This document shows, one piece after another, positions 1-64,000 of a stretch of 64,000 nucleotides of DNA (the first letter of the stretch is position 1; every line of letters starts with the position of its first letter). Where the stretch lies: NCBI GenBank assembly GCA_943704425.1, contig CALSCP010002792.1:53627-117626 (forward strand). Direction: 5' to 3'. This DNA is from Ministeria vibrans ATCC 50519. Taxonomy: Eukaryota > Protista > Filasterea. The position numbers and the translations under genes are program-made. The notes under the pieces were generated by a model that was given only the letters and a program-made list of their open reading frames with translations, searched no databases and was not told the origin of the DNA.

Positions 1-3000
1 AATGTTGAGCTCGCCGTCGTTCACAAGAATGTACTCGGCGTCAAGCGTCACGTCCTTGCGAGCAAACTCGAGCACGCCGTCGATGAGAAGAAATCCCAGC
101 TTTGGTGTGTTGACATCAAGCATGACAGTGTGACCGGCAGGAATGACAACGCTCTCGCCGGCCGCAGGCGGGTTCTCGCCACCCCAGGTGTACTTGCTGG
201 ACCACAAATCGATGTAAGTGAATGAGGTGTGGTTGCCTACAGTCGACGCGCCCTGACCGGCAATGTGGACGCGCACATGATCGACAAAGGTGGTCGTCGA
301 ATTGGCGGTGTGACAGGTGATGAGGTTGGCGGAGGCGGTCGCGACAACGCAGGCGCGCTCACCAATGGTGACGGTCGGCGTGCCATTTGCGTCGAATCCC
401 GAACCGGTAATGGTGACGAGAACATTGCCACCGGTGCCGCCGAGCGACGGCGAGATTGTGGAGACGGCGGGCGTAAGCGATGTGCTAAAGGTGAACGAGG
501 AGGCAAGGGTGGAGTCGAGGGAATCGTCTTCAAGTGCCACCTTGACGACACAGACAGTGTCACTGGCTGGCACCGCCTCGTTGGCGCCCGTGTAGGCACC
601 GACACGACATGTGATGGACGAATCCGATGAGGCCGACACAACGCACGGTACGGAACAGACAGTGACCACGGAGTTGGCGTGGAATCCCGCGCCGCTCAGT
701 GTCAGATCGATGCCACCACCGTAGCTCGAGGTGACAGGACTCACCGTCGAGAGGCTCAACGGCACGTTGACTGCAGCCGGCGTGACGCTAGCATAGCCGG
801 CGGGTGCGGCGTGGACCTCGAGAGTGTACGAGCCGGCGGGTAGAGCGTCAGGCAGGGTACACACGACCGAAGAGGCGTTTGCAAGGGTTACGGTGCACAC
901 AAAGGCAGCGTCCTCCACGTCAATCAGCGTCACCTTGGTGCTGACGGTCGTGCCCAAGAGAGTTCCGCCAAGCGTGAGCTGTTCGCCGCCATTGGGTGAC
1001 GAAGACGACGTCGAAGTGACGGTGGGCGTCGAGGCGCTTGCCTGTTGAAACGTGCCCGACGAGGTGCTCCAGGTGACGCCCGAGTCGATGGAGACGGAGA
1101 CGGCGCTGGCCGAAGCCATGTCTGAGCCGGCATCGGTGGTGCACACAACGGTGTTCGAGTTGGCAAGCGAGTCGACGACACACTCCGCATCGTTGCCCAG
1201 CTTGACGCGGACCATATCCTCGTCGGTTGGCAGACCATGACCCGAAATGGTGAGAGAAGTGCCGCCGAGTGTTGAGCCGCTTGAGGGTGCGACAGCACCA
1301 AGTTCAAGGCGATGCGTGATCAGGGCCGATGTGTTGCTGCCGCTGAACTGGGCGACACCAGCGTTTGCAACGACAACCGAGACGGAACGTACGTTGGCGG
1401 GCGCCTCCGAAACGGTACAGGTGATCTGAGTGGCACTCTCGGTGACCACGGTACAGGGATACTCACCAATAGTGCCGATGTACACAGCAAGGACCGAAGG
1501 CGCGAACCCCGTGCCATTGATGGTGATGGTATCGCCCGCGACAACGGTCGGCGACGAGGCAGTGGCGCTCGCGACCCACGGGGTGAGCGCCTGATCGTAC
1601 TCAAAGGTACACTCGGACGCAGCCACACAGGCAGCGTGTGCGGTGCTTGCGACGCCACCGACAGCGATGGTCACGAGCTGAGCCTGGCTCGAACCCAACT
1701 GGTGGTGAAGTGCGACCGTTTCGGCGGCGAGGGGCGCGCCGAAGATGGATACTTCGTCGATGGAGACGGGACTTGAGCCGGCGCCAATAATCAGCTTCTC
1801 GTTGGTGTTGGCGGCGAGGGACTCGTCAACGGCAAGCGTGTACGACGCCACCAAAGCACCGTCGACAAACAGCGAAAGGGTGGTCGAAGAGGCGTCCATG
1901 GTCGTCTCAATGTTGGCGACCAGATGGTGCCAGGCACCGCCGACACTGACGACGGGACCCACGAGGACAGCGTAGTGACCGGACGCAAAGACGTTAGTGG
2001 CGTTCCAGGGTGACGTCTGCGACTTCACCAAGCGATGGTTGTTGATGCACGAGTCACACGCGTTAGGCGCACAGACGCTCGCGTTATGACCCGGCCACGA
2101 GACGCCCACCCAAAATTCGATGTGGCCGCACGAGTTGAGCACGAGCGCGTAGCCAATGCCCGAAACGAGAAGCTGCTCGAAGTCACCGGTGGGGTTGGCG
2201 GCGTCGTGACCACGCATCCACAACTCGACAGCCATGGAGGCGGCGTTGAGCGCGGGCACATAGGGCACACTGACTGTAGCAGTGGTGGCATTGAGAGCGA
2301 CGTTGTCGTCGACAGTAGCGTGAATACCGGTGGCCGTGCGGTAGGCACTCGGTCCCGAGTCGACGTACACACCAGTGGTAGAGATGTCGAGCGAGCCGGT
2401 GCTGACAACGGTCGACTCAACGACAGCATCGTCGAGCGACCACTGAGCAAGGGGGGCTGCTTGACGCACGGCGGCTGCGTAGCCATCGCTCGCCGTGTTG
2501 CTGGTGCGACAGGTGAGCTGCGACGAGCTGGCGACACTCGAGACGACACAAGGGCGACCACCAATGGAGACGAGGTTATTCGAGGGAGTGACCGAGTCAA
2601 AACCCGAGCCGGACACGACAATGGGGAGGCCACCGGAGGTGGCGCCGCTCGCAGGCGACATGCCGGTGACGGCCGGTGTGTGGACAAAGAGCACGTGGTT
2701 GGAGACGCCAGCGCCGTTCGCCGCATGTGCGACAAGCGGCACGAGCGATCCAACGGGTGTCTCTGTGTGCAGAGTACAGTTGACCTCGTTGTCGGCAATC
2801 TGACCGACAACCACGGTGCATGCCTGGGCAGCGAAGACGACGGAAAGATCCGCGGCAACCGAGCCAAAATTGCTACCACGAAGGGTCACGGCAGTGCTAA
2901 GAGGGCTCATGTGGGGCACAATGGCGCTAACATGGGGTGTGGCGCTACCCTCAAAGGAAAACGTAAGCGCTGAGGTGTCGACGACAACATCCTTGATGGT

Positions 3001-6000
3001 GACAATAGGCTTTGCAGAGAGGACGCTCGCGGCGAGCGAGCGCACGGTGATCGTACCGCGCATGTCGACCTCGCCGTGGGTGTTGGACACGTAGTAGTGA
3101 GTGCCGGGCTGTGAGAAGGCGCGTGAGTACGAGCCAATGCGCGATGCGGCACCGCTGATAAAGCCACCCTCGAGAGGTTCGGTGTCTGAGTCGCTGGCGA
3201 CCTCGACGACCGAGTGGAATGCGCCCAGAAAGACGTCGCCAACCCACGACCATGCAACCGAATCACCCACGTTAATGGTGAGGTCGCGCGGCGACCAGGC
3301 GTACCCGAGTCCCAAAGCGGCATTGGCCTCGGCCGTGTTGTTCACCTTGTGTGTGCTGCTTGCCGACGCGGTGACACACGTGATGGTCTCAGCAGACGTG
3401 TCAACCTGCGACACGACACAGTCGGTGTCGTCGGCGAGTGTGACACTGACATCACCCGCAACAGTGGTGGTGCCGGCGAGGCCGCTGAGGGAGAAGGTGA
3501 GAGTCTGGGCACCGCGGAGCGAGCCAGTGGTTGGGCTCAAGGTGGAGGCAACCAGAGCGTAGGCGAAGTCGGCGGCATTAGCGTTGACAGGAGTGGATGC
3601 ACCGGCCGAGGGGACGTGCACCGTGACGACATGTGTGCCGTCGATGTGTGCCGACGTAACACACTCGATGTTCGAATCGTTCACCGATGCGACGTTGACG
3701 ACACAGTTGGCGCTGTCAATGGCCACGGATATTTCGTTTGCACTCGTGTCGCCCACGAGGAAGTTTGCCCCAGTCAGTGTGATGGTAGTGCCACCAAGTC
3801 CGCTCCCGCTGTTGGGCGACACCGAAGAGACGGAAGGCGTGGCGGCGGCACTGTAGGTGAACGCGGAGACACTCGTGGCAGTCGGTGTGGTGCTGGAGCC
3901 AGTGGCGCTGACGGTGACGGCGACTGTGGCGGCGCCCGCGGTGGACGACGCAGGAAGCGTGCAATCAATGTGCGTCTCGTTACTGCTCACAATAGTACAG
4001 GCCTGGGCGGTCCCCGCATTTCCATTGGGGTACACGGTGACGGCGAGCTGATCGGCGACGGCCCCAAAGCCAGTACCAACCACGGTGATGGGTGTGGCAC
4101 CACCGAGCGAGGCGGTAGCATCCACACGCGGCAAGGCAACGCTGGTGATAGTGACACCAACAACGACGGTGGGGGTGCCGGAGGCGAGACCATTTGGGGA
4201 GACTGTAGCGGCGAGTGTGAAGGTGCCAGCGGGCTGGTCGAGCGCGAGCGAACAAACAATGGTCGAGCTGGTCGAGTCGGTGACGGTACAGAAGTTGTCG
4301 GTACCGACCTTGACGGTGACGTCGCTGCTGGACGCCGCGGCAATGTTGGAGCCGCTGAGAGTAATGGTGGAGCCGGGTGCAACGGGGTCGGTGGGTGCCA
4401 CAGTGGAGACAGTGGGAGCGGCGGCGGCGCTATACAGAAATGTGCAGTTGTCGGGGTTGGGACAAGAGGACGGAACGCCGTCGACGAAGGCACGCACAAA
4501 GCCCGACGAGACCACGGTTGGAACGCTGAGCCAGTCACCCGGGATGGGCGCGACCAGGAGACCACCAATGACGGTGCGCTCGATGGTCACGGCTGCGTTG
4601 ACGCCAGCAAGCGAGGTGTGCGTGAGGTTAAAGAGTGGCTGAGTACCACCGAGAGCGTCGAAGCGCACGTCCCAGGCGACGCCAAGGCACTTGTCGGAGG
4701 GCGAGGTGGATGCCTCGGTGACGGTGATATTTGCGCCGTACACGCGAGCGGCTTCGAGAGCGTTGGTGACCTCATCCGTAGTCATGTTTGCAAACAAGTT
4801 GGTGGTGACGCCGCTGCGAGAGAGACGGAACGAGCCGGCGAGGGGTTCGGGGAGCTCGTTGATACTGGCAACAACGACGGACACATTGAGAGCGTTGGAG
4901 GAGACCTCAAGGTCCGAGGGGTCCGCAACGACCAGGGGAAGATCGGAGGCGCACTGGTTGGGCAAGGGTGTGAAGGCAAGGGTCCACGAGCCGAAAGTAT
5001 CCGAGGTGACGGCGACATCGGCAATGGCAATGTTGTTTGGGGTGGCGGCGGTCTCGTCGCGCACGACAGTGCGTGCCTTGGACGCGATGGAAAATTCGTC
5101 GATGTAGAATTCGCCGCCCTCGAACGAGTTTGAGCTGATGGGGCGGTACCAAATGAGAGCGGTGATGCGACGATCGGGATCGTAGCCCATCGAGTCTTGT
5201 AGCTGGTTGTTGATGTTGATACAAGTGTAGTGCCAGTCGTCGTCGCGCGTGACAGTGTGTCCGACCGTGTTGAACGACGCCACCTTGGCGTAGTTGTGCG
5301 ACGGCTCCGCCGTGACCTCGACCGATTTCCAGTTGTGGCCGCTCACATCGTCAACCTTGATGAGCATAGTGACGCGCGAGGCCGGAGGAATGCGGTAGGC
5401 AGTACAGATGAAAGGGTGCGACTTGACCTTGAAGCCAGTGGAGCCCTGGCCACTCTCGGCGTTGGACGAGTCCTCAAAGTTGCGACCGTACGAGTTTGAC
5501 ATGTAAAGCGACTTGGCGCCACAAAAGGACGTTGTCTCGACAATTTCCGGCGTGACACTATCGCGCTTGCCCCACAAGTCGTCGACTGTCTCGAAGGTGT
5601 CGACGTCAAAGGATTCGCCTCCATTTGTATTGACGGTGCACTTGTTGCGGCTGAGGTTGAGGACGGCGTCGTGCACCTCTGCGGTGGTTGCGTTGACGTC
5701 GAGCGGAGCGGTGGTGCGGTTGCCAAAGCTGAGGGTGAACGAGCCGGTGGTCTCCTCGAAGTTTTCAATGGTGACCGACTGACGAGCAGGAAAGATTTCG
5801 GTGCTGATGCTGATGCGCTGGACCTCTTGGATGGCGCGATGAGTCTGGTTGCGCGTGTAGGCGCTCTCGTGGAAGAAAGCGCCGACATTGAGAAATTCCT
5901 CGCCATTGTTCTCCTTGAGGAGCACCTCAACCAGGTAGTGGGTGCCAGCGACCAACTGGAGCGGGCTGCTCTGTTGCCCCGTAAGTTGGTCGAAGCGGAC

Positions 6001-6585
6001 GAAGGAACTGACTGCCTTGGAGACGTAGGCAATTTTGGTGAGGCCCGCAGCGGTGGCGTCGGTGCTGAGGAATAGCTCGCTGTCGTCGTCCGACGCGACC
6101 ATGAGGGTGTAGGTGCCGGAGAAGGGGACGCGCAGGAGCGAACGGTAGCGCACGCCAAACTCGTTCATGTTCGTGGCCGGGTGATATGCGAGTTCGTCGA
6201 CGATAATGGATGAGTCGGGGCTGTTGGGGTAGCGAGCGTCGGCGGTGAGCGACGACACATCGGCGCCAGCAATAGAACCCCAAAAATCACGAAGGGCGCC
6301 ACGCGAGCCAGGCACAACCGAGTCGACGCTGGCAGGGGCAGAGCCGCGAGAGCCGGTGATGCAGGTGGCGCGTGTGCCGTTGTGTGAAACGGACACAATG
6401 GTACAGGCAATGTCGGTGGAGGCACTGACGGAAATGGCAATGGAGACACGCGACGCGTCAAAGCCGAATCCCTGGCCAAAGAGTGTCAGGGTGGTGCCGC
6501 CGACAAGTGAGCCAGCGGCGGGCGAGATGCGGTCAATGACGGGGTACACTTGATGGTTGTACAGGCGCCCGTCACGAGACACGAG
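1..6585 (-). CDS. Fibrocystin-L (PKHD1L1)-like protein, one giant internal exon (2195 codons); 5' exons absent, 3' end beyond window
   Basis: Minus frame appears open from a splice acceptor (taacag|CTC at 6585) to base 1; it is missing from the ORF track because there is no stop in the window. Repeated IPT/TIG units (e.g. VIDRISPAAGSLVGGTTLTLFGQGF), PA14-like segment ~6000-6300, cupredoxin-like FTHAFSQPGTHYYVS ~3100, LamG-like WHHLVA...LSLFVDG ~1850-2250, G8 start FTYIDLWSSKYTWGGENPPAAGESVVIPAGHTVMLD at the window edge. Confidence 0.9.
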
Positions 6586-6711
6586 CTGTTAAGACAGGGA
6601 AGAAGAGATCAGGGAGGTGATTGCGACGGGTTGTGTTGTGTTGTGTTTTTTTTTTTTTTTTTTTTTCTTTTTTTTTTTTTTTCTCTCTCCTCTTTCCACT
6701 TTCCTTTTCAG

Positions 6712-7717
6712 CTCACTGGCGAAGAGTACACCATCAAGACGTACGGCCGTGGCATCGACGATGTGTATCGGATGGCGTTGAGATATTTCCAGAACGGTAC
6801 GTGTGCTGGGTCGTCGCGTGGAGCGAGAGGCAGGCGAGCAGACGCCGACACGGCAGTGCGGCTGTGTCGGTGCAGCGCGCGTCGCGTTGGATGTGCTGCC
6901 GTGGCACTCCACGCCCACCCCCTGCCCCGCTCTCTCTCTCTTCCTTGCATCCGCCTACACCCCGTCTACCCTACTCGATGGATCCTTTGCGAATCCGTTG
7001 CGCTCCATCTCTCGTTTGTTTGTGCAATGATTCCCTTTCTCGTCGTGTCTCCTCTTTTTTTTCTTCTTCTTTCTCTCCCTCCTCTCGTCGTTTCTGTCTG
7101 CTCTGCTGGTGCCTTTTTGCATTGAAAGCAGCGTGCACTCCACCATCCTACTAAACTGATGCTGGGCTCTTCACGGGGCGTGCGTAGAGGAGGGCAAAAT
7201 CAAGCTGCACTACGATCACAAATCACGCCTGTACGCCTTCCGCAAGCAAATTCGAGTTGGGCCGTACAGCGAGGAGAAGATGCCCGAGCTGGGCTTCTTT
7301 GACTTTGTTGGTCGTGATCGAAGGTGAGAAAGAGAGAGTGGACGGGGGAGCGAGGAGAAAAAGCACAGTGCCACATTGGGTTTGTGCGTGTCCATGAGTG
7401 TTTGTTCCTGCATAATGATTTACCGTTGGCTGCCCGTTTTATTAGGAACGCATGGCAACAATTGGGAAGCATGAGTAAGGAGGAAGCCATGACATGTTTC
7501 ATACAGTTGCTGGAGGAACTGGTTCCCGAATGGGTGGCCTGGGCACACGACGAGATCAAGGCGATTGAGGAAGCGGAGCGACTTGAGGCGGAGCTCAAGG
7601 CTCGCGAAGAACGACGAAGGCGAGAGGTCGCCGAGAGAGAAGAACGACGTCGCGCCGAAATGGCTGCAGCAGCAGCGGCCGCAGCAGCATCAGTAGCGTC
7701 GCCACAACAGAGACAAG

Positions 7718-7752
<35 letters not shown>

Positions 7753-8335
7753 AAACAGCAACAACAAGAGGCGTCGTCGACTGCCTCAAGTTCGGCACAA
7801 CCACAGGGAATTGTACCTCTGGAGTCGCACAAGGGCAGTGAGGGCGGCGAGGCACGCGTCGCTGGCTTCATTACGGCTGCAGCGGCAGACGAAGACGCGC
7901 ACCTGGTCATTGGTAACACACTCGATATGCCCCCAACCCTTCAAATTTTCTCATCTTACATAATTCCTGTCTGTTTTGGGGTGCGTAGGTCGAGGAGAAA
8001 CGGTGACAGTGCGGTGTCCGGCAACGACACCAGGCAACCTGACCACATGGGAGTTTGCAACGGAAGCATACGACATTGGGTTTGGGGTTGCGTTTGAGTT
8101 CAGTCGCAAGACGACGGCGGACACGAGCGAGGAAGGGCCCTCGGAGACCATTGTCGAGACCATCCTGCCTCTCAACCGCTGTGATAGCTACAGTGACGTC
8201 ATGCGCGGTGGCCATGTGTGTGCCCAGTCGGGTGTCTACCTCCTCAAGTTTGACAACAGCTTTTCTCTTCTCCGCTCCAAGAACCTTTACTACCATGTCT
8301 ACTCTCGCTCTTTCCCTCAATCCCAAAAGCAATGA
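6712..8335 (+). CDS. ACBD3: ACBD3/GCP60-like Golgi protein (ACB domain, coiled coil/polyQ, GOLD domain); first exon not found
   Basis: Exons ~6712-6796, 7188-7323, ~7446-7911, ~7989-8335. [37 protein letters not shown] (ACB); WEFATEAYDIGFGVAFEF and GVYLLKFDNSFSLLRSKNLYYHV (GOLD). Confidence 0.9.
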
Positions 8336-8461
8336 ATAATCCCTCAAACAATGAATCATCCCTCAAACAATGAATTATCCATCAAACAACGAATCATCGT
8401 GTGGTCCTCTTACTCAGTTACAATCTTATTGTATTATTTTGTTGTTGTTGGGCACTGCCCA

Positions 8462-9710
8462 TCACTCTTTGTTCTTCTTCTGCTTCCGTTTGGCCTTTTC
8501 CTCTTTGCGTGCGCGTTTTGCTTCGCGTCGCTCTTCCTCCTCTCTCTCCTCTGCATTCCGCTTTTGCCCGTCTTCGTCGCGCTGTCTCTTCTTACTGCGC
8601 TTCTTCTCCTTCTTCTTTCGCGCCTCCTCTGCCGCTTCTTCTGCTTCCTCTTCTTCTTCCTTTTGTTTGCGCTCCTTGCGCTCTCGCTTCTTCTGTTCCT
8701 TCTTCAGTTTCTTAGCCGGCATGCTGTCGGCGTCTTCCGTCACAACAGGTCGCTCAACGACCGTCTGCTCCTGCGCAATCGTGAAACCCAGTCCCATGGG
8801 CCGTCTTTCATCCTCATCGTCGTCCTCCTTCTCCTCTTGCTCCTCCTCGTCGTCGTCATCATCACTTGCATCGCGCGACGTGCCCACGGACATGGAAACA
8901 CCGCGTTTGCGCGACGCAAGGTACGCCTCCATGCTGGTGGCGCTTGTGGTAAATTCATACTCTTGGATAACTCCCTTGGTGGGAGTCGCAGTCGTCGACT
9001 TGGATGATCCTTCCTCGGCATCGTCATCACTTGCCGCAGCACTTTGAGTGGCACTCGTCGGTGTGCTCTCGACACGCTGACCAAGAATCATCGCCATGTC
9101 ACGTTCGCTAAGGATGGGAGATCAGTCTGTTGGAGCTTTTCTGGCGAGCTCGTCAGGCTCAACCTTACCTGTACTTTGCCGCATCCTTGTTCGCCACAAA
9201 GCGACGGTAGAAGAGACGCTTAGTGCTGGCTGCGCAGTCTTGCAAGTAGGTCGTGTTGCTCTCCGTTTTCGCATCGACATCCTTGGCGGTGTCCTCGCTA
9301 ATGCGCGACAGCAGACTGCTGTACGCATCCTGAACCTGAAGCCAGTTGTCGTCCACACGCTGTGTCACCCCCAAACCACGGTTGTCCACGTTCTTTTTCA
9401 CCTGAACAACAGCAAAATGTGAGACATTAAAAAAAAAAAAAGTCATAAAAAAAAGGCGGATGCGCAAGTGACTGTGAGCGAAACGCTCGTGGACAAACAG
9501 GCATCTGCGCGACAGCTACACTCCTACCTTGACGTGTTCAAGCGTTCCCTTGCCTTCGCGGCCCAGCCCGGCGCCCTCCTTCCAGCCCATGCCGGCCAGC
9601 AGCTTGTGCCCGTACTTGCTCGTGTCCCGGCTCCACTCGGTGTTGTTGGGGTCGCCCGCCCACTTGGCCTTGCGTCGCCCTCGAGGATTCACCGAACTGA
9701 CCACCTCCAT
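8462..9710 (-). CDS. PINX1: PinX1/Pxr1-like G-patch protein with KKE-rich tail
   Basis: DPNNTEWSRDTSKYGHKLLAGMGWKEGAGLGREGKG G-patch; later RLFYRRFVANKD motif; charged C-terminus; 3 exons. Confidence 0.85.
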
Positions 9711-9906
9711 TGCAACAGAAAAGAAAGAGAATTAGAGAAAATGTGTGTGTTAAAACAGTTAAATGAAAATTGGAAAAAACGAAAAAGAAGGGTAACTAAG
9801 TTTTCAAATTTCACCTTTTTTTTGTCTCTCACATCGTACACTCTCAAGCATCACCAACTACCAGATTCATACTCAATCATTAAGCATAGCAGCAAGTGGT
9901 GTGGAG

Positions 9907-12317
9907 ATGGCCGATGATCAATTACAATCGTAAGTACAAGGGTGATTGCTCTCATCGCCCCTGACAACCAAAGGGACGTCGCCGTTGCTTTGTTCTCCCT
10001 AGCATGATTGCCTTGACGCAAGAGACGCTCGGCGCCATCATATCGAAACCTCCTTTGACAGCGCGGCTCTTAAAACAGCCTCCATTCCGTTACCTTCATG
10101 ATATCACAACAGAGGTGCCTCTTTCATTTCGTATTCTTTCTTTTTGAACTTTTTTTTTTGTTTCGCTCTGTTGTAGCTCATTCGAAGCACCGGGACCTTT
10201 GATGGTCTGTACACTGCCGAGGAGGTATGCAATACATGTCTGTCAGCGTGGCTGACTGTCGCTGGCTCGTGCGTAGATGATGTCAGAGAATGTCCAAGAC
10301 AAAGCGAGCAAGCTGGCGTTCCTTCAGAAGCTGATTGACGCTGTGAGCATTGCCGTTGGCCAACAATGCCCCGCTCGGGCGCTCAAGATTGCCGCTGGAC
10401 ACGAACCGGAGAACACCAACACACTGCTGCACATGCTTGCGCAAGTGGTTCACGAAAAATGCGACCATCGTGACGCGACACGCAGAGTGCTCGAGGGCGA
10501 AAAATTTGCGGACACTTCCAGCCAAGTTAAGAAGGAGAAGGCACCCAAAGAGAAGGACAAAGAGTCAAGGTCATCGTCAAAGAGCGAAAAAACGGAAAAG
10601 AGCAGCAAGAGCAAGTCGAGCAAGGATAAGGAGGGCTCCCGAGACAAGGCGAAGAGTAGCTCGGAATCCAAGAGCTCCTCCTCAAGTTCGAAAGAAGCAA
10701 AGAAATCGTCGTCGTCTGCAACCACAAAAACAACAACACCACCTGATGCAACAGCATCATCCATTGCCACCGCCACTACCACCAAAAAAACATCGACATC
10801 ATCCAAGGGTCATGCGAGTGCCACTAGTGTAACGTCGCCTTCGTCATCACGGAAAATATCCGACTCGTCGAAAACGTCAAAGCCACCATCGGGGGCAACA
10901 GCAGGGACAGCTGCTTCGTCGTCGTCAAGCAAGAAGAGGGACAAGGAAAAGGGAGAGAAGAAACGAGAGTCGAAGACCGAGAAGAGAGACAAGTCAAAGA
11001 CAAGTCGGCGGAGTCACGCGCAAGACACAGCAGCGGTGGAGACGCACAAGCATCGCGGTCACGTCATTGACACTAGCGACGACGACGATGGTGGACGTGA
11101 CCAAGGCGCAAGCACGGTTGTGCGGCCCATGTCGGCCGCGGGACACCATCGAGGGAGCGAGGGGATGCCTCGACGGCACTTTGAGGAGAGCGACGACGAC
11201 AACGATGCGGATGCAGACCGAGCTGTCGCTGCGGGTGCCGGTGTCGATGACTTTCATGGGGGTCTTCCTGGAGGGGTTCCGCAGGGGCGGGCAAGTACAG
11301 CTCGCAAACGGCCGCCCAAGACGATCCGGTCGACAGGCGATGAGACAAGCGCAACGAGCAGTGTGGTTCAGGTGGAGAAACGAGTGGGGGGGATTCTGGG
11401 GGATGGGGCAGGGGATGGGGCACTCGCGTCAGACGTCGACGACGAGGATGACGAAGACAACGCGGTTGTAGACGAGAGCAAGCAGACTGCAGTAAAGGCT
11501 GGCCACGATAACGTTCATGCGAGCGATGAGGTATTGATTCCAAATAGGAAGAGAACACAAAAACAGCACAGTCACTAATCAGTTGTGTGCCTCTGTCTAG
11601 TATGAAGCGGGTGATGTGTTTCAAGGGGGACTGGTGCGCAAGCTGGAGGCGACGGCACAACAGTTGGGGGGACGCAGTGGTGGCAAGAAGGGCGACGACG
11701 ATGAAGGGCTTGGGAACAAAGAGCAGACCAAGAAGGAGGTGAGTGAAACATGACGTTTTTTTTTTGTTGTTGTTGTTGTTGTTGTTTTGACGATTGTTTT
11801 TTTACTAAAATAGGTGGAGAAGTTGAGGGGGATGGTACAGACACTGTGCCGAAGCGCAAATCCACTGGCAAAGGCAATGGATTATGTTCAGGAAGACATG
11901 GAAAGGTATTAGAGAGAGAGGAACGGACATTCGTCTCCAGGACGACACTGATTGTCAAATTAGGTCTTGTCTCAACAAATTTTTTCTCCCTCTGACTGTC
12001 TTGTTCGTGACTTTCTAGTATGCAACGAGAACTACGAATGTGGCAGGAAGAGAACAAAGCACACGAGAAGCGCCTCAAGGAAGAACGCTCGTACGAGACC
12101 CAATCAACAATCTCACATTCCTGCGTAACGCGCGTATCATTTGTGATTCTATTGTAGTGCCACCGACGCGTCGCTGGAGCCACTGCGGGCGCGAGTCGGG
12201 TATCTGGAGGCACAGGTAGAACAGGAGGCAGACAAGATTAACTCGCTCAAAACGGACATGGCCAAGAACGCACGAACCATCCAGCAGCTTCTGCAGAGTG
12301 TCATTGCTTCCCATTAA
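9907..12317 (+). CDS. TRAF3IP1: IFT54/TRAF3IP1 (MIP-T3)
   Basis: [20 protein letters not shown] and [12 protein letters not shown] (CH domain); C-terminal [21 protein letters not shown] coiled coil; multi-exon. Confidence 0.92.
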
Positions 12318-12390
12318 AAATGAACCATAATTATTATTATTATTATCATTATTATTATTATAGTTTTGTTGCTTAACATTTACTGTACAA

Positions 12391-15058
12391 TCAACTGATG
12401 TCAATGTGAGAGATCTCAACGACCAAATCGGCGAAGCTGGGACGCGCAATGACATCCTGGCGCCAACAGCGTTGCATGAGGTGCATGAGCTCACTGGGCA
12501 TGGTGCGGTCGAGCGCGTTGGTGCTCGGGCGCGACCCATTGAGCACCGCTGCAACAATCTCGCGTGGACGTGTCATTTCGGCAAACGGTAAGTGCGGACG
12601 ACATCCCATTTCCTATATTTTACAACAACAACGACAACGACACAAATAAATATATACATAACATATAATTATGCTCCGTGTCTATTATTTTCTCCTGATC
12701 GTCGATTATACTCACCCAAATAACCACGCCAAAAGAGTACACGTCGCTAGCGGGCAGAAAGTTGTGCTCTGAGAGCACTTCAGGGGCGGTCCAAGGCAGA
12801 GCAGGCTCAATACCTGGCCTCCCTAGCACAGAAGCGCCACGTACACGCGGTACCTGCACCGACGATCGGCCCAACGGTGAAGAGTCACCCCCTCCACCTC
12901 CACCACCGCTGCTGCTACTCCCAGCTGCACCATGCGACGAAGAGATGAGGGGTTGTCGAAGATTGTCCTCGTCGTGATCGTATACGGTGACAAGATTAGT
13001 CAGCTCAAGGTTGCGCGAGCCAACACGTAGTGTCTCCACCATCTCGACCAGGCCACAGTCCCCGACCAGCACTGTCCATCTACGAAAAAAAAATCATTTC
13101 AGCGCCTGTTCCCACCTTTATCATTTTGTTTCCTTCTCTTTTCTCTCTCACTTTGTCTCTCTCTCTCTCTATCACTTTGTTTCTTTCTCCTCTCTCTCTA
13201 TCACTTTGTTTCTTTCTCCTCTCTCTCTACCACTTTGTTTCTTTCTCCTCCCTCTATCTATAACTTTGTTTCTTTCTCCTCCCTCTCTCTATCACATTGT
13301 TTCTTTCTCCTCTCTCTCTCTCTCCTTACGACGCGTCAATGTAGAGGGAGGTACAGCGAAGTTCGCGGTGTAGGACGGGCGGTGAACACTGATGAAGGTA
13401 ACGCATGCCACGGGCAGCGTCGTGGAGCATGCGGGTGCGCAGGGCCCAAGACACGTCGCGGGTGGTGTCATTGAGCAGCGCACGCACATTGCCATTTAGC
13501 GGACGGTCAAACACAAAGAAGCGATGTGCCTCGTCAAAGGCGCCCGTTCCGAAAAACTTCAATACATTGCGGTGCGACAGTGACACGAGCAGCGCTGCCT
13601 CACTGATAAAGTGCGCTGGGAGATCGTGGATGCGAGGAGCAATGTGCTCGTCAATGACACGCACAATGACGGTATTCGCCTCGTAGAGACCCAACCAAAC
13701 GTCGCCAAATGACGAGCGACCCACCTTCTCGCTCAGCGCCACATCACGCGACGAGATGCGCCAATTGCTCACCAACGGTCCACCATCAGCAATGGTTTCT
13801 TCGTCGTCGTCGGGCACTTGACTGGGTGCACGGTTTCGTGCCTGACGCGCAAATGCCGGGAGAGCATTGCGCTGCTGACGCTTGTAGGCGACAAAGCAAA
13901 AGGCAAGAGCGCCCACGACGATGAATAAAATGGCAACGGATAGACCGATGATGAGGCCTTGGTGAGCCCACAGAAAACTACAGTCGGAACTGAGGGGTCC
14001 TGAGCAGCCATGCGAGCACGAGGAGCTGCACTGAGCACACGAGTTGGGTCCGCTGCGATACGAGTGGTCGGGACACGACGTCACACACGACGGCCCATAG
14101 AGACCCTGAAATGACAAGTAGCCACGCTGGCACTCGCACACGGGCACAGTCACGCCAAGATCGTTCTGAGTGTAGATGCAGGAGCCATATGGATCGCAAG
14201 GGGACGACGCACACGACACGACATAGGCACATCCAGGACCACTGAGACCCTGTGGACAGCACTCGGTGGGGCCGGGTCCCGAACATGTCACAGGTACAAC
14301 ATCGGCAAACGACGCCGACGTGAGACAACCCAGATCGCACACAGTGCATCCAGAGGGAAACGTGCCATAGGTCCCTGCTGGACAAATGGGCCCAGGAAAA
14401 GGATTCTAAATTTTACAAGGCGGAAATACGAAGAATAAAAATAAGAATATATTTTGAGAGACCGTTTTGAGAGCCGTACTCCTGTAAGAACAACGGTGCG
14501 GGGACCCAGAGCAGCGGCAGGAATGCTAGTCAACTGTTGGAATACAAAGACCACAGCAACAACAACAACAACAACAAAAAAAAAAGATCCACGATGAAGG
14601 TAAGAGGAAGCGGAACAGTGTGCAGTATGATGCGTACGCGATTGTTTGCAAGATCAAGCAGGCTTTTGGCGTGGATTGCATCATTTACCGCCTCCACTGT
14701 CAGGAAATTGTCGCTATGCAGGTTTAAATTATGGTCAGAAACAAAATCAGAATGGAGACAAAAGACGTACTTGAGGACGGCAGTGTCAAGAGAAACGAGG
14801 GACGAGAGAAAATCTGTCTCGTTGAGACGATTGCCACTGAGATAAATGCTCTGCAGATGGGGCATGATAAAGAAGGCAGTACTGGCAATGGAGCTAATGT
14901 TGTTAAAGGTCGCCGAGAAGGTCGTGAGCTGGTAGTTAGGGCCCGCATACGGACCAAACACTGTGCCCAGCGACAACAGCCGGTTGTGGTCTAAAAGGAG
15001 AAGAGTATGAGCCAACAGATCACACACAATATACGCACAAAGCACACATATATACTAC

Positions 15059-15096
<38 letters not shown>

Positions 15097-15127
15097 TAAT
15101 AATAATAAAAATAATAATAATAATAAT

Positions 15128-15163
<36 letters not shown>

Positions 15164-17064
15164 GTATAATTATATTTATAAATAATTTATTTTTATTATA
15201 ATTATAATTATTATAAATATATTATTATACTACGCACACACATGTATAATCACATATATCCTCTGTATCACTTTGAATGTATCGCGTACCGAGAGTAAGA
15301 ATGCGCAGACGAGTGAGAGGAGCAAAGACACTGTCAACAAGTGTCGTGACTAGATTTCCCGAGAGGTCGAGAATCTCAAGACTGAGCATGTTGGAGAAGA
15401 CCGACTCATCAAGCGATGAGTCGTCCAGGGCGTTGTTGGAGAGCGATAGAATCTTCAGGTCTGAAAAAGAGAAAAATTGATATTAATAAAGAAATAAAAT
15501 TAAATAATAATTATAATAAGGTGAGAGTCGTACTCGAAAATTGATCAAAGACGTCGGGGACAAAGGATGTGATAGAACAGCCTGTGAGGAGGAGAGTGGT
15601 GAGGTTGTGTTGGCTGGCAAAGAGATCGCGCGGAGACATAAAGGTGATGCCACGGTTATTGGCCATGGCGAGGAGGTTGAGGTGAACGAGGGAGGCGAAG
15701 GGAGATGCGGAGAGAAAAGCGTCGTCAAAGAAGTTGTGGCTCATGTTAAGGTGTTGTAGCTGGACGAGGGGTGCGAAGATGGATGCGTTTGTGTTTGCGA
15801 GTTGGTTGCGCGAGATGTCGAGCAGACGCAGTTGTGTGGTGCTGTCGAAGAAGCCGCTGGGGAGCACACTGATGCGTTGCTCTTGCAGGAATAGCATCTC
15901 GAGGTTGACAAGACCCTTCAGGAGGGTTGGTGGCACGTAGTTGAGGGAGGCGACAGAGAGATCAACGATGCGCAAAAGTGGGGTGCTCTGGAGAAGGGTC
16001 GCCGGCACACTGGCATTGGCAAAGTTGTTGCCCACGAGCTCAAGGTGCTCAAGTTGTGAGGTATGAGCAAAGAGCGAGTCAGACAAGTGGGTGAGGCCCG
16101 TCGAGGCGAGGTAGGCGTACTGCAAGGCGACGAGCGGATCAAACACACCCAAAGGCAGACCTGTGGCCAGCTTTGAGAATTCCAGGCTGAGAATGGTCAG
16201 TTTGGCGAGGCCTTGGAAGGTCTGAGGCTCAAGCGCAAGGGTCGGACAGGTCGTGACAACAAGTGTCTGCAGGTTGGTGAGAGAGGCGAACATGTTGGCG
16301 GGAAGGTAGGTGAGCGACGAGGGTAAGTAAAGGTTCACGAGAGCGGCAAGATCGCTGCTGAAGAAGGCGCTTGTGATGTTGACGAGCCCCGTGTGTCGCA
16401 AGTCAAGGTATTGCAGGCTTGTAAGAGTCGCACCAAATGTGGTGGTCGGCGCGAGTTCAACAAAGTTGAGATTGAGACGCTCGAGGTTGACGAGCCCATT
16501 GAAGACGGATGTATCGAGAGGCCTGGTCAGACGCGACGTTGCATTGATCACACGAAAGCCGCCCATGGAGAGTTGCTGAAGGGTCGAGGCAACGGGTGTA
16601 AATGTGCCGGGAGCCAGCGAAGGGGTGAGGGCAGCATCCAAGTCGAGCATTTGAAGTTTTGAGGTGGCACCAAACGAAGTGGAGTCGAACGGGGGCAGAG
16701 AGAGACCACCGACGCCGAGGTGCTCAAGGGACGCACCGAGCTCCTGAAAGAAGCTCCAGCTTGTGATGTTCAAGTCAAAGTTGTAGTTGAGGTTGAGGTA
16801 GGAGAGCTGCGGAGCGGCCGACAGCGAGTTGAGTAGGGTGAGTTTGGACGCGCGCACGTCGAGTGTGGTGAGCGCCGGGAGGGGCAGCGACGGCAGGGTT
16901 TCCAACTGGGAGTAGCTCATATTCAGGGATACGAGCGCGCTGAGACCCGTAAAGAGCGACGACTGGAGTGTCGTGAACTGAGAGGAGAGGGGAAGAAAAA
17001 AAAAATCACGTTGTGCACAGAATTATTATGGGGGAAGTTGTGAGAATGTGGATGACACACTGAC

Positions 17065-17100
<36 letters not shown>

Positions 17101-17478
17101 GACATAAGGAGAGAAAGGACTTACCGTGGAGTAGGAGAGGTTGAGGTGCTGGAGCGGGAGGCCGCTGAAGGCAGCGTCGCTGATGGACGAGAGCGTGTTG
17201 AAGGACAAGTCTAAGACTTGCACTTTGGTGGCGGGAAAGAGCGCGTTCTTGTTGAGCGTCGCAATCGCATTGAGCGACAGGTTGACCATGAGCGCCTCCT
17301 TGGGGAAGGCGACGGCGTCGAGGTTGACAATGCCGCGTCCAACGCAGTTGACCGTTGTCTTGTCAGCCGAGCACTCGCACAGCTGCTCGCATGCGTCGCG
17401 CGTGACGTCCGCATGCACCATCACGGCGCCCACGATCAATGCGCCTATCGCAATCACGCGAATCGAGACGCGCTTCAT
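12391..17478 (-). CDS. LRR-EGF/furin-like-TM receptor with degenerate TK/TKL kinase domain (probable pseudokinase)
   Basis: Signal peptide MKRVSIRVIAIGALIVGAVMVHA; LRRNT CEQLCEC..VNC; many LRRs (15511-16920 and flanking exons); EGF/furin Cys repeats ~13980-14400; TM LIIGLSVAILFIVVGALAFCFVAY; kinase with WTAPE, SDVYSFGVVIW, CWRQD..RPSF. Confidence 0.88.
15058..15230. repeat. Intronic (AAT)n/(TAT)n tract
   Basis: Directly visible; similar tracts at ~25363-25480 and ~25720-25770. Confidence 0.95.
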
Positions 17479-17619
17479 TGACGATGGGATGCCAAGCAAA
17501 TTTTGTTATTTTGATTATCTTGCTCATCCCAATCAAATTAACCACCAAAACACTCATCTTCATACTCTGATTGACGGGAGGGCATTAGAGCATTCCCTTA
17601 TCCCTTAGGTCCTAGCACT

Positions 17620-18242
17620 ATGAAACTTGTCGGCGCTGTGGATCAGGGCACGTCGAGCAGTCGATTCATTCTGTTCGACATGGACTCGGCGACAATTGTG
17701 GGCTCGCACAACGTCCTTTTGCCGCAAATTCAACCTCGCGAAGGGTACGGGAGTATTGTCTGCTGCTTTCCATCAGGGTGTCCATGTTGCAAAATGAGCC
17801 TACACTTGTTTTGTGCGGTTTTTATATCTGTTTATGGTTCTTCTCTCGTCAGATGGGTAGAACACGATCCGGAGGTGATCTTTGAGCATGTGCTGGAGTG
17901 CATTGAGAGAGCTGTGGAGAAGGCAGGGGTCAAGGCGAGCGATGTGCTATCGATTGGTGTGACGAATCAGCGCGAGACGACCGTTGTGTGGGATCGTGAG
18001 ACGGGCCGGGCGCTGCATAACGCCATTGTGTGGCTCGGTACGATGCCATTCCTGTCGTCTCTCAATCACTTTGCCTCTCTCTCTCTCTATCACCTTGTCT
18101 CTCTTTCTTACTTTGTCTCTCTCTATCACTTTGTCTTTATCACTTTGTCTCTCTTTGTCACTTTGTCTCTCTTTGTCACTTTGTCTCTCTCTATCACTCT
18201 CTCTCTCTATCTCTCTCTCTGTATCACTTTGTTTCTTTCTCC

Positions 18243-18332
<90 letters not shown>

Positions 18333-20201
18333 GCCTGACTCACGATCGTCTGGCGTGCGTAGACACAAGGACGTCGGACATTGTTGAGTCGCTCACAAAG
18401 CACAGCTCGGGGGGCAAGTATCATCTGTATCCACTGTGTGGCTTGCCTTTGGCAACCTACTTTAGCGCCGTGAAACTGAGATGGCTCTTTGATAATGTCC
18501 CTGAAGGTTTGTAAAAGTTCTTCTGAGTAGCGCGAATTTTTTGTAATACTAAGACACACACACGCACACACATACATACGCATACAGTGCGAGAGGCGGC
18601 GCGTCTGAACCGACTTGCGTTTGGTACCATTGACTCGTGGCTGATCTATCGACTGAGTGGGCGTCAAGTGCACGTAACGGACGTGTCCAATGCGAGTCGG
18701 ACAATGCTGATGAACTTGACGACGTGTGTGTGGGATCGGTCACTGTGTGAGTAAGAGACGGTCTTGGAAGTAAGACTGTTTTTGTCCAACGCATCTGTTT
18801 CTATGTCTACCATAGTTTTTTTGGACTCCCAATGGGCATGCTACCGGAGATATGCTCGAGTGCACAAGTGTACTCGCAAGTTGCGAGTGGCTGTCTCAAG
18901 GGAATCCCTATTAGTGGTGTAAGACAAGGACTATTATATTTGCGACGATGGTGTGCACAACCTGACTTGACTGCGTATAGTGCATCGGAGATCAACAGGC
19001 GGCGCTGCTGGGCCAGTTGTGTGTGACGCCGGGAGCAAGCAAGTGCACGTACGGCACAGGGTGCTTCTTGGCGCGCATCACGGGGACGGCGGGTCCTGAG
19101 CTGGGGGCACACCGCCACGGCCTGCTTGCCACCGTGGCGTTCCAGTTGGGCTCAAGCGCCCGCCCTGTGTTTGCGCTTGAGGGCTCAGTGGCCATTGCGG
19201 GTGCTGCTGTGCGTTGGCTCAAGGACAATTTGGGGCTCATTGCCGAGTCCAGTGAAGTTGGTACGAGGGCCGAATAATTGAGAGTGTTACGAAACTAACA
19301 TGGACTGTAGAGCGACTGGCCAAGGAGGTGGAGGACTCGGCCGGTGTGTTCTTTGTGCCTGCCTTTTCTGGGCTGTTTGCACCTTACTGGCGCGATGATG
19401 CCAGAGGAATCATTGCGGGTGAGACATAGGAGAAGAGAGGAGACTGAGAGAGACAGAGAGAGACCGCGTTTGATTGACACCCGTTTGCAGGTCTGTCGTA
19501 CTACTGCGACCGGCGGCACATCTGTCGAGCTGTGCTTGAGGCAGTGAGCTTTCAGTGCTGTGAGATCTTTGAGGCGATGGCGGAGTGCTGTGGTGACACT
19601 GTGGAGCACCATGGGGACGCAGTGCTTAAGGTAGGGTGGGAGAGGCAGGGGAGTGCGGTGCTGATGCTCGTATGTAGGTGGATGGGGGAATGACTGTGAA
19701 CGACACTTTGATGCAGATTCAGGCGAATGCACTTGGGAAGACTGTTGGTAGGAAGACACAAGGATGAGACACAGGCGACGTGATACGATTTGTGATTTAT
19801 AGCGCGACCACACATGACGGAATCGACGTCACTGGGGGCAGCAATTGCAAGTGCGATTGGCAGTGGGGTGTTTTCGGGAGCAGACGAGGCCGTGGGGGTG
19901 CTGGGGCGTCATCTGGGGCGGGATGAGTTTGAAGCAACGGAGACGGGCGAGGACGGTCGGCAGAGGCGCATGCGGTGGTGGCGTATGGCAGTACAAAGGT
20001 CCATGGGCTGGGCCGCACCTGAGCCCCCCGCACTCTCTCTGGTGCGCACCCACACTCACTTACTGTTAACTTACTCACTCCTTCACTCTATAGGGCTCTG
20101 ATGTCTCTGTGCCAGTGCGCTCCTCCCTCTCCTTTGCGCTTCCTTTCCTTCTCGGTGTCTCTCTGACCCTCTCTGTCTTTCTCCTCCGCTCATCGCGTTA
20201 A
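17620..20201 (+). CDS. GK: Glycerol kinase with C-terminal hydrophobic tail
   Basis: [83 protein letters not shown]; last exon 20094-20201. Confidence 0.95.
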
Positions 20202-20400
20202 TCCGACTTTTTCCCTCTTTGTTTGTTTTGTTTTTATAAAGCAATCATACCCGTTCATTAATAGAAAAATATAATAATCATGATAATTCACTCCTCCGCT
20301 CATCGCGTTAATCCGACTTTTTCCCTCTTTGTTTGTTTTGTTTTTATAAAGCAATCGTACCCGTTCATTAATAGAAAAATATAATAATCATGATAATTCA
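20181..20400. repeat. 110-bp tandem duplication (20181-20290 / 20291-20400), one mismatch
   Basis: ctcctccgctcatcgcgttaa...tgataattca repeated twice; differs at gcaatcatac vs gcaatcgtac. Confidence 0.95.
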
Positions 20401-20586
20401 CAAATCGTCTCACTTGTCCATTACTCCCCACTCTTTCTCTCTTCTTGCTTCCTCCTTTCTTTCTATTCTCTGTCATTCTCTCCCTTTCTTTCTCCGCCTC
20501 TGTCTCGAGAGAGAACCTGTCCTCTCTCACACGCGCCGCTCTTTTTTCAACTTCTCTTTCTCTCTCATTGATTTGGCCATCTCTCC

Positions 20587-21943
20587 TCAGTTGGTCTTTG
20601 CCTTGTCCTTCTTCTTGAAGACATATCGCTTTAGGAACAGCTCCGAGAAGAGGACAAAGTACAGAGCGTACATTGCAATGCCGGATGCAAAGAAGTACGG
20701 GTGCTTCTGCCCCTGCGGGTCGCTCTTGTCCATGTACGCCACAACCTGAAATCACCCACACGTCACGCACACAGACGAAGCTTTGATTGTTTGGGCTTAC
20801 TTGGAAGTACATTCCGCCAACCATTTGCACAATCTGGGCAAACGTAATGAAGAGCGCCGCCACTCGCACGCCAGTGATGCCAATGGCGTTCAAAGCATAG
20901 TATCCGTACATGATAGAGTGCACCACGACGTTCATGCAAGCAAACTGCGTTGCATAGGGATGCCCAAAAACTGTAAAATAATAATAGAAAAATAATACAT
21001 CAAGTCAGATTGGACGGTTTTTAGAAGAGGTTATCTCTGTCCTTGACTTACTCGACCCATACCAACAGTAGGCCATGGTGAGAATGTGGTGCATCCAATG
21101 TAATTTGATCAGCGGCTTCTTTCGCAACACAATCAGAATGGTGTCGAAAAATTCGAACACCTTATGTCATCGAAACAGTCACACACAAAATGAAAACATT
21201 CGTTAACACAACTCCCAAAAAAAATAAGAGCCATTTCGCTCGCATACCTTTGACATGTTGAACACAGCAACATACCAATGCGATGGGAACTCTTCCATCC
21301 ACTTGTAAGCGGTCGTTTTTCCTCCAACGTTCTCAAACTGACCAGAACACAAAAAAACCCCATTGTTATTATTAGTTAGGCACATCAATTGAGCAATGGA
21401 AGTTTGAAACAAGCAAGACGCAGCTTGAAACACTCGAAAACGTTGGTGTTTGGGAGTTGCTACACTACTATGGGCGAAGACGGGCACGATGCCGTGAAAA
21501 AAAAGCATCTCATCCGAAAAGGAGAGAAAGAGAGAGAAAAAAAAAAAGAGCAAAAGAAGAAAAGAGAAAAAGACAAAAGTACCTGGAAGAGACAGTAGGG
21601 TACCAAGTGGATGGCACAGACGATAGAGAAGAGACACAGGAGGACGTTCCAGATGAATAGAAGGGGCTTCAAGTCAAAGGGAGTCCGGTTGTGCATGATA
21701 TGCTTCAAGCCGAACACAACAGGGACATACAGGACTGCGCAGGCGGCCACGGGCACCTGGTAGTCGCCAAAGAAGTCTGTGCGCCCCCAAGAAGAAGGCG
21801 ATCGTGCGTCTTAGAAGTGGCAGTGCGATAAACAGCAAACAAAGGAAAAGCGAACCTTCTGAAAATGCCAAGTACGTCGATTGGTTGTTTGCAAACACCT
21901 CATGGGGGTGCACAACTGCCTTGTACAAGTCAATTTGATCCAT
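20587..21943 (-). CDS. ELO/ELOVL fatty-acid elongase
   Basis: FEFFDTILIVLRKKPLIKLHWMHH (HxxHH), MNVVVHSIMYGYY, ITFAQIVQMV, C-terminal KKKDKAKTN ER-retrieval-like tail; multi-exon. Confidence 0.93.
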
Positions 21944-22076
21944 TATTGATAAAAAATTTAAAGTTTAAACAGACAACAGACCATTGTCAATTTTGTCAAA
22001 TAGTCAATCCAAATTCCAATCCCTGTCCAAAGGCCTAGCCTCCTTACTACCAAGTCCTAGGACACGAAATAACGCA

Positions 22077-23861
22077 ATGAAGAGTAATACAATGCAACGT
22101 AAGTCGACAATATGATTAATAATCAATCAATGCAATGATTGTTATTATTGACTAATTTGACTTATTATTATTGTTATTGAGCTTATTCTGTGAATGCGTC
22201 TCAGCGCATTATGCGCACAAGCTTATGGACCCCGTGCCGAGTACGATTTAAACACTAAACCGCCCTATTCGAGTGAAAATCCAGTGAGGCTGTCTCACAT
22301 TTCCCTGTTCCCCAGGGTGATTTGTCTTGTGAGCGACGAGAATGAGGCGGCGCTCAGCACAAGCAGTGGTGAACGGCTCTTTCCCTTTGTGCGTGCTCGT
22401 CTGCCGCTCGTGTCGCAGCTCATTGTTGACGTGGGTATCCGCCAGGTGGAGCAGTGCGGCGACGGAGGACTGCTTGCCACTGGGCTGTGTGCTGCTCTGG
22501 TCGAGGAGATGCCAAGACATCCGTGCGCCTCCACTGCAGCACTCTACTCCCTCGCTGCAACCATAGCCTCCGAGCAAACCGATGCACCGCCGTACGCAGA
22601 TGGTGCTGCCTTTCAGCGCTGTGACGGCGCACGCGACATGATTGCTGTGTAGGGCAAGACACAAGCAGACAGACTACACTCATTTCATCATTTCAATCAG
22701 TGTCGCAGGCGTTGTGGGATCCCATCGAAATGTCTGCCGCTTTATGACAGACGAGGACGTGGCGCACGTATCGACTATGATTGTCAAGGCGTTTGTCAGC
22801 GCCATCGACGAACGGTTCGCCACGCCCATGGTACGTTTCGTTCCGGTCTCGCCATCGGCCGACTCGACACTGCTTCGGGTGCTTGATGGCCTTCTCGTCG
22901 ACCGACCACCCCCACGTGTTAATGATATATCTCCACCTCCGCCACACGAGGGTCTTTCAGTAGCGCTCTTTTCGGCGTCGCTCGCGGGCGATTGGGAGGG
23001 CGCAGAGCGCGAGTTGGCCCTAAGGCAAGCCAGTGTGCAGGTGGAAGGGACCCGAGCACGTCTGGAGCCTGCACTGCTCGCCCGCCTACTGCACATTGCC
23101 GACTCACTTGTGCACTGTGGCTGTCGTCTTGTCGCGTACGTCGTTACCCATTTGTTCGTCAAATTTTCGACCGCATCACTTTCAATGGTTGTTCTGAACG
23201 TAGGAGCCAAAAGTGCGTTCATCCGCGCATGCGCCAGCGACTGGTGCACGCCGGGGTGATGGTGCTGGAGCGCTTGTCGGTGCGCCACATGGATGGGATG
23301 GCGCGTGTGAGTGGGGCACGAGTGGTCGGGGACGTGTGGAGCGACGGGGCGTGTGTGTGTTCGGGCAGAGTAGCGTGCGTGTCGCCCTGCCGTGTACCGG
23401 GCGGCGGTGAGCAGACGCTCGTTCAAGGATTCGCTGTGTCGACTGTGCTTGTGGCGGGGGTCGATCGGGCGGCGACCGATGAGCTTGAGCGTCTCTGTGC
23501 GCGAGCAGTACGTGTGCTGCGCTGTGCTCTCGCCCAACCCCGTCTTGTGACCCCCGGTGCCGTCGAAATGTCCATTGCGAAGCGTCTTCGAGAATTCTCG
23601 ACGCGTTCACTGCTCACTCGGGATGATGCAGCGCGCTACAGCGGCGCGTCCCTTGCCGAGTCGCGTGAGACTCTGGAACGTGTTGCGCGCGCACTTGAAC
23701 GTCTTGCCGAACGAGTACAGCCCCATACAATGGAAGAAGACGCCGAAGAGCTGGAGGAGGCTTCTTCTTCTTCGTTCCACGTTCGTGATGTGCACTCGGT
23801 GCGACTCCAAGCCATTTCGAGGGCGCTTGACACTGCTGCTTTCCTCGCGAACACAATGTAA
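22077..23861 (+). CDS. MKKS: MKKS/BBS6 chaperonin-like protein
   Basis: AYGP, CGDGGLLATGLC, and QKCVHPRMRQRLVHAGVMVLERL resembling the MKKS QKVIHPSL..IDR segment; start codon tentative. Confidence 0.75.
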
Positions 23862-23977
23862 ATAAAACGGTACAGTCATCTAATGTGTATTGGTTAAGCA
23901 TCCACTGTGTCGTAGCGTCCCGAGAGGGTATGTGCGATTGGTTTGCGTGCGCGCTCTTCTCATTCTCTCTCTCTCGC

Positions 23978-24400
23978 TCAAGTTGGTTGACACAACTGTT
24001 GCAGAAGCTCAAGCTTCGCAACGCCAGGAGCGACCTTGTTCGCGGCACAGTACGTCACGAGGTCGTGTGGTCGTGTGAGCATGTTGACCTTCTGCTGTCG
24101 TCGGGTGCTTGCAGCGAAATCGAGCGGAGGATCGGCAGCAACGGTCGTCGAAGGTGTTGCGCGTTTCATTGTTGCAGTGCCTCGCCTCTGAAAAAAGTGT
24201 GTGAGTGAGTGAGCGAGTGTCGCCAGTGGAGAACACACGTGCGCTGATGTTCTAAGCAACGCACGCGCTGTCACATTCAACGTTGGCATTGGGAAGGCCG
24301 TGCACTGAGCAACAGCCGAAGGTTCAATCTTTGCGCGTGAAAAAGGTCGCGTCAAGTGTGTGGCCACAAGAGTGTGCTTGACGCCCCGGATAATCGCGCA
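23978..24400 (-). CDS. Small hypothetical protein with SAP/HeH-like C-terminus
   Basis: Apparent in-frame intron with acceptor ttttttcag near 24188; C-terminus VNMLTRPHDLVTYCAANKVAPGVAKLELLQQL fits the SAP spacing pattern. Start undefined. Confidence 0.3.
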   Translation of the reverse strand, partial: CAIIRGVKHTLVATHLTRPFSRAKIEPSAVAQCTAFPMPTLNVTARALLRTSAHVCSPLATLAHSLTHFFQRRGTATMKRATPSTTVAADPPLDFAASTRRQQKVNMLTRPHDLVTYCAANKVAPGVAKLELLQQLCQPT

Positions 24401-24558
24401 TATGTGAGGTATTCCCAAAAGGAAGGTGGAAGGATGAGTTATACCTGACAATTGACAAAGCGTTGAAACTGTAAAACAATGATTGAAGAGTGGATCGTCC
24501 CCACTCCCCAATTGAATTTCTAACTACTACTGCCAAAGTTCAATACATCGTGTGGGCA

Positions 24559-25374
24559 ATGTCAGTGCCGACGGTGCTGCCGCCCATTGTCGGTGGGGCT
24601 ACAGAGGCGTCGCCTGACAACGGAGAAGGTGAAGTTAACGTTGCAAGTTCAACGGCAATCGATGAAGAAGAGGACGAAGATCTCGACGAGGCACGCGTCG
24701 GCGACGGTGCTGATGTGGCTTTTGATGATGAGTATGCGGACGAGGGCGAAGATGAAGGCGGAGAGGATGCAGAAGACGAGATGGGAGACGAGGAATACAA
24801 GAATCGTGACTTGATTGACGTCGTTGCCACTGACGACCAACTCGAGCGCGAGACTGACGTACGACAACTCCATTGATGAATCAGCATCACCGCCCATGGA
24901 CGTATAAGTTGTTTAATGATCACTTAGGAGGAGCTTTCGGCTCTCATGGACAGCTGTGTGCCAGCAATACGACGACCAGCGGTCAGGTTTGTGTGTGCGC
25001 CGCAACGTCGTGCACCGCTGCCGCCTCTGATTGACGGCACGGTGCCTAAACTGAAATGGAAAAGGGCCAAGCTTATGGCCAATGTTGTGCGGGACGTGGT
25101 AAAGCGATCGGGGTTCACAATTCTCGTCAGTGGCAACGACTGGCAAGGACGTTGGGGCGCACACATCAAAGTGGACAAATTCAAGAGCATCTTGCCGCAA
25201 CATCGCATCAATCACTTTCCACGCTCCTTTGAACTGGGACGCAAAGACCGCCTTGCCTTTCACATGTCCCGTATGGCGTCTCTACATGGACGCGACGAAT
25301 ATGGATTTCATCCACGAAGTTACATTCTTCCGAAAGATCGTCCTCTCTTGCAACGAGTAATATAATTATTATTC

Positions 25375-25443
<69 letters not shown>

Positions 25444-25732
25444 ATAATGATTGCGAAACTGATATAATAATTATAATCATTAATATAACTTGTTAACCTT
25501 GACAGGACTGGCAAGCCTCCAAAGGGGCCATGTTCATACTGAAACCGCCGGCCAGTGCGCGGGGCATTGGAATCCGTCTGGCCGAGGTCTGGGCCGACAT
25601 TCCGCGCTCAGTACCCACCCTTGCCCAGCAGTATCTCTCTCGCCCGTAATATGATCATAAATTTAAGTGCATGCGCTAATATAACAATAATAATGACTAT
25701 CACAAATTGATATTATGCTAATAATAATTATT

Positions 25733-25763
<31 letters not shown>

Positions 25764-27306
25764 TAGTAATACTTTTTTCATACTTATGGCCACTTATTTA
25801 ATACTCATGACCACCTATCCTATTTGATATGTTGTAGTTACCTGATTAATGGCCACAAATGGGATATGCGTCTCTACGTGCTTGTGGCATCCTTTGTGCC
25901 TCTGCGCGTCTATCTCTTTGACGAGGGTCTCGCGCGTTTTGCCACTGTGCCCTATGTCACAACCCGAAAGCACCGCTCAAACCGCTTCATGCACCTCACC
26001 AACTACTCAGTCAACGTCAAGAGTAAAGACTTCCAAGCAAACGAAGACGAGCGTATGTAATTTGAGAGAGACATTATCATAATAATTATTTTCATTCTCA
26101 CTCGTACAATAATATAAAAGATATTAATATTATTAATTATTTTTATTATTAGTAGTAGTATTAAAATACATTGCATTGTAGAACATGAAGATGTCGGGCA
26201 CAAGTGGAGCCTAACAGCGCTCAAGCGGCACTTGGGCGATCAGTGTGGCGTTGACGTGTCTGCATTGTGGCTGCGTATCCACGCACTCATTGTCAAGTCT
26301 CTTGTGGCCGTCGAACCCACTGTCGCCAGTGCCATCTCGTCCACCCTGCGCGACCGTCGCTCCTCCTTTGAACTCTTTGGGTAATTGCAATACACTCCCG
26401 CTTTTATGCACGTGCTCACCCATGTTTGCCTGGCTGACTGGCTGGCTCAACTCTTTCACTCACACTTACTCGTTCACTCTCTGTAGGTATGATGTAATGC
26501 TGGACAGTGCCTTGCAACCCTGGCTTATTGAGATCAACGTGTCCCCATCGCTGCACAGCACTGCACCCATTGACCGTCGCATCAAGAGCGCCCTTGCCCG
26601 CGACACTTTCAACCTCGTGGGCTTCCCTTTCCCACCAGATTCTGCTTCCACCCCACGCTCCACACTCCATCCCAACGAACACCGTGCTCGCTCCGCCGCA
26701 ACCCCACGCGACGAGCGCATTCGTCGTACGAGCACAAGCAGCGGCAACTCGTCCCTCCTGGCGCACCTCACCCTCGCCGACATTGATCTCATCGTCGATC
26801 TCGAAGATGAGTACGCCCGACGCGGTCTCTTTTCTCGTGTCTTCCCCATGCCCCGTGCCCACAACACGTACGCGCGCTTCTTCGAGTCACCCCGTCATGA
26901 AAATCTAATTCTCGACGCTTGGCTCACACGATACGACTCACAGCGCGAAAACGGTACCATACACAAACAATTAAGGCATTAGGCGTGTATTATCCAAACG
27001 CACACGTTCTCTTTTTTTTTTTGCACAGGTCTCGCGTGGCTACGCAAAACAACGGAGACGCTACTGGCACAGCCCGAGCCAGAAGCATCCTCCACATCGT
27101 CGCGACCAGCAACACGCGCATCTTCGTCCTCCTCCCGTCGCAGATGCGTTGATTCGCCCTTTCACGCCCGTCGCACATCACGACGTCCTTCCGCTTCGTC
27201 CATTCATTCACAGCCTGTGATTCCTCCAATCGTTGCCGAGGGCAATACTGTGTGCCAAACGACCAAAAGAGAATCTACACAGACCAATGTAACAAAAAAT
27301 GAATAA
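24559..27306 (+). CDS. TTLL4: Tubulin glutamylase, TTLL4-like
   Basis: INHFPRSFELGRKDRL, ILKPPASARGIGI, KWDMRLYVLV, MHLTNYSVN, FELFGYDVMLD..PWLIEINVSPSLH; multi-exon. Confidence 0.9.
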
Positions 27307-27352
27307 GTATACTATACCAATGAAAGAACAGCAACACAAAAAAAAAATTGAA

Positions 27353-27438
27353 GCTCAGAAAGCACAGAGGGTAATCCGTGCAGCTGCTTTTCAGCACGTA
27401 TAATACTAAGACTGGGGCGGCAGCTAACTCATCATGGC
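27353..27438 (-). ncRNA. Box C/D snoRNA, SNORD31/U31 (yeast snR67)-like; guide for LSU P-loop Gm
   Basis: C AUGAUGA (27435-27429), guide UGCCGCCCCAGU antisense to LSU ACUGGGGCGGCA, D' CUUA, C' UGCUGA, D CUGA (27358-27355). The +5 rule hits the second G of UGGGGC (E. coli G2251/yeast G2619 equivalent). Confidence 0.85.
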
Positions 27439-27632
27439 AACACCAAGACACACACACATGTCATAAAATATCTTTTGTTCTGCTTACCCAAAGAAACTCT
27501 CACACACACGCACGCTGCATGCCGCTCATGATAGTATCAGTGACACAGGTCACATCTGTATGGGAGAACAAAAAGACGTGAGAAAAAAATCGAAGAAAAC
27601 ATAAAAAATAACAATCAGCAACAAAAAAACGA

Positions 27633-27756
27633 AATTGTTCAGTAATACGCGCGCTAAATCGTCAGTGGCTAAGGGTAAACGGACTCTTTGCAATTATCCA
27701 AATCCCCGCCTCGGAGGATTGACAGATGTAAATAGCCTGAATTCATCATTACAATT
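27633..27756 (-). ncRNA. Box C/D snoRNA guiding SSU rRNA Um in AGGAUUGACAGAU (SNORD110/snoR14-like)
   Basis: 6-bp terminal stem AAUUGU/ACAAUU, C AUGAUGA, 13-nt guide AUCUGUCAAUCCU directly before D' CCGA, internal hairpin, C' UGACGA, D CUGA. Family name is from recall. Confidence 0.85.
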
Positions 27757-27983
27757 CCAGCAAAAAAAAAACACGAAAAATGTACATGTCGGTCGTTTTT
27801 ACCTTGAAGGAAGCTAAGAGGCGCCAAGCGGTCAGCGGCACACATGTAGCTGGTTGTGGATCTACACGATAGACGAAGCGAGAGTCAGTGAAGCGACAAA
27901 GGCGAAGTGGCACATGGACCAAAAGACCCACGAGATCAACACACAAAAAAAAAATTAATTTTGTAGACGTTTGTCATCACGAA

Positions 27984-28060
27984 TGCCTCAGTGTAACTAT
28001 GAAAATCACCATGACGGCACAATATGCACCGCTCTGATACATAAGTTTTCCTCCGCGGCG
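27984..28060 (-). ncRNA. Box C/D snoRNA, SNORD46/U46 (yeast snR63)-like; guide for LSU helix-69 Am
   Basis: 3' end UUCAUAGUUACA-CUGA is antisense to LSU GUAACUAUGA; the +5 rule hits the second A (yeast A2256 equivalent). GCC/GGC terminal stem, degenerate C (CGGAGGA), D' CAGA, hairpin CGGUGCA/UGUGCCG, C' UGGUGA. Confidence 0.78.
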
Positions 28061-28399
28061 TGCGTGTGAAGGCGAGGAGCGAAAAAACGAACAAAGCAGA
28101 ATAATAAACGACCTTACCGATGGTCTGAGACGCGCCAGTTTACATGCAATCCATGCTCACGAGAGAGGAGAAGCAAACAGATACTTTGCTCATGTTGAAT
28201 AAAAAAAAGTGAAAAGTAAATTTTATTTTTCGAAATGAAATCGATTTCCGAATAAATCGAATTCTCGATCAAACTGAATTTCCAAATTATTTTCCAATTC
28301 ATCATTATCACTTCATTATCGTGCAAATTGCAAGTTTGCACGTTGCAACAGTTGCTTTTGTCTGACGTGTCTTGTTCTGACCCGTTGTCTTTGTGATCC

Positions 28400-28929
28400 A
28401 TGTTCTCGGTGGGCAACCCGGCGATCCTCCGGGCACTGCCGCCCGACCTGAAACTGCCACAACCCTGGCGAACAGTCGCAACGGCGTCGTCGCCGGACCG
28501 CAAGCACATCGCTGTCATCTCGCACGATGTCATTGCCATTTGGAACACTTCGGTATGGACAAGAGACGCGTCATGAGCAGAGGAGACGTGTCAACTTTCG
28601 TAAACCTCTCCGTCTTGTTTCAGCCGTACGCCTTGGTCGCATGCCACGTTCGCACGGGCATTAGCAAGTCCAATCGCAACGTAGACGTCTGCTGGCGCCC
28701 CGGCGGGAGCTCGCTGGTTGTGCGCACCGCCGACAACACCATCCTGTTCTACTCGCTGAAACGCCTCGACGGCAAGTTTGCCTACCGCTGTCGTGCCGCA
28801 TCGTCGCCCAATGCCACCACTCTCGGTGCCGACGACACCCGAATACCCGTCGTGTCCCTCCAGCTGGTGCGTCTCGTTGAACTCGACCGTGTCACACACG
28901 ACGGTGAAGGCTACACCGCCAGCTGGTAC

Positions 28930-29020
<91 letters not shown>

Positions 29021-32000
29021 ACCCTCTTTCTCTCTTCTTTCTTTTTTTCTCTCTTCTTTCTTTTTTTCTTTTTCTTTTTTTTTGTCTTTCTCTCTATCAT
29101 CTTTTGTTTCTTTTCTCCTCCAATTTCTATTACTTTTGTTTCTTGCTCTCTCTCACTTTTTTTCTCTCTCTTTTTATCACCGTATAATTTCTTTCATTTC
29201 ATTATTCCTCTCTCTCACTCACTCTCTCTTGCTTACCTCTTGCTCCCTCTTTTCTGTCCAACAGCATGTTTGCTCGCAGTGAACACATTGTGATAGCCAC
29301 GACCACGTGCGAGCTCTTGTTTCTACGTTGGGATGGCCTCCTCGACGAAGAAGACACCATTCTGTGGCGTCAGCTTGTGCCCGACCTTGACAATCACTCG
29401 GCCTACCCCATCTCCATTGAATGTGCTCGATGGCAATCGCGTCTTCCCAACACCATTGTTTTGTTGCTCAGCGACGGTCAAATTGTTTGCTTTATTCTCG
29501 ATGGAGTGCGCGTCACCCCAGGCGACAACAGTGTGCGATCTACGTCGCCCGTTGAAACCCACGCTCCATCATCACCCACCGCCACCACAATTGCCTCAGC
29601 ACCCTTGACCACGCCCCCATCGACACCCTCGTCGTCGTCGTTTCTCTCATTCTTCAACCCTTTTAGTCTCCTCTTTCCCCACTCCCCGTCGCGCCCTGGC
29701 TCACCCAGAGGCAGCACCACCACCCAGTCCGACGCAAGTCTGTCGACAAGCCAGCGGTATACAGCGTGTTGCTGCAGTTCGGGCATGACTGCCTCGTCGA
29801 CACCCGTCTGCCTTGTCTTTTGTACACCCATGCAACTCATTGCAGTTGCCGACTCGAGCGGCCTCGTCTGTGTTTACACCCTCGACATGACCGCCTGCCG
29901 CGTCTCGCCCTCGCACCGTCTCGTGCTCCCTCGTCAGTTCGTGTCGCAATCACGTGGCACTGGCTCCGTTCTTGACCTTGACTGGGCGCCCGATGGCCAT
30001 GCGTTGGCCGTCGCCTACCAAAACACAGGCGTTGCCGTCTGGAGCACCTATGGTCAGTTGCTATGTGTTCAGCCTGTTTGCGAGTGTGCTCCCGACGACA
30101 CGAGCAGTGCGTCTGCGGCCGCATTCGACGCTGGCGGTCGCAGCGTTGCCTGGGGTCAGTTGGGTCACTCTCTTCTCGTCGCGCCCAACACGGCAACGAG
30201 CAGCAGTGGCACCAGTGGCAATCACAGCGACGATCTCTATGTATTTTCGATTGTGCAATCCGCACAGCTTCGCAACTTCAATGCCGACAATAGCGAGCGG
30301 GTCTTCTTTGTCGGTGCAGATCGTGTCGTGATGCGCTCGTCCGACTTTGGCACGTTGCATTCGCTCACATCGTGCATGAACACTCCATCTCTCAGTGCCG
30401 TTGGCAGCCACGTGCGTCTCACCAATGTAACCAGTCTGCTTCGCGACCCTCACAACGTCGTGTCGTCGGGACTTGTAGAGCAGTGGCGCACTCTCATGGT
30501 CCCCAGTGACTACGTCGCCGCTCATGGACCTCTGCGCATTGCGGCTGTCGACGAGTCTGCCTCTGTGTTTGTCGTGGCTGCCGCGCGTTCTTTTGCCATC
30601 TACCGTCGGCACCATGGTTGGCGCTCGTTCCTTGCCACGCCCCGTGCTCCCGAAAACACCGTGGTCATTCACTCTATGTGCTTCTGGCGCGGCCTTCTTG
30701 TGGTCGGTGCCTCCGACGGCACCACCATCGCCTCGCATCGTGTCATCTTCTATTTCTTGCCCGACACCAACGACGGAGGTCTCAGCGCTACGACGAGCAC
30801 TCGCGCTGCTTCATCCGAATCCTCGTCGAACAAGGGCAACGACAAGGAGAGCGCGCGCGTGGCCCAGCGCTACTCGTTTGCTGTGTCGCATCGCGTGCGC
30901 CATCTTAATGTGCTTGGTGATCATCTCGTCACGTACACGGCAAATCGTCGTGCACTTGTGCACCAGCTCACCGTCAACACGCAAAAGCCCAACACCATGG
31001 CAGCCCATCTGGTACACGACGTCGACCTGACCGCCCACGCGTCCCCGGTCGCTGCCGTGTCGGCCGTCGCGCTTCTGGCCGACGCCGATGGGCTATCCCT
31101 CATTGCCAACATTGCTGGCAGTGTGCTTCTCTTCCGCCTGGGCTCGGCTGTATTCGACGAGAGAGGCGGCACCCAACACGACATTGCCCACTCGAGTCCT
31201 CCACTTGTCCTCTCGCGCGAAATCGAACAGCTTTGGATGCCGCGTCCCCTATCCTCTCTACGCGATGAAATGCACATATGCAGTGCAATTTACTTCGGTC
31301 GAGGCGCCCACGGAATGCAAGTAAGCCCGCACAAAAATTGATTATAAGAATTATATGAAAAGAAAAAATTAATAATAATAATAATACTAATAATATTTTA
31401 TTTATGTATTGATTGTATCGTGACATAGATCTGTTTGCCTCTGTTTGAAGAGGCGGACATGCGACGCGTGTCACGGCGCATCCTCGCACGGGCACCGCCT
31501 AACGTAACGGGCACCCAGCGCGTCGAAGATCTCTCGTCCTTCCGGCCCCCGCTCGCCTACAAACGTGTCTTCGTCCCCTTCCCGGCCCCCTTCTACACCC
31601 TCTGCGTCGACACCCGTCTCGCCGTGCTCCATGGCATCGCCGCCGAGCCCGTCGACGATCCGGGTTCCATGATGATCCTCGTTCAGAAATCACGCACGTT
31701 TCTCGACCATCTTTTGCGCACACTCGTTCGTCGAAAGTACGCACGAATTTGCAAAAACAAAAAAGAAGAAAAAAAGAACCCTCCAACAAAAAATTCTGAC
31801 ACATTAAATCCTGTGTAGTTTGGATGTATACGCAATGATGATTGCGCAAAAGTTTTCGTCGCTTCGGTCGTTCACGCACGCCCTTGAGCTGATGGTGCAC
31901 GAGGTGCTTGAGGAGGAAGCTATCTCGATGACGGGCTATCGCGCCGACGCAGAGCTTCCGCGCGTCGTCCAGTTTATCGCACGCTTTCCGCAGTACCGTG

Positions 32001-32839
32001 CCGTGATTGGACAGTGCGCGCGCAAGACGGAGGTCAGCTGCTGGGACTACCTCTTTTCCATCGTCGGCGACCCCCGCTCGCTCTTTGAGCAGTGTCTGGC
32101 CGCCGACGACGTCTCTGCTGCCGCCACCTACTTTCTCATTCTGCAGAGCCTTGAGCCGCCCTCGAGCAGCATGACCCTTGCGACGCGTCTGCTTGACGTA
32201 GTTCTTGAGAGCAACCGCTTCCAGCTTGCCGACGATCTCATTCGCTTTGTGGGAGCTGTAGTGAGTGACCAGGACGAGTCGCTTGCGGCCACCGCAGTCA
32301 GCGGGGACAGTGCCACCACCGACGGCAAGAAGATCTTTGTCGACATTATCTTGACGCGCCACGCCCGCAAACTGCTTCTTTCCCGTCGTCTACACGCACT
32401 CTACTCGTTTGGCATAGACTTGCACTTTCCCTTGACGCGCTGGCTCTTCCAAGAGCGCCATCGTGCCGCTCAGATTGGGCCGGGCGGTGTGGTCGCTGCC
32501 TTTGAGGCCATCCACACGGAGTTCTTCTTGACACTCCCGCGCAAGCGCAGGCGTGGCGTGGGCAAGCATGGTGACAACGAGGAAGACAATGAAGATGAGG
32601 AAGACGAAGAAAAAGAAGAAGAAGAAGAAGAGGAGGAGGAGGAGGGGGCAAACGCAGTGGCAGAGGAGGCGGAGCGCAGTGGCACGTCGGGTCGTTCCAC
32701 TACCTCACTGGGTGTGCCTTTGTTGTTGTCACATCACAATAGTGGCAGCGCAGCTTCCATTCCCAATGCGGATGACTTGGATGCACTGCGCTTTCTTCTT
32801 GATGCGATGATCGCGAGTGGCTGCTACGAGTGGGCAGTG
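28400..32839 (+). CDS. RIC1: RIC1 (RAB6A GEF complex subunit), 3'-truncated at an (AT)n intron
   Basis: WD40-like N-terminus (LDWAPDGHALAVAY, VAWG); RIC1 domain HALELMVHEVLEEE..LPRVVQFIARFPQY..QCARKTEVSCWDYLF..GDPRSLFEQCL; last exon ends GCYEWAV|gt with no downstream exon. Confidence 0.9.
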
Positions 32840-32912
32840 GTAAAAAAAAAAATCTTTTGTTATTGTTATTTTCACTTCTTTGTTATTTTTTTCTCCCTCT
32901 CCCTCACACACA

Positions 32913-32956
<44 letters not shown>

Positions 32957-33011
32957 GTAATTATGGTCAGTGAGACGCGCACACGACTGTCGCTCTGACG
33001 ACCCTCCATAC

Positions 33012-33414
33012 CTGACTGACCGCCTCGTACGTCAGCTTCAGCATCACCATGGAGGACAGCCCACCCGACACCCCAAGGAGGCAGTGTGCGTCTGCGGGGG
33101 CGCGCCGTCGATTCGCTCCAACCTGACGACGATACTGCAACGCAGAAAAAAAAAAAAAAAAAAAAACGAATAAGACATTGAAACGAAGAGAGGCGCGGCA
33201 GCGACGAGAGAAAAGCAAAGGTGGGAGGGGGGCGGGGGTGTTTCACCTGCAAGTCGACGTATTCAAAGAAGCATTCGCGACAGAGGAGCGTTTGACGCGA
33301 TCGAATCTTTGCTCGCTGCGCCCCATGGCATCGCTCGCATGCCCCGCCCGTGGTGGGCGCAGGAGCGGCACATACAGGTCGCGTTTCACCGTCGTCTTCT
33401 TCAACGGAACACAT
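33012..33414 (-). CDS. CTU2: CTU2/Ncs2 tRNA 2-thiolation protein, only first two exons
   Basis: MCSVEED..CERC..LCRECF..CLLGVSGGLSSMVML, then donor gtatgg; the rest of the protein is absent. Confidence 0.75.
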
Positions 33415-33940
33415 TTTGAGATTATTTTGACAGTTTGACTACTTTTGTTCGGTCGGTTGGTCGAGAAATTGAAAAAAAATCAAAGAACGCCAAAAAAAGA
33501 CGTAAATGTTGCTGAATTTGAAGCGCACTAACGACCATTAGGTACTAATAGTGATGTAGTACACGGTGGTAAGAAACAGCGATCCTAAAGATGACTGTGG
33601 GTGACTTGGGGTCGGTCAAACGCTTTGTTGATGTTTTTGACGGCGCTCCTGTCGCCCTTCTCCCTCTCCGGGCGTTTCTGCGAGTTGAGCCTCGCGTCAT
33701 TCATGCTGTTTTACTTGTTGCAGTGGAATGGGGGCCAGATCACGGCTATTTATCTCAAGGTCAAAAGTCTCACGAGACTTCTTTCCATTTCTGACAAGTA
33801 GAAATTTTTGCGTTGGATAAATTTGCAAACGAGGCTTTTTTTGTTTACTCGTTTTGAATTGAACCCCAAATATCAGTTTATTTCTGCCTTTTCGCTCTTC
33901 CTAACACATTCACATACGCTTATTACTTGCCATATTCACC

Positions 33941-35332
33941 ATGGTCAGGGGAGTCGCACGAACGAGCTGGAAGAAGAAGACGGGCTGTCCAAAGCTGTCA
34001 GACCTTTTTCGAACGCACCATAAAGACGAGAAAGGGGGGTGGACCAAAGATATTCTCGTTGCACACTTCTCGTTGCTCAAGGTATGTCTATTAGCAGGGG
34101 GTACTTTCTACGACCTTTTTGCTCGATGATCCGCGTCAAATCGACCTGTTGCAGTAAATTGCAAGACTTCAGCGAAGTTCAATTCCGCATGATCACGTTG
34201 ATTTTTACCGTTTCTCCTTAAAAATACCCCCCGCCCTCGTACGCTGTTAACAAGTTCAGCGTCACATTGTTTTCCTTCCCATTGCCCTCAGTACCAACAC
34301 TCGAGTTGGGGGGTTAGGGGTTAGAAGTTTTTTTTTATTTTGTGAAAACATCCCAATGTTTATTTTGATTGAAAACATTCAAGCCGCAGCTCGTTTGGAG
34401 TTAATTTCTTAATAATCGGCGTAACTAGAGTGTTTTGAGATGTGTTTGCGCAGGCGGAGGAGGTTTCTTTCTTTCTGACTCTGGATTGACTCTTCATCGC
34501 TAATTTGTTGTTTTTTCTTCATTCTGTCTCCTTTTACCCACAGTCGACATCATGCAATGGGATGATTGAGGTGTGGGAAATGCCGCCACACCTTGTCCGG
34601 GAGCTGGCCGAGGTGCGAAAGACGTCGACGCGCGTGTTTGTGTACGCGTGCTGTCACTGCAAAATGGTGTGCGACCGAATGGAGCGACTGGTTCAGCATC
34701 TCGTGGCCAATTCCAAAAAGCAGTGGCACGAGTACATAAAGAGCACAAGGCGGAATGGACGAACAGTGTATACATGCAACTATGGAGACTGTTGTGGCGA
34801 GCACGCGTCCGCCGAGTTCCGCACATACAAAGCGATGGTGGAGCATCTCCTGGAAGAGCACAAGGACTCGGAAGGGGGCACTCCCGCACACATTGAGACG
34901 CGTATGGATGGCGGGGACCCGCCGCGTGAGCACGACGACTGCGACAGCGACAGCGACAATGACAGCGACAGCAGCAGTGACAACGACAGCGACAGCGAGA
35001 CCGACCGGGAGACCGATAGGGAGAGCGTCGTGTCCTGCTGCGACACGGAGACGTACCTCGACGACAACCTGTTCGACGAAATCGCTATTGGTTCACTCGA
35101 CGTTCACTTTACAAAAAACGAGGACGCGCACGTGACAGCACGACCGGATTTGCGAGTGGGTACGCCCGAGGACAAGTTTGAGCGCGCGCTGGAGTGGATA
35201 CAACAGTCAAGCAAGAAGAGGGGGCGAAATGAAGAAGAAGAAGAAGAAGAAGAACAGGTTGACGACAGAGAGGCAAAGAAGATCCGAGAGTGGAGCGACG
35301 AGCTAATGCGTCTTACTTTCTTATCAGAATAA
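33941..35332 (+). CDS. Orphan C2H2-like zinc-finger protein with acidic DS repeat
   Basis: Exon 33941-34081 (AAG|gtatgt) joins 34544-35332 in frame; YACCHC..LVQHL and YTCNYGDC..FRTYKAMVEHLLEEH; (DS)n and poly-E tracts, KKRGR NLS-like motif. Confidence 0.65.
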
Positions 35333-35394
35333 ATTTTTTTCATATACAATCGTCTTATACTACCACAGTCGTTCAAATAGCGTCGTGCCAATGC

Positions 35395-36555
35395 TTAAAG
35401 GAAGGAATAGACGGGGAGAGGGGAGGGGTTGCAGTGACTTGTGCACGTCTGATGGCACTCAGTAAAGAGCGAAAAAAAACAGTGCGGAGAGCACTGGGAG
35501 ATTTGAAAAGAAAAGAATAATATACATACATTACAATAGAGAGAAAAGAAAGAGAGAGAGAGAGAAAGGAGAATGACCAAAGTGATAGAGTGACAATCAA
35601 AAAGCGTCTCATCATTTCTCCTACAACAAAATACAGCAAGAAAGACAGATAGAGAGAAAGAAATTGAGAGTGTGTAAGAGAGAGAGAGAGAGTTGGAGAA
35701 CAAAAAAAGAGAGAGAGAGAAACAACGCGAATCAAGTAACAAAGTGATAGAGAGAGAGAAAGTGATAGAGAGAGAATGCGAATGAGAATAAAAGAGAAAC
35801 AAAGTGGTAGAGAGAGAGAGAGGAGATACGCGTGAAACATACAAAAACGGATCGTAAATTGTTGAACATACTCTGTAGCGTCGAAGAAACTCTCTGAGTG
35901 GGTCCACATATCGATCAAATCCCAATGCATGCATTGCAAATATGATGTCATCGCCATTGATGGTCTATGGTAAAGTATTGTGAGTACTCTCTCCTCTCTC
36001 TCTCGCTCGCTCGTTAATGTGTAACCTTCCGCTTTTCCTCTTTGCATCGATCACTCGCCTCACTTGTGATAAACGAGATGAACTCGGAGACACACTCTTG
36101 CATGCATTCCTTCGTTTCCTTGGCGATCTTTCCCGTCGGCGGAATGGCTGCTTTCATCATGCACGACACGTTGTAGATGGGAAGAAATCGGTCCTGAAAC
36201 AACAAGAGCAAAATTCACAAATGTCAATATGTTAATAGTGAGTGCGAAAGTGAGAAAGATGAACAGGGAAGGATATGAACAGAGAGGAGTATGGAGGCAA
36301 GCCAAAGGTGCCTGGCGAGGCATGCCGGCGCACTTGGCAAGCACCGCAATGGGCAATGGAGTGGTTTCGACAACGACGCGAAAAAACGGTCTGTGCAGTC
36401 CATTTCGCAATACCTGCTCCCTCAGTGCTTTGCTGCCGATAGCACCCTCATCCTACATTTCAAATGCGGAGAGAAACAGTGCGAGAACGACACAGAATGT
36501 GAGCAAACAGTCGAAATTGTTGGGTTTTTGTCATTACGTTTCCGTCTTCGCTCAT
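35395..36555 (-). CDS. NFYB: NF-YB/HAP3 CCAAT-binding factor subunit
   Basis: [55 protein letters not shown]; final exon and stop uncertain. Confidence 0.92.
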
Positions 36556-36734
36556 TTCTCAACGGTGGAAGCTCTTCGATGTCCCTTTTGGTCTCAAACG
36601 TGAAGATATGAAACTGGAGTATTGTCTATTGATGAGAAGTACGAAATAAGAGTCAAGAAGAAACTCAATGTCTGAATCTCAATCTTATCTCATATTCAAC
36701 TAATCATTCATCTTTTTTCTCTTGTTCGCTCAAC

Positions 36735-64000: not shown

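Follow-up and report, generated by a model that had tools for sequence, protein, structure and literature searches.

Does the minus strand between a TTL-family (tubulin-ligase) gene and RIC1 in Ministeria vibrans hold a gene of its own, and if so, what would that gene make? A sequence-only reading of the window (the whole 64-kb stretch of DNA analysed) had proposed a non-coding host gene for three box C/D snoRNAs. We found three box C/D snoRNA-like units between the two genes, on the minus strand at positions 27270–28215, and the locus is present in single copy in the genome. Each unit lies inside a GTAA...YAG interval of 213–256 nt, and the intervals are separated by GC-richer segments of 59 and 68 nt. 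The units, their guides, the layout of the splice signals and the absence of a long open reading frame (ORF) can be read directly from the DNA. We consider it probable, at about 0.7, that the minus strand of 27270–28215 represents a non-coding snoRNA host gene with one predicted C/D snoRNA per intron. Animals and fungi are known to have genes of this type, to which the locus would add a further member.

Guides and boxes of the three units

Contiguous Watson–Crick pairing of the guides with the organism's own rRNA extends over 10, 12 and 11 nt in units 1, 2 and 3, respectively, with the box 0–1 nt away. All three guides follow the canonical +5 rule: counted upstream from the D or D' box, the target is the fifth nucleotide of the duplex. 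The guide/box registers equal the Rfam consensus of SNORD46 (unit 1), SNORD110 (unit 2) and SNORD31 (unit 3). In unit 1, TCATAGTTAC followed by A and CTGA pairs with LSU positions 2443–2452 (target A2446); in unit 2, TCTGTCAATCCT followed by CCGA pairs with SSU positions 1229–1240 (target U1233); and in unit 3, TGCCGCCCCAG(T) followed by CTTA pairs with LSU positions 2807–2817 (target G2810; 11 nt plus one G–U). Helix 69, the SSU and the P-loop had been named beforehand as the targets, and pairing with the organism's own rRNA places them at A2446, U1233 and G2810. The guides had been described as perfect and 10–13 nt long. Perfect they are, but the SSU guide comprises 12 rather than 13 nt because the organism's rRNA reads GACAGAC.

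Bare 10-mer matches to rRNA are found at chance level (10 on the minus strand versus six on the plus strand). A scan of the 64-kb window, both strands included, for guides of ≥10 nt combined with a D-like box and a perfect C box gave three places; two of them are snoRNA 2 and snoRNA 3, and the third is a coding-sequence artefact. Boxes C and D with a terminal stem (k-turn) are present in units 2 and 3, and in unit 1 in variant form only. A search of the window with Rfam at curated thresholds found nothing, and the scores of all three units lie below the respective gathering thresholds. The proposed assignment to SNORD31, SNORD46 and SNORD110/snoR14 holds as a likeness in guide and box register, but not at the level of these scores.

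The putative snoRNA 3 (27350–27440, minus strand, ~91 nt) is recognized by its guide and boxes and by a sub-threshold Rfam match. It has the C box ATGATGA (27435–27429), the guide TGCCGCCCCAGT (27422–27411), directed at the second G of the P-loop sequence CUGGGGCGG (LSU G2810), the D' box CTTA (27410–27407) and the D box CTGA (27358–27355). The SNORD31 D' guide CCGCCCCAGU, which stands immediately before D' and targets the P-loop G, is present in the same register, and the snoU31b model likewise has CUUA as its consensus D' box. Rfam SNORD31 (RF00089) gives 26 bits with an E-value of 0.004 in a 1.7-kb region; in the 29.7-Mb genome snoRNA 3 is its sole match (E 0.018). Since 26 bits is below the gathering threshold of 40 bits, we call snoRNA 3 SNORD31-like (U31-like). 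Its terminal stem is weak (5/8 pairs).

The putative snoRNA 2 (27631–27758, minus strand, 128 nt), which is SNORD110/HBII-55/snoR14-like by Rfam, guide and stem, contains the C box ATGATGA (27749–27743), the guide to SSU U1233 (27726–27715), the D' box CCGA (27714–27711), the C' box CTGACGA (27665–27659) and the D box CTGA (27642–27639). All eight positions of the terminal stem GGAATTGT/ACAATTTC are paired, in k-turn register. A shorter snoRNA 2 may end after the CTGA at 27665–27662; with this proximal CTGA as the D box, its length would be ~100 nt. The D' guide of SNORD110/snoR14/HBII-55, AUCUGUCAAUCC, whose target is the U of GGAUUGACAGA in 18S rRNA, is present in the consensus register. Rfam SNORD110 (RF00610) scores 22.3 bits (E 0.17 locally; threshold 64) with the same guide/D' register, and snoRNA 2 is the genome's best match to this family, at an E-value of 0.7. 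Minor SNORD110 matches (C1546, C1606) are devoid of guides and boxes and were put down to chance. An equation of snoRNA 2 with yeast snR55 was rejected; a table for Neurospora ties the site to snR82/snoR14/HBII-55 (PMC2780460).

The putative snoRNA 1 (27978–28066, minus strand, 89 nt) is SNORD46/snR63-like and was recognized by its guide with D box and by its terminal stem. It comprises a variant C box CGGAGGA (28055–28049), a C' box GTGATTT (28009–28003), the guide to LSU A2446 in the helix 69 loop (28002–27993) and the D box CTGA (27991–27988). The D-box guide of SNORD46 (RF00218)/snR63, UCAUAGUUAC, which targets the helix 69 loop A, is present. Guide and D box are identical to SNORD46 model positions 81–98 at 17 of 18 nucleotides, a local match of 18 nt and 13.3 bits, and also match snoR442 and GlsR7. 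The terminal stem CACGCACGCC/GGCATTCGTG has 8 of 10 pairs (chance probability ~0.012), and CGGAGGA and CTGA give G–A, A–G, G–U and G–C pairs in exact register for a k-turn.

Two other layouts of unit 1 were considered. In the first, ATGGTGA serves as the C box of a half-mer of 36 nt; in the second, the boxes are CTGA (D'), GTGATGA (C') and, distally, TTGA (D). Both were set aside because this guide adjoins the D box in the homologues and because an in-register terminal stem is confined to the 89-nt form. Genome-wide SNORD46 matches (C13, C1078, C382) are located elsewhere, without guide and boxes, and were classified as chance; a SNORD27 match on C13 is AT-rich noise.

It is possible, though we rather doubt it, that the host has two working snoRNAs in units 2 and 3, with a decaying or non-functional unit in intron 1, so that one intron would be empty. 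Unit 1 has no canonical C box (RUGAUGA), and a G stands where the k-turn normally has a flipped-out U, which could impair Snu13 binding. Full-length SNORD46 models fail, no full-length Rfam match to unit 1 reaching 40 bits, and the distance from its D box to the 3' splice site (126 nt) is longer than in control introns. The pattern CATAGTTAC-N0-3-CTGA occurs four times genome-wide, compared with three occurrences of a control pattern; guide and D box by themselves are at chance frequency, and the weight of unit 1 therefore rests on its context rather than on the 10-mer alone. Against decay stand the near-identity to the SNORD46 consensus, the stem and the exact k-turn register described above, and the fact that no other candidate guide for A2446 was found among the genome-wide pattern matches. 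Furthermore, the A2446 methylation site is conserved in fungi, plants and animals (Nc CD33/snR63/U46; PMC2780460). We retain a host with three snoRNAs as the preferred reading.

Splice signals and intron geometry

The GT–AG intervals reported for the minus strand were found again, and the junctions 28118/27861 and 27803/27555 were reproduced as sequence positions. Each predicted intron contains one C/D RNA-like unit, as had been claimed, with the variant C box in unit 1. Putative intron 1 (27862–28117, 256 nt) starts with GTAAGG and has CTGAC at −27, a pyrimidine-rich tract and a terminal TAG. Putative intron 2 (27556–27802, 247 nt) starts with GTAAAA and has CTCAC at −27, a strong T tract and CAG. 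Putative intron 3 (27275–27487, 213 nt) runs from GTAAGC to TAG; its acceptor tract is weaker (13/20 pyrimidines), and there is an alternative acceptor AG at 27313–27312. The predicted exon join across intron 3 is 27488/27274, or 27488/27311 with the alternative acceptor. The T content of the intron 1 flanks outside the snoRNA is 0.41–0.45, compared with 0.25–0.32 in the exons, and that of the 3' flank is 0.59 in intron 2 and 0.57 in intron 3 (minus strand). Between the 3' end of the snoRNA and the 3' splice site there are 116, 75 and 75 nt in introns 1, 2 and 3, close to the ~120 and ~77 nt given earlier for the first two.

As controls we used three snoRNA introns of the same genome: a frame-verified coding intron of RPS12, which contains a SNORD100-like snoRNA (L019), and two introns of a U14 and SNORD12-like host (L017). 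They were read by hand; an automatic search that relied on open frames and AT content was unreliable in placing intron boundaries. The distance from the 5' splice site to the C box is 62, 53 and 52 nt at the locus and 50, 53 and 63 nt in the controls, that from the D box to the 3' splice site is 126, 83 and 80 nt compared with 74, 80 and 94 nt, and the introns are 213–256 nt long compared with 211–234 nt. The intron geometry of the locus is that of the control snoRNA introns: both RPS12 and the U14 host resemble it in intron length class, box-to-splice-site distances and T-rich flanks, although RPS12, unlike the locus, is a coding host.

These data bear on the question of whether splicing is involved at all. 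The snoRNAs might be real but made from separate transcripts, or from a polycistron that is cleaved by an RNase III-type endonuclease before trimming, the GT...AG signals being coincidental or unused. Such a route is established for orthologous guides in yeast and plants (background in PMC2780460), and the third unit has a mediocre acceptor and is without a clear downstream exon end. We nevertheless judge this route unlikely. The probability of a GTAA 50–65 nt upstream of a given point is ~0.03, and one is found 52–62 nt before the C box in 3/3 units; that of a pyrimidine-rich YAG within range is ~0.05–0.07. Introns 1 and 2 both have a branch-like CTSAC at −27, the layout matches that of the RPS12 and U14 host introns, and the 59–68 nt of GC-richer sequence between the units contain no promoter-like element. 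Release from spliced introns is favoured for these reasons.

Exons, reading frames and neighbouring genes

Under the spliced model, putative exon 1 (28118–28215, minus strand; 28215 is a working limit only) ends at the GTAAGG donor. It is followed by putative exon 2 (27803–27861, 59 nt, GC 0.56), putative exon 3 (27488–27555, 68 nt, GC 0.50) and a putative terminal exon 4 (26990–27274, GC 0.56), which the TTL-family gene overlaps on the other strand with its 3' exon or UTR. About 200 nt separate exon 1 from the start codon of RIC1 (ATG at 28400, opposite strand). A CACTTTTTTTT motif, a candidate TCT/TOP-like initiator, is located near 28212, and a similar motif occurs upstream of RPS12. On the minus strand, AATAAA was not found in or after exon 4, where only AATGAA (27208) and AATACA (26991) are present; in this the locus differs from the U14 host, which carries two snoRNAs and ends with AATAAA. 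A search with one 26-mer of exon 2 against metagenome contigs gave no match.

That no credible ORF lies between the TTL-family gene and RIC1 was borne out by the joined exon model, in which the largest ATG ORF has 62 codons. Others have 17 and 32 codons, the 17-codon one being the early ORF noted before (28192–28139, exon 1). Such ORFs could be taken to indicate a host that codes for a micropeptide, the more so as the 62-aa ORF falls into the GC-rich exon 4, and the unit might also belong to a neighbouring gene as untranslated sequence. Taken together, we regard these explanations as highly improbable. No ORF extends across more than two exons, the openness of the 62-aa ORF is expected in GC-rich DNA, and this ORF lies opposite the tail of the TTL-family gene, whose plus-strand frame is open from 27031 to the stop at 27304–27306. 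The exon 4 ORFs had no match in an exact look-up in protein collections (from which the records of this genome may be absent), the 62-aa ORF having no record there as a called gene; the last TTL exon, used as a query against the same kind of collections and with the same reservation, had no match either. Both neighbours, in which the TTL and RIC1 domains were found, are encoded on the plus strand, and the unit therefore cannot be their UTR. A non-coding host remains the preferred interpretation.

Two further snoRNA candidates were discarded. A snoR25/snoR4a-like match in the promoter gap (28241–28321, minus strand) has a C box, and D box and rRNA guide are absent; a candidate at +63318 belongs to a GC-rich stretch that looks coding. 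A (CT)n tract is present at 29020–29074.

Predicted function and comparison with known hosts

From these features we infer how the locus would be transcribed, spliced and processed, which rRNA nucleotides would be methylated and what would become of the host RNA after splicing. RNA polymerase II would transcribe a single-copy unit from the minus strand, starting near 28200 and diverging from the RIC1 promoter. Splicing of the host transcript would leave a short RNA without a long ORF, and the three introns would yield one box C/D snoRNA each, by debranching and then exonucleolytic trimming up to the assembled snoRNP. Fibrillarin would be guided by snoRNA 1 to 2'-O-methylate LSU A2446 in the helix 69 loop (corresponding to E. 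coli A1913), by snoRNA 2 to modify SSU U1233 in the same manner, and by snoRNA 3 to modify LSU G2810 in the P-loop (corresponding to E. coli G2251). The annotation would gain three putative single-copy guides together with their dedicated host; the guides are directed at rRNA sites of central function, in the helix 69 loop, the P-loop and the head of the 18S rRNA. One may speculate further that the antisense position of exon 4 couples guide production mechanically to the TTLL4-like mRNA, by transcriptional interference or an RNA duplex, and that the unit 1 k-turn works with a G in place of the flipped-out U; we give little credence to this combination.

Human SNHG1 (UHG) and GAS5 and Drosophila dUHG are spliced, have tiny exons and no long ORF, and carry one C/D snoRNA per intron. 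The locus resembles them in its lack of a long ORF, its tiny putative exons and its one predicted snoRNA per intron, and the distance of ~75 nt between snoRNA and 3' splice site in two of three introns is also like that in animal UHG hosts. Human SNHG1 carries U31/SNORD31, which it has in common with the locus in the form of the SNORD31-like unit. In contrast, the snoRNA set as a whole differs (human SNORD46 is located in RPS8 and SNORD110 in NOP56), similarity of exons or synteny cannot be claimed, and the host described here runs into the 3' end of a coding gene that converges on it. Yeast polycistronic clusters such as snR190–U14 share with the locus the arrangement of several C/D guides in one dedicated non-coding unit. 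The yeast units are released by Rnt1 cleavage and not by splicing, whereas splice signals bracket each unit at the locus.

Clusters I–V of Neurospora crassa are non-coding hosts of the UHG kind in which each intron carries one snoRNA; splicing was validated by RT-PCR, and the ORFs measure only 159–267 bp (PMC2780460). Their snoRNAs are mostly 41–60 nt away from the 5' splice site; the intronic CD33 corresponds to snR63/U46 and has a D guide, and the intronic CD44 corresponds to snR82/snoR14/HBII-55 and has a D' guide to 18S U1227 (PMC2780460). Like the predicted host at the locus, these hosts are non-animal and have one snoRNA per intron and short ORFs only, and the fungus shares these guide families with the locus. 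The combination of guides per host is another one, and the Neurospora hosts, unlike the locus, are experimentally validated.

The sequence-only reading had called this organization typical of animals and had suggested that it may predate them. This framing is overstated, as fungal hosts are known (PMC2780460); since the Neurospora hosts have already been validated, the pre-animal origin was already implied. The locus, the U14/SNORD12 host of the same genome and the Neurospora data support the view that the ancestor shared by animals and fungi already had hosts with one snoRNA per intron. Within this picture, which is unchanged overall, the locus fills in a lineage between animals and fungi.

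Predicted C/D snoRNAs and their rRNA targets

Between a TTL-family (TTLL4-like) gene and RIC1, the minus strand carries three guide-bearing box C/D units in proposed GT-AG introns. The sequence-only reading had observed this arrangement, and pairing with the organism's own rRNA, box elements and splice signals confirm it. We regard it as probable (about 0.7) that the locus (27270-28215, approximately) is a spliced non-coding host gene that releases the guides of these units. Splicing and expression of the host and its snoRNAs, and methylation of their targets, are inferred from sequence. The eukaryotic SSU and LSU models of Rfam served to locate the organism's own rRNA genes, and the minus strand was then searched for complements. 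The assembly scanned comprises 29.7 Mb in 2860 contigs, and the host locus is single-copy.

Unit 3 (27440-27350, minus; SNORD31-like) consists of a C box ATGATGA, the guide TGCCGCCCCAGT, a D' box CTTA and, on the 3' side, a D box CTGA. Its guide pairs with LSU 2807-2817, where the +5 rule predicts G2810, the second G of CUGGGGCGG, as the target. The alignment with the Rfam SNORD31 model spans the elements from C box through guide to D', in the same register (26 bits, E 0.004 for the 1.7-kb region), and unit 3 is its sole match genome-wide (E 0.018). The CUUA form of the D' box is consensus in the plant snoU31b model too.

Unit 2 (27758-27631, minus; SNORD110-like) has an 8-bp terminal stem, a C box ATGATGA, the guide TCTGTCAATCCT, a D' box CCGA, an internal C' box CTGACGA and a D box CTGA. 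Its guide pairs with SSU 1229-1240, with U1233 as predicted target. SNORD110 aligns in the same register with 22.3 bits, the top match of this family in the genome. The Neurospora snoRNA CD44 (snR82/snoR14/HBII-55) is listed with the same SSU site and the same use of D' (PMC2780460). Units 2 and 3 are very probably real snoRNAs.

Unit 2 contains further SSU complements. Positions 27697-27685 (minus) form a perfect 13-nt complement to SSU 1546-1558 with no D-like box adjoining (expected count about 0.01 in 124 nt), and 27656-27647 (minus) a 10-nt complement to SSU 1460-1469, in the C'-to-D guide slot and four nucleotides off the canonical register. These may reflect accessory pairing or chance. 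The heptamer TTACCCT is common to units 2 (27676-27670) and 3 (27374-27368) on the minus strand, upstream of a CTGA at a spacing of 4 and 9 nt respectively. For the D-side guides of these two snoRNAs no rRNA target was found.

Unit 1 (28066-27978, minus; SNORD46-like) carries guide and D box TTTTCATAGTTACACTGA, which are identical at 17 of 18 positions to positions 81-98 of the SNORD46 model (104 positions). The Rfam families named by the sequence-only reading were recovered in register for units 2 and 3, and SNORD46 matched over this segment only. Further matches to the segment are the snoR442 model of plants and the GlsR7 model of Giardia; in all three models the guide is placed at the 3'-terminal D box, as it is in Neurospora CD33 (snR63/U46; PMC2780460). 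The guide pairs with LSU 2443-2452, so that in helix 69 the second A of GUAACUAUGA (A2446) is the predicted target. No RUGAUGA occurs within unit 1; a variant CGGAGGA stands in place of the C box. CGGAGGA and CTGA are bracketed by a 10-nt imperfect inverted repeat (CACGCACGCC/GGCATTCGTG) with 8 pairs, a level reached by random flanks in 1.2% of trials. Past a 3-nt bulge, G-A, A-G, G-U and G-C face the D box in the register of a k-turn. The weak point is a G at the usual place of the flipped-out U. On balance, unit 1 is likely to be a real snoRNA. Methylation at the target sites of all three guides is known from other eukaryotes.

Bare 10-mer rRNA complements in the 1.2-kb region are at chance level (10 on the minus and 6 on the plus strand versus about 6 expected), and the pattern CATAGTTAC-N0-3-CTGA occurs four times genome-wide versus three times for the reversed control; none of the other three occurrences has a C box nearby. 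Taken together, the features do exceed chance: only three places on both strands of the 64-kb window have a guide of 10 nt or more with an adjacent D-like box and an upstream perfect C box, namely units 2 and 3 and one place in coding-like sequence.

Proposed introns and control snoRNA introns

The introns proposed on the minus strand are I1 (28117-27862, 256 nt; GTAAGG, CTGAC at -27, TAG), I2 (27802-27556, 247 nt; GTAAAA, CTCAC at -27, CAG) and I3 (27487-27275, 213 nt; GTAAGC, TAG, with a second possible AG at 27313-27312). The segments between them are 59 nt (GC 0.56) and 68 nt (GC 0.50) long, and T content in the intron flanks outside the snoRNAs is 0.34-0.59. The region 27200-28200 is AT-richer than its flanks (GC 0.37-0.47) and strongly A-rich on the plus strand, hence T-rich on the minus strand; this is the composition of introns read off the minus strand.

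For comparison we used snoRNA introns of the same genome, two from a U14 host and one from RPS12. The U14 host (L017, G000:C2583, 1953-1425, minus) is a gene of small exons in which U14 (RF00016, 52 bits, E 4e-9) occupies one intron and a SNORD12/snR190-type C/D RNA (RF00581, 39.5 bits) the neighbouring one; a 65-nt exon separates the two introns, and an AATAAA follows them. The ORF in its joined exons (112 aa) has an odd composition, so this host is probably non-coding. The RPS12 intron (L019, G000:C958, 1211-1001, minus) contains a SNORD100-like unit with only 22.8 bits in Rfam, whose guide AGCTCCCTCTT plus CTGA pairs with SSU 385-393. Its borders are set by the reading frame (...VVVT|DFGEEG...). 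RPS12 is the host of human SNORD100 as well.

The distance from 5' splice site to C box is 53, 63 and 50 nt in the controls and 62, 53 and 52 nt in I1, I2 and I3; from D box to 3' splice site it is 94, 80 and 74 nt versus 126, 83 and 80 nt. Intron lengths are 234, 230 and 211 nt versus 256, 247 and 213 nt, and ordinary introns near the host measure 75-104 nt. In the window, the probability of a GTAA 50-65 nt upstream of a given point is about 0.03 and that of a pyrimidine-rich YAG 74-130 nt downstream 0.05-0.07, the distance ranges being taken from the controls in a post hoc test made after the data were seen. All three introns have such a donor; I1 and I2 have such an acceptor.

Coding potential, transcript ends and neighbouring genes

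By local count, the joined exon model contains ATG ORFs of 17, 32, 13 and 62 aa, the first being the 17-codon ORF of the sequence-only reading. The 62-aa ORF falls within the GC-rich exon 4, which runs antisense to the TTL-family gene. No match came from exact look-ups of exon-4 ORFs in protein collections, from comparing the TTL exon with proteins, or from scanning metagenome contigs with one 26-mer of exon 2. No AATAAA occurs on the minus strand after 27274. Near 28212 there is a CACTTTTTTTT motif similar to one that precedes RPS12; as a pointer to the start site it is only a lead.

The last large exon of the TTL-family gene, which ends just left of the host, lies at 26488-26952 (plus; Pfam TTL, E 1.7e-13). 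A 75-nt intron (26954-27028, plus) would link it to a frame open until TAA at 27304-27306, giving a Ser/Arg/Thr-rich tail of 92 codons (27029-27306). Candidate stops are 26982, 27152 and 27306. If the last is used, the coding tail overlaps the host in antisense; since the frame is open that far, the last host exon and the 3' part of I3 probably overlap the TTL gene tail. Further upstream, the ORF 22992-23858 (plus) matches the TCP-1/cpn60 chaperonin family (E 1.8e-16) and thus belongs to a chaperonin-type gene, not to TTLL4.

RIC1 begins just right of the host (ATG at 28400, plus), with domain matches further downstream to the second beta-propeller (E 2e-23) and the C-terminal solenoid (E 1.4e-46). 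Its frame shifts soon after the first 51 codons, at GTATGG 28553 (28553-28640, plus), which implies a short first intron within GC-rich sequence. A (CT)n microsatellite at about 28990-29016 and beyond (plus), with a (CT)n tract at 29020-29074, reads SLSLSL... in frame. The gap between RIC1 and host includes an AT-rich stretch, 28241-28321 (minus), that contains AATGATGA and matches several C/D models weakly (snoR25, E 0.76); with neither D box nor rRNA guide, it probably represents noise or else part of a promoter.

Relation to known snoRNA hosts

Yeast snR190 and U14 are linked. Neurospora cluster V (CD16 and CD37) has the same linkage as the pair in the U14 host, so the two may already have been paired in the ancestor of animals and fungi. 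For snoRNA hosts in unicellular animal relatives no literature was found, an absence not proven given the limiting search terms. The sequence-only reading had proposed a GAS5/UHG-like host whose organisation may predate animals. The layout resembling that of the control introns, together with ORFs of at most 62 aa, lends partial support to the first part; the second was already implied by Neurospora, where introns contain 45 of the 55 C/D snoRNAs and five clusters belong to UHG-like hosts (ORFs 159-267 bp), for which splicing and alternative splicing were demonstrated by RT-PCR (PMC2780460). The host arrangement would work as in human SNHG1 and GAS5 and in the dUHG genes of Drosophila. The Neurospora hosts represent the same gene type outside animals, with splicing demonstrated there by RT-PCR and predicted here from sequence.
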